Shown: piece by piece, positions 1 to 64,000 of the stretch
Position numbering within the stretch: the first letter of the stretch is position 1
Layout of the letters: each line of letters begins with the position of its first letter
From: Octopus vulgaris
Taxonomy: Eukaryota
Reading direction: 5' to 3'
NCBI GenBank assembly: GCA_951406725.2
Contig: OX597838.1
Span: 8,618,001-8,682,000 of the forward strand
DNA: 64,000 nucleotides
The notes under the pieces: generated by a model
What the model saw: the letters and a program-made list of their open reading frames with translations, nothing else
Databases searched by the model: none
What the model was told of the DNA's origin: nothing
Translations under genes and position numbers: made by a program

Positions 1-13
1 GTTTTTTTTCCTT

Positions 14-164
14 TACGTTTTGAGTTCAAATTCTGTCCACGTAGTCTTTGCTTTTTATCCCATCCGGGGGTCGATACAGCAAAATACCATTCAAGTACTG
101 AGTCGATTGCTTCGACTAACCCCATCCTTTCAAAAGTTCTGGTCTTGGTGACTCAACCAGAAAC

Positions 165-165
<1 letters not shown>
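14..165 (+). mobile_element. SINE family B (MetaSINE-like), 5'-incomplete degenerate copy with (TAG)n tail
   Basis: B-box-like GAGTTCAAATTC followed by a CTTTGCTTTTTATCC..GGGGTCGATA core, similar to the copies at 24477 and 19228. Confidence 0.7.
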
Positions 166-238
<73 letters not shown>

Positions 239-490
239 ACATTAATGCGATTAATTATGATTACTTGTCATCCTTTGACAACAGTATATTAATTATATAC
301 GAGACTGTGCGATTGTATATATATATGTGTGTGTGTGTGTTTATACACACACACTCACACACATATATATGTATGAAAATATATATGTCTGTGTGTGTGT
401 GCGTGTGTATATGTATGTGAGTATGTATGAGCATATGAATGCATATATGTATATATATGTGGGGACGGTGAACGCTTTGGTGTACATAGA

Positions 491-576
<86 letters not shown>

Positions 577-704
577 TCTATGTACACATATATATATATA
601 TATATATATATGACCGAATGTATGTCTGTGTGTCTGTCTGTGTGTGTGTGTACACACGTGAGTATGTGTGTGATTTTGTTTTTTAGTATGAATGTGTGTA
701 GTGT

Positions 705-784
<80 letters not shown>

Positions 785-1039
785 TACACTTGAACACTGA
801 ATAACCAGCAGATCTATTAGATCTTCATATAGAACACTAGCATATCAAACGATAATCAATAAGGCGATTAACTTGTCGGATGCATAACATAAACCAATGA
901 TCACCTTCAGTTGAAGATCGAAGCATTTCTCGTCCATTAGAACCCGTAATCTACCCTGCCGATCGAAACTAATTCTTCTTAAAATTTAAAACTTCGTTTA
1001 AACTAATTCCTCTAATGCGTAGGTATACTTATATATAAG

Positions 1040-1071
<32 letters not shown>

Positions 1072-1138
1072 CATATATGTGTGCGTGTATGCATGTGTAC
1101 GTATGTGTATATAGATTTATATATATATATACATATAA

Positions 1139-1183
<45 letters not shown>

Positions 1184-1190
1184 TGTATAT

Positions 1191-1233
<43 letters not shown>

Positions 1234-1261
1234 TTATATATATATATATGTATATATATGT

Positions 1262-1319
<58 letters not shown>

Positions 1320-1455
1320 TCACTCGCACACACATAATTTATATCATTAAAATAATTTACATTACTTATTCCAGAAGCTTCTAAAGGTATTCTGTAATTT
1401 AATAGCGTTTATTAGCAAACGGATTCCTCGCCAGCACTTGTTGTTTTCGCGTTTC

Positions 1456-1522
1456 TCTCTACCATATGTTTCGACTTGTAATTCTAATATATAATGGCTA
1501 CAAGCAAGAATTCTTGAGGAGA
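1456..1522 (-). ncRNA. Degenerate type I hammerhead motif
   Basis: Minus strand: UCUC-CUCAAGA(G5 mutated)-auucuu-GCUUGUA..UACAAGU-c-GAAACAUAUGGUA-GAGA; stems I and II pair. Confidence 0.45.
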
Positions 1523-1589
1523 ATCTTTAAAACTTATGCAATAATTCTTTCCTTTTAGTTAATACACGCATACACATACACATACACAC

Positions 1590-1627
<38 letters not shown>

Positions 1628-1702
1628 ACATGTATATATATGATATAACATATATGTATATATATATATATATATTTGTATATACATATACATATATATG
1701 TG

Positions 1703-1760
<58 letters not shown>

Positions 1761-1903
1761 CATATATGTATGCATAGGCCTCGCTTAGATGCTGGGTTAG
1801 AGAGAATTCCACGCTTTCTTATAATATATAAATATATATTATAACAGACAAACAGATTGACAGACAGCAAGATAGACAGGCAGACAGACAGACAGACAGA
1901 CAA

Positions 1904-1961
<58 letters not shown>

Positions 1962-2034
1962 GGATTATAATATATATTATATAACATATATGTGTATATG
2001 ATATATTTAAATATATATCATTTATGTGTGTGTG

Positions 2035-2079
<45 letters not shown>

Positions 2080-2115
2080 GCAAACGTAATATGTGACAAT
2101 TATTCGGTAGCCATG

Positions 2116-2174
2116 ATAAAACTCCGAGTTTCGGATGCCGAGGTGGAAATCCACGTGACCATCTCTTCAGTTAT
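2116..2174 (-). ncRNA. Type I hammerhead ribozyme motif (Penelope-type), in a short element abutting (TA)n
   Basis: Minus strand: AUAA-CUGAAGA-GAUG..CAUC-c-GAAACUCGGAGUU-UUAU; intact core, palindromic stem III ACUC-G-GAGU. Confidence 0.7.
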
Positions 2175-3382
2175 TCGGCCATCGGAAGAACGCTATGGAA
2201 AATGACTGTTATACAAAGGGAAATTACTGTGTGACCGCTATTAAGACAAAAGAGATATTCGAATGACCGCTAAGTAAGGTATGGGGGTAAAAAGTTCATA
2301 GTATTCGCGTAAGCACGCCTGTTCATACCTACACATGTGCGCCCGAACACTCACATGTATGCATATTTTCATCCACTCTCACTTGAAAAACGTACACGTC
2401 CTCACTCGCATCCTTCGCCAAATATATATGCATATACATACAAACCCACACACACACACACATGCGCATCGTAAAAGTTCATAGATACGTCTACATACGC
2501 ACAAGCACAAGAAAAAAATAGGGTTAAGTGTAACAATACAGAAAAAAGGCATAAGGGAGTATACAAAGAGTAAACCACGTTATATACGTGATATTCTTCG
2601 CTTAACTTCAAACTGTCTTAAAAGTCTCTTGAGCGCAAAGAGCGGTCTATCCGGCAACGAAAGAGGAGCGGATCGTTGCTAATTCTAGATTCGAAGGAAT
2701 CTGGATTTGATTGTTCAAGGCACACAGAAGATCAATCACGCCATATTTCAAGACAGATTTATCAGCTAAATAACTTTGTCTTTTTTATATACGACTGTAC
2801 AAGTAATTTTCTAAAAGATCGATATGTTGTACAACTCTAACTTTTCACTAGAATGCTGAGTTCTGGTTTCATTCAAGCGTTACTTCCATTTCTAATCATT
2901 CTCGGAAAAATTCATCATCTGGCAACATGATTAAAATATTCGCAGACGACAATATTAAACAATAAGTAAATCATAAAAACTGCAGACGCCTATCTTATGA
3001 TGAAGCACTAACATACGACAAAACACCTCTCTCACTCTCTCTCGCACACACACACTCTCTCTCTTTCTCTCTATCTATCTATTTATCTGTATGTCTGTCT
3101 GTCTACCAATCTTTCCGTGAAGGATGCACTGTATCGGTGCAGTCAATATCGTCTGGGATACCTTCATGTTGTTCACTTTTTGTTATGATTTACATATATT
3201 ACACCAAATGTAATTAATCTCAACGAAAAATCGCCAGAAAGAACTCACTTTTTGCTTGCATATCGTCTTCAGTTTTCTTAAAATAAGCTCTAATTTTTTA
3301 CTGATTAATGATTGCATTCGATCACTTTTTTTTGTACATTCTCTGGGTCAAAAGTTATAACACAGAAACAAATCTTTAACAC

Positions 3383-3705
3383 ATCATCATCATCATCATT
3401 GTTCGACCGTGGTCGAGACTTTCATAGTCTTTTCAAATGGCTAATAATGTGTGCGCGCGCCACTACTACACACATTGGAAAGCATTGTACAACCAAGTAC
3501 TAAAGAAGATCTTTCCTCCTCCATGAAACAAAGCTGTTCCCGCTGGACGTCAACCCAGTATTTCTAAGCTACGGACCCAGTGATTTATTGTAAGGTTATC
3601 TCCCTAGATAGATTGCCTTCACTACGGCTAAGGAGCCCTTTCTACCCCCTTTAACACAGCCATTACTATAGAGCTGTTTAAGCTAGGCAGACGTTAATGG
3701 TGTCT
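3383..3705 (-). mobile_element. Non-autonomous RTE-derived bipartite element (5'-UTR motif plus extreme 3' end and (TGA)n tail)
   Basis: 3383-3419 matches the RTE terminus at 28432-28463; minus-strand GGCAATCTATCTAGGGAG resembles the GGCATCCATCTAGGAGAAGG motif at 27467. Confidence 0.5.
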
Positions 3706-4056
3706 TCATGCAATTAATGTTTTATCGCCTGTTTCTGTTGGGTTATTTTTATGGCTTGGGCAGAAGCACTGCGTCTGTTTGCGATTGAAATATTTGCCAA
3801 CCTGTAAAATGCGAGAGGATTTTCTCCGCAGCTCCGAATTGAAAATATTCAAAGCAGAATATGTTTGAGGAATTGGAGCAAGTCTTGTCATTTTGTAATT
3901 CTGACATTTTTGCGAGTGGCAGAAATAATTTTGATAAATCAAGAATTTATGCTGTTCTATTTGTCTGTGTTCTTCAAATGCACCGAACTAGCCACAGTCT
4001 GCGTGTGTGTTTATGACTAGGTATGTATGTTTTTGTGTATACATGCATATATGCAT

Positions 4057-4112
<56 letters not shown>

Positions 4113-4163
4113 AAAAAAGGAAGGAAGAGAATTTCGATTATCCCCACGTGTTGAGTTCTAATG

Positions 4164-4221
<58 letters not shown>

Positions 4222-4225
<4 letters not shown>

Positions 4226-4935
4226 GAAAAAAAGAAGGAAAATGCAGACAGTTTACATAGTTTTAATATATCTTAAACGAAATTACATTGTGGTTGTCGA
4301 CCGGTTTCGCTTTCACTAATCATGACATTGAATATATTATAATTTCGTATTTTCTTAAGAATATTTTAGTCCACGTTATGTGTGGAGAAGTTCGTGAATG
4401 CACTATTCAACAAGTAGAAAAATCTAAAGGGAGGTAATTGGTTATAGTTATTATTGGGGATACGGGAAGTAATTGTTCATCTTTCGGAGAGAGGATAAGT
4501 AAATATATATGCATAAAAGCTCAAAAGCTAAAGTAGTGAGATGAAATATGTACAGTGATAGGTATGTGATCCTGAATTGAAATACATACTGAGATCAAAG
4601 TTGGTTATGCGTTCACAGTTAGACGTGCTCTGTATTTTTCGATAAATAAATTTTATTTATTTAAACGCTCTTGTACAGAAATTGTTTCTTTGCACTGGTA
4701 GATGGGGAAAACTGTGAAATTTGGTTTGATATTCCCTGCACATTTCTCCATGCGTTCACTCAAAGGTGTCTGTCTACACCTTGGGAAACGCATATGTTCC
4801 TTGTGTAGTGCGGTTCTACGTCTAAGTGACATACTTGTTTGTTCTATATAGTCGTGATCACAACCTGAACAAGTTATAACATAAATTAAATTCTCGGATG
4901 CACTATATGCATATCGTTGCACGACTCCAAGCAAT
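4222..4935 (-). mobile_element. Penelope-like retroelement 3' end: GIY-YIG endonuclease remnant plus 3' pseudo-LTR region
   Basis: ORF 4653-4934 reads NLIYVITCSGCDHDYIEQT..LRRR..H (GIY-YIG with CxxC) and continues past a stop as NLFIEKY; HHR tail GAAACCGGUC at 4299-4308; ends in (TA)n. Confidence 0.85.
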
Positions 4936-5069
4936 CATAGTAATGAAACACGCGTAGGAATTTTAATACTTTAACATAACGTAGTGCTGATCCTTATTTT
5001 TCACTCAAAAACACACACACACACACACACATACACACATACATATGTATGTGAGTGTGTTTGTATTAT

Positions 5070-5410
5070 CTTTGACTTGTTTCAGTCATTAGATTGTGTC
5101 CATGCTGGAGCACCACTATAAACTACTTTTAGCACTTTTTTCAAAGCATGGGTACTTATTCGATCATTACGGGAGAAACAGACACACACACGCAGGAACA
5201 CATACATACACACATACACACACAAACATACACATATACACACATACACACACACACATATGCGAAAATATATATATATACACGGCAGATTTCTTTCAGA
5301 TTCCGTCTATGAAATCCACTCACTCGGCTTTGTTCGGCCCGAGGCTAGAGTAAAAGTCACCTCTCTAAGGTGCTACACAGGGGGACTGAACCCGGAACCA
5401 TGTGGCTTGA
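5070..5410 (-). mobile_element. SINE family A, degenerate copy
   Basis: Matches tail GTTTCAGTCAT..CATGCTGGAGCACC and head GGGACTGAACCCGGAACCATGTGG of the full copy at 43472. Confidence 0.75.
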
Positions 5411-5577
5411 GGATATCAGGAGATCGTAAATGCACTTCGTGAAGTTAGTGTTTCTCTGTGCGGGGGCGTGTGTGTGTGTGTGTGTATGTGTGTGTAGGTG
5501 TGAAGGTGTGTGAAAAGGATATTGTGTGAGAAGAACAGAGAGAGAGAGAGAGAGAGAGAGAGAATAAGAAGAGTGTG

Positions 5578-5620
<43 letters not shown>

Positions 5621-6110
5621 GTAACCGAGTGAATATGCACGTTAAGATTACTAGGAAGATGTTTCGTAAACCCTGTTTAAGAAGGTATTTCTAATTTCAT
5701 ACGCATGAACGCATATATGCACGTGACCTAGAGTTTATATATATATGTATATATATATATACATATATATATAGCGTGTGTGTGTAAACAGAGAGAAAGA
5801 GAGAGAAGGAAAGGTGGTAATCAGAATGATGAACGATGTGTATATTCCATATGTTTTTCATTGTTACACAAAATTGTAAAATTGGGCCTATAAAGAGAGC
5901 TGTAACGTAGCCGCTATATATGGTCAACATCACGTATGTATATACATGAATACACATATTTGTATACATGCATATGATTTATACAACATATATACATGCA
6001 TTCATATAGATGTATAATAGATATGTGCACAAGTGGTGTATGTAAATGCATATATGTGTGCATATATATGTATATAGACATATATATATACATGAATATA
6101 TATATACATG

Positions 6111-6141
<31 letters not shown>

Positions 6142-6400
6142 CTATCTATATATATATATGTATTTATGTATGTATATATATGTATATATGTATTCTCGTG
6201 CATATATGCATGTATATGGATAAGGATGCACGTGTGTGTATATGTGTGTATTTGTGTGTGTGTTCATGTGTGTGTTTGTGTGTATGTGTGTGTGTTTGCG
6301 TGTGTGTGTGTGTGTGTCTTATCCAAGTTTCTCTTTTATTAATGTCTATATTAATATATAAAAATTATTACAAGCATGAAAGATATATATCATATATATA

Positions 6401-6468
<68 letters not shown>

Positions 6469-6612
6469 GTATATATAGATATAGATAGATATATACATAT
6501 ATATACATAAATGCATGTATGTATAACCCATTTAGTCCTTTCCATCCATACGAGTATATATATATGCATATATATGTATATATATATATGTGTGTGAATG
6601 TGTGTGTACATG

Positions 6613-6643
<31 letters not shown>

Positions 6644-6666
6644 ATTGGTGGACATATATATCTATA

Positions 6667-6758
<92 letters not shown>

Positions 6759-7054
6759 GGTATATATATATATATATGTATATAAAGTTATGCATACACT
6801 CACACGGACACAGTTACACATCCACAGGCACACGAGCACATACGCATACACATATAGATACACACGCATATACCTATATTCGTGTGAGCGAATATTCAGT
6901 CTTAAGTAATACACGCATACGTCCACACGCAATTTACTGCGTATATATACATACACACACATACACATTTACATTTACATATATATATATATATATGTAT
7001 GTAAGTATGTATGTATGTATGTATGTATATATTATACATATATATATATGTGTG

Positions 7055-7117
<63 letters not shown>

Positions 7118-7534
7118 GTATATGTATATATAGATATATTCATGCATTATAGAAATACACACATATTTATGTCAATATGAATGTGTATGTGTGTATGTGT
7201 GTGTGTTTGTATGTGTGTATGCATACATATATATATGAGTGTGTGTATGTTGAAACACACGTATACAAATACATATATATATATTCATACATATATACGT
7301 ATCAAACATCAACTTTTTTGTGTTTTTTCTTTTGTTTTGTACGTCGTTCGTTTTTGTTTGATCTTATTTTATTTTGTTATTATCGCTTTTATTTAATCTA
7401 ACGTTGCAGCGTGGAAAAATTTGTAATTGAAAATTTGAAACATCCCAAGGCGGAATTAGATTAGAAAATTATATATACACACATATATACGCACAGCTAT
7501 ACATTCATAAACACACACACATATACCTACATAT

Positions 7535-7583
<49 letters not shown>

Positions 7584-7890
7584 CATACATACACACATAT
7601 AACTCGTATATGAGAAAGATGGATGGATAGATGGTCTTTCGATGAGGATTGCACAATTAATCGAGTAGATGTGGTACAGGGGGAGAGAAGTACCGTAATA
7701 TAATGTGTTCAGCGAGGGCAGTCGTTCAAATTACATCTTTGCTTCACACTTTAACAATGGCGGCAAGGCGAAGCAAGAAAGATAATTCGCACGTCGCCAT
7801 CAAAAGCTTGATTGCATGGGTGTCGTCTGCAAAATTATCGTCTGCTATTCGAGGCAATATTGTTTAGGCAAGCAATATGCGTGTGTGTTT

Positions 7891-7959
<69 letters not shown>

Positions 7960-8080
7960 TGTGTGTTTGTGTGTGTATTTGTATGAGATTATGTGTGTGT
8001 GTGTGTCTATATTTGTAAATGAAAAATGCAGATGCATTGGTGTCTATGTGCATGTATGTATGCATGCATGTGTGTGTATA

Positions 8081-8118
<38 letters not shown>

Positions 8119-8372
8119 TCTATGAGTGAGCGAGTGATTGTCTGTAAGAGAAAGTCGTCAAATTTGATATATACTTTCTGTATAGATAAATATTTATATA
8201 TATACATGTATGTATGTATGTATGTATGTATGTATGTATGTATGTATGTATGTATGTATGTGTGTTTGTATAAGTAAATATGAGAATGACAGAGAGAAGA
8301 TACGTGTGCAAATATGCTTATGTATGTATGCATATGTCTGCCTGCGAGGGAATATGGGTGTGTAGCGCGTTT

Positions 8373-8404
<32 letters not shown>

Positions 8405-8669
8405 TATATATTCTTCTATATCTACGTGTGACAATGACACATACAGGGAAAATCAATGACTAGTTTTTTTTGTTTGTTTGTTTGTTGTTTTTTTTCTCCT
8501 CCAGTCATAATGTTTCACTTGCATGTTTCGTCTGACTACAATCCACAATCTTCCTCTGTATATTTCCATCTGATTATATTATACGTTCGTTTATGTATTT
8601 AAAGATCATTTTAAAAATAATTATTGACTTTCTCGAATAATAATTGTGTGTAGAAAAAGTGTGTACGTT

Positions 8670-8885
8670 GCGCGACAAGCTGGCACAATCGTTAGAGAGA
8701 GTCATAGAAATTGCTCTGCAGTTAGTTTTTTCCCAATTCATAACATTCCGAGTTCAAATTCCGCTGACGTCGCCTTTATTTTTTTATCCTCTCAGGATCG
8801 ATAAGATGAGTACCAGGGTCGATGTAATCGACTAGTACCCCTCCTCTAAAATTTCAGACGTTTTTACTTTTAGTAGAAAGAATTA
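8670..8885 (+). mobile_element. SINE family B copy
   Basis: AGCTGGCACAATCGTTAG head, GAGTTCAAATTCC B box, GTCGATGTAATCGAC hairpin. Confidence 0.7.
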
Positions 8886-8959
8886 TTGTTATCATTCAGT
8901 AGTCTCAATTTTATCACGTGCATTCACTGCACCCCCGGGCGCAGCCCAGTATACATTGG

Positions 8960-9975
8960 GTATGTACTCTGGTTTGTTGTGGTGCTCTTATTTTCCCTGT
9001 ATTAAAAGTGCTTTACGTAGGATATTTGCGGTACCTTGTAGTGCTATTTTCTATATATACATTTGTAAGTCCTTTTTGCCTTAATATTTTTTAATCATCC
9101 CTAATGCACCTATTTTTATAGGGATTTTCTCTGTTTTTGGGCTCCTCATTCGGGTTATCTCCATTTCCAGATCTTTGTGTTTTGCTAGTTTTTCTGTTTC
9201 TTTTAGAGATACATCGATTAGAAGGCATTTTTTTCTCTTGATAATTTCCGACAAGACAGTTTTTCGAAATCAATGACGTAGGTTACTGGGAAAAACATTA
9301 AATATTTGCAAACAGGTCCCCCTTTCATCGAAAACCGGTGATTACCGTACGTTGACAAGCGGCAAATACCTCGAAACTGCAGTCCGTACGTGTCACTTAG
9401 GTTTACGAGAGAGGGATGACCTCCCTTTGCAAATACCATAAGGGCACAGAAAGTGTGCCTAAAGCCAGCTAGAGACGATGATCTCCTGGGGCTAAAAGCT
9501 ACAGTAACACCCACCCTTAGTGGTTAGCCATATTGAGATGGATAGTATACCTTACGTTATATCCAGTCTATTAGATTTGATTTCTCTATCTGTGTGTATT
9601 GGCATATCCGAGAATTGAGTTGCTTTGTCCTTTTCTTATGCCTTTTCTTGGATGTGGCTTTACCATCTTTGATTTGTTCCTATTCCATAGTGATGGCATT
9701 GCTTCCAGTGTGTACAGATCCTAACTCTGTCATGTCTCTGGATATATTCCTTCTTAACCAGGACCGGGAAGCCAGAGGCAATATGGTTTATTGTTTCTTG
9801 TCTCCATCACCACCTATTCCGCAGTTACAGGACGTATTCTTCTTCATTATGGGATTCTGGTGATTTCTGGAAGATTTGATTTTGTGCTGCAATGAAAAAT
9901 TCTTCCGCCTCTGCTTTGAGTCTGGAGCTTCTGAACCATTGTTGGGATTTTACTTTGTCTATTTCTTTTCTGTCT
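8960..9975 (-). mobile_element. R4/Dong-like REL-endonuclease non-LTR retrotransposon C-terminal remnant, interrupted by a ~300-bp insert
   Basis: Minus-strand frames give SQQWFRSSRLKAEAEEFFIAAQ, ETINHIASG..EYIQRHDRV, PIHTDREIKSNRLDI / EKKCLLIDVS..EKLAKHKDLEMEI..IGALGMI..GTANILRK. Confidence 0.85.
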
Positions 9976-10020
9976 ATATTTAAGAGATGAGGAATTATAT
10001 ACATTATTTACATTTGACGG

Positions 10021-10370
10021 TAGAGTAGCCCATCCCGCTCAAAAGATCCCTGAATAAATATTGTTTAAGGATGTTGAACGAAACAACCATGTTTCCAGAG
10101 GTGAATTATTCAAACCTCAAAGAAACCCTCTCAACACAAGGCTATAATGCTCCCCCACTACTTCTGCCCGAGATCAGAGGTGCACATATCGTCAGCCACT
10201 AAGGGACATGCTCAACTGGTTAAGGTCAATAACTGACAAGCAAATCTGTGGTATTGAGCAGAATATTTGCTGTAGCCCATCTTTTATACCAAGACAAAGC
10301 AATGTACATGATAACACTTTCAATCAGTTAAGATTAGACGCCATGAGAGCCACTGCCTGGTACTGCACCT
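10021..10370 (-). mobile_element. Family C ~555-bp (TAA)n-associated element, partial
   Basis: High identity to 36247-36600; followed by (ATT)n. Confidence 0.85.
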
Positions 10371-10375
10371 GGTCA

Positions 10376-10456
<81 letters not shown>

Positions 10457-10477
10457 TGCTGTTGTTGTTGTTGTTAA

Positions 10478-10913
10478 TTTCTTTATTGCTCACAGTGGGC
10501 TAAACATAGAAGGAACAAACAAGGAGATTAAGTCAATTACATCGACCCCAGTGCGTAACTGGTACTTATTTAATTGACCCCGAAAGGATGAGAGGCAAAG
10601 TCGACCTCGGCGGAATTTGAACTCAGAACGTAAAGACAGATGGAATACCTATTTCTTTACTACCCACAAGAGGCTAAACACAGAGGAGACAAACAAGGAT
10701 AGACCGACGGATTAAGTCGATTATATCATCGACACCGGTTTACATGGGAGTTTCGTTCAACATCCAGTGCGTAACTGGTACTTAATTTATCGACCCCGAA
10801 AGGATGAAAGGCAAAGTCGACCTCGGCGGAATTCGAACTCAGAACGTAACAGCAGACAAAATACCGCTAAGCATTTCGCCCGGCGTGCTAACATTTCTGC
10901 CAGCTCGCTGCCC
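10478..10913 (-). mobile_element. Cluster of tandem or nested SINE family B pieces
   Basis: Repeated CCCCGAAAGGATGA.AGGCAAAGTCGACCTCGGCGGAATT.GAACTC; head GGCAGCGAGCTGGCAG at ~10913. Confidence 0.85.
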
Positions 10914-10969
10914 TTATTATTATTATTAATAGCCGGTAGTCTTATTTATATCACGTGATTTCACTGCAT

Positions 10970-11170
10970 GTGTGTCTTTGTGTATTGTTTGTCCCCCACC
11001 ACAGCTTGACAACCGGTGTCGATGTGTTTACGTCCCTGTAGCTTAGCGGAACTTATAGAATAAGTACTAGGTTTAAGGAATGAGCCCTGGGGTCTATTTT
11101 TTCGACTAAAACTCTTCAAGGCGGTGCTCCAGTATGGCCGCAATCAAGTGACTGAAACAAGTAAAAGAAT
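10970..11170 (+). mobile_element. SINE family A 3' half
   Basis: GCTTGACAACCG..GGCGGTGCTCCAG..GACTGAAACAAGTAAAAGA. Confidence 0.8.
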
Positions 11171-11399
11171 ATACGTAATCCAAAATCTATTACTAAAAAT
11201 ACAGCTCATTCTGGTACTTGTAATATATATTGTGAAATTGGTACTTATTTTATCGACCATAACTGTAAAGCAAACACTAAGAGTCACTTTAAAGGTAAAT
11301 ACTTCATAAGTGATGCCTGCAAATGCAATGTCATTATGCAAACTGACAACACCTTTAAGTACCGCTATGATAAACATATGCATACATTTACTAAAAAAA

Positions 11400-11582
11400 A
11401 TATGGTTTTCTTCCGAAGTATTACTTCGACGAGGAGGTTTCACCCTCTTTCTCAAAGGCTGTCATTACTTTCGAGACAGTACTTCTTGATACACCAAACC
11501 TTTCGGCTGTTTTCGTTATGCTAGCGCCTGCCATACGAGCACCAACAATTTGACCTCTTTGCAAGTCCAACAGATCTGTCAT
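11400..11582 (-). pseudogene. Tc1-family transposase N-terminal HTH fragment (below the ORF-track cutoff)
   Basis: Translates MTDLLDLQRGQIVGARMAGASITKTAERFGVSRSTVSKVMTAFEKEGETSSSK*YFGRKP, a typical Tc1 paired-like domain with GRKP motif. Confidence 0.85.
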
Positions 11583-12087
11583 TTTAATGAATTTTAATCA
11601 CCTTTATGTATGTATTCTCATGCATATAGTGGTATATCTAGACATGCTCATATATAGTTAAATATGTATGTATGTATGCAAACATATATATACATATATA
11701 TATATATATAAACATACACGTGCACACATATACATAAATGCATATATATATATATATATATACTTATGTGAATGTGTTTGTGTCTGTGTATGTATATGTA
11801 TCTATGTACATTTAAACACCCATTAGATAGATAATATAGGCAAGCTATGCACGTGTATATATATTGATATATATACATATACATCCATCATCTATGTATA
11901 CTCAAGTAGTCATGCTTATCTATACATTCATAATTTACTCACATACACACACGAATGTATGAGTGTTTGTGTGCGCGTAAATGTGTGTGCGTATGCATAC
12001 ATACCTTTATCAACACACACATACTCGCATACATACACAGTTATCAGATATCTTATATATATATATGTATGGTTAATGCCTATCCGT

Positions 12088-12159
<72 letters not shown>

Positions 12160-13167
12160 TGCTCAGAAACGAATATCACCAGTGTGACGACGGCGGCGAT
12201 GGCGGTGATGATAGCGATGATTGTGGAGGCGGCGGGGGTGGTAGTGGTAGTGGTATTGGTGGTGGTGGTGGTGGTGGTGGTGGTGGTTGGAGTGATGGTG
12301 GTTGTGGTGCTGGTGGTGCTGGTGGTGCTGGTGCTGGTGGTGGTGCTGGTGGTGGTGGTGCTGGTGCTGGTGGTGGTGCTGGTGGTGGTGCTGGTGGTGC
12401 TGGTGCTGGTGGTGGATTATATATAAGAATATTATGTGAAAATATAAGAGGAGGGGATGTGACGGTGTGGGGTGGGGTGGCGAGAGGGCAGCTGAGAGAA
12501 AGTCAATAGGGGGACTATGCATGCGAAAGTAAGACAGAGAGAGAGAGAGATTGGGTGAGTGAGGGAGAGAGAGGGAGGGAGGGAGGGGAGCAAGGTTTGT
12601 GGTGTTGTGGCGGACGTAGTATGGAGGTGGGGGGGCTACTGGTACAATTTGCGGCGTAATAACAAGTTGAGGTTAGCCGTGTTTGGGTGCCAGTTTATGG
12701 TGGTGGTGGTGGCGGTGATGATAATAACGGAAGTTGGTATGGTATGGCAGTCGTGCTATTAATGGTTATAAGGTGGGGGGGTCGGTGGGCGAGTGATCAT
12801 GGTGGTGGTAGTGGTGGTGGTGGTGGTGGTGACATGTAATAGAGGTAAGATAAAGAGAAAATTGAATTATGGGTAAAAGATTGCGAGACTTTTCCACTTT
12901 CAACTTCCCTCGTATAATGGTTATAAGTGGTGGTGGTGGTGATGGTGGTGGTGGTGGTGGTGGTGCTGCTGCTGATGCTGCTGCTGACGGCTGCGGCGGC
13001 GATCTCTGCAATGATAGCAAGCATAGAATGATGGTGGTGGTGGTGCTGATGGCGGTGATGGTGAAGGCGATGGTCTTTTGTATTAGTTGTGGTGGTAGAA
13101 AGTGGTGGTGGTGGTGGTGGTGGTTTGTTGTTGCTATCATAATAATAGTAATTGTTGCAGTAGTAGT

Positions 13168-13231
<64 letters not shown>

Positions 13232-13277
13232 CTAGTAGTAGTAGTGGTGGTCTTTTTCCGTTAAATAGTATCGGTTG

Positions 13278-13319
<42 letters not shown>

Positions 13320-13335
13320 GTATAATATAATATAA

Positions 13336-13400
<65 letters not shown>

Positions 13401-13729
13401 TGTATCTTTTACTCCTTTCACTCGTTTCACTGCGGCCATGCTGGGACATCGCCTTGAAAAATTTTTAGTCTAGCAAATTGATCTCAGTCCGATTTGTATT
13501 TCAAAGCCTCGTACTTATTCTATCGGTCTTTTTTGCTGAACCGATAGGTTACGGAGACGTAAACACACCAGCACACAAAAGGAATGTCAACTAAATACAA
13601 AAGTATGTAGTCCTATCTATCGATTACATTTCAATTGTTCGCTTTGCGTATTGAATAAAAGATTTTGAAAATTAAAGGTGTTTATTTACTTCCTGCATGT
13701 CTGTATATATACATATAATCAAAATGTAA

Positions 13730-13920
13730 CCACATGTGAATCGTTGGCGATTTTCTTCCTCCGTCTTCCCTTCTATTGGACTTTCTCTGTTTCCGAAGAA
13801 GAGCGTCTGCTCGAAACGTTAAACCATCTTTCTTTCCTTTCCTGAGCGTCTGCTAATACATTACATATGTACCACGTCCTCACGTTGTTGTTTTTTTTGT
13901 TGTTCTTTTGGGATTTCCTA
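13730..13920 (+). mobile_element. ~190-bp HHR-bearing short element (Penelope pseudo-LTR-like), 3' end at (TA)n
   Basis: HHR 13789-13824 GUUU-CCGAAGA-a-GAGC-gucu-GCUC-GAAACGUU-AAAC; homologous to 51225-51420. Confidence 0.75.
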
Positions 13921-14369
13921 TATATATATATATATATATATATCTTCTGTTGCTCCTCGGATTTTAGGGTACTCGGTTGTTGCACGGCTTTTGGTATTTA
14001 ACTTGATACAAATAGAAATCCCAAAGCGTCGTCTCCGACTCAGATTTTCATTTTCCTTCCATATTGTAGATTCATTTCACTTCTTGGATGGACTCCAATG
14101 TAAAGTAATGCTTCAGTTTCAATTACCTTTTAACATTTTGTTAAAAATTTCGAGATTAAATAATTAAGTTGCTAATGTCAAGAAAGTTGATTTGTATGTG
14201 TAATGAAAATTAATAAATTTAATCAACTTCATAACGGGAAGGATTCAACGGAATCTGCAAAACAGCTTGTTTTATAAGATGGAATTGTGTGAAAAAGGAA
14301 AAGAAACGAAGTGGATAATCAAAACCAGCTTCATCGATGGATCTTTAATAATTTTAAAACACATACCCC

Positions 14370-14433
<64 letters not shown>

Positions 14434-14502
14434 AAACAATAGGGAAAAGCTCTATTATTTTGGACAGGAGATGAAACCCACTACTACAGCAATACATACA
14501 AA

Positions 14503-14600
<98 letters not shown>

Positions 14601-14709
14601 GTAGTATTGTCGTAGTAGGACTTAGCACTGTCACCCCGTATTTTATTTACGGAGAGCCACTGCTTGTTGCAACTAAGAGTGATCTGTCTCTTGTGTCTGG
14701 TTTCTGTGG

Positions 14710-14741
14710 CTGAAGAGGAGATAACCACTCCGAAATGCATG
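14710..14741 (+). ncRNA. Hammerhead motif with decayed cleavage site
   Basis: CUGAAGA-GGAG-auaacca-CUCC-GAAA-UGCAU-G; palindromic stem III, position 17 is G, weak stem I. Confidence 0.5.
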
Positions 14742-14935
14742 CAACCAACAGTCTAGTAAGAGGGCGCTGTGAGCTTATTCAATGTATTTATACCAATTTG
14801 CCTACAGCGAGAAACTTTCTCCACGACAAGATACTGAGAATCGTTTTCTTACGGGTTGGAATATGCCTGAAGCATGTCTGAACTAGAAATGAATTTGAGT
14901 ATATATATGATATAGTAGAAAACACCTAGATAGAC

Positions 14936-15085
<150 letters not shown>

Positions 15086-15249
15086 AGAGTGGGAGAGAGA
15101 TGTGCTGACTTCTTTTTCTTCAGCATATACACCGAAATATACTTCTATGCCTGCGAGAATGTTTATAATATGCATATATATATATGTGTATATATATATA
15201 TATACATATATACATATATAGATATGTATATATATATATATATATATAT

Positions 15250-15413
15250 ATGACAGGCTTCTTTCTGTTTCCGTGTACCAAATCCACTAACAAGGCTTTG
15301 GTTGGCCCGTGGGTATAGTAGAAGACACTTGCCCAAGGTGCCATACAGTAGGACTGAAACCGGAACCATGTGGATGGTAAGCAAGCTACTAACCACACAG
15401 CCACTCCCGCGCC
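15250..15413 (-). mobile_element. SINE family A 5' half
   Basis: Head GGCGCGGGAGTGGCTGTGTGG on the minus strand; CTTGGGCAAGTGTCTT CORE-like segment. Confidence 0.85.
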
Positions 15414-15433
15414 TTTATACATACATACATACA

Positions 15434-15521
<88 letters not shown>

Positions 15522-15955
15522 CAGAGAGAGATGGAGGGAAGGAGATAAGGGGGGAGAGATAGGGAGAGAAAGTGAGAAACTTTTAAATAAGATACATGGT
15601 AACAATAAATATATATATATTTATGCAAAAAAAAATGAATTTTTTGTGTAGAAAATATATTTATAACGCATTTTCAATATTTTTTATAAAAACCAATTTA
15701 TCGTAAAAATGCAGAAATGATAATATTTGAAGTGAAATTTATGTACATTAAAAACATAAGTGTGAGCATATATTTAGATATGTATATATGTGTGAATATG
15801 TATGTGTGTTCGAGTCTGTGTGTATCTATATATCTACCTATCTACATTTCTATTTTTGTGTGTGCGTGTGTGTGTATGTTTGTGCAGGGAGAGCTAGATC
15901 AATGGATTGTATATATGCGTCTGTATGCAGGTGTGTATGTGTGTGTGTATATCTG

Positions 15956-16006
<51 letters not shown>

Positions 16007-16012
16007 ATGTTT

Positions 16013-16169
16013 AGGCGCAGGCGTGGTTCTTTGGTAAGAAGCTTGCTTCCCAACCACATAGTTGCTGGTTCAGTCCCAAGGCGTGGCACCTTGGGCAATT
16101 GTCTTCTACAATAGCCACGGGTCGACCTTGTAAGTTAACTTGGTAGACGGAAACTGGAAGAAGCCCATC

Positions 16170-16230
<61 letters not shown>

Positions 16231-16420
16231 AGTATATGTGTGTGTGCTTTTCTGTTTGTCCCCTCGCCAGCGCTTGACAACCGATGCTCGTCTGTTTACG
16301 TCCCCGTAACTTAGACCGACAGAATAAGTCTGGAGTTACAAAGAACAAGTCCTGGGGGTCGATCTGTTAGACTAAAAGCGTTGCTCCAGCATGGCTGAAA
16401 CAGATAAAAGAATAAAAGGA
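16013..16420 (+). mobile_element. SINE family A, near full length
   Basis: AGGCGCAGGCGTGG head, GGTTCAGTCCC B box, internal (TA)n, AAAAGAATAAAAG tail. Confidence 0.85.
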
Positions 16421-16670
16421 GGATAAAAGAATGACTATATAGGCGCATGCGCAGTTTCCTTTCCAGTCACATTTTTACAAGTTCAGTTATAAGCGACTTC
16501 TCAGTGAATTTGTTCGACGCACACTGAAACAAGCTCGTCGTGTGCATCTGTGTGCATGTATGTATGTATATATGAATGCATGTGCGCATGAGTATATTCA
16601 CGTATGTATGTTTTTATACATATATATATATATATATATGTGTGTGTGTATATATATATATATGTATATA

Positions 16671-16806
<136 letters not shown>

Positions 16807-16817
16807 GTATATATATA

Positions 16818-17106
16818 TAGGAGCACTCCGTCGGTTACGATCAACGGATCAGCTTGCTCGTGAAATTAACGTGCAAGTGGCTGAGTACTCCAGAGACACG
16901 TGTACCCATAACCTACTTCTCAGCGTGACACAGAATGCGACATGGCTGGCCCCTTTTGAATTCCAGTTACAACTCATTGTTGCCAGCTGAGTGGACTGGA
17001 GCAACGGGAAATAAAGTGTCTTGCTCAAGGACACAACGCGTTGCCAGGAATTGAACTCACGACCTTACGATCATGAACCGAACGCCCCTAACCACTAAGC
17101 CACGCG
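16818..17106 (-). mobile_element. SINE family D (tRNA head plus V/CORE-like domain)
   Basis: Minus strand: A box TGGCTTAGTGG, B box GAGTTCAATTCC, TGTGTCCTTGAGCAAGACACTT; related fragments at ~22515 and ~45625. Confidence 0.8.
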
Positions 17107-17128
17107 ATTTCACTATATATGTGTGTGT

Positions 17129-17180
<52 letters not shown>

Positions 17181-17385
17181 ATATTTACTCTTTTACTCGC
17201 TTCAGGCATGCGGTTATGGTCATGCTGGAGCACCACCGCGGTTCTGGTTTCCTCAGTCTGGGGGTGTATGTGCTTCTGTCCCAGCTGTTGGCCCTTTTCT
17301 TGTATAAGGGAGTTTGATTCCGCTGCCCTCGTCTGCACCTCATGTCGGGCTGTTGGTTCATCCGGTAATATATCTATTTATCTAC

Positions 17386-17455
<70 letters not shown>

Positions 17456-17617
17456 TTGTTGTGCATTCATTATGGAGAGTTTGACCACCTCGTCCTGTAA
17501 CTACACCTTAGAACCATCATGGCATTTGATGTGGCTTTTTAAACCAATGTTTTCAAAAGACACCCACGTAGGTTGCATATCCGATTTGGATCACAAAGAG
17601 CCGCAGATATATACATA

Positions 17618-17889
17618 TGTGCATGTATATATGTATGTATTTGATTTAAAGTACGGGTGAATGAGCGAATGTATGTACGTATATATATGTATATATGAAT
17701 GCATGTATGAGGGCATGTGCGCATGCGTATATTGACACATAAACTAGTACACATACATGTATATAACGAAGTGTCAATATACGCATGCGCACATGCCCTC
17801 ATACATGCATTCATATTTACATATATGTGTACATACATTCGCTCATTCACCCGTACTTTAAATCAAATACATATATATATACATGCACA
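17618..17889. repeat. Long inverted repeat, ~120-bp arms with 32-bp spacer
   Basis: 17618-17738 is the reverse complement of 17771-17889, including non-microsatellite sequence TTGATTTAAAGTACGGGTGAATGAGCGAATG. Confidence 0.9.
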
Positions 17890-17969
17890 CACACACATAC
17901 ACACACACATACCTACATACATGCATACATGCATACATACATATCTATGTGTATATGTTTATGTCTGTG

Positions 17970-18112
17970 TTTGTCCCCGTAACATAGCGGTTCAACAAAA
18001 GTCACCGATAGAATAAGCACTAAGGTTTACAAAGAAAAGGTTCTGGGGTCGATTTGCTCGACTAAAGGCAGTGCTCCAGCATGGACGCAGTCAAATGACT
18101 GAAACAAGTAAA

Positions 18113-18186
<74 letters not shown>

Positions 18187-18564
18187 CTCTTTACTCTTTT
18201 ACTCTTTTACTTATTTCAGTCATTTGACTGCGGCCATGCTGGGGCACCGCCTTTAGTCGAGCAAATCGACCCCGGGTCTTATTCTTTGTAAGCCCGGTAC
18301 TTATTCTATCGGTCTCTTTTGCCGAACCGCTAAGTGACGGGGACGTAAACACACCAGCATCGGTTATCAAGCAATGCTAGGTGGACAAACACAGACACAC
18401 AAACACACACACATACATATATATTTATATACATATATACGACAGGCTTCTTTCAGTTTCCGTCTACCAAATCCACTCACAAGGCATTGGTCAGCCCGGG
18501 GTTATAGCAGAAGACACTTGCCCAAGATGCCACGCAGTGGGACTGAACCCGGAACCATGTGGTT

Positions 18565-18566
<2 letters not shown>
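17970..18566. mobile_element. Tail-to-tail pair of SINE family A copies (17970-18115 +, 18186-18566 -)
   Basis: Both match the 43472 copy, in opposite orientation. Confidence 0.88.
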
Positions 18567-18634
<68 letters not shown>

Positions 18635-18780
18635 TTATATATATACATGTGTGTCTATGTATACGCACCGGTATTTATGTTAGTTTTTATGTAGAATTAT
18701 AATGGAATTTTACTTTGAACTGAGGGATTACTCATTGGACTTTGCAGAGTACATTTTTTTTTTACAAGTATATTGTTGAA

Positions 18781-18853
18781 AGTAACTTCGAAAGTTTCGG
18801 CTTCTTTAGCCAGTTCGATGAAGGCTATGTAAGCCAAAACTTTGGAAGTTACT
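18781..18853. repeat. Inverted repeat built from hammerhead-like halves
   Basis: 31-bp arms with 4 mismatches; + strand UCGAUGA-a-GGCU..AGCC-AAAAC, - strand GGCU..AGCC-GAAAC. Confidence 0.6.
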
Positions 18854-19018
18854 GTCAAGACTATTCGTATTCATATGACTGCATATGAGTTCATACGTGT
18901 GTTTGTGTTTGTGTGCGTGTGTATGTGTCTGTGTGTCTGTGTATCTGTGTGTTTCGTTGCGAGATTGAACCCGGGCACCTGCTATTGTAAATGGAATTTC
19001 TAAAGTGGAAAGGCATAT

Positions 19019-19073
<55 letters not shown>

Positions 19074-19145
19074 CACACAAATTACATACGTAAATACACA
19101 CATATTTATAACAATGGTTTCAATATTTATAACAATAATAATAAC

Positions 19146-19225
<80 letters not shown>

Positions 19226-19227
19226 TG

Positions 19228-19441
19228 ATTTCAAAATTTGCCACAAAGGCAACCATTTTGGGAGAGGGGATGAGTCGATTACATCGATCCCAGTGCGTAA
19301 CTGGTACTTAATTTATCGACCCCGAAAGGATGAAAGGCAAAGTCGACCTCGCCGGAATTTGAACTCAGAACATAGAGGCAGACGAAATACCGCTAAGCAT
19401 TTCGCCCGGCATGCTAACGGTTCTGCCAGCTCGCCGCCTTA

Positions 19442-19529
<88 letters not shown>

Positions 19530-19664
19530 TCTTTTCTATTCTAGGCACAAGGCCCGAAATTTTGGGGGAGGGGGCTAGTCGATTAGATCGGCCCCAGTAC
19601 GCAACTTGTACTTAATTTATCGACCCCGAAAGGATGAAAAGCAGAGTCGACCTCGGCGGAATTT
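19228..19664 (-). mobile_element. Two SINE family B copies in (TAA)n (19228-19440 complete, 19530-19664 5'-truncated)
   Basis: GGCGGCGAGCTGGCAGAA head; GTCGACTTTGCCTTTCATCCTTTCGGGGTCGATAAA Meta-like core. Confidence 0.88.
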
Positions 19665-20329
19665 CAAGAAGAAGAAGAAGAAGAAGAAGAAGAAGAAGAA
19701 GAAGAAGAAGAAGAAGAAGAAGAAGAAGAAGAAAAATATTAATAATAACAATAATATTAATAATAATAATAACAACAACAACAATAAGCATAATAATGCT
19801 TTTGTGAAGTCCGAAGACCGTGAACTGGGAATCGAACTCACAAACGCGACCTTCGCCCTCCGTCAACGAGCGCAGACGAGTTGCTTCAATTCCAGATCCA
19901 ATTATACCAATCACTGCACTTGTATGTTTAACCATATGATCACGTGCTCTGGACGTAAAGGTGGAGGAGGGGGGGAGGGAGTTCACCCCCCACCCCACCC
20001 TCTACCCATACGCCACCGACGTACCCCCCCCCCCGTTAGTGCTTGCTTACCTCTTCCTTCTCCCGCAGCCTCCTCGCTATCTCTCTATCCATCGCCTTCT
20101 CCCTCTCTCTATCTCCTCCCTCTCTCTATATATATATCTCTGTCTCTCTCTCTCTCTCTCGCTCTCTGTGTGTGTGTCAGTCCAGCTATGTATGTAGTTA
20201 TATCATTTACTTTGCTGTTACCTAGCGCTGTTTTGCTAATTTGCATACGCTTCTCTTTCGCCATACATGCAGTTAATACGAGTGCACAGCGGGGAATTAA
20301 TACACACACACACACACACACATGCATAC

Positions 20330-20350
20330 ACACACACGCATACACACACA

Positions 20351-20394
<44 letters not shown>

Positions 20395-20503
20395 CAGAAA
20401 ATTATAAAATATAGATACACTTGCATGTACATAAATATGTGTGTATATATATATATATATATATGTTTGTGTGTTTGTGTGTGTTTATATGTATAAAGAC
20501 ACA

Positions 20504-20578
<75 letters not shown>

Positions 20579-20620
20579 TCAGATATTTATAAAATATAGA
20601 TATACATTCATGTACATAAA

Positions 20621-20671
<51 letters not shown>

Positions 20672-20790
20672 ATGTTTGTGTGTCTGTGTGTTTGTATGTA
20701 TAAAGGCACACACACACACACATACACACACACACACACGCACACGCACACACACACACACTCACACACACGCACACACACATTGTATTT
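20330..20790. repeat. Tandem duplication, ~185-bp unit in (CA)n/(TA)n
   Basis: AGGTTCAGA.A.TT.TAAAATATAGATA.A.T..ATGTACATAAAT recurs at ~20390 and ~20575. Confidence 0.75.
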
Positions 20791-21028
20791 AAATAAGAAT
20801 ATATTCAACGCAGACATGCACACACTTAAAGTTTAGCAGCTCCCACCGACGGACACACAGACACACAGACACACACAGACACACACAGAACATATGTATC
20901 CACATAGAAGCACGTGTGTCTGTATATGTGAGATTTGAAGGATGTGCTTGTGTGCGTGTGTGTGACTTGTGTGAGCATGGACGATAGATGTGATGTATAG
21001 TTATCTATATATATATATATAATATATG

Positions 21029-21072
<44 letters not shown>

Positions 21073-21145
21073 CTCTTTACTCTTTTACTCTTTTACTTAT
21101 TTCAGTCTTTGCTGTGTCTGTGTGTCTGTGTGTGTGTGTGTATGT

Positions 21146-21191
<46 letters not shown>

Positions 21192-21822
21192 TTGTGAAAG
21201 TTCATTTCGTAACCTCGGTGTCCCGGGTTCAGTACCAGAGCATGCGATAGTCCTGGGCTAACCAAAAGCCCTGTGTGTGGATTTTCTGGTTGATGGTTGA
21301 CGGAAACTGTGTGAAGCTTTGTCATGTGTACGTGTGTGCATGTGTTGCGTGTGTGTGTATATATATATGTTCAAGTATATATGTTGTACATATATACATA
21401 CATATGTGAATATATATATATATATATATATATACATACAATATCATGTGAGATGTAGTTATGTATGCATGTATGCATGTACGTTTGTAAATACATACAT
21501 ATGTACATATATATATGTAAATATATATAAGTACGTATGAAAGTATGTATGTATTGTATGCATGTATGTATGTGTATGTATGTACGTAAGTATTGTATGT
21601 ATATATGTATGTATATATGTATGTGTGTATGTATATTCGAGTACGTGTGTATGTATGTATGTCTTTATACTTTCCCCCACTCTACGCCAAAGCGTGTCTC
21701 CGTGACTTTGCTGTTCGTGAAGAGACAAACCAATTTGTTCGATTGAATCCTTTCAAGGTTGTGCCCCAGCATGGGCGCTGTCAAATGACTGAAAAATTAA
21801 AGAAAAAAGGATAAAATAACCC

Positions 21823-21855
<33 letters not shown>

Positions 21856-21906
21856 TTAATCGGTTGTCAAGCGATGGTAGTGGGGACAAACACAGACACA
21901 CAAACA

Positions 21907-21944
<38 letters not shown>

Positions 21945-22061
21945 TTACTTGGAGAAGAGAAACGACGCGTGCGTTCGGTCATATAATAACAATATAATAA
22001 ATAAATAAAATATATGCATATATACATACATATATGTACATACTTACATCCATATGTATAT

Positions 22062-22115
<54 letters not shown>

Positions 22116-22118
<3 letters not shown>

Positions 22119-22510
22119 TATAGGACACCACAAATAAACGTAGAACACAACGAGAACGAAAACATAAAATCAAACAAGGAAACGGACTTTTTTAACAACG
22201 AAAAAACAGAGTACAGGTCAAACAATACAAGGAAAATTCCCCTTCATCAGCTGCCCCTGGTTCGACTCAATGCGTGTTTCGAAGGTAAGGGCAGAACACG
22301 GCCAGACCGAAGCAGTCCTTCCTGCAAAAGGAATTAAGTAAAATTATTTTGCAGAGGGGTAAAACAAGTGACAAGAACAGGACGTAAAAGCAATACAAAT
22401 GAAGAAAAAACAGTAGAAAAAACAGTACAAATAAAGAATAACAGGACAGGGAACCAACAATAAGGGCTTTTTTTAAGGCCTAGACGGTGGAAAAATTAGA
22501 ACGCATGTGA
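22116..22510 (-). mobile_element. Short U-rich element carrying a non-circularly permuted hammerhead (22230-22321)
   Basis: Minus strand: GAAGG..CGUG-UU-CUGCCC-uua-CCUUC-GAAA-CACG..GGGCAG-CUGAUGA; abuts (TA)n. Confidence 0.75.
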
Positions 22511-22652
22511 AAAATCACGTGTCTGTGGAGTACTCAGCCACTTGCACTCTGATCTTCCTCCCTCAGTCCAGCTATCTCCCACTCCTCCTCTCTCAGTTAC
22601 GGAGTCACCACGATATGTGTGTGTGTGTGTGTGTGTGTACATAAAATGTATA

Positions 22653-23040
22653 TACTCTTTTACTCTTTTACTTGTTTCAGACATTTGACTGCGGCCATGC
22701 TGGAGCACCGCCTTTAATCGAGCAACTCAATCCCGGGCACTTATTCTTTTGTAAGCCCAGTACTTATTCTATCGCTATCTTTTGCCGAACCAAGCAAGTG
22801 ACGGCAACGTAAACACACCAGCATCGGTTGTCAAGCAATGCTAGGGGGACAAACACAGACACATATACATATATATACGACGGGCTTCTTTCAGTTTCCG
22901 TCTACCAAATCCACTCACAAGGCTTTGGTCGGCCCGAGGCTATAGTAGAAGACACTTGCCCAAGATGCCACGCAGTGGGACTGAACCCGGAACCATGTGG
23001 TTGGTAAGCAAGCTACAAACACACAGCCATTCCTGCGCCT
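22653..23040 (-). mobile_element. SINE family A, full length
   Basis: Complete head-to-tail match to 43472-43886. Confidence 0.92.
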
Positions 23041-23399
23041 AATTCACTAATCCCTAAACACACACACACATACTCACGAACCTACAGATACATATGCACA
23101 CACATGCACACATATATACACATACACACAAACTCACACATACATGGAAAGACTCACATACAGACACACACATTCACGCACTCATATACACAAACAACAA
23201 CGCTCGCGCGACATGCGCATGCACGTACAGAGTATAGCTTGAATGCATTTCGCGTCAGTTTCCGCCAAATTGTTCACAAATGACTCTCCCCAGACACAAT
23301 AAAATATGCTTCAACACACAAATTCACATAAAGAATCTTGCAAACAAAATACAAAAACGAAATATATATGTGTGTGTGTCTGCGTGCGTGTGTGTGTGT

Positions 23400-23860
23400 G
23401 TGTGTGTGTATGTGTGTGTGTGTATGTATGTATGTATTCGTATAGCGTATGTGTGCGCTATGTACGTGTGCGCGAGCGTGTGCATGTGTGTGTATGTGTG
23501 TGTGTGTGTCTATGTATGTATGTATTCATATAGCGTATGTGTGCGCTATGTACGTGTGCGCGAGCGTGTGCATGTGTGTGTGTATGTGTGTGTGTGTGTA
23601 TGTATGTATTCGTATAACAAATGTGTGCGCTATGTACGTGTGTGCGAGTGTGTGCATGTGTGTTTGTATGTGTGTGTGTATGTGTGTGTGTGTGTATGTA
23701 TGTATTCGTATAACATATGTGTGCGCTATGTACGTGTGTGCGAGTGTGTGCATGTGTGTGTGTATGTGTGTGTGTGTGCATGTATGTATTCGTATAGCAT
23801 GTGTGTGCGATATGTACGTGTGTGCAAGCGTGTGCATGTGTGTGTGTGTGTGTGTGTGTG
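23400..23860. repeat. Compound minisatellite, 5 units of ~83-97 bp
   Basis: TATTC.TATA.C..ATGTGTGCG.TATGTACGTGTG recurs near 23435, 23523, 23607, 23703 and 23787. Confidence 0.85.
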
Positions 23861-23889
23861 CGTGTATGTGGTGTGTGCATGTGTGTGTG

Positions 23890-24200
23890 TGTATTCTTTA
23901 CAGCCTTGGTCCTGTTATTTCTCGTGGACAGCCATGATGGACGGACTGGTGACTTTGGTGCAGAAACCACAGAGGCTGCGCAGAAGAGTTACACGTTCTC
24001 ACCCAATTGGCAGACACGGAAGGTTCAGTTACGACAGAACCTTTAGAATGGGAACGTAGGCATGGTGTACCTAATCTATGGGAGCGAGTGACCCCTATTC
24101 TTTGTTAGGGCATCGCACCAAGAGAAGGAAAACTCTGGTGTAAAATTTCCTGCGACTCAGCGACAGCCAATGATGTTGTCTAGTCCTTCGTTTTCTCTCA
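23890..24200 (+). mobile_element. Degenerate RTE-like 5'-leader fragment
   Basis: GTTAGGGCATC..AGAGAAGGAAAACTC and downstream ACTCAGCG..ATGATGTTG align with 27462-27550. Confidence 0.5.
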
Positions 24201-24476
24201 TCGTTGTTCAGAGTGGTGGGCTTCCTCGTAGTTTCCTGTTACTAAATTCAGTCACAAGACAATGATCGGCACGAGGCGGTGCCCAGGGTGCCACACTAGG
24301 GGACTAAACCCAAAACGACGTCATTGCGATGCGACTTCCTTGACCCCAAAGCTCTGCTTGCGCCTGTGTAACTATGAGAACGAAGGTGTATAACAAGGGG
24401 TTCTCAACCATTCTTTATCTATGGACCCCTTTGACTGCTATTTCATTCTAGTGGACCCCACCCCTCCCAGTGTGTA

Positions 24477-24702
24477 GGGCGGCGAGCTGGCACAATCGTT
24501 AGCAAAAATACTTTGTGGTATTTCGTCCGCCGCTGCATTCTGAGTTCAAATTGCGCCGAGGTCGACTTTGCCTTTTCATCCTCTCGGGGTCGATTAAATT
24601 AAGTACCAGTTACACACTGGGGTCGATGTAATCGACATAATCCATTTGTCTATCCTTGTTTGTCCTCTCTGTGTTTAGCCCCTTGTGGGTAGTAAAAGAA
24701 AT
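24477..24702 (+). mobile_element. SINE family B, full length
   Basis: GGCGGCGAGCTGGCA head, GAGTTCAAAT B box, Meta-like core, GGGTAGTAAAAGAAATA tail. Confidence 0.88.
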
Positions 24703-24781
24703 AAGTGTGTATGCGTTTATGTGCGTGTGCACGCGCGCGTGTATGTGTATGTGTGTATATGTATTTATTATGTGTTTGTAT

Positions 24782-25575
24782 ATACAAGTTGCAATCCAGA
24801 TAAAAAATTTTTTTCCAGCAGAAACTTTTATTAATTTCAAAAAGATGCAAAATTCTAATCTTCCAAATCGCATCCTCTGACTTCAATGTATCTGTTGTGA
24901 CGCTGCAGCCACTTTGTGAAGGCCTCCATGGAAGTCCTTGAAAGTTAAGGGCTCAGCACCCCTTAACTCCTGAGGTTCTCATTAAGCTTGGGGAACAACC
25001 AAAGGCACAGAAAAAAAAGAGATCTGGACCCTATGGAGGGTGAGGGACAGTTCTGGTGCTCACATCTGGAATCGTGACAAGCAGTGTTTAACAGGATGTA
25101 TTCAAAGCGCTGTTACAGAGCCGTCTCCTTCAATCTGAAATAAACAAGTTTGGCGGTTAGCAGGTCAGCTTATCTTTATATATAAAAGTGAGGTTGTGTG
25201 CTGTCTGTCTCCTACGATTTAGATTCCTAACTACTCCCACATTTTGCGGTGCAGTTTAACCAAAAGCGGGTATCTTATAGTCGTGATTCATACCGAGCCC
25301 GTCTGGGTATTAGCGTGCGTCTACGATGAGTCTACGATTTAAAAAAAAATTTACCAACAATTTTTCTCATTTTTAATGCATTTTTTTGCTATTATATAAG
25401 GAAAGTAACTCTCTAAAAATGCTTATATAGTTATTTCCCTTACAAACCCGAGCAACGCCGGGCGATACTGCTAGTTTCATATATAGTATTGATATACTAT
25501 AATTGCAATAATCTAGAACAGCTATAACTGGTTCTCCTAAGCGAAAGTCTCAAAACTTCTGAATGCCTCTCCTGT
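24782..25575 (-). mobile_element. Mariner-family DNA transposon remnant (internally deleted), hosting a Helitron
   Basis: Minus strand VPHPP*GPDL..WLFPKLNENLRS (YSPDL motif) and AFTKWLQRHNRYIEVRGCDLED* C-terminus; decayed TIR-like ends. Confidence 0.75.
25173..25474 (+). mobile_element. Non-autonomous Helitron, 302 bp, complete ends
   Basis: A|TCTTTATATATAAAAG 5' end, subterminal hairpin CCCGAGCAACGCCGGG (25447-25462), CTAG|T 3' end, no TSD. Confidence 0.9.
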
Positions 25576-25844
25576 GTTTGTCTATGTGTGTGTGTGTGTG
25601 TATGTGTGTGCGTGTATGTGTGTGTGTGTGTGTGTGTGTTATGTGTATGTGTATGTATGTATTCGTATAGCATGTGTGTGTGTACGTGTACGTGTGCGGT
25701 GTGTGGATGCAATGTTGTATGACTGTGTGTATTCGCATACCTATGTGTGCGATGTGTGCATTTCGTGTCGAGACGTGTGTGTGTGCATGTGTATCTGTGT
25801 CGTGCATGTGTGTGTGTTGTATGTGTGTGTGTGTGTGTGTGTGT

Positions 25845-25896
<52 letters not shown>

Positions 25897-26890
25897 GTGT
25901 GTGTATATTCTTTACAGTCTTCCTGTTATTTCTCGTACAATGAGTGGTGACTTTGTTAAAACAGTGTGTTCAGTTCACACATTACATTATTATGTTATAT
26001 ATGTATTTATTATGTGTATAAATATATAAATATAAGAATAAAAATTTTTCAAAAAAACTTTTATTAATTTTTTATTCAAAATTATTTCTTATATTATTTA
26101 TTAAAAAAAAATTTTTATTTGTGTCAAAAATTTACAAGACAAAAAAATTATTAAAAAAAATATATGTAAAAAAATTATTATATATTGTATATATTAATAA
26201 TATTAATTATTTATTTTTATTATATTTATATATTGTTAAAAATATGTGTATGTAAATATTATGTATTGTATTTGTATATATATATATTTATATATAAAAT
26301 TGTATATTTGTTAATCTATTAATTTATTTTTTTTGTATGTTATAACATAATTTATCTATTGTTTGTCCTCTCTGTGTTGTCTTGTGGGTATATTCGTGTA
26401 TCATATGTATGTTAAATTATTTTTAAAATTGTATATAACATTTTTAAAAATTTTTTTAAAGAAAACTTTTAAAAATTTTATTTTATTTTTTACAAAAGAG
26501 CAACAATTCTAATATCTTATATATAGTTTGATACAAGATCTTAAAATCTAAAAAATTTTTTTGAAATATATTATAAAAAATTTATGTTTTGTATATACGA
26601 TTTAGATTCCTAAAGAATTTTGCGTTGAGTTCAATGTTTCTACTATATCTTATAAAAAATAATTTGGTATTCGTGTCTACAGATCTCTTTTTTATATAAA
26701 AAGTTTATTGTTATGTCTTTCTTTTTTTTAATTTTTTTATATATTATAAAAAAATCTTATAAAATTTATATACAAAAATATACTATATATATATATATAA
26801 AATTTATATATAGTATTTACATTTCTATAAAATTAATTTTTTATAATTTGTTACAAAAAAATTAAAATTATATTGTTTGTAACTTATATA
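25575..26890. other. Garbled GC-depleted copy of ~23400-25500, probable assembly or consensus artefact
   Basis: Exact anchors: 26359 = 24656 (TTGTTTGTCCTCTCTGTGTT), 26596 = 25213 (TACGATTTAGATTCCTAA), 26001 = 24759. Confidence 0.7.
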
Positions 26891-26932
26891 CATATTATAT
26901 ATATATAAAAGAATATACACTTCTGTTTATGC

Positions 26933-26968
<36 letters not shown>

Positions 26969-26993
26969 ATATATATATATTTATATATATATG

Positions 26994-27062
<69 letters not shown>

Positions 27063-27133
27063 GTATATATATATGTATATACATAGATATGTATGTATGT
27101 ATGTATATATATATATATGTATATATACATATA

Positions 27134-27174
<41 letters not shown>

Positions 27175-27176
<2 letters not shown>

Positions 27177-27710
27177 CAGGTCACTTTCGAGTGCTACTAG
27201 TAACATGTAACCCAGTACAACCTGTTGCATGGTCGTGTCGTCGGCGACTAAACCGGCAACCCCACCAAGCTTACTTGGTGAGGAGGGTGTTCATTGGACA
27301 CCCTGCGGGATGAAAAACAAAACCCGTCAAAGGGCGTAGGACCTCTTGTGAGTCAACGGCCATCCAATAAATGTCTTAAGGCTGTATCATGCGCTGGGAC
27401 ATAGAAATAATCGGACTGAATACCCGATCGGGTGGTTAGACCATTGGGAGTAAAGGACTTTGTTAGGGCATCCATCTAGGAGAAGGTAACTCAGGTAACT
27501 GGGGTAACTCCAACATAAAACCATCGGCTCAGTGGTTACCGATGATGTTGAATTGTTCTTCTTTTCGGATTGTGGCTGCTGTTGCTTAGTGAGTGGGATT
27601 GGCTCAGCCTTTCCTCACTTTAAAAAAAAATCTTCTTGCACAGGCATTGCACGATAACAACATTAAGCTTCGTGCAATGGCCATAGTCGATAACGAGGGG
27701 GCAGCCACCA
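27175..27710 (+). mobile_element. RTE-like structured 5'-leader element inserted in (TA)n
   Basis: GGCATCCATCTAGGAGAAGGTAACTC motif at 27467; five consecutive hairpins at 27182-27327; (TA)n on both sides. Confidence 0.6.
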
Positions 27711-27927
27711 TATATATATATATATATATAGGTATGTATGTATATATAAATACTAGTACGCAACTGGTACTTAATTGACCTCGGTGGAATTTGAACTCAG
27801 AACGTAAAAAATGCATATAATAATAAACATATATATGCCTGTATATACATACATATATATATATAGGTAGGTAGATATATAGATATAGATATAATACATA
27901 TATATACATATATACATATATATATTC

Positions 27928-27963
<36 letters not shown>

Positions 27964-27994
27964 GTATGTATATACGAGTGTATGTAAATATATT

Positions 27995-28397
27995 TTATTT
28001 TGCTTCAGTCATTTTGTCTGCAGCCATGATGGCGCATGGCCTTTAGTCGAGCAAATCGACCCCAGGACTTTTTTTGTAAGCCTAGTACTTATTCTATCGG
28101 TCTCTTTTGCTAAACTACTAAGTTACAGGGACATAAACACACGAACATCGGTTGTCAAGTGATGTGGGGGGGGGGAACATATACATACATATATGTGTGT
28201 GTTTGAGTGTGTGTATGTGTGTACATATACATACGACGGGCTTCTTTCCGTTTCCATCTACGAAATCCACTCTCAAGGCTTTGTTTAGAAGGAATCTAAA
28301 ATAAAAAATACTTGTCCAAGGTGCCACGCAGTGGGACTGAACCCGAGACCATGTGGTTGGTGAGCAAGCTCTTTACCACACAGCCACGTCTGCGCCT
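27995..28397 (-). mobile_element. SINE family A copy
   Basis: Head and tail match family A. Confidence 0.85.
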
Positions 28398-28431
28398 GTT
28401 CACACACACACACATACACACACATATATAC

Positions 28432-28640
28432 ATCATCATCATCATTGTTCGACCGTGGTCGAGACAATGGAATTTACCATGCTACGCCAGACTTCACGGT
28501 CCATCATGGCATTACGGAGGTCCTGTTGCTGGATGCCCGTATCCCTGGAGATTACATCAGGGTAGGAGAGTGTGCGCCCTCTGGTATTGCGAGCAGATGG
28601 CTTCCAGAGGAGAAGAGTAGAAATTACTTCTTTTTCAGCA
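28432..28640 (-). mobile_element. RTE-clade LINE 3' end, 5'-truncated, (TGA)n tail
   Basis: EKEVISTLLLWKPS..RGRTLSYPDVISRDTG..DLRNAMMDREVWR, the usual RTE C-terminal DR..WR motif. Confidence 0.85.
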
Positions 28641-28808
28641 TATATACATACACTACATATATACATACACTACACATATATGCATACACTACACACATAC
28701 ATACATACATACATACATACATACATACATACATACATACACACACACATATATACATACATATACATACATAGACATACATACATGCATACACACACAC
28801 ATGTCTAA

Positions 28809-28839
<31 letters not shown>

Positions 28840-29053
28840 TATATATACATACATATACATACATACATACACACATACATACACGTGTATGCGCACCCGT
28901 GTGTGCGTGAGTGCAGAAGTGAATACCACAACATGTGTGTGTCCGCGTGGGTTTGCGGGGTGGGGGTGTATACGTCGCTTAATGTAATTATTGTATATCA
29001 ATGTTTGGACAGTTTATCTGTATATGTAGACATGTATATATATGCGTATGTGC

Positions 29054-29093
<40 letters not shown>

Positions 29094-29155
29094 GTGTCTG
29101 TGTGTGTCAGTAGTACTTTTAAATGTGTGTGTACGTGCGTTATCTGTGCGTATAA

Positions 29156-29206
<51 letters not shown>

Positions 29207-29445
29207 TATATATATATATATGTGTGTGTGTGCGTCTGTGTGTGAATGTATATGTATATATATATATATATGTGTGTGTGTGCGTCTGTGTGTGAATGTA
29301 TATGTATATATATATATATGTGTGTGTGTATGTATTGGTGCATCTGTTTTGTGTACACAAACACACACACACACACACTCACACACACACACTCACACAC
29401 AGACACACATACTCGGGTATATGTGATCTCTCGTTGTTTCTATGC

Positions 29446-29486
<41 letters not shown>

Positions 29487-29649
29487 TATGTCTTTAAGCG
29501 TGTATATCTCTATAAGCGCGCGTGTGAATAGATTTATGTGTATGCATGTGTAAAACATTACGAATGGTCTACAAACATGTATGTGTGCGTGTGTGTATAT
29601 GTATGTGTGTGTGTGCGTGTGTGTGTGTGTGTGTGTGTGGTGCGCTGTC

Positions 29650-29860
29650 CGTGTTAATAGCTCCATTATTGGCTATTTACACGCTACAATCTTCCGTTTA
29701 ACAATAGAGTTCAAGGGTTCCCCCACCCCACCTCACATTCATTAGATGCAAGCTGAGGGGCGTGGCCATTTCCTTTTATGACAAGCAGTGTCATCCATAC
29801 GTCGCCTCTACGTAATTTTCTCCCTAGCAACGCCCATGCTTAACGACTCCTGGTCATACA
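29650..29860. promoter_or_regulatory. Candidate enhancer island
   Basis: Unique sequence between repeats with AACAATAG (Sox), TTTTATGA (posterior Hox/Cdx), GGGGCGTGGC (Sp/KLF), CCTAGCAAC (RFX), ATTGG. Confidence 0.35.
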
Positions 29861-30197
29861 GCAGTGAGCGGCAGCGGCGGTAGCGGTAGGAGGAAACCCG
29901 CAGTGTGGTGGTGGTGGTGGTGGTGGTGGTGGTGGTGGGAGTGAGGAGGTTGGCTGTGGTGGTTGTGACGGTGGCGGAGTCGGAGTCGGTGGGAGTGAGC
30001 TGGGGGGTGGGGGTGTGATGGAAAGTAGGTGTGGCTTACGGCTTTTAATATGTTAATAAGGGGAGTTTTGTTGTGGAAGTGAGAGGTAAACAATTCGAAG
30101 GGGAAAACGAAAGATGTGTGCATGTATGTATGCACGCATGTATGGATGTGTGTGTGTGTGTGTATATATATATGTGTGTATATACAAGAATCAAAGA

Positions 30198-30261
<64 letters not shown>

Positions 30262-30328
30262 GCACGTACGTACATGTATATATCGAAAACGATTAAATAG
30301 CTTCATAGATATGGAAGAGAAAGTGCAG

Positions 30329-30383
<55 letters not shown>

Positions 30384-30438
30384 TGTGTGTGTGTGTATGC
30401 GTGCGTGCGTGTTTGTGTATGTGTGTATGTCTATATGC

Positions 30439-30473
<35 letters not shown>

Positions 30474-30474
30474 T

Positions 30475-30625
<151 letters not shown>

Positions 30626-30633
30626 CAGACAGT

Positions 30634-30694
<61 letters not shown>

Positions 30695-30703
30695 GGATAG
30701 ATG

Positions 30704-30794
<91 letters not shown>

Positions 30795-31237
30795 GCACGC
30801 ATTCAGCTAAGTCAGCGGATTGTATCTCTCGATGGTAGAATGTGGGTTGCGTGTTTAAGGCGCGCGCGATTCACAGACATGATTCACATCAGAATCCTTC
30901 ATCTCTGCAATATCTTGGACACAGGCCTTCGGCCATTGCCTGTCAACTGACCAATGTCTTGGGGCGGCTGGCAAGAAAGAAGCTTTTCATCTTTTACTTG
31001 CTGCTTCACTTATTGGTTTGCGGCCATGCTGGGGCAGCGCCTTCGAGGATTTTCACGAACGAATCGACCAATGAATATATATTTTTTGATATCTGGTCCC
31101 TTATTTTATCGGTACCAGGCTTTTGCTGTATGGGGACACAAACAAAGCAACACCGGTTATCAAGCGGTGGTGGAGGACAAACATTTACTCAGAGACTTGC
31201 AAAGCAATTTTCTTAAAAATACGGGAACACTGCAGCT

Positions 31238-33412
<2,175 letters not shown>

Positions 33413-33499
33413 ACTAGATAGATAGATGTATGTATGTATGTATGTATATGTATGTATATATATATATGCATAGACATATATATATATGGATATATATGC

Positions 33500-33532
<33 letters not shown>

Positions 33533-33533
<1 letters not shown>

Positions 33534-33705
33534 GTTTCTTTATTAGCCGTCTGAACACAGGGCTGCACACAGACAGGACAAATTACAAGGTAGAGCTTTT
33601 CTTTTGGGTGTAAAAAAGGGGGTTTGGTTTTCGATCAAAAGGGATCGTAAAGGGAAAGAAAGAGGACAAAAACAGGGGGGAATAAAATTAAAAAAATAAA
33701 AAAGA
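33533..33705 (-). mobile_element. Tx1/L1-like LINE 3' UTR fragment ending in (TCTA)n
   Basis: Matches 62141-62310; AATAAA next to the (GATA)n tract. Confidence 0.75.
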
Positions 33706-33911
33706 TGGAGAGAGAGAGATATTCCTTTATTCTTTTACTTGTTTCTGTCGTTTGACTGCGGCCATGCTGGTGCACTGCCTTTAATATATATATTTTTAAA
33801 TATGTGCGACGGGCTTCTCTCAGTTTCCGTCTACTAATGCTGGCTTACGAAGCTGGTCTTGGTCGTTCTGGATCTACAGAAGACAATTACTGAAGGTGCC
33901 GCTCAGTGGGG

Positions 33912-34037
33912 CCATGTGGTTGGCACCATGTGGGTGGCACCATGTGGTTCGCACCATGTGGTTCGCACCATGTGGGTGGCACCATGTGGTTCGCACCATG
34001 TGGTTCGCACCATGTGGTTGGTACCATGTGGTTGGCA
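33912..34037. repeat. 14-bp minisatellite x9 inside a SINE A head
   Basis: CCATGTGG(T/G)T(G/C)GCA units every 14 bp; host SINE spans ~33720-34070 (-). Confidence 0.92.
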
Positions 34038-34465
34038 AACAAACTTCTTATAACACAGCTACGCCTTTACCTGTAAAACAAACACGAATAAGCGGGATGG
34101 TCACGGCTGGAATACTTTGGTTCTCATGTGTCTTCTCGATCAAGTGTGAAAGACTAAAGAGAAATTGGTAGAAAGGATGAAGGAGAGGAACCAAATTAGA
34201 AGGATATAGGGATATAATGGGAGTAGGAGTGATTAGACAAATACAGACGTAAGAGAGAGGGTGGGAGGAAAAGAAAGAGAGAGATAGGGGAGTGGTGGGA
34301 GAAAGAAATGAGAGCAATAAGACGACAATGTAAGAAAGAAAGAGTTTTATGTAAACAGAGAGAGAGAGAGAGGGGGAGAGAAGCAATAAGAGGAGATGTA
34401 AGAGGAAGGAGAGGGTGTATTTGTGAGGTGTTGATTGAATGTTGACAACTGGGAAATCAAATTAT

Positions 34466-35563
<1,098 letters not shown>

Positions 35564-35755
35564 GGTTTACAAAAAAAAAAAAAAAAAATTTTTTTTAGAC
35601 AGTCATTAGTACAACACCCCCCCCCAAAAAAAAAATATATATATATGGCACACTAGGCATAACAACAACATGAACTTCCAACCCTGTTGTCTCTTGAGGT
35701 CTCTGGGTGAGACTTGGAGCCAACTTGTACAAATATAAAGCAAAAGTCAAACATA

Positions 35756-35852
<97 letters not shown>

Positions 35853-35856
35853 CATG

Positions 35857-35907
<51 letters not shown>

Positions 35908-35930
35908 GCAATAATAATAATAATAATACA

Positions 35931-35963
<33 letters not shown>

Positions 35964-36045
35964 TATAATAATAATAATAATTATTATTATTATTATTATT
36001 ATTATTATTGTTATTATTATTATTATTATTATTATCATTATTATT

Positions 36046-37208
<1,163 letters not shown>

Positions 37209-37210
37209 GT

Positions 37211-37456
37211 TAAAAGATAGTGCTCATGGGAACTGCCCATATCCTACGTAACATACTGTCTATGTAATCTCAAATTTTAAAAGAAACTCATAATTTTCTT
37301 ATGTTTTCTTAAACATTCTCTAGAACAACGCTATGTACAAAACCAAATATATGGCACCCTAGGCATAACACCAACATGAACTTTTGCTGTCTCTTGAGGT
37401 CTTTGGGTGAGACTTGGGGCCAAGTTGTACAAATGCAAAGCAAAAGTCAAATATAG
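37211..37456 (+). mobile_element. R4/Dong-like 3' end with (GAA)n tail
   Basis: KIVLMGTAHILR and 3' UTR homologous to 35490-35756. Confidence 0.82.
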
Positions 37457-38080
37457 AAGAAGAAGAAGAAGAAGAAGAAGAAGAAGAAGAAGAAGAAGAA
37501 GAAGAAGAAGAAGAAGAAGAAGAAGAAGAAGAAGAAGAAGAAGAAGAAGAAGCCTCACTTTCCTTTCCAAGTGGAAACTTAAAAAGCCGACGAGGGCTTG
37601 AACAAAGAGGAATGTGTCCCTTTCTAATTTTGGTACAAGGCCAAGGGCCTTAGAAGGAAGGGTAAACCGATTACATCAACCCCAGTACTCGACATGTCCT
37701 TTACGTTATCTACTTCAGAATATGAGCAGGAGTCATTTTAGCGCAAGCGTTTTGGCGTCGCCTATTTCGTGCCGCTGATTCGATGCTTTGTCCCAGGGAC
37801 ATTTTTAGGCACCGGGAAAATTTTGTTCATATTCTGATTGACAACAGTTCTACAGCGCAGTACCTACGGCAAGTATCTTCCAGTATAGCCCCGGGCTGAT
37901 CATGGCCTCGTGAGGGGACTTGATAGACGGAAACTGAAAGAAGCCCGTTGTGTGTGCATGTATGTGTGTGTGTGTGTATGTGTAGATAGCTAAATAGACA
38001 GACAGACAGACAGATAAACAGACACTGACAGACAGAATAACAGACAGATCGGCAGCAGACACACAGACAGACAGATAGAC

Positions 38081-38186
<106 letters not shown>

Positions 38187-38221
38187 GCGGACAGACAGAC
38201 ATACAGACAGACGGACGGACG

Positions 38222-38252
<31 letters not shown>

Positions 38253-38256
38253 AGGC

Positions 38257-38305
<49 letters not shown>

Positions 38306-39748
38306 CAAATGGTTCTGAGGAAGGTGTAAGATACTCCACTGTTATTCAACGCTATGCGCACAGATGTTTATAGCAAAAACAGCTGTAAGCTAATGAATTT
38401 GGTTACACGACTTCTATTCTTTTGTCGTTCATTTATTAAGGTTCCACTTTGTACTAAGCTGACGGTTTACAAAAGAATCTGGAGCGAGGAACGCCTAGCA
38501 ATTCGTATCTCTTCGTCTGACCTTGCCAATGCCCCGAAGTATGAATATATTGAAACCTAACAACTGGATATTGGTGTTACTATGGCTAAAATGAATCATA
38601 TGTGTATATGAGAGTGTTTGTACTCCACCATCGCTTGACAGCCGGTGTTGGTTTGTATACGTTTCCGTAACTTAGCAGTTCTACAAAAGCAAAAGGCAAC
38701 TGGATAAGCATCAGGCTTGTTTTTTTTTTCTACTAAACCCGTCAATGCGGTGCTCCAGCATGGTCGCAATCCTACGAGTGAATCAAGTACAACTTATGAA
38801 GATAAACGGTAGTATAGAAAACCGGGTCTTCTATGCAATAAGGAAAGTTTTGTAGCACAGAAAAAGAAAAAACAAAAAGAAGAAACAGAAAAACGGGGGT
38901 TTAACTTGGGACCACCTCAATGGTGAAGGAATTAAAATCATAACAAAACTACGAAAAAAGTAAGCAAAGAAAAACACTTTCGCTGCTCCCCCCATAACAA
39001 ATACATTCTCGAGTAAATAATGACCTCAATTTATTCCTCCATTGAACCCTAAGCCCTAAATTACTTCACCGTTCGCTGATTCATACTGAATGAGTAGCAA
39101 GGGTTTCGTTTGCTGTTTATCAGCTTTTATATATTACACCTCTGAGGTTAAGGACACGTGTCCGGTCGATAGAGCAGGACTCCCTAATATACATAGGAAC
39201 TCACGTAACGGACATGCGGCAGGGACCATTAGCATCAACTGCTCGTGGCCCCTTCTGTATGTGTATGTGTGTGTGTGTGCGTAGATAATTATCTTGATTA
39301 GTGGACAGCACCCTGACTTAGGTAATTCGGCTGTTGTGATGAGGGTTAAAGAGGATGGAGCGGGTTGTTTGGAGGGGTTAAGAGTCTGTACGATAGGGTA
39401 GTATGTGATGTAAATGCTATCTGCTTCGATATGAATGAAGCCGAATATTGATAAATAGTTAAATGGCCATTATATGTGGAGATGACCTGTTTGACTGATC
39501 GAAGACTGTAATGATGATGATGATGATGATGATGGTCACGATGATGATCAGGATGATAACTACAGTCAGCATCGGCGTTCTGATAATCTATCATCACGAT
39601 ACGTGTGTATATATCTTCATAAACGAAGGCATATATATATTTGGTCTCCTATATATATTTATATTGCACAAATATATATGTATATACATATATTCATCAA
39701 TAATATATACATAAATCCACACATACAAACACGTGTCTCTCTCTCTCA

Positions 39749-39783
<35 letters not shown>

Positions 39784-39801
39784 CACACACACACACGTGT
39801 T

Positions 39802-39859
<58 letters not shown>

Positions 39860-40426
39860 AACATTTATATACACGCATACACATACACACACACATACAA
39901 ACACACATTTGATAACCTTTGCCAACTGTAGCCTAAACCATGTATAACTTAATAGCACCAAGTTATAAATGTGTGTGTGCGTGTACATACATATATACAT
40001 ATACACACATATATACACACATTTGTATGTGTTATGTATGTATATGTATATATGTATGATGTATGTATGTATGTATGTATGTATGTATGTATGTATGTAT
40101 GTATGTATGTATGTATGTATGTATGTATGTATGTATGTATGTATGTATGTATGTATGTATGTATGTATGTATGTATGTATGTATGTATGTATGTACACCA
40201 TTTGTAATTGCTGGTGTTGGTAATCATAATTCCATCTTTAGTTCTTGGAATATTCCAGTCAACGCCGTTCACCAATTTATTGTTTCCAAAGTAGCATTCT
40301 ACAGAAATCTATGATTACTTCGACAATTGTGTTTAGAAGAATCCGCATGCCCAGATAATTCCATCTGCTCGGCTATCGCTGCCATAACTGCTCTCCCTCT
40401 CTCTTCTCTCTCCTATCTGAAGATAC

Positions 40427-40515
<89 letters not shown>

Positions 40516-41174
40516 TATACAAATATACGTATATAGTAGTGTTGTGTGTATGTATGTGTGTGTGAGTGTGTGTAAGTACATATATATACATATATGTATG
40601 TATATATATATATATATACTTGCACATATAGGTATATAAATATATATAATTGTGCATGTCTACATATATGTGTGTGTGTATATGAATAAATATGTATGTA
40701 TATATATATATATATGTGTGTACGTATGTATATATATATATACATATATATATATATGTATGTATATGTATACGTATGTGTGTGTATGTATATATGTATG
40801 TATGTATATCAATGTTTGTTTTAGTGTGTAGTTATGATATCAGTTTTCCGATTAAACTCATGAACTGTTCAGTACTTTTGAAGAGTACATTCTTTTATTC
40901 TTCCATTCTTTCATTCTTTCACATGTTCCTCTCATTTGGCTGGGACCATGCTGCAGCACCGCCTTGAATATCTGTTATGCTTTTACATGGCTAGTAAAGA
41001 CGAAGACTTAGCCTTCATCGACCTCTGTGTTTGTATGTGTGCGGGGGGGTGCGGATGTTTGTATTTATTTATATATACATGTGTATAAACACAAACATAC
41101 ATATATATATGTGTGCATGTATGTATGTATGTATGTATGTATATGTGCGTGTGTGTGTGTATATTTATATATAT

Positions 41175-41337
41175 ACGACAGGCTTCTTTTCAATTTCCGT
41201 CTACCAAATCCACTCACAAGGCTTCGGTCGGTGCGGGGGTATAGTAGCAGACACTTGCCCAAGGTGCCACGCAGTGGGACTGAACCCGGGGCTATGTGGT
41301 TGGGAAGCAAGTTACTTACCACACAGCCACTCCTGCA
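41175..41337 (-). mobile_element. SINE family A 5' half
   Basis: Head match, including A and B boxes. Confidence 0.85.
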
Positions 41338-41470
41338 TTCACGTACCTATTTATTAATCCAAATGCCTGATGTGACAGCGAAGAAGCTGCGGCATTGAAG
41401 TAACTGCAAATCTTTTCTTTCTAAAAATTAATACACACACACACTCACACACACACACACACACAAACGC

Positions 41471-41547
<77 letters not shown>

Positions 41548-41592
41548 TTTATATACATATATACATATACATATATACATATACATATATAC

Positions 41593-41655
<63 letters not shown>

Positions 41656-41669
41656 CAATATATGTATAC

Positions 41670-41736
<67 letters not shown>

Positions 41737-41843
41737 CATGTAAGTATGTATGTATGCATATATATATACTTAAATACATTAATGCATATACACGTGCGAA
41801 CGTGCATACAGAGACTCTTAAACGCCTTTATGAGGATAATGTA

Positions 41844-41890
<47 letters not shown>

Positions 41891-42089
41891 CTATATAGAT
41901 ATATAGATATATATAGATATATAGATATATATATATAGATATTATATATATATATATGTATGTATATTATGCAGAAGCGACATCTATAAAAGACGTCTGA
42001 CGGAGTAAGAGTAAACTCAGAAAAGAAGAAAAGACGAAGACAGCCGCGCCATCTACATGTCAAAGTCCAAATGATACGAGGTTATGCAC

Positions 42090-42250
42090 CTCTGCGGTTA
42101 ATCGCATGGTTATCGCCCCTGGCATTGTCGCTAAGTCGTTAAATCGTTTTGTCAACAGATTTCATCTGATAACGAGGCACTCATCTCTGATAATGGGTGT
42201 GTCACTGTGGCTTATGGCGCATTTGGAGAGGAACGCGTGCGCGCGCTTGT
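42090..42250. promoter_or_regulatory. Candidate enhancer island (GATA-rich)
   Basis: TTATC and two CTGATAA sites in unique CpG-retaining sequence; CTCF-like GCGCCATCTA nearby at 42046. Confidence 0.3.
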
Positions 42251-42396
42251 GGCTGGTTTGCACGCGCACACACAATAATCACTCGCACAGACAAACACGC
42301 ACACTAGCATGCAGACATGCTCACATGCACGCCCGCACACATACACACACACACACACATATACATGTACATATATATATATATATACACGTATGC

Positions 42397-42428
<32 letters not shown>

Positions 42429-42433
42429 GTATT

Positions 42434-42479
<46 letters not shown>

Positions 42480-42766
42480 TATATATGTATGCATTCTATA
42501 TGTATATATATATTTATATACATCTACATATATATGTATATGTATATATATGTATAGATATGTGTATATATAACCGGTTTCAGCTCATGAGCCGTTGCCA
42601 TGCTGGGGCACCACCATTATATACACTTTTATATTTAAATATACGTATGCGAATGCAAATAAACACACACAGAAACACGCATAGATGTTGCCTCTCTTTC
42701 TCCCTCTCTCTCTCTCTCTCTCTTTCGCACACTATATATATATACATATGTATGCATGTATATATG

Positions 42767-42912
<146 letters not shown>

Positions 42913-43189
42913 TAGATAGATATATACATAAACATATATACATACATATATACACTGACTGAAACACGTATACCATATGTGTGTGTAGTTGTGTATGTGT
43001 GTGTATGTGTGTGTATGTGTGAATGCGTGTGTGTGTGTGCGAGTGTGTCTGTGCGTCCTCACACATACACTGACATGCATACACATACACCCGCACACAC
43101 GCCCCTCTTCATACCGCCATCTTCTCCATCACCCCCCCTCCCTGCACTCCATCCACCCTTGATCCATCCGCCCTTCCCTAAACCCATCA

Positions 43190-43390
43190 ACTGAGGTTCT
43201 TAGTAAAGAGGTCAACCACACGCGACCACAACTACCCTGAATCCTCTCTTTAAGCACGCGGCCATTCCAACGGTTCCTCCTCGTCTGCCTCCGGGTGTAC
43301 ACCCAGGTAACCAACAGCAAAACAAAACCATCCGAAAGCCACGTATTATCTAGGCTGGTGCCTTCTTCATCCCCTCTGACGCCTGTCAAA
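43190..43390 (-). pseudogene. Possible Tx1/L1 ORF2 post-RT remnant
   Basis: WLSDGFVLLLVTWV..RNRW loosely resembles the W.DGPVKLLGVW segment; heavily decayed. Confidence 0.3.
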
Positions 43391-43471
43391 CACGCACAAC
43401 ACATGCGTGCGCTTCCATACACACACATACTTACATACATGCACACTAACAACCACATACACACATGCTAT

Positions 43472-43886
43472 AGGCGCAGGAGTGGCTGTGTGGTAAGTAG
43501 CTTGCTAACCAACCACATGGTTCCGGGTTCAGTCCCACTGCGTGGCATCTTGGGCAAGTGTCTTCTGCTATAGCCCCGGGCCGACCAATGCCTTGTGAGT
43601 GGATTTGGTAGACGGAAACTGAAAGAAGCCTGTCGTATATATGTATATATATATATATATATATGTGTGTGTATGTTTGTGTGTCTGTGTCTGTCTCCCT
43701 AGCATTGCTTGACAACCGATGCTGGTGTGTTTACGTCCCCGTCACTTAGCGGTTCGGCAAAAGAGACCGATAGAATAAGTACTAGACTTACAAAGAATAA
43801 GTCCCGGGGTCGATTTGCTCGACTAAAGGCGGTGCTCCAGCATGGCCGCAGTCAAATGACTGAAACAAGTAAAAGAGTAAAGAGTA
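43472..43886 (+). mobile_element. SINE family A, best full-length copy (tRNA head, CORE-like segment, internal microsatellite)
   Basis: A box TGGCTGTGTGG, B box GGTTCAGTCCC, TTGGGCAAGTGTCTT, tail (GAGTAAAA)n; more than 25 related pieces in the window. Confidence 0.93.
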
Positions 43887-44231
43887 TGCTTATACATATA
43901 TGTGTGGGTGGGTGGGTGTGCTCGTGCGCATATAATTGTATACATATATATATACATACACACACAATATACGTAACTGTCGAACGATGAAAATGAGTGC
44001 TCAACGCCGCATTAGGGGATACAGTTTCTTTATTTGTCAATTATGGCTACCATTGGTTTCATGTTAAGTAAATTAGGAAAATATCCAAGTGTCTTCATAG
44101 ATTTTCAAACCGATCGCATGTTTGTATTTTCGCTATAATAAAAATAATTTTGCATTCATTTGAAGGATCCTTTATTACATTTGGTAGAGTACAAATTTAT
44201 TATTCTTTAAAAACAAGAAAAGCAGTGACAG

Positions 44232-44308
44232 TGACTTCGAAGCTTCGACCAACAAAACCATCATCGGACAGTCCGACCATGGCGTACCTAGTCGAAACGT
44301 TGATGTCA
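44232..44308. repeat. Inverted repeat of two degenerate hammerhead motifs, head to head
   Basis: + strand CCGACCA..GUC-GAAACGUU; - strand CCGAUGA..GUC-GAAGCUUC; centre TCGGAC-A-GTCCGA. Confidence 0.55.
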
Positions 44309-44370
44309 ATCAACATCAATACTATTTTTGGTGAAAAAGTTATATACATATATATATATATATATATATA

Positions 44371-44585
44371 ACGGGAAGGTTTACGAAAATAAACAAAAGA
44401 CGAAGGCAGGTGGAGTACAAACAAACAAATGTATTAGTATGGCGCTCAGGAATAGAAATAGAACAAGTCTTTTACGTTTCGAGCCTACGCTCTTCGACAG
44501 AAAGATACACAGAAAAAAAAACAAGGGGAGAAACAAGGAGAGAAAAAAATGCGTGTAGGAGCTAACGATTTATCATGGCGTCCTG
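44371..44585 (-). mobile_element. ~210-bp HHR-bearing short element abutting (TA)n
   Basis: 44468-44505 minus strand UCUUU-CUGUCGA-a-GAGC-guag-GCUC-GAAACGUA-AAAGA; close relative of 60321-60522. Confidence 0.82.
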
Positions 44586-44629
44586 ACTTCGGACAGTGGT
44601 ATATTCTTTTACTTGTTTCAGTCATTAGA

Positions 44630-45030
44630 AACACTATACGAAGAAATTCCGAAGAGAGCTGAACAGCAGAAGGTCTTCAGAGAAGAAACCTACCTCAGGC
44701 AAGTGTCTCGGCCCTTAACGTCTTGCACTCTAAGGGGGCCGGGCCACATCTCGTTCGTAAGTGCTAAGTGCTCCTTTGCTGACACTCTTTAGCCACTTGG
44801 ATATCAGAGACTTCATCTAGTTGGAATTCCTCTCCGTTGCCACAACAGGAAATGCTCCCAAGGAAGGAACGGTACAGAAACCTGGAATATTCTAACAAAG
44901 TCAATCTGAAATTTATTCAATCAACATTCCATCCGCGACCAACACTGCTCAATTGAGGGAAATCTGGCTGATCCAAGCCATGCTCAACTCTCTCGCCCTT
45001 CTTTGAGAAAATTTACTGAATGATCGCAGT
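44630..45030 (+). pseudogene. Degenerate coding-like remnant, possibly LINE ORF1
   Basis: Fragments such as INIPS..LREIWLIQAML with stops and frameshifts; family not secure. Confidence 0.3.
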
Positions 45031-45329
45031 TTATCTCTTCTTCCTTTATCTAAGCACGTAACCAACCGCAGCCATTACATTTGCTACCACCAGCATCTTT
45101 ACTACAACACCCATCAGCACCACTAAGAATCACTGAGTGAGCCTCTGAGTAGTCACACGATCTGCTAGAAATAGTCACTAAATACCCTTCAAATCGCACG
45201 TACACACACACACACACACTGCTATCTTAAAAGAAGACATAGAACTATGAAGTGGTAAGCATGCAAATATTCTCTGTCAAGTGGTTTTTGAAATGGTTGA
45301 TGAGAACTTGACCGGAGTGAAACAAGCCT

Positions 45330-45620
45330 GTTCTCAGGCATCCCTAATCACGCCCACCGCACTACGTCCTTTTCCATGGCCACCAAACAAACAAAAACTG
45401 CTTGTCCTTCACGGCCAAAGAAAGACAGCAAAAGGGAAACCTCAACAGACAGTCTTTTAAACCGTCCTTAAACGAGGACACAAATACATGACAAAACTTC
45501 ACAAGTCAGCAATGTTCGATACCAAACGAACGCTTCGAGAATGGTTTCGTTACTTTCCGTGCATCTACGATGGTTAACCGTTAAGGCCATACTTGTAGAA
45601 CTTGGCAACCATTGCATCTT
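45330..45620 (-). pseudogene. Tx1/L1-like ORF2 C-terminal (zinc-knuckle region) remnant
   Basis: Minus strand RCTESNETILEAFV..FGREGQAVFVCLVAMEKDVVRW. Confidence 0.6.
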
Positions 45621-45974
45621 AAACTGACACTCCGTCGGTTATGATGACCAGCGTTCCAGTTGATCCAATCAATGGAACAGCCAGCTCGTCGAATTAACAT
45701 GCAAGTGACTGAGTACTCCACAGACAAGCGTACCCTTAACGTAATTCTTCACCAGTGCATTTTGAGCCCTTTATGAGCCAACGACCCAAATCTGACATTT
45801 GACCAGACACAGCATAGAAGGCGTTCATCGTTTCCGTTTTTTCTATTTTTATTTATAACTTCATATCCCTATGTTTTCTTTTTTTTTCCAAAGACTGTAA
45901 TGAGTGTGATTTGAAGGAGATTTGGTTGTGATTTCTAGCAGATCGAGACACCAAGTAGAGATTCACTGGATGAT

Positions 45975-47905
<1,931 letters not shown>

Positions 47906-48666
47906 GTCTCAAACCACATATTTTTAACCGAAATGGTCAAAGAAGGGAATGGCGGAAACGATGCAAAGAAATAAAGAAATACATTTCGCGCGAAAAGACA
48001 TGCTTATCTATGCAGGCACGCTCGAAAATAGGCACACACACACACACGCTTGTGTACACGCACATAGATATGTGTATGTATATGCATATATATATATATA
48101 TGTATGTATATACATATGTATATGTATATATATATGTATATGTATATATATATTTATATATATATATATATATATGTAGGTATGTATGTATATGTATGTA
48201 TATATGTATGAGCATATATATATATTTATATGTATATATATATATATATATGTATATATCAATATTTATACATACATGCATATATATATATATACATAAG
48301 TATATATATATATTTATATTTATATATATACATATATGCACATATATGTATACATATATATATACACACACACATATATATATATATACTTACACGCATA
48401 TGCACACATATATGCAAACAAATATATACCTATAGGAAGATATATATAAATATATATGTACATATATATAAATATATATGTATATATATATACACATATA
48501 CATATACATATGTACTATATATATAATTATATACTCATATATTCATATTTTATGTGTATATATAATATATATACATATATATATAAATATGTTAGTGTGC
48601 ATAACACGCATACATGTATACAGGCATATAACATGTATATACATATATATATATATATGCACATAC

Positions 48667-48723
<57 letters not shown>

Positions 48724-48978
48724 TATATTCGTTAAAGTCTTATGCATATGTATACACACACACACACACATGCCCAAACATGCAAGCAAACAAAAAAAAC
48801 AATTCACTGCAACAGAGGTGACGTCAACAACAACAACAGCAACGACAATAACAACAACATCAATTGTAGCGAGAACAAAAGTGTAACCCGAATACGTTGA
48901 CGACACGCCAACGGCATCAATTTAGGAGTCTTGAATGAATAACTTGTAAATACAGGAGCTTAATTGCAAGTGAATCAG

Positions 48979-49001
48979 CAGCGCCACCTAGTTTGCATAA
49001 T
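48979..49001. promoter_or_regulatory. CTCF-like motif with adjacent POU-like site
   Basis: CAGCGCCACCTAGT followed by TTTGCATAAT; CRE TGACGTCA at 48819. Confidence 0.4.
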
Positions 49002-49631
49002 TCCGTTACTATAGTCTCTTATTAGATTGAAGATTTCTTAACTGTACTTGTCCCTATATAGCGGGACCCCGCGACAGAGAGAGAGAGAGAGAGAGAGAAG
49101 GGGAAAACAAGGCTGTTTCAGGAAGGGGATAGGTGCAGGGGTAACAGCATACAGTATTTTTGTTCCTTTGTCCAAAGATTGCAGAGATGAAGGTATTAGT
49201 ATAACTGTTTTCTGTTGTTGTTTATTTCAGGTCTTTTAGTTGCTTTTTGCAATTCATATTGTTGTTCTTGTTGCTGTTCGTATTGTTGTTGTTCTTCTTT
49301 TAATTCCTTTATTACGATGGTTCTCTTTCTTAATTTTCTTTTTAAAAATTTTCATTCGTTTCTAAATCTTTTTTACCAATTTACGTATATTACTGGAGGT
49401 TTTCGCTACTTCTTTTTTATTTGTTTTATTTTTTGGTTTTCTTCTTTCAGTCTTTATTATTAATTTAGTTCTCAATTTTTCAATTATACTTAATTTTTAT
49501 TTCTTCCATTCATTTCTCATTTTATTTGGCAATTTATAAATTCTTTTCTTTCTATCTATCTACCCAATTAGATATCTCTTCCTTACGCTGTTTCTCATCA
49601 TTCATACATAAATACGTACATATATACAAAT

Positions 49632-49666
<35 letters not shown>

Positions 49667-49847
49667 TATACACACATATACATACATATACATTTATGTA
49701 TACATGTGTATATATGTATGTATATATTATAAATGCAATCCCTTAAATGCAGTAAAGACATTTCGACACAGTCGAAGGACGTATACGGTGCATATATGTG
49801 TATTTCTGTACATCTATACACATATATATATATATACATACACACAC

Positions 49848-49939
<92 letters not shown>

Positions 49940-50091
49940 GGGCGCATGGCGTGGGTATGTGGTAAGAAGCTTGCTTCCAGAACCACTTGGTTCCAGGTTC
50001 AGTCCCACTGCATGATACCTTGGGCAAGTGTCTTCAACTATATCCTCGAGCCGACCAAAGTCTTGTAAACGGAAACTGAAAGAAGCCCGTC

Positions 50092-50145
<54 letters not shown>

Positions 50146-50229
50146 GTGTGTGTGTATGTATGTATGTATATATTTGTGTGTGTGTGTGTGTGTCTTCGAG
50201 GAGAAGGAGGAGGAGGAGGATATGTATGT

Positions 50230-50915
50230 TTTCTTTTGGGTTTATATAAAATTTTCCTGGGGAAAGAACTGGTTTCTAAGAAAGATACAAAAATTCCATC
50301 GTCGGAATGTAAATAACAAAGACAATATTTACTTTTTAAACTTGAGAAAATGTCTTCAATATTTTCACCACTCCACTTACAGATTGCACTTGTTAAGTGC
50401 AAATAAGCTGGTTGGTTTCTTTTTCCGGAAACCCTAGTTTATCCAGATTGTCACTTAGGTACTTACAAAGCCAAGTGCACCAATTATTATTGGTACAAAT
50501 ACGAATTTATAATTTGTATGTATGTATGTATGTATGTATGTATGTCTTTTTCTAACTTTTAATTATTACAAATCTTCCACTGAGAAGGAAGCCGGTTTCC
50601 AGCAAAGATACAAGGCTCCATCTTTGGGATGTAGTTAACACAGACAAATCTACATTTGGAACTTGAGAAAAGTCTTGCATATTTATACTGTTCCACTCAC
50701 TGATGGCACTTGTAATGTACGAATCAGACGGTCGATTTCTCTTTCTGAAAATCCCAGTTTATCCAGATTCTCCTTTAAGCATTTACTAACAAATCCTAGT
50801 GATCCAATTATTATCATTATTATTATATGTATGTGTGTATCTTTTATTTTTAACTATTAGAAATATTCCACTTGGGAGAGAGTCGATTTCCAACAAAGAT
50901 ACAAGGCTCCATCTT
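50230..50915 (-). mobile_element. Three tandem 3' ends of a second REL-type non-LTR element, each ending at (TACA)n-like sequence
   Basis: IIIGALGF..DNLDKLGFPEKE..QVQSVSGVVKILKTF; copies at 50230-50490, 50545-50813 and 50840-50915. Confidence 0.72.
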
Positions 50916-51224
50916 GCTTTCTCTTGAAGCTGAAAAAATTGTACAATCTATTGCTTAGAGTTTCATGATAACGATCATCAGTCAACTAAAAACAACCTCT
51001 CTTATTTTTTACTTGTCCCAGCCATTAGACCGCGGCCATGCTGGGGCCCATCTCGATGAATTCCAGACGAATGAATCGACCCCAGTACATTTTCTTAAGT
51101 CTCGTAATAAATTTAGCCGAACCGCTAAGTTATGGGGACGTAAACACATCAACACCGGCTGTCAAGCTGTAATGGGGGACACATACACACACACGCGTGT
51201 ATATATATATATATATAATATATA

Positions 51225-51418
51225 GTTAATCCAAACATGAAAGCACAAAGAGAAAACACAACAACGCGAGGACGTGAAACAAGTGTAGTGTCATTGGACG
51301 CTCAGGAAAGGAAAGGATTTTAACGTTTCGAGCGGAGCTCTTCGTCAGAAACATAGGAAAAGGAAAATACAAGGAAGGGAAGACGGAGGAAAAAAAATCT
51401 CCAACGATAAACACGCAG

Positions 51419-51420
<2 letters not shown>
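51225..51420 (-). mobile_element. ~195-bp HHR-bearing short element flanked by (TA)n
   Basis: 51319-51351 minus strand UUU-CUGACGA-a-GAGC-ucc-GCUC-GAAACGUU-AAA, canonical core. Confidence 0.82.
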
Positions 51421-51481
<61 letters not shown>

Positions 51482-51829
51482 GTATGTATGTATGTATGTA
51501 TGTATATATGTGTGTGTTTGTGTGTGTACGCGCACGCCTGTATGTGTGTATGCATATATGTGGGTATATATGTATGCATGTATGCATGTATGTATGTGCA
51601 TATGAATAAACGTATATATGCAAAAATAAATGTATACATGATTGCACGTATGTATGTATGAATATTTGAATGCATATATGTATGTATATACATATATATA
51701 TTTATTTATTTATTTATTTATGCACGTATGCACGCATGTAAGTATGTATGTATGCACGTATGCACGTATGCATGTTTGTATGTGTACATGTACGCATGCA
51801 TGTGTGTGTGTGTGTGTAGCTAAACGTAT

Positions 51830-51970
51830 GGTTTCGATTGTTGTTTCTGTGACGAGCTTTTGCCATTCTCCAACCGCCAACCTGTCAATGGACCCTAATT
51901 TGCATATTATTAGCGTTACTTCCGAAAAGAGGCCACGGTACTCTAATGAGATTTTCCATCACGGATGGAT
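51830..51970. promoter_or_regulatory. Candidate enhancer island
   Basis: Octamer ATTTGCAT, CTGTCA (TALE) and TAAT cores in unique sequence. Confidence 0.3.
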
Positions 51971-52325
51971 GGTGATGACGGTGACGACGGTGGTGGTAAT
52001 GGTGGTGGTGGTGGTGGTGGTGGTAAATGGTGGTGGTAAAAAACACTATATGGGGGCGGGTAAGGCGGCGGAGTCAATGTCAGCTTCACTGAATTTCAGT
52101 AATATTAAAAAAAAAATGAAGTTGAATAGATGAGAGAGTGAGAGAGAGAGATGAGGAAGGGTGATAGGGAGAGGAGGGGTGAGAGTATCGGAGGATGAAA
52201 GAGAGAAGGAGAATGTGCGTTAAGAATGTAGAGGGGAAAGGCATCATGGCCACACAACCCCGATATCCATCTTGCACGCGCGCGCACACATGGCCCTAGA
52301 CGTCAATATACATGCATATAAGCAT

Positions 52326-52492
52326 ACAGGGTGCGATGGGTAAGTTGTCACCATTTTATATTTCAATTTCGCGCATGCGCATTGTTGCTTTCGATTTTGT
52401 CGACGACACAGTATAGTAGGGTCAGTTGGACACCGTCTGTGAGAAAAATAGCACCATAACGCAATTCACTTTGCCAGAAATTTGGAAACGAC
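52326..52492 (+). mobile_element. Tc1/mariner-superfamily left end, truncated by a family C insertion
   Basis: TA-CAGGGTG terminus; TQFTLPEIWKR transposase-start-like sequence. Confidence 0.5.
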
Positions 52493-52940
52493 AATATTCT
52501 GCTCAATACCACAGATTTGCTTGTCAGTTGTTTGACCTTAACCAGTTCAGCATGTCCCTTAGTGGCTGACGATATGTGCATCTCTGATCACGAGCAGAAG
52601 TAGTGGGGGAGCATCATAGCCATGTGTTGAGAGGGAGTTTAGGGGGTTTGAATAATTCACCTCTGGGAAACATGGGTGTTTCGTTCAACATCCTTAAACA
52701 ACCCTTTTTCAGGAACTTTTTGAGCGGGATGGAGTATTCGACCAGAAGAAATTTCTAACTGGGCCCCACCTGCAAGGTCATGTGCTGTTTATCTTGATAT
52801 GAGATCACCATGTCGCGCACATATGGTTGTGATGCATGTGCCTAGTGTACCCTTATCAGACGGGTAGTCATGATGGGTATACTGGGCTTCGTATATTTTA
52901 CCCCAGTGTCACTTTGAAGGCATGCACTGCTCTCTCACTC

Positions 52941-52992
<52 letters not shown>

Positions 52993-53546
52993 GCCCTGAT
53001 GCAGTACCAGGCAGAGGCTCTCATGGCTTCTGATCTTAACTGATTGGAAGTGTTATCATGTACATTGTTCTGTCTTGGTATAAAAGATGGGCTACAGCAA
53101 ATATTCTGCTCAATACCACAGAGTTGCTTGTCAGTTGTTTGACCTTAACCAGTTGAGCATGTCCCTTAGTGGCTGACGATATGTGCATCTCTGATCACGA
53201 GCAGAAGTAGTGGGGGAGCATCATAGCCATGTGTTGAGAGGGATTCTTTGGAATTTGAATAATTCACCTCTGGAAACATGGGTGGGTTTTTCAACATCCT
53301 TAAACAACCCTTATTCAGGGACCGTTTGAGCGGGATGGGCTACTCAACCTGAAGAAAATTCTAACTGGGCCCCACCTGCAAGGTCATGTGCTGTTTATCT
53401 TGATATGAGATCACCATGTCGCGCACATATGGTTGTGATGCATGTGCCTAGTGTACCCTTATCAGCTGGGTAGTCATGATGGGTATATTGGGCTTCGTAT
53501 ATTTTACCCCAGTGTCACTTTGATGGCATGAACTGCTCTCTCACTC
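52493..53546 (+). mobile_element. Two tandem family C elements (52493-52940 5'-truncated, 52993-53546 full), each followed by (AAT)n
   Basis: Reverse complement of 36046-36600. Confidence 0.9.
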
Positions 53547-54073
53547 AATAATAATAATAATAATAACAATGTGAGTATATATATGCTTACTCATGTGTAT
53601 GAGTGTGAATGTATGTGTGTGTATGTGCAAATACTTGTATGGGTGTATATACATGCATCTGTGTGCTTGTGTGATTTTGCGTGTGTACGGAGAGAGAAAA
53701 TGAATGCGTATATGTGTATGTCCGTATTAGTGTATATATGTATGCATATATGCGTGTATACATGTATGTGCGTATGCATGTATGTATGTATGTATGTATA
53801 TATGAATGTGTGTATACATGTATGTATGTATGTATGTATGTATGTATGCGTATGTATGTGTATATATGTACATATGTGTGTATGTATGTATGTATGTATG
53901 TATGTGTGTGTGCATGAATGTATGTATATGTGTGTGTATGTGTTAGTTGCTGTGAATCTGTCGATAGTATGTCCATGATCAGAGTAAAAGTTAATGGCGG
54001 CGGTGGTGGTGGCAGTGGTGATGGTGGTGGTGGCAGTGGTGGTGGCGTTTGCAATGGTGATGGTGGTGGTGGT

Positions 54074-54110
<37 letters not shown>

Positions 54111-54164
54111 GTGGTTGTGGTGGTGGTGGTGGTGGCGGCGGTGCTGCTGTTGCTACTCGTGGTA

Positions 54165-54201
<37 letters not shown>

Positions 54202-54569
54202 CGATGCGATGGTAAAGTTGTTAATCGTTGGTAGGAAGAGTGAGGGGGACAAAGAAGAGGCGGGGGTAGGGCGGCGGAGGGGGTGGCGGGGGGTGGCGGG
54301 GGGTTGACGGCGAGAACTGGTGGTGTTTCCTTCACTTTATATACACAAGAAAGGGCGAAAGGAACAGACTGGAGGGTGGGTGGGTGGGTGTGGGGGTGGG
54401 GTTGAAGTGGAATGATGAAGGAAGGAGGGGGGAAATGGTAGGGAGGTGGAGAGGAGGGATGAGGGAGAAAACAGTTATACATGTATATATGTGTGTGTAT
54501 GTATATGTAGATAGAGGAATATGTATATATTTGTGTATAGATAGATGGAGGGAGCGAGATACGTATAGT

Positions 54570-54628
<59 letters not shown>

Positions 54629-54942
54629 GTGTGTGTGAGTGAGTGTATATTTGCATATTGCATTTATATATATATATATACACGCATTTATATATCTATA
54701 TTCACACACACGTACATCTATATATGTGTTTATATGTATACATTATTTATATGCATATACGTATGTACATATATATGTATATATACACACACATATATAT
54801 ACGCAAATATATAGACATAAATATACATTCACATATATATACACCCATACATACAAATATGCATACATATACACGCATGCATATATATACAAGTATATAT
54901 GTATATATATGATATATATGTATATATATATGTACATATATG

Positions 54943-54980
<38 letters not shown>

Positions 54981-54994
54981 GCATATATATATCC

Positions 54995-55025
<31 letters not shown>

Positions 55026-55329
55026 TGTATATATACATACATATACACACACATAGGGTGGTGTGAGGGTGAGAGAGAGTGAGTATTAATAGAGAGGGGA
55101 GGGGAGGGGAGGGGAACGAAAGAAAGAGGGAAATATATGAGAAAAGAAGCGGTTTTAGAAAAGAGAAGGAAACTGGAAATCCGTGTTCCTTAGTCTGTGG
55201 AACGGTTGGGAATTGGAAAATGGGGCGCGGGGAGAGTTGGTAGGGCGGCGGAGGGGGACAGAGGTGATATGAGATGGCGTTGCGATAGCGGCGTGGACGG
55301 CGGCAGCGGCGGCGGTAATGTTGTTGTAG

Positions 55330-55498
55330 GTGGTGGTGGTGTTGGTGGTGGTGGTGGTGGTAGTGTTGGTGCTGGTGGTGGTGGTGGTGGTGGTGGTGGT
55401 GGTGGTGGTGGTGTTGGTAGTGTTGGTGCTGGTGGTGGTGGTGTTGGTGGTGGTGGTGGTGGTGGTGGTGTTGGTGGTGGTGGTGGTGGTGGTGGTGG

Positions 55499-55529
<31 letters not shown>

Positions 55530-55635
55530 GGTGGTGGTGGTGGTGGTGGTGGTGGTGGTGGTGGTGGTGGTGGTGTTGGTGGTGGTGGTGCTGGTGGTGG
55601 TGGTGGTGCTGGTGGTGGTGGTGGTGGTGGCGGCG
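55330..55635. repeat. (GGT)n tract
   Basis: Direct reading of the sequence. Confidence 0.95.
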
Positions 55636-55694
55636 ATTGTGAGGTGACGAGGTCTGGTGAGGTGAGGCGGCGCGCGGCGCGGGTGTGGTGGGGC

Positions 55695-55770
55695 GGGGAT
55701 GGCATCTCTACAAATTAATTGACAATTCCAACGCCATTGTTAATTTAACTGCAGGAAGCAAACGTCCGAC
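55695..55770. promoter_or_regulatory. Candidate homeodomain/Sox-site island
   Basis: AATTAATTGACA, CCATTGTT, TAATTTAA embedded in GC/CpG-rich flanks. Confidence 0.35.
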
Positions 55771-56030
55771 GAGCGGGGGGAGGGGAGGGGAGGGGGAGAG
55801 AGAGATATGGGCGCTGGAGGCCGGGGGGAGGGGGGAGGGGGGAAGAGCGAGGGGGGGAAAAAGAGAAGGAAAAGCAAAGCATCACACAAATACAACGACA
55901 ACAACAACAACAACGACAATAACGAAAACAATGGCGACTGCGACGATTTTGCAATAATGGTGGAAAATGAAATCACACCAGCAACAACAACAACTGCAAC
56001 AAAATAAAGCAACAACGACGACGACCACGA

Positions 56031-56061
<31 letters not shown>

Positions 56062-56222
56062 AAGATGGAGGATAGAAAATAATATAAAATCACAGCAACA
56101 ACAACAACAACAACAACAGCAGCAGTAACAACAACAGATTTTTGAATGGGAAACAGGCTATTTGTCGTGAGCCAGCTAATAGAATTGGCAGCGAGAGCAG
56201 TGATTCTTATAACAACCCCCAA

Positions 56223-56259
<37 letters not shown>

Positions 56260-56384
56260 CACGCAGATATATACAGGATCACCAGCGCCTCCAACGCTCT
56301 AAGCCGAGATCTCATCACTTAGAAAACAAAAGCTGCCCAATAAGGACCGCCCAATATTGACAAAGTGAGGGTGAGGAGGTGTAT

Positions 56385-57110
<726 letters not shown>

Positions 57111-57177
57111 ATATACATACACATAATGCATATACTTATATGTGCAAATATACGTATGTGTGTGAGTATATGTATGG

Positions 57178-57235
<58 letters not shown>

Positions 57236-57253
57236 GTTTGTATGTATGTATGT

Positions 57254-57295
<42 letters not shown>

Positions 57296-58689
57296 TAAGG
57301 TATAGGTTCGTACGGCGATCACAGTAAGCGCCTCTTGCAGACTCGGCTATCTATCTACATACACATGCACTTCCCGCTTACATCTACACCCCACCCGACA
57401 TCCATCCCTGATTGTCTTCTCCACTCCTATCACTACCACCCACACCACCGACACCTCTACCGAAAGATGCCATTGTCAATCAAACACAAACTCTATCTCC
57501 TCCATGTCTGTATTGTGCATCGAACAAATTGCCTTATAGCAATTTCTTGGGGTTTTTTTGTTTTGTTCTGTTTTTATTTTTCTTCCGGTTATTAACCTTC
57601 TGAGTTCAAATTCCGTTGAGGTCAACTTTTCCTTTCATCCTTTCTGGGGTTTGAAAGAACATAGTACCAGTCAAATACTGGGGTTCGATGGTCTCGCCTT
57701 ACCCACGCCGTCCTCCCAGTCCGCCACTTCAAAATCGCTACCGTTATGTCTTAATTAGAAACAATTATTTATCCAACCGCCCCATCCCCCGCCGCCGCCA
57801 CCATCCCCACCTCCTCCTCCTCCTCCCCTCCTCCTCGTATTCCCGACGCCTCCATATCCTCCATATTTTCACACTATCAACAACACTACAACCTCTACCC
57901 AACACCACCAACACCAACACCTCCACCACTATCGCCGCCACCGCCACTACCATCGCTACCATCACCATCATCATTATCATCATCGTCATCATCATCATCA
58001 TCATCATCATCATTATCATCACCATCACCATCATCACCATCACCATCATCATCATCATCATCACCATCACCATCATCACCATCACCATCATTATCATCAC
58101 CATAATCATCATCACCATCACCATCACCATCATCACCATCACCATCACCATCATCATCATCACCATCATCATCATCACAGCCGTAAACGCCTCCGCCATT
58201 AGCGCTGCTACCAACAGCGCCACCATTAAGGAGTTACTAACACCGACACTACCACCCCCATCCCTAACACCGCAAACAACAACAACAACAACACCGCCGC
58301 CGCCGCCGCCGCCGCCGCTGCTACAGATCCAACTCCGCCACCACCACCACTACCAACAACAACAACGACAATAACGACAACAACACCGTCACTTTCATCA
58401 ACCAATATTAATATTTCCAACATCACCGTCGCCGCCGCCGCCATCATCACCAATAGCAACTCCTCCCCCTCCGCCACCACCGCTACCACTGCCACTGCTA
58501 CCAACGCCCTTTCAACACCAGCAACAGCAATAATACAGCCGCCGCCGCCGCCGCCTCCACCACGACCAACACCTACATAAAGCCCCTCCCCCCCTCTGTT
58601 TATATTAGTATTTTTCCCCTCTTTTGTGTATCATATTTTGTTGTATTTCTCTCCTTAAAAACACAATGACACCGGGGGTTTCGTGTGTT

Positions 58690-59054
58690 TAAACTTGTGT
58701 TTCTCTCCCAACCTCCAACTTCTGCTCCACCTTCGACTCGACTCGACTCGACTCCACCTGCCCTCTCCCCCTCCACCTTCCCGCTGCTGCAATCAAATCT
58801 CACTCGACTCAATCTTTCTTAAACTCGCTTATTCGATTCCATTCCATTCTGTTCGGTCGGAGTCAAGTTAGTCGGGGGCGGGCGGGGGGCAGGGGCGGAA
58901 GCGGGGTTAGAAGAAGGGAAACTCGCAATTTTTGAGAAAATCAGCAGAATAACTGACACTTTACGGAAAGCACCTTCACACTCTGCCTCTCTCGCTCCCT
59001 CTCCCTCTCTCTCTCTCTTCCTCTCTCTCACTCTCTCTCTCTCTTACTCTCTCT

Positions 59055-59096
<42 letters not shown>

Positions 59097-59100
59097 TTAT
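58690..59100 (-). promoter_or_regulatory. Candidate promoter
   Basis: Initiator-like TCAGTT on the minus strand (58951-58956), (GA)n upstream, three GGGCGG boxes and GCGGAAG at 58876-58901. Confidence 0.3.
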
Positions 59101-59231
59101 CATCATCTTTTTTTTTCAACGCATACATAAACATATATATATGCATACATACATACTATCGTGCATACATGCAAACATGTACGCCTGCAAATTTAAATGC
59201 GCACATACTCTATACACTTACATATAGAGGG

Positions 59232-59319
59232 GGCTGGCCGAGTTGGAGCAAATATCAGAATTGAACAGCCGAAATTTGCTATGATGATTCGGTGTCTGAC
59301 TGAAGATTGAAGGCTTCGA
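59232..59319 (+). ncRNA. Non-circularly permuted hammerhead ribozyme candidate with kink-turn (copy 1)
   Basis: GGCUG/CAGCC, GCAAA-UA/GAAA-UUUGC, UCAGA/UCUGA-CUGAAGA, k-turn with UAU bulge and GA/GA. Confidence 0.75.
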
Positions 59320-59365
59320 ATGATTTGTCTGTGTTCCGTGTTCGTCCCTTCCTGTATTTCACGTT

Positions 59366-59453
<88 letters not shown>

Positions 59454-59539
59454 AAAAGACCAAAAGGGTACGGGCGTCGCTATAAATATATGTATATGTA
59501 AAAAGGAATCTAATGTGCTTGGCTTAGATTTTCCTTGGG

Positions 59540-59625
59540 GGCTGGCCAGATCGGAGCAATCTCAAGATTAATCAGCCGAAATTGCGAGGATGATCCGGTT
59601 CTCGACTGAAGATTGAAGGCTTCGA
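59540..59625 (+). ncRNA. Non-circularly permuted hammerhead ribozyme candidate with kink-turn (copy 2)
   Basis: GGCUG/CAGCC, GCAA-UC/GAAA-UUGC, UCAAGA/UCUCGA-CUGAAGA, k-turn with GAG bulge and GA/GA. Confidence 0.75.
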
Positions 59626-59939
59626 ATGTCCCGTCCGTGTTTTTTGTATCGTCTTCTAAATGTTTCACGTTCTTGTCCCAGTTTGTATTTTTTACATATT
59701 CATATATATATGTAAGTATATATATATAATATATATATATATAAGAACAGAGAGGAAAGAAAGAAGACAGTATAAGGGTGACGAAAAGAAGGAGAAAAAA
59801 GTTGTGCAGAATTTAGATACATACTACCAAGGTGAGCAAATGGTGTACGTACATCGCTAAACGTATATATAAACCCCAAATACGAAATAAGAACGTAACG
59901 GACGACAATAAAAACATACGGACATACATATATATATAT

Positions 59940-60097
59940 GCAATGGGCTTCTCTCAGTTTCCATCTATCAAATCCACTTACGAGGCTTTGGTCGGGCCGA
60001 GGCTATAGCAGAAGACACTTACTCAAGGTGCCAGACAATGGAACTGAACCTGGAATCATGTGGTTGGGAAGCAAGCTTCTTACCACACAGCTATGCC
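59940..60097 (-). mobile_element. SINE family A 5' half
   Basis: Head match. Confidence 0.8.
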
Positions 60098-60101
60098 TGA
60101 C

Positions 60102-60152
<51 letters not shown>

Positions 60153-60197
60153 ATATATATATATATATATATACGTACATATATACGTTTATATGCC

Positions 60198-60232
<35 letters not shown>

Positions 60233-60255
60233 GTACATATATACGTTTATATGTC

Positions 60256-60301
<46 letters not shown>

Positions 60302-60320
60302 TATACATGTATATATATAT

Positions 60321-60522
60321 AGGACGCCATGATAGATCGTTAGCTACTACACGCATTTTTTTCTCTCCTTGTTTTTTTCTGTGTATCTTTCTGTCGAAGA
60401 GCATAGGCTCGAAACGTAAAATACTATTTCTATTTCTATTCCTGAGCGTTATACTAATACATTTGTTTGTTTTGTACTCCACCTACCTCCGTCTTTTGTT
60501 TATTTTCGTAAACTTTCCCTTT
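60321..60522 (+). mobile_element. ~200-bp HHR-bearing short element flanked by (TA)n
   Basis: 60386-60421 UCUUU-CUGUCGA-a-GAGC-auag-GCUC-GAAACGUA-AAA. Confidence 0.82.
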
Positions 60523-60607
60523 ATATATACATATATATGTATGTATATATGTCTGTCTGTCTGTATGTATGTATGTATGTATGTATGTATGTATGTATGT
60601 ATGTATG

Positions 60608-60641
<34 letters not shown>

Positions 60642-60939
60642 TGTATGTATGTATGTATATAAAGCTTTTTTTTTTTGTTTCTTAGCCTTTTACTTCTTTC
60701 AGCCCCTAGACTGCGGCCATGCTGGGGCATCCCCCTTGAAGTGTTTACTCGCACACGTCAACCCCAGCATTGACTTTTAAGTCCGGAAGACTGACGCGTT
60801 ATTGCAAAACAAGAAAAAAAAAAAAAAGAAAAAAAACGGGCAACAGTGAGATTCATAGCTCCTTACTTTCGGGGCATGCGTATAACACACCCCGATCGAC
60901 ATGCTACACCTCCTCTCCTCCCCCTTACACAGACATGCA

Positions 60940-61090
60940 AGTAACGCCATCTAGCGTCTATCGTTGCCTGTACTTTAATGCAAGGACTGGATGCATCTCT
61001 TACCATGATTGGAGTCGGTAATAAAACACGGGAGCGTGGTGGTGCATGTGTCCGCGTGCGCATGCGCGGATTATTTGCTTGCTGATAAGA
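60940..61090. promoter_or_regulatory. Island with CTCF-like, Hox/Cdx, NRF1 and GATA motifs
   Basis: ACGCCATCTAGCG at 60944, GTAATAAAA, TGCGCATGCGC at 61057, TGATAAG. Confidence 0.38.
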
Positions 61091-61198
61091 ATGTTTTAGA
61101 TTTATGAGTTTATATTTGTTTGGGTGTATATCGATAATTAGACACATACTTGCTTAGTTATGTATATATGTATATATATATATTTATATATATGTATG

Positions 61199-61261
<63 letters not shown>

Positions 61262-61275
61262 GTGTGTATGTGTAT

Positions 61276-61320
<45 letters not shown>

Positions 61321-61332
61321 AACGTATATGTG

Positions 61333-61371
<39 letters not shown>

Positions 61372-61375
61372 ATTG

Positions 61376-61409
<34 letters not shown>

Positions 61410-61493
61410 TTGTATGTGTATATATATATATATATACACACATATATATATGTACAGATATATATATGTATTATATATGTGTGTATATATGTG

Positions 61494-61525
<32 letters not shown>

Positions 61526-61874
61526 ATATGTATCTGTGTATATACAACATATGCATGTGTGTATGTGTGTGTGTGTGTGCACAAAGGGAAATTAAGTTGG
61601 TTACGTAGGGGGAATCACGTGTGAAGATTCCATGATAGTCGTCCGTCGGCAAGTTGGGTTAGAAGCGGGTGGGGAAAGAGAAGTGGCTGTGGCGCAGCCG
61701 AATTGTATAGACAAGTGGATAAAGTTTTGCGGGGGAGTATGTGGGTGGCTGGGTATTTCTGTGTGTGTGTGTGTCTTCTACTATAGCTGCAGATAAGTCA
61801 ACTGTGAGTTGAATCAAATAGATGGAAACTAGACTGAAGCTTAACGATAGATAGATAGACAGACAGATATATAA

Positions 61875-61947
<73 letters not shown>

Positions 61948-61992
61948 TAGATAGATAGATAGACAGACAGATAGATAGATAGATAGACAGAC

Positions 61993-62080
<88 letters not shown>

Positions 62081-62140
62081 GATAGATAGATAGATAGACA
62101 GACAGATATATAAATAGATAGATAGATAGATAGATAGATA

Positions 62141-62657
62141 TGTTTCTTTATTAGCCACACAGGGCTGCACACAGATAGAACAAATTACAAGGTAGAGCTT
62201 TTCTTTTGAAGGTTTAAGAAAAGAAAAAAAAAAAAAAAAAAAGGAAGGGGGAGTTTCGATCAAAAGGGATCGTAAAAGGAGAGAAAGAGGACAAAAAAAA
62301 GGGGTTAAAAAAAGGGGGGAGGAAAAAAAATTGATCAATAGGGATCGTTATCACAGAAATGTCAATATGAAGTGTAAAGGGGAGGACAGGTGAGGTTTAC
62401 CCGTGCAAAGAAAAGCCTACGGAAAAGACCACGGTAACCTCGGTCAATGATGTCACATTTTATATTTCTTTTTTTTTTTTTTTTTGCAAATAAGCAACTC
62501 TCTGTTTTCGATTTCTGGGTTCATAGGACTATGCTCAAGGTGGCTTCGTCATTCATACGTGCCATTCTTGCTACATTCACCCATCTTTTTTTAAAACATT
62601 CGCTAGACAAAACTTGCCTCTCTACTCTCACTTTCCTTTTCAAGTGGTACTTGAAAT

Positions 62658-62658
<1 letters not shown>
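62141..62658 (-). mobile_element. Tx1/L1-like LINE 5'-truncated insertion inside (GATA)n
   Basis: [45 protein letters not shown] (stop at 62521), U-rich 3' UTR, AATAAA; (GATA)n on both flanks. Confidence 0.78.
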
Positions 62659-62727
<69 letters not shown>

Positions 62728-62760
62728 GATAGATAGATAGATAGACAGACAGATATATAA

Positions 62761-62910
<150 letters not shown>

Positions 62911-62984
62911 TCGAATTATTATATGTGAATAATTCTCTTTTAATCATTATATATGTCTGACTAAAGTTGTGTAACTGCGCTTTT

Positions 62985-63689
62985 GGATCCCCTTATCACA
63001 AGGGGATCTCCCTTGCCCCGATGCATTTCTCCATGTTCGTCGTCCCGTTGGAGTTGGTGTACACTACCTCAGCCTGGTAGACTACAGCTTCTGTACTGCA
63101 TTGACAATTCAATTAACACTATACCGGTGCCCCTACATTTGCACTCTGCCTCTGACTCTGGTTTAGGGTCATTAACTACAATTTTTTTTCACTTTAGGTA
63201 CGTAGCTAAACTGGAACCTTACGCGATGCCTCTCGAAAATATTCCTATATCTGTGGTCAGGCGTAAAGTTTTTATTTATTAATTCACGGAATAGGTAAAT
63301 ACGCAGGTTTTCCCTTTAAGTGAGAAAGGAGTGACAAACCAGATGTCTTTTAGCAGCGCAAGAGCTAGGCATGTAGACGATGCAATTCTTAAACCTGTTG
63401 GCTGCCAAAGCCACATTATAGTAGAAAACCGCTGCATCGAAGGGTATAGGTTCGAATTCATCCAACTCATACATTTCACAAGGTTTTCGAGCTGGTCTGA
63501 TCAACGACGACTTCTCTTTCGGTTTGCAATAAGGCTTCTATGAACACGTACCTTAAGCGTTAGGTCTAAGGAATGGACTACGGTTAGGTCAATCTCTATA
63601 GCAATCTTGGGCCGTAGGGAATTGAGGATTTCTATATCGTCTTTCCTGAACCTTTCCAGGATTTGCTGGACCTGTGCAGGATTTTCCAT
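62985..63689 (-). pseudogene. Frameshifted coding-like remnant, possibly retrotransposon ORF1
   Basis: Starts MENPAQVQQILERF; successive frames give protein-like segments (YNVALAANRFKNCIVYMP, RVRFQFSYVPKVKK); family not identified. Confidence 0.35.
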
Positions 63690-63729
63690 GACACCATTAG
63701 AGATGATTAAAGAGTTATAGTTTTCTTTT

Positions 63730-64000
63730 TTTTTTACTTGTTTTAGTCCATTAAACTCTGGCCACGCTGAGGCACCGCCTTGAAGAATTTTTAGTCGAAT
63801 GAATCGAAGCCAATACCTGTTTTTTTTTTTTGTTTTTAATCCTGGTACTTCTATCGGTCTCTTTTACCAAAACGCAAGTGACAGGGACGTAAACACATCA
63901 ACAACGGTGGTCAAGCGGTGGTCGGAGACAAACACAAAAACAAAGACATGCATATACATATATATACATACGACGGGTTTCTTTCAGTTTCCGTCTACCA
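63730..64000 (-). mobile_element. SINE family A 3' part, cut by the window edge
   Basis: Tail and body match family A. Confidence 0.8.

Follow-up and report, generated by a model that had tools for sequence, protein, structure and literature searches.

The question raised by this locus is whether the minus strand near 22 kb of the window (the whole 64,000-nt stretch of Octopus vulgaris DNA analysed here) encodes a self-cutting hammerhead RNA, and how the core of such an RNA would be held together if one strand of stem II comes from upstream. An earlier note had drawn a permuted hammerhead at 22230..22321, described as independent of the copies near 59 kb. The reading that we consider probable is that the minus-strand RNA folds as a split-core hammerhead of type-SGC block order, likely cutting after U22295, within a repeat (family A) that is likely a passenger of Naiad elements.

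On the minus strand from 22321 to 22230 the sequence agrees with the earlier note, and stems II, III and I are perfect in the order given there. Read 5′ to 3′ on this strand, the 5′ strand of helix Pb (CCCCU, 22355..22359; partner 22243-22239) is followed by the 8-bp hairpin Pa (22322..22354; 22354-22347 with 22329-22322), whose 3′ end abuts the 5′ strand of stem II (GAAGG, 22317..22321). The first G of GAAGG is G10.1, detached from A9. The 5′ strand of helix P4 (22307..22315; partner 22265-22257, one C-C mismatch) and the 3′ strand of stem III with U16.1 (CGTG-T, 22296..22300) come next. The predicted cut, placed by structural analogy and by the clustering of 5′ ends, follows U17 of a GUU triplet, between 22295 and 22294. 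Beyond it lie the 3′ strand of stem I (CUGCCC, 22294-22289) with the 3-nt linker UUA, together 22286..22294, and block G at 22273..22285, composed of stem II CCTTC (22285-22281), GAAA (22280-22277) and stem III CACG (22276-22273). The 3′ strand of P4 (22257..22265) leads into 22244..22256, which holds the 5′ strand of stem I (GGGCAG, 22256-22251) and the core CTGATGA (22250-22244, C3-A9). The 3′ strand of Pb (AGGGG, 22239..22243) follows immediately after A9. Stem I can be extended to 8 bp via G-U pairs. CUGANGA, GAAA, UH, G10.1-C11.1 and A15.1-U16.1 are all present in the window copy; by hammerhead numbering H17 falls at U22295, and all catalytic bases are canonical. The position drawn earlier thus stands while its size does not: two further helices, Pa and Pb, were overlooked, extending the fold to 22359, and the fragment 22225-22330 proposed for a cleavage assay would lose both.

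The core and all five tested helices are intact in the window copy and in 22 of the 66 distinct full-length family-A cores, and all core bases are retained in 53 of the 66. The GUU cleavage triplet of the window copy was counted against our reading. The k-turn (3-nt bulge plus tandem G-A/A-G) is broken in this copy, as had been claimed, the loop between stem III and P4 having no tandem G-A by eye; the pattern is present by eye in family B and in the available sequence of Naiad_Ovul. The nested minimum free energy structure of the window copy includes Pb, Pa and stem I (z -1.9), and a local hairpin at 22318-22304 competes in it with stem II and P4. Three other features were considered and rejected. 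The AG before GAAGG that would form a splice site with GTAAGT near the 3′ end is the end of a Pa strand and is not kept elsewhere. The other two, a hairpin AGGGG-AAUU-UUCCU lying downstream and a 9-bp duplex between AAUUCCUUU and AGGGGAAUU, can form in family A only and are not conserved.

Chance occurrence of the fold was assessed with a descriptor of this block order with the upstream stem II partner, run on an unselected sample of the window and 20 neighbouring stretches. It matched 4 times in 262,000 nt of real DNA, and 0 times in the reversed sequence, in the complemented sequence and in each of 40 local dinucleotide shuffles (262,000 nt); this strict form misses degenerate copies as well as the 59.6-kb copy, in which one stem I pair is mismatched. 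The earlier note had staked the fold on a descriptor that does not hit shuffled sequence at a similar rate and on a family consensus that keeps its stems. The first point is borne out by these counts and the second by the consensus, which retains all stems. Genome-wide, the pattern CCTTCGAAA-N23-27-CTGAHGA gave 6,126 matches against 6 in the reversed control, and a second pattern for this fold gave 3,624 against 36. A looser pattern gave 3,776 against 1,219 in its control, so about one third of its rows are chance. As pattern counts, these figures show a large superfamily. An Rfam scan of 22180-22420 returned no hammerhead at E≤10, and among the 150 of 515 matches listed for a scan of the whole window only microsatellite-driven miRNA matches were seen. 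The block order S-G-C sets the fold outside hammerhead types I-III, which have the circular order C-G-S. A minimal type I Penelope hammerhead of another repeat family lies at 51348-51320 (-), with a decayed relative near 60395-60420 (+), so both wirings coexist in the window.

Family A is the repeat of the window copy at 22 kb, and family B that of the 59-kb copies. A query with the 221 bases surrounding the motif, run on the 2.8-Gb animal assembly, yielded 3,111 first-look candidates for family A, 40 of which were scored (the best 96-98% identical), and the 59.6-kb family yielded 2,910. The family-A unit is about 0.8 kb long and non-coding. Its copies are monomers truncated at the 5′ end, partial tandems, or units whose 5′ piece is inverted; they sit in (TA)n tracts, and a tail of about 40 bp is optional. 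The window copy (21941..22516, minus strand) is 5′-truncated and ends in a (TA)n tract; its tail at 21941..21980, which some copies have and others do not, carries the partial-tandem junction. Next to family-A copies lie what we take to be a frameshifted mariner-type transposase (L025:2156-3188, +) and a GIY-YIG-like C-terminus of a Penelope-like element (L013:2613-3167, +). An unbroken 531-aa frame at L122:1448-3040 (+) is presumably like ABCE1/RLI by its motifs and possibly a retrocopy. Head-to-head family-A insertions occur at L023/L024/L029/L030, L144, L146, L165 and L281, with inversion points often inside the ribozyme. Family A has the partial-tandem pLTR-type arrangement and inverted 5′ pieces of a non-autonomous Penelope-like element, and the 30-40 bp tail and microsatellite sites as well. 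It was matched to Penelope-like elements because its copy structure bears the marks given in the available part of PMC8557442. The same fold is seen in the family-B copies at 59230-59315 and 59538-59620 (+), with the k-turn pattern between stem III and P4. The 59.6-kb copy has a stem I mismatch, and truncation has removed Pa and Pb from the 59.3-kb copy. Single-copy candidates with other stem sequences were noted at L126:1400-1540 (+), L129 (-), L110:2540-2640 (+), L118 near 1216 (-) and L133.

The 5′ ends of the copies were mapped around the predicted cut. For family A the anchor was a 21-mer lying 3′ of the cut at a distance of about 150 nt. Among its 1,277 matches, the first places on C1-C2 were taken and gave 94 distinct copies with mapped ends; for family B, 78 were mapped of 2,412 anchor matches. 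Among family-A copies reaching +29, 43 of 78 begin within -5..+29, as compared with 1 of 35 within -35..-6 and 4 of 82 within +30..+59. The corresponding fractions in family B are 28/67, 2/39 and 3/70. Fisher tests against the upstream window give p values of 9e-8 (family A) and 7e-5 (family B), for windows chosen after the data had been seen. The crowding recurs in a set anchored on the core. Element length does not explain the cluster, because the distance from the predicted cut to the 3′ end differs between the families (~355 nt in A, ~135 nt in B). In family A the ends are most frequent from +4 to +13; 10 of 94 fall at the TA at +7 and only 2 of 94 at 0/-1. We infer from this distribution that a few bases were lost and that joining took place through TA microhomology.

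The same ends could arise if the RNA were a conserved structure of hammerhead ancestry that does not cut, for example a binding site of the reverse transcriptase, with ends produced by stalling of the enzyme and TA microhomology. That the ends peak 4-13 nt inside and favour TA agrees with this, and so does the anole Poseidon hammerhead, which, in the available text of PMC11167929, needs protein for cutting, is dispensable for insertion in vitro and has no reads ending at its site. However, stalling of a reverse transcriptase, which travels 3′ to 5′, would be expected at the 3′ edge of the knot, where few ends occur (4/82, +30..+59), and also at the 8-9 bp Pa hairpin, where 1 end was found. The ends found at 0..+8 are past all 3′ helix strands, and the predicted cut forms their limit even though TA steps are present upstream of it too. 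Across phyla the catalytic bases are all retained in the available sequences. A structure that does not cut is thus unlikely. The analysis as a whole points to self-cleavage after U22295, and the end cluster would be a genomic footprint of cut RNA being used as template, a point of relevance to the role of hammerheads in Penelope elements. Expression was also sought in four runs presumed to be RNA and set aside as evidence: contigs cover the unit and summed depth is higher 3′ of the cut, a step that genomic copies share, and depth of contigs does not measure expression.

The partner of stem II was then decided across lineages. From 250 candidates, 110 clusters were formed, 36 were parsed and 12 full-length lineages were picked by hand; candidates outside the 12 are truncated, decayed or chance. 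Stem II forms 60 of 60 Watson-Crick pairs with the upstream strand, a figure made up of six distinct strand pairs (GAAGG/CCUUC is common to six lineages), as against 16 of 60 with the strand after CUGANGA. When stem II strands were swapped between lineages, 39% were paired. Own-strand pairing is 47/48 for stem I and 33/36 for stem III, and the strand-swap control over all helices gives 0.35-0.47. Taken alone, the window copy gives no significant upstream match: its 5 bp are reached in 28 of 300 shuffles. The claim that the upstream strand is the true partner is thus upheld, as is the view of the earlier note that cross-family agreement is its main argument.

An ordinary type-SGC hammerhead would instead form stem II with the GGGG after CUGAUGA, the upstream strand being alternative or inhibitory. 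Family A and its sisters could form a 4-bp pairing of this kind (one inserted A; two G-C and two G-U), and the block order and 3-nt linker between stems I and II agree with type SGC as given in the available text of PMC10085705. Against it, besides the 16/60 pairs over 12 lineages, stand the B families, where 0-1 bp can form, and the covariation of the same bases as Pb (U-A to G-C in lineage L249; 12 bp in family B). We regard this alternative as improbable. In the split-core fold the predicted break in the RNA backbone lies within the core, separating A9 from G10.1.

The two loose ends of the core are bridged by the helices that had been overlooked. The last base of the Pa hairpin directly precedes G10.1; Pb is formed between the five nucleotides on the 5′ side of Pa and the five that follow A9. 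Over the 12 lineages, Watson-Crick pairing between own strands is 56/60 for Pa and 51/60 for Pb, compared with 40% and 47% when pairs were swapped between lineages. Start positions of Pa and Pb were optimised, and the same optimisation was applied to shuffled flanks. The combined score was reached in at most 5 of 300 flank shuffles for 10 of the 12 lineages, and was not significant in the other two (30 and 22 of 300). In an alignment of 20 sequences from closer subfamilies, 92.1% of the cells of the six-helix structure are paired (slid controls, 35-51%). Both sides have changed in 22 of 34 pairs, which 0 of 500 shuffles reach; the structure was drawn from the same 20 sequences, and kinship inflates the shuffle test. 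As far as sequence and covariation can establish them, the catalytic bases and the six helices are shown. Pa and Pb have one continuous strand in common; together they would splint the two loose ends, presumably by stacking.

A dimer or trans complex of neighbouring tandem units as the cutting form, in place of the monomer fold drawn here, would suit the partial tandems and the dimeric cutting reportedly known for minimal Penelope hammerheads, but is very improbable: all helices close within 121 nt of a single unit at short, fixed spacings, and no strand after A9 could restore an unbroken block C in trans.

The 3′ UTRs of the available Naiad_Obim and Naiad_Ovul sequences contain the same split-core fold in the orientation of the ORF, with the stem I of family A, so that a 3′ UTR structure is common to family A and Naiad elements. 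The block order is also that of the 59.3- and 59.6-kb copies, with other stem sequences, as had been stated. The independence claimed for the 22-kb copy therefore holds for its sequence and not for its origin; because family A shares stem I with the octopus Naiad consensus, common descent is likelier than convergence. Among the Naiad sequences available to us, the full fold was recognised by eye in Naiad_Amil, Naiad_Aacu, Naiad_Anas, a Morbakka Naiad and Naiad_EuTe; with the two octopus elements, the hosts are octopus, corals, a box jellyfish and a clam shrimp. Naiad_Bfor and Naiad_Esco fit in part. Nematode Naiads in the available File S5 of PMC8557442 (parts 13-16) carry hammerhead cores in the normal C-then-G order with a long stem II loop. 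These sources suggest that Naiads employ non-standard hammerheads of more than one form.

In this genome a Naiad family with the fold lies 3′ of a reverse transcriptase fragment (RVT_1, E 1.3e-5, below the curated cut-off). The fold is found downstream on the coding strand in 13 of 46 Naiad-type reverse transcriptase remnants (8 of the 30 best and 5 of 16 more distant ones), and the family-A motif at none of the 46. Family-A units are without an ORF (N-terminal GIY-YIG, C-terminal RT), and a search around the copies found no Penelope-like ORF. The Naiad reverse transcriptase hits are all broken or old, whereas the best family-A copies are 96-98% identical. As none of the 46 loci had the family-A motif, the driver of family A is a deduced one and was not found. 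A young retroelement family with many intact ORFs of ~750 aa, 33-35% identical to the Naiad reverse transcriptase fragment, was also encountered (C3:61677166, C18:77003169, C12:16775338 and C14:18686830 of assembly G000; L496-L499). The 5 kb fetched at these four loci contained no hammerhead of either order on the coding strand.

Taken together, the split-core reading suggests the following course of events. Stem II would draw its 5′ strand from upstream, and P4 would tie stems I and II together at their far ends. Each ribozyme would cleave the read-through or tandem transcript that contains it. Family A would likely be a non-autonomous passenger of Naiad Penelope-like elements, copied in trans into (TA)n sites by a Naiad reverse transcriptase, which would begin near the 3′ tail and run off at the cut end. 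Such run-off would give many copies beginning 0-29 nt 3′ of the cut, and copies extending past it, such as the window copy, would come from uncut or re-joined RNA.

We also lean, by a small degree, towards a wider claim: that this is a seventh hammerhead wiring, a five-helix junction active in animals, standard in much of the Naiad clade and maybe re-ligating or circularising. Re-ligation may be possible because the products would stay paired via four helices (Pb, II, P4 and III); both it and RNA circles are speculative. If the wiring is real, the assumption that stem II has to follow CUGANGA without interruption would fall, and because that assumption is broken the list of six hammerhead permutations would be incomplete. 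Existing descriptors would then miss a class of well over 10,000 copies in one genome (summed non-overlapping pattern counts, which are lower bounds). There would be non-circularly permuted ribozymes in animal genomes, and the reported lack of hammerheads in Naiads would be a search blind spot.

Comparison with known systems places the fold between several of them. For Naiads, the available part of Craig et al. 2021 (PMC8557442) reports no canonical hammerhead and eight 'half-core' cases, including the 'HHR_half_core' of Naiad_Ovul. Family A is like these elements in its (TA)n sites, partial tandems, inverted 5′ pieces and 30-40 bp tail; unlike them it has no ORF, it looks younger than the Naiad remnants found, and the fold described here is absent from that part of PMC8557442. 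No account of the split-core wiring was found in the largely open literature, and the supplements of PMC10085705 could hold related cases.

For type SGC (HRIMA-1 and variants), the available text of Eckert et al. 2023 (PMC10085705) defines the blocks S, G and C and reports type SGC, which has the present block order, as validated; stems I and II are separated there by a linker that is usually 3 nt long, and their far ends are joined by a helix 'I'. Its block C 'cannot be interrupted', stem II standing directly after CUGANGA; its sources are metatranscriptomes and metagenomes, with none from genomes of known organisms bar one GCS candidate. The present fold has the S-G-C order, two pseudoknots, the 3-nt linker, a full core and an equivalent of helix 'I' in P4, which connects the segment 3′ of stem II with that 5′ of stem I. 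Unlike type SGC as described there, it takes the 5′ strand of stem II from upstream, bridges A9 and 10.1 with Pa and Pb, joins P4 to stem III via an internal loop (k-turn-like in some families) and is hosted by animal retroelements. Judged by sequence, it shares the type-SGC circle and falls outside that type on block C (16/60 downstream vs 60/60 upstream); it corresponds to that circle with a break between A9 and 10.1, across which Pb and Pa, presumably stacked, would act as a splint.

Non-LTR retrozymes and Penelope pLTR units carry type I (C-G-S) hammerheads in the available texts of bioRxiv 10.64898/2026.07.22.740005 and PMC11167929, and tandem type I hammerhead units have been described as non-autonomous derivatives of Penelope-like elements. 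Like non-LTR retrozymes as presented there, family A consists of short, non-coding, tandem-prone units with one hammerhead each, presumably mobilised by Penelope-like elements. Unlike them, it is found mostly as dispersed truncated monomers and 1.x-mers, and its fold is a permuted, split-core one.

Follow-up and report, generated by a model that had tools for sequence, protein, structure and literature searches.

The window analysed here, a stretch of 64,000 nucleotides of Octopus vulgaris DNA, raises the question of whether the elements of a hammerhead core, laid out in an order that none of types I-III uses, can still make up a self-cleaving ribozyme, and what kind of element would carry it. 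The original prediction described two such copies, each with a UH site, a GAAA and a CUGANGA, cleaved after 59254 (AUA) in copy 1 and after 59561 (AUC) in copy 2; both copies and all of these elements lie where they were described, and the predicted cuts were placed correctly. The pattern stemII-GAAA...CUGAnGA matched the window twice and none of 100 shuffles. A structural descriptor likewise gave two matches (0 in 30 shuffles), namely copy 1 and a new copy on the minus strand that goes beyond the two first described, while copy 2 was missed by it because of a mismatch in stem I. This mismatch, noted at the outset, is present and is a minority variant, 12 of the 13 distinct copies of its family being fully paired. 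The two divergent copies are real, but they are not duplicates of one insertion; they are members of two separate high-copy families (families 1 and 2). In the terms of Eckert et al. (2023), where a hammerhead consists of blocks S, G and C, each assumed to be uninterruptible (PMC10085705, as far as available), the parts are as follows.

59230 to 59368, plus strand: 3' end of a family 1 element, 5'-truncated, with (TA)n at its end
59232 to 59236, plus strand: copy 1, stem II 5' strand (10.1-10.5), upstream of the cleavage site; partner 59266-59270
59238 to 59247, plus strand: copy 1, 5' strand of the bridging ('I') helix and GA of the putative kink-turn; partner 59283-59292
59248 to 59259, plus strand: copy 1, block S, with stem III strand 59248-59252, U16.1 at 59253, H17 = A at 59254 (predicted cut after 59254) and stem I strand 59255-59259
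59260 to 59279, plus strand: copy 1, 6-nt linker, then block G, with stem II 3' strand 59266-59270, GAAA 59271-59274 and stem III strand 59275-59279
59280 to 59292, plus strand: copy 1, 3-nt bulge and GA of the putative kink-turn (59280-59284) and 3' strand of the bridging helix (59285-59292)
59295 to 59306, plus strand: copy 1, stem I 5' strand and CUGAAGA core; A9 is 59306, and stem II does not come next
59307 to 59320, plus strand: copy 1, near-palindrome after A9, including a 4-bp alternative stem II partner
59453 to 59503, minus strand: inverted piece of a family 2 tail at the 5' junction of copy 2 (Penelope-type inversion)
59503 to 59711, plus strand: 3' end of a family 2 element, 5'-truncated
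59540 to 59612, plus strand: copy 2 ribozyme, with stem II 59540-44/59573-77, bridging helix 59546-53/59591-98, putative kink-turn GA 59554-55 and 59586-90, stem III 59556-59/59582-85, predicted cut after 59561, stem I 59562-67/59600-05 (one mismatch), GAAA 59578-81 and core 59606-12
59613 to 59626, plus strand: copy 2, near-palindrome after A9, the same as that of copy 1
22229 to 22321, minus strand: third copy, of the same topology with unrelated stems (family 4), in a truncated element at 21940-22516; UU site with the predicted cut between 22295 and 22294; an internal loop, the canonical kink-turn being absent
22229 to 22243, minus strand: third copy, near-palindrome after A9

A comparison with Rfam, which the original prediction had suggested, gave no hammerhead match at the window copies down to E=10, and a scan of the window returned no hammerhead or kink-turn family, only microsatellite look-alikes. 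A canonical type I reading downstream of CUGAAGA was rejected by eye, the stem I partner being absent. Elsewhere, the window holds a minimal hammerhead of the canonical Penelope type (type I), degenerate and built on a CUGACGA core, in another repeat family (about 51310-51350, minus strand), CUGAAGA...CGAAA in canonical order at about 2110-2170 (minus strand) and 14710-14740 (plus strand), possibly decayed type I hammerheads, and an abundant SINE-like repeat, also seen in many of the fetched loci, at about 59960-60098 (plus strand) and 22780-23040 (minus strand).

Read 5' to 3', the motif runs from the stem II 5' strand through the bridging helix and the kink to stem III, the UH site and stem I, then over a short linker between stems I and II (2-6 nt) to the stem II 3' strand, GAAA and stem III, and back through the kink and the bridging helix to stem I and CUGAnGA. 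The blocks stand in the order S-G-C, not in the circular order C-G-S of types I-III, which form three-way junctions free of pseudoknots. What had been described as extensions are present and resolve into a kink-turn and an 8-bp helix. MAFFT alignment across families did not bring the stems into register, and pairs were therefore counted by anchoring on the core in five hand-picked natural representatives (families 1, 2, 3 and 4 and the older subfamily L395), with partner offsets of 20-25 nt set by hand, so that the figures are a hand count on related sequences and not an R-scape result. In these hand-aligned representatives stems I-III are paired in 70 of 70 cells, and double-sided changes occur at 13 of 14 core-anchored stem positions (sole invariant pair G10.1-C11.1), bearing out the claim that the stems change sequence yet stay paired. 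The bridging helix is in register in 4 of the 5. The residues of the hammerhead core are kept (C3 U4 G5 A6 N7 G8 A9, G12 A13 A14 A15.1, U16.1, H17): CUGAnGA is found in 9/9, 13/13, 13/14 and 27/28 parsed copies of families 1-4, respectively, and H17 is A, C or U in 62 of 64. Core, stem pairing and covariation across families together support the reading as a rearranged hammerhead. MFE folding did not recover the structure (z -0.71 to +1.21), which is expected because of the pseudoknots; it is uninformative and lends the reading no support.

The partner of stem II lies 20-25 nt upstream of U16.1, and at least 5 pairs with this upstream strand are the modal state in all four families (9/9, 11/13, 5/14 and 23/28 distinct copies of families 1-4), while in none of 64 distinct copies can the base that follows A9 pair with C11.1. 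On this pairing the chain is open between A9 and G10.1, and the CUGAnGA strand is not continuous with stem II. An ordinary type SGC ribozyme would instead use the 3' strand after CUGAnGA as its active stem II partner, the upstream strand being a competing or inhibitory one, and would leave a bulge after A9 of 5 nt in families 1 and 2 and of 1 nt in family 4. Such a downstream partner does exist, as originally predicted. It comprises 4 bp beginning 5 nt after A9 in families 1 and 2, with 4 Watson-Crick pairs in 8/9 family 1 and 13/13 family 2 copies, and 4 bp (2 G-U) beginning 1 nt after A9 in family 4; in family 1 the next bases can even replace a strand of the bridging helix (-5.0 kcal/mol), and the arrangement would agree with the published block rule (PMC10085705, available in part). 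Yet the downstream partner is the weaker in every family, with upstream and downstream duplex energies of -10.0 and -6.2 kcal/mol in family 1, -9.9 and -6.2 in family 2, -9.6 and -0.7 in family 3, where it is absent, and -7.3 and -3.1 in family 4. Nor was it made out when the Naiad consensi in the accessible part of their file were inspected by eye; the replacement of the bridging helix is nearly lost in family 2 (-1.4 kcal/mol), and the kink-turn requires the upstream strand. We therefore regard an ordinary type SGC as improbable and retain the upstream GGCUG strand of the original prediction, which pair counts, duplex energies and covariation all favor. In families 1 and 2 the 3' partner may serve as a post-cleavage switch.

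The junction of stem III and the bridging helix we take to be a kink-turn, from the Kt-7 (box C/D type) consensus. Its register (canonical stem, 3-nt bulge, G-A/A-G, non-canonical stem) is found in families 1, 2 and 3 and in L395, so that in 4 of the 5 representatives a kink-turn joins stem III to the helix bridging stems I and II; in family 4 another internal loop takes this place and the canonical kink-turn is absent. L7Ae-family/15.5K proteins bind kink-turns, and by analogy 15.5K/L7Ae could bind the one in the ribozyme.

Directly after A9 stand near-palindromes that differ in sequence (window 59307-59320, 59613-59626 and, on the minus strand, 22229-22243). Their self-dimer energies are -15.0, -15.0 and -18.4 kcal/mol in families 1, 2 and 4, while as a hairpin that of copy 1 reaches -0.4 kcal/mol only. 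This self-complementarity, kept in different sequences, and the tandem arrangement of the elements would suit an active species that is a dimer or trans complex of neighboring units held by the palindrome, and minimal Penelope hammerheads are said, in work of Lunse et al. from 2017, to be dimeric or trans-acting. Family 3, however, has no such segment (-6.0 kcal/mol), a single stretch of ~75 nt can form all stems, stem III is not short, and dimerization could be an add-on instead of an alternative; we hold an obligate complex of this kind to be highly improbable. The near-palindrome of families 1, 2 and 4 could serve to cap the open end, to form dimers or to turn off the 3' product.

Cleavage of the RNA would be expected to leave many tail-primed cDNAs with an end at the cut, and 5' truncations in the genome were tallied accordingly. 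In family 2, the first 100 of 1,536 matches gave 37 loci in which (TA)n lies no more than 14 nt from the anchor (hand tally). Of these, 35 start at +1 to +4 (17 at +1, 10 at +3, 8 at +4) and 2 at -4; positions -1 to -3 have no starts, although AT microhomology would favor junctions there (p=6e-15 for a uniform spread). The step is weaker in family 4, where 24 of all 34 loci start at +1 to +4 (2 of them ambiguous with -1) and 10 upstream (p=1e-7). Among the 88 usable copies of a position-ordered sample, for which 90 places were fetched, 6 starts fall at +1..+4, 21 at +5..+45 and 4 at -1..-40; the excess at +1..+4 over downstream positions is about 3-fold only (p=0.003 over -40..+45, p=0.03 against downstream positions only). 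Within the ribozyme, truncations in these 88 copies are scarce in the 5' half, with 4 starts against 27 in the 3' half.

In families 2 and 4, whose sequences are unrelated, the truncation edge thus coincides with the predicted bond, and the step may be read as an indirect footprint of in vivo cleavage. The same step could arise from reverse transcriptase stalling at a helix boundary if the motif no longer cleaved, whether as a dead relic or as a conserved signal of structure or protein binding; truncations at +5 to +45 are indeed common (21/88), and the continuity of A9 and G10.1 is broken. The catalytic residues and the UH rule are nonetheless kept in four sequence families, the family 2 edge lies exactly at +1 among those first 100 matches, and the same edge recurs in the unrelated sequence of family 4, so that we consider a relic or signal quite improbable.

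The elements carrying the motif are abundant in the host genome (2.8 Gb, rich in microsatellites). First-look candidates number 1,348 for family 1 (copy 1), 2,026 for family 2 (copy 2) and 3,141 for family 4, and a 21-mer common to families 1 and 2 has 2,883 exact matches, the control none. Both of these families are young, their best 40 matches being about 98-100% identical. Their units (698-720 nt in family 1; 699-769 nt seen in family 2) occur as partial tandems, are 5'-truncated, end in (TA)n some 100 nt beyond the core, and in some copies carry inverted 5' pieces; the two have in common only a stretch of ~150 nt around the ribozyme (78%). The family 4 unit is about 800-830 nt. Of the 'short (TA)n-embedded' elements first proposed, the (TA)n stands, but the elements are tandem units of ~700-830 nt of which the window holds the 3' ends only. 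Partial tandem repeats, 5' truncation, inverted 5' copies, a tail and a microsatellite target are together the hallmarks of Penelope elements. For families 1, 2 and 4, no plausible reverse transcriptase (RT) or endonuclease ORF was seen in 60 flanks, and blastn found no homology between their units and active Neptune-type elements. Four read sets each yield a contig running across the unit junction, which in two of the sets takes in nearly the whole unit (738 and 748 letters); the RNA origin of these sets is a guess and tandem DNA explains the contigs equally well, so they were not used as evidence of expression. Among 80 of 121 viral-contig loci there were 0 descriptor matches.

Family 3 links the motif to Naiads, a clade defined by an N-terminal GIY-YIG and a C-terminal RT in one element. 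It lies downstream of the Naiad RT on the sense strand in 11 of 30 Naiad-RT loci, no family 1-3 match was found at 40 Neptune-type loci, and the published consensi Naiad_Obim and Naiad_Ovul contain family 3 with this topology (PMC8557442, accessible portions); a motif taken from them has 688 genome matches against 96 in the control. The hallmarks and family 3 at the Naiad RT support the proposed Penelope link, with the amendment that the related clade of the 'Penelope-dependent' elements is Naiad and not canonical Penelope. Family-1/2-like copies near the Naiad RT in loci L395 and L414 were considered as Naiad parts and rejected, as they look like separate insertions. Families 1, 2 and 4 appear Naiad-like in fold only, with no ORF attached; their mobilizer, and their descent from Naiads, are inferred from topology alone. 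Naiad RT matches that were scored look decayed, the Naiad ORFs found are fragments, and an RT fragment used as query gave no match in protein and metagenome searches. Because these Naiad RT matches look decayed while families 1 and 2 are young, a mobilizer acting in trans is needed, and Neptune-type elements with intact 781/784-aa ORFs could supply it. Two such families were seen (L091-L094 and L162-L165, with ORFs of 781 and 784 aa and an upstream ORF-like region), the first with CCAAT-like tandem repeats in its 3' UTR and an apparent type I hammerhead with an altered core.

Craig et al. (2021) described Naiads as being without a descriptor-fitting hammerhead and flagged cases of 'HHR_core' and 'HHR_half_core' in 18 consensi (10 and 8 term matches, respectively, in the part of PMC8557442 available). 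We read by eye the passages around four core 7-mers in its File S5 (54 Naiad consensi), covering 56/62 places with CUGAUGA, 27/43 with CUGAAGA, 23/23 with CUGACGA and 15/25 with CUGAGGA, some being hidden by line breaks; spider, horseshoe-crab and ostracod cores were left out of the topology counts. The split topology was recognized in 10 of the 54 consensi, three from Acropora, two from Octopus and five others, the last assigned by file order only (a ctenophore, Clytia, two in the Morbakka-Pomphorhynchus stretch and one crustacean). These ten amount to about seven independent sequences with different stems, and the kink-turn is clear only in Octopus. Six nematode consensi (File S5 parts 13-16) read as type CSG with block C intact, and no core was recognized by eye in the bivalve stretch of the file. 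The split topology and the nematode type CSG would explain the 'half-core' annotation. A chelicerate Naiad (File S5 part 17) seems to carry a stem II hairpin between the site and GAAA and no partner after the core, possibly a further arrangement.

Taken together, the sequence evidence makes it quite probable that the motif is an active, self-cleaving split-core hammerhead, a seventh strand arrangement, near the 3' end of non-autonomous, Naiad-related tandem retroelements. Its fold would be the type SGC ring with a sharp bend closing it between the bridging helix and stem III, and with its opening shifted to the step from A9 to G10.1. The short linker and the bridging helix would keep stems I and II side by side, a role played by loop-loop contacts in canonical hammerheads, while the kink-turn would fold the extension of stem III back along the II/III stack, toward stems I and II. 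Tandem transcripts would be cut once per unit to give unit-length RNAs; reverse transcription primed ~100 nt downstream would run off the cleaved 5' end and leave short copies starting at +1 to +4, and where it continued through uncleaved or ligated RNA, partial tandems would result. The young families would borrow RT and endonuclease in trans, and monomers may be circularized, by analogy with type I retrozymes, for which this is reported in the available part of PMC7229834.

Beyond this locus, we think it reasonably likely, from sequence and from the accessible parts of the published consensi, that many Naiads across animal phyla, along with thousands of non-coding hitch-hikers, process their RNA by non-circularly permuted hammerheads, of type CSG in nematodes and, in cnidarians, octopuses and others, of the form with the A9-G10.1 opening, and that the cephalopod fold is closed by a kink-turn through which a host L7Ae-family protein could control cleavage. 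If so, the limit of six block orders for hammerheads would be broken, and the backbone link between A9 and stem II would be dispensable in nature. Non-circular RNA permutations would move from metatranscriptomic contigs to animal genomes, in thousands of copies, and the result would bear on a question of Penelope biology, Naiads being said to lack hammerheads in the part of PMC8557442 available. Descriptors of types I-III miss split forms, and retrozyme censuses would therefore be undercounts.

The original prediction was right that the order UH-GAAA-CUGANGA is not that of types I-III, but the block order S-G-C as such has already been published (PMC10085705, available portions, also for what follows). 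There, type SGC was validated, its stems I and II being connected by a short linker and also by a bridging helix; no insertions of more than 1-2 nt are reported between CUGAnGA and its stems, a direct link between the bridging helix and stem III is described as hard to fit on the crystal structure, and type CSG is known from two sequences only. Like type SGC (HRIMA-1 and variants), the window motif has the order site-GAAA-CUGAnGA, a short linker, a bridging helix and the full catalytic core. Unlike type SGC, in which the stem II 5' strand lies 0-2 nt from CUGAnGA, its stem II 5' strand lies upstream of the site and is not joined to CUGAnGA, its bridging helix is continuous with stem III on both strands via the kink, and it resides in animal genomic retroelements; it would work like type SGC, yet it falls outside SGC membership. 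The accessible text of PMC10085705 mentions neither kink-turn nor octopus, and the accessible supplement neither Octopus nor metazoa. The portions seen of PMC13725137, PMC10162972, PMC3088659 and 10.64898/2026.07.22.740005 do not describe the same topology, and the open-access literature searched holds no description of the split arrangement, of permuted hammerheads in Naiads or of a natural hammerhead with a kink-turn. In that literature we could not find in print the opening between A9 and G10.1, the kink-turn or the occurrence in animal retroelements.

The bend itself resembles Kt-7/box C/D kink-turns in 4 of the 5 representatives, differing in that it sits inside a ribozyme and is absent in family 4. 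As in Naiad elements (PMC8557442, portions available), the ribozyme lies in a 3'-UTR position and the elements have (TA)n targets, partial tandems, inversions and tails; unlike Naiads, families 1, 2 and 4 carry no ORF, and the resemblance to Naiads that they show is one of fold, not of sequence. Closest in organization are the animal non-LTR retrozymes, which are also non-coding tandem units with one hammerhead each (PMC7229834; 10.64898/2026.07.22.740005, both available in part) and are thought to be mobilized by Penelope-like elements (PMC7229834). The search of Li et al. (2026) used type I models only, as far as the accessible part of 10.64898/2026.07.22.740005 goes, and retrozymes are ~170-400 nt long with type I hammerheads, whereas the families of the window are ~700-830 nt long with a non-circular arrangement.

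Follow-up and report, generated by a model that had tools for sequence, protein, structure and literature searches.

The window analysed here is a stretch of 64,000 nucleotides of Octopus vulgaris DNA (contig OX597838.1, positions 8,618,001 to 8,682,000 of the forward strand). On its plus strand, it carries two neighbouring copies of an element that combines the conserved blocks of a hammerhead ribozyme (S, G and C) with a kink-turn (k-turn). Copy 1, a member of family A, starts with the 5' strand of stem II (59232..59236, G10.1 being 59232), which pairs with 59266-70. The non-bulged strand of the k-turn follows (59237..59247) and is made up of one strand of the NC helix (59237-45) and of G2n/A1n (59246-47). 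Block S (59248..59260) contains a stem III strand (59248-52), U16.1 (59253), A17 (59254) and a stem I strand (59255-60); by analogy, cleavage is predicted between 59254 and 59255. Block G (59266..59279) comprises the 3' strand of stem II, the GAAA motif (59271-74) and the second stem III strand. It leads into the bulged strand of the k-turn (59280..59293), with the loop UAU (59280-82), G1b/A2b (59283-84) and the other NC strand (59285-93). The 3' strand of stem I and the CUGANGA core (59294..59306, core at 59300-06) and the 3' arm of a helix X (59307..59322) complete the copy, which is 5'-truncated and has lost the 5' partner of helix X as well as hairpin Y.

Copy 2 belongs to family B. Its hairpin Y (59503..59539, plus strand) lies directly 5' of G10.1 and is clipped at its 5' end. 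The 5' strand of stem II (59540-44), the first NC strand (59545-53) and G2n/A1n (59554-55) occupy 59540..59555, and block S, the linker and block G occupy 59556..59585, with U16.1 at 59560, C17 at 59561, a predicted cut between 59561 and 59562, and GAAA at 59578-81. The bulged strand of the k-turn (59586..59599; bulge GAG 59586-88, GA 59589-90, NC strand 59591-99) is followed at 59600..59628 by the stem I strand, CUGANGA (59606-12) and the 3' arm of helix X (59613-28). Stem I carries one private mismatch (C59603), and copy 2 escapes a strict descriptor. Ahead of copy 2, an inverted fragment of a family-B unit is found on the minus strand (59456..59500; blastn, 87% over 45 nt); an inverted 5' fragment directly before a copy is an arrangement described for Penelope-like insertions. 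A copy of the distant family J (22237..22364, minus strand) shows the helix order X-Y-II-NC-III-I, with a non-standard junction between stem III and the NC helix.

The first-pass annotation had located both k-turns correctly, including the bulges, the GA opposite GA and both arms of the adjoining helix, which in copy 2 continues beyond the 5 bp originally quoted, past one C.A mismatch, to 9 positions. It had overlooked the 5' and 3' extension of the element (helices X and Y) and the truncation of both copies.

Rfam gave no match in the window at the gathering score, and by E-value simple-repeat noise only. Three other identities were rejected. A box C/D snoRNA (AUGAUGA ... CUGA) does not agree with the change of the letters beyond GA in families C, E and H, and no Rfam family fits. 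Copy 1 has what we take to be tRNA-like traits, namely an A-box-like stretch (59235-46), a T-loop-like UUCGAAU and a likeness of CUGAAGA to the tRNA-Phe anticodon loop; a tRNA-derived SINE head was dismissed because ARAGORN found 0 genes, N7 varies, and families E, H and J lack these motifs. A SECIS element was set aside since its helix orientation is, on our assumption, the reverse of that of the octopus element. Finally, what are presumably ordinary minimal hammerhead-like remnants of Penelope type, separate from the family studied here, occur in the window at ~60390-60420 and elsewhere in the genome (L053 near 900, L002 near 1300).

Repeat families and the full-length element

The two window copies, each truncated at the 5' end, belong to a superfamily of repeats that is dispersed and partly tandem in the 2.8 Gb source genome. 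A first look gave 1280 and 2778 candidates for the families of copy 1 and copy 2, respectively, and a whole-ribozyme pattern blind to the k-turn retrieved 6138 matches for families A-D, including a few double counts, with 0 matches in the control. The repeat is non-coding and tandem, with one hammerhead per unit. Head-to-tail units are often ~690-850 bp long (691-720 in A, 755-779 in B, 844-850 in D) and are set in (TA)n runs. Family D is young (840 near-identical matches, control 0) and family E is older (11% diverged). The latter was exposed by patterns forcing a change in the 3' strand of stem II (202 matches, control 18; 538 matches, control 3). Family H (836 matches, some from other families; control 15) and family J (2107 matches, control 0) were found, like family E, with patterns that required the core. 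A search for family F returned two decayed copies only. The rare older families F and G (L211, L212, L213, L249) have other stem II sequences and have apparently kept the 3-nt bulge and GA/GA.

For families A-D, 80 regions holding 87 copies were fetched, covering most of 100 places among the matches listed. A k-turn-blind descriptor, built from the hammerhead blocks and stems I and III, found 152 distinct S-G-C matches in 262 own-genome loci, which had been fetched for holding the repeat. It found none in 119 metagenome loci with the same core letters (among the matches listed) and none in 30 block-shuffled windows. In 128 of the 152 matches, stem II is supplied from the 5' side with 5/5 pairs, and 111 of these 128 carry the 3-nt bulge and GA/GA.

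Read in the 5' to 3' direction, the full-length element begins with an X arm, hairpin Y, a stem II strand (G10.1), an NC strand, GA, a stem III strand and U16.1-H17. It continues with a stem I strand, a short linker, the other stem II strand, GAAA, a stem III strand and the 3-nt bulge, and ends with GA, an NC strand, a stem I strand, CUGANGA and the second X arm. The block order is S-G-C, as in non-circularly permuted hammerheads (Eckert 2023). Stem III is connected through the k-turn to the helix that links stems I and II; one side of this helix runs straight into the stem I/CUGANGA strand while the other emerges from the stem II strand.

Conservation and proposed role of the k-turn

Conservation was followed in 130 copies, 87 from the listing of families A-D and 43 from family E (40 loci picked by eye). 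After 8 copies had been dropped, 122 indel-free copies were aligned in a register anchored on GAAA and stem III, since MAFFT put family E one column off. GA/GA is intact in 8/8 copies of family A, 52/54 of B, 9/10 of C, 30/40 of E and 0/10 of D, and the tandem G.A/A.G pairs at 1b.1n and 2b.2n are found in 99 of the 112 copies of A, B, C and E. In family H, sampled at 31 loci of which 5 misfit the H length and 7 are truncated, GA/GA is intact in 16 of the 19 copies with a 5' part.

Because most copies decay neutrally, changes were divided into those inherited by clades of at least 3 copies and private ones. In the tree of the 122 copies, GA/GA shows 1 inherited vs. 18 private changes and differs both from the other unselected columns (97 vs. 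207; Fisher p=0.018) and from the unpaired columns (30 vs. 54; Fisher p=0.011). The majority letters of families B, E and H are identical at all four GA/GA positions and at 0/44 other non-core positions, and in each of these families the helices nevertheless pair. Sequence comparison thus argues that the GA/GA k-turn is kept by selection, in agreement with the earlier reading of a standard k-turn conserved across homologues. That reading had been made to depend on GA/GA and on the 3-nt bulge alike: GA/GA is kept, while the letters of the bulge, which sits directly after a Watson-Crick C helix, vary freely (16 inherited vs. 19 private changes). On conservation, the reading therefore withstands the check that had been set to refute it.

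The helices covary. Inherited changes on both sides of a pair number 3 in stem II, 6 in the NC helix, 5 in stem III and 3 in stem I. In 12 hand-picked copies of families A-C, pairing holds in 93.5% of the cells and both sides have changed in 25 of them, which 0/500 shuffles match, a test that kinship alone can pass since relatives share changes. In these copies, both-side changes affect 8 of 23 pairs, including 4 of the 9 pairs of the NC helix, so that the covariation first noticed beyond the GA pairs is borne out.

Two families depart from the consensus. In family D, U replaces G2n and the NC register is shifted; the predicted stability is 3.4 kcal/mol greater for an extended stem III that carries a simple 4-nt bulge (-11.6 vs. 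-8.2). By analogy with T. thermophilus Kt-23, which has A.U at 2b.2n and still folds according to the available text of PMC2790904, family D may possess a k-turn of non-standard type. Hairpin Y of family D is also lengthened by an internal duplication (L117:1440-1500). In family J, the helix order is unchanged and a larger loop that includes GA forms the junction between stem III and the NC helix; of 30 distinct copies, 13 are full, and 4 of these 13 pass a loose k-turn test. As families D (840 matches) and J (2107 matches) were amplified without one, a canonical k-turn is not needed for amplification. Every copy examined has a bend-prone junction at this place, and most, though not all, form it with a canonical k-turn. 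Replacement of a k-turn by another kink is known, from the parts of PMC5061560 at hand, in RNase P and in the lysine riboswitch.

What would the kink do? A single hairpin would be made up of stem III and the helix on the far side of the k-turn. Its loop would pair with the strand immediately 5' of the hairpin to give stem II, and with the strand immediately 3' of it to give stem I; the latter strand would then supply CUGANGA. With both flanks pairing into the hairpin loop, two pseudoknots would result. In the hammerhead structure, stem III stacks under stem II, and the rise per base pair is 2.8 A. A back-of-envelope estimate puts the distance between the NC foot and the end of stem II at 64-70 A for a straight arm, 56-61 A for a 120-degree bend and 28-30 A for a 50-degree one. 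Because the NC foot and stem II are joined without a linker, no arrangement other than a sharp kink is compatible, and even a gap of 28-30 A calls for frayed end pairs. In this rough model, a k-turn bent to about 50 degrees would bring the hairpin foot round to lie next to the loop, which both flanks could reach with 0-1 nt links. The proposal that the kink delivers the stem I/CUGAAGA and stem II strands to the core is consistent with this geometry and with both flanks abutting the helix beyond the k-turn. We consider it probable that the k-turn serves as the hinge in the architecture of a rearranged hammerhead borne by a non-coding, retrozyme-like mobile repeat.

A further suggestion, that cleavage could depend on an L7Ae/Snu13-family protein, fared less well. 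Here, the k-turn would be a Snu13/15.5K (L7Ae-family) site whose occupancy is required for folding and cleavage, gating the ribozyme on a host protein. Most k-turns do bind L7Ae-family proteins (PMC8191799, available text), and U4 and box C/D k-turns need protein to fold (PMC5689011, likewise in part). According to the accessible parts of PMC4382518 and PMC8191799, however, G at 3n or C at 3b, together with C-G at -1, allows a k-turn to fold in Mg2+ alone. Families A-C, to which the window copies belong, have this ion-folding signature, with U.G at 3b.3n in 69/72 copies and C-G at -1b.-1n in 67/72. The protein-dependent signature (Watson-Crick, G.U or U.U at 3b.3n plus a poor -1 pair) is absent from A-C and partly present in H only. 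Copy 1 has in addition a G.U at 4b.4n, a pair shown to aid the folding of A.G k-turns (PMC8191799, PMC4382518, available text). Family E has C.C at 3b.3n (34/40), also an ion-folding feature, and the weaker U-A at -1 (37/40), which marks a weak folder; U.G and C.C both predict the N1 class (PMC4914095, PMC8191799, in the parts available). Family H, with U.U at 3b.3n (17/19), U-A at -1 (16/19) and loop letters of RAU/RGU type (AAU 13/26, AGU 9/26), resembles box C/D k-turns and is predicted to be a weak ion folder. Further points against gating are that L3 takes all four letters across subfamilies, that families D and J were amplified without a standard site, and that tertiary contacts alone can fold k-turns (PMC5061560, in part).

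From these letters, the k-turns of the two window copies are predicted to fold in Mg2+ alone and are unlikely to depend on protein; Snu13 binding in vivo is plausible for any of the k-turns. Obligatory gating appears improbable for the element as a whole. Equally doubtful is the narrower version, in which family H, through its box C/D-like k-turn, requires host Snu13 for cleavage and its sister families fold with ions or have replaced the kink. As far as the available sources describe them, ion-folding k-turns such as Kt-7 and the riboswitch k-turn share with the octopus element the 3-nt bulge, the tandem G.A/A.G, C-G at -1 and G at 3n. They likewise mediate a long-range fold; the octopus k-turn would do so within a small ribozyme predicted to be of self-cleaving type.

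A hammerhead core divided between A9 and G10.1

The letters of the hammerhead core, CUGANGA, GAAA, U16.1-H17 and G10.1-C11.1, are all present, surrounded by covarying stems I, II and III. With a core-blind pattern (5575 matches), CUGANGA was intact in 97 of 100 among the matches listed, counted by eye, and N7 varies. U16.1 has 0 inherited changes in the tree of 122 copies, and H17 is G in 0 of 141 parsed copies.

The unusual feature is the origin of the 5' strand of stem II, which in copy 1 comes from upstream and not from behind A9, with compensatory versions in families E, H and J. As stem II is supplied from the 5' side, A9 and G10.1 are parted by two extra helices: A9 would lead into helix X, X would adjoin hairpin Y, and Y would lead into G10.1. 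In none of the 152 descriptor matches does a stem II strand lie 0-2 nt behind A9. In family E, the 5' strand of stem II changes along with the 3' strand at three pairs, and families H and J have a third and a fourth version of stem II, both supplied from the 5' side. The 12 nt behind A9, which differ by subfamily, pair with the upstream arm as helix X. This pairing includes compensatory changes, namely a swap from A-U to U-A in one subfamily and extra U-A pairs in family C; in an energy matrix of seven families, a weak cross-family test, the own partner is best in 3/7 rows. In families H and J, the X-Y insertion recurs with unrelated sequence, X starting at or next to A9 and Y ending at G10.1.

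Taken with the k-turn, these features lead us to favour, with some reserve, an active hammerhead of a topology so far undescribed, in which a four-strand core with A9 and G10.1 unlinked and two pseudoknots clamped by a k-turn would drive some ten thousand retrozyme-like genomic copies.

Another possibility is that the fold and the k-turn are kept for some other job, such as recognition by a reverse transcriptase, ligation or circle stability, the hammerhead with its core split at A9/G10.1 being inactive or very slow. We found no published precedent for a helical insertion at this step, the one related report being of a single extra nucleotide. Such a nucleotide is common at 9/10.1 in Penelope hammerheads (PMC4209133, available text), so that the step tolerates change. 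Nested folding, which cannot represent the two pseudoknots, does not favour the active set of helices: the ViennaRNA minimum free energy (MFE) structure of either window copy lacks the k-turn arm. In six full-length copies, the probability of this arm varies between ~0 (family D) and 1.0, a consequence of its competition with the pseudoknotted stem II; X and Y are present in the MFE of full copies. In the MFE of copy 1, a competing helix uses the segment behind A9. Helix X sequesters this very segment, which misfolds the truncated copy, and the window copies may therefore be dead. An argument against an inactive hammerhead is that families with almost nothing else in common retain the catalytic letters, a non-G H17 and G10.1-C11.1. 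We regard a non-catalytic role as slightly less probable still than protein gating.

The reading as an ordinary type-SGC hammerhead, in which stem II would come from AGGCU behind CUGAAGA and GA/GA would be an incidental internal loop, is largely refuted and very improbable: the 12 nt behind A9 do pair with the 3' strand of stem II in families A and B (-5.0 and -4.85 kcal/mol), as in the competing helix of copy 1, but a 5-nt insertion is required. Family C has no such pairing left (median +0.8 kcal/mol), and what remains of it in families D (-2.4) and E (-1.2) is weak. In E, H and J, covariation links the 3' strand to the 5' strand; the segment behind A9 covaries with the upstream arm, and GA/GA is selectively conserved.

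Relation to known ribozymes and mobile elements

The closest relatives of the rearranged, k-turn-containing hammerhead are the type-SGC hammerheads HRIMA-1 and its variant (Eckert 2023, PMC10085705). As far as the available text goes, they have in common with it the order S, G, C and a short linker from S to G, and the counterpart of the NC helix of the octopus k-turn is their fourth helix, 'I', which connects stems I and II at their distal ends. In the octopus element, a k-turn joins this helix to stem III on both strands, unlike in type SGC; in the SGC-1 and SGC-2 constructs, as read from the oligonucleotides, 0-2 nt on one strand connect stem III with helix 'I'. The words 'kink' and 'k-turn' are absent from the available text of that paper, and 'kink' from its supplement. 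Eckert 2023 considered the stem III-helix 'I' link to be the sole point not obviously compatible with the crystal structure. Block C, unbroken in type SGC, is split by two helices at A9/G10.1 in the octopus version. The same paper, in the parts available, assumed a gap between A9 and stem II of at most 1-2 nt, and the constructs have one U between A9 and G10.1. The octopus element is a type-SGC-like hammerhead that fails one defining feature, the unbroken block C. Lastly, type SGC is described there from metatranscriptomes only, with none in genomes of known organisms, whereas the octopus element is a high-copy animal genomic repeat.

No natural k-turn hammerhead or genomic type-SGC family was found in a literature search that was thin on subscription papers. 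If our reading is true, this would be, as far as that search reached, the first non-circularly permuted hammerhead in an animal genome and the first hammerhead of natural origin to be organised around a k-turn. It would break the assumption of an unbroken block C behind the six-permutation scheme, in which case descriptor searches for hammerheads would miss a whole class, and it would give a concrete answer to a question raised by Eckert 2023, namely in what way stem III and helix 'I' could be joined at their distal ends. The subfamilies, with U.G, C.C and U.U k-turns and two natural departures, would offer a ready series for studying k-turn folding rules with cleavage as readout, and the element a natural scaffold for L7Ae-responsive ribozymes.

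By analogy, the element appears to behave like a non-autonomous, retrozyme-like repeat with Penelope-type insertion marks. Metazoan non-LTR retrozymes, as presented in the accessible text of Cervera and de la Pena 2020 (PMC7229834), are likewise non-coding, tandem or dispersed, with one hammerhead per unit and thousands of copies; they carry type I hammerheads in units of 150-450 bp, whereas the octopus element is permuted and its units measure ~690-850 bp. With Penelope-like elements (PMC4209133; PMC8557442, both in part), it shares 5' truncation, partial tandems, an inverted 5' fragment and (TA)n targets, and with their pLTR hammerheads the tolerance at 9/10.1 and the invariant G10.1-C11.1. 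There, minimal type I motifs flank an RT-endonuclease ORF, unlike in the octopus element. Self-cleavage after H17 would cut tandem transcripts into monomers, which would then become circles, and mobilisation would be carried out by a Penelope-like reverse transcriptase.

For the loci holding the repeat, no RNA record was listed. The family-A unit is present in assembled contigs of four sequencing runs from four organisms. One of these contigs (738 nt, run X1, compared with L028:700-1700) closes on itself at exactly one unit, 707 nt, which fits tandem DNA and circular RNA equally. Among 18 long ORFs near copies, 14 were scanned: none has a Penelope domain, and no autonomous partner element was found. 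One of the 14 contains an Exo_endo_phos_2 endonuclease domain. This 502-aa ORF (L037:2-1507, minus strand) lies beside a family-B copy and is probably an unrelated LINE.
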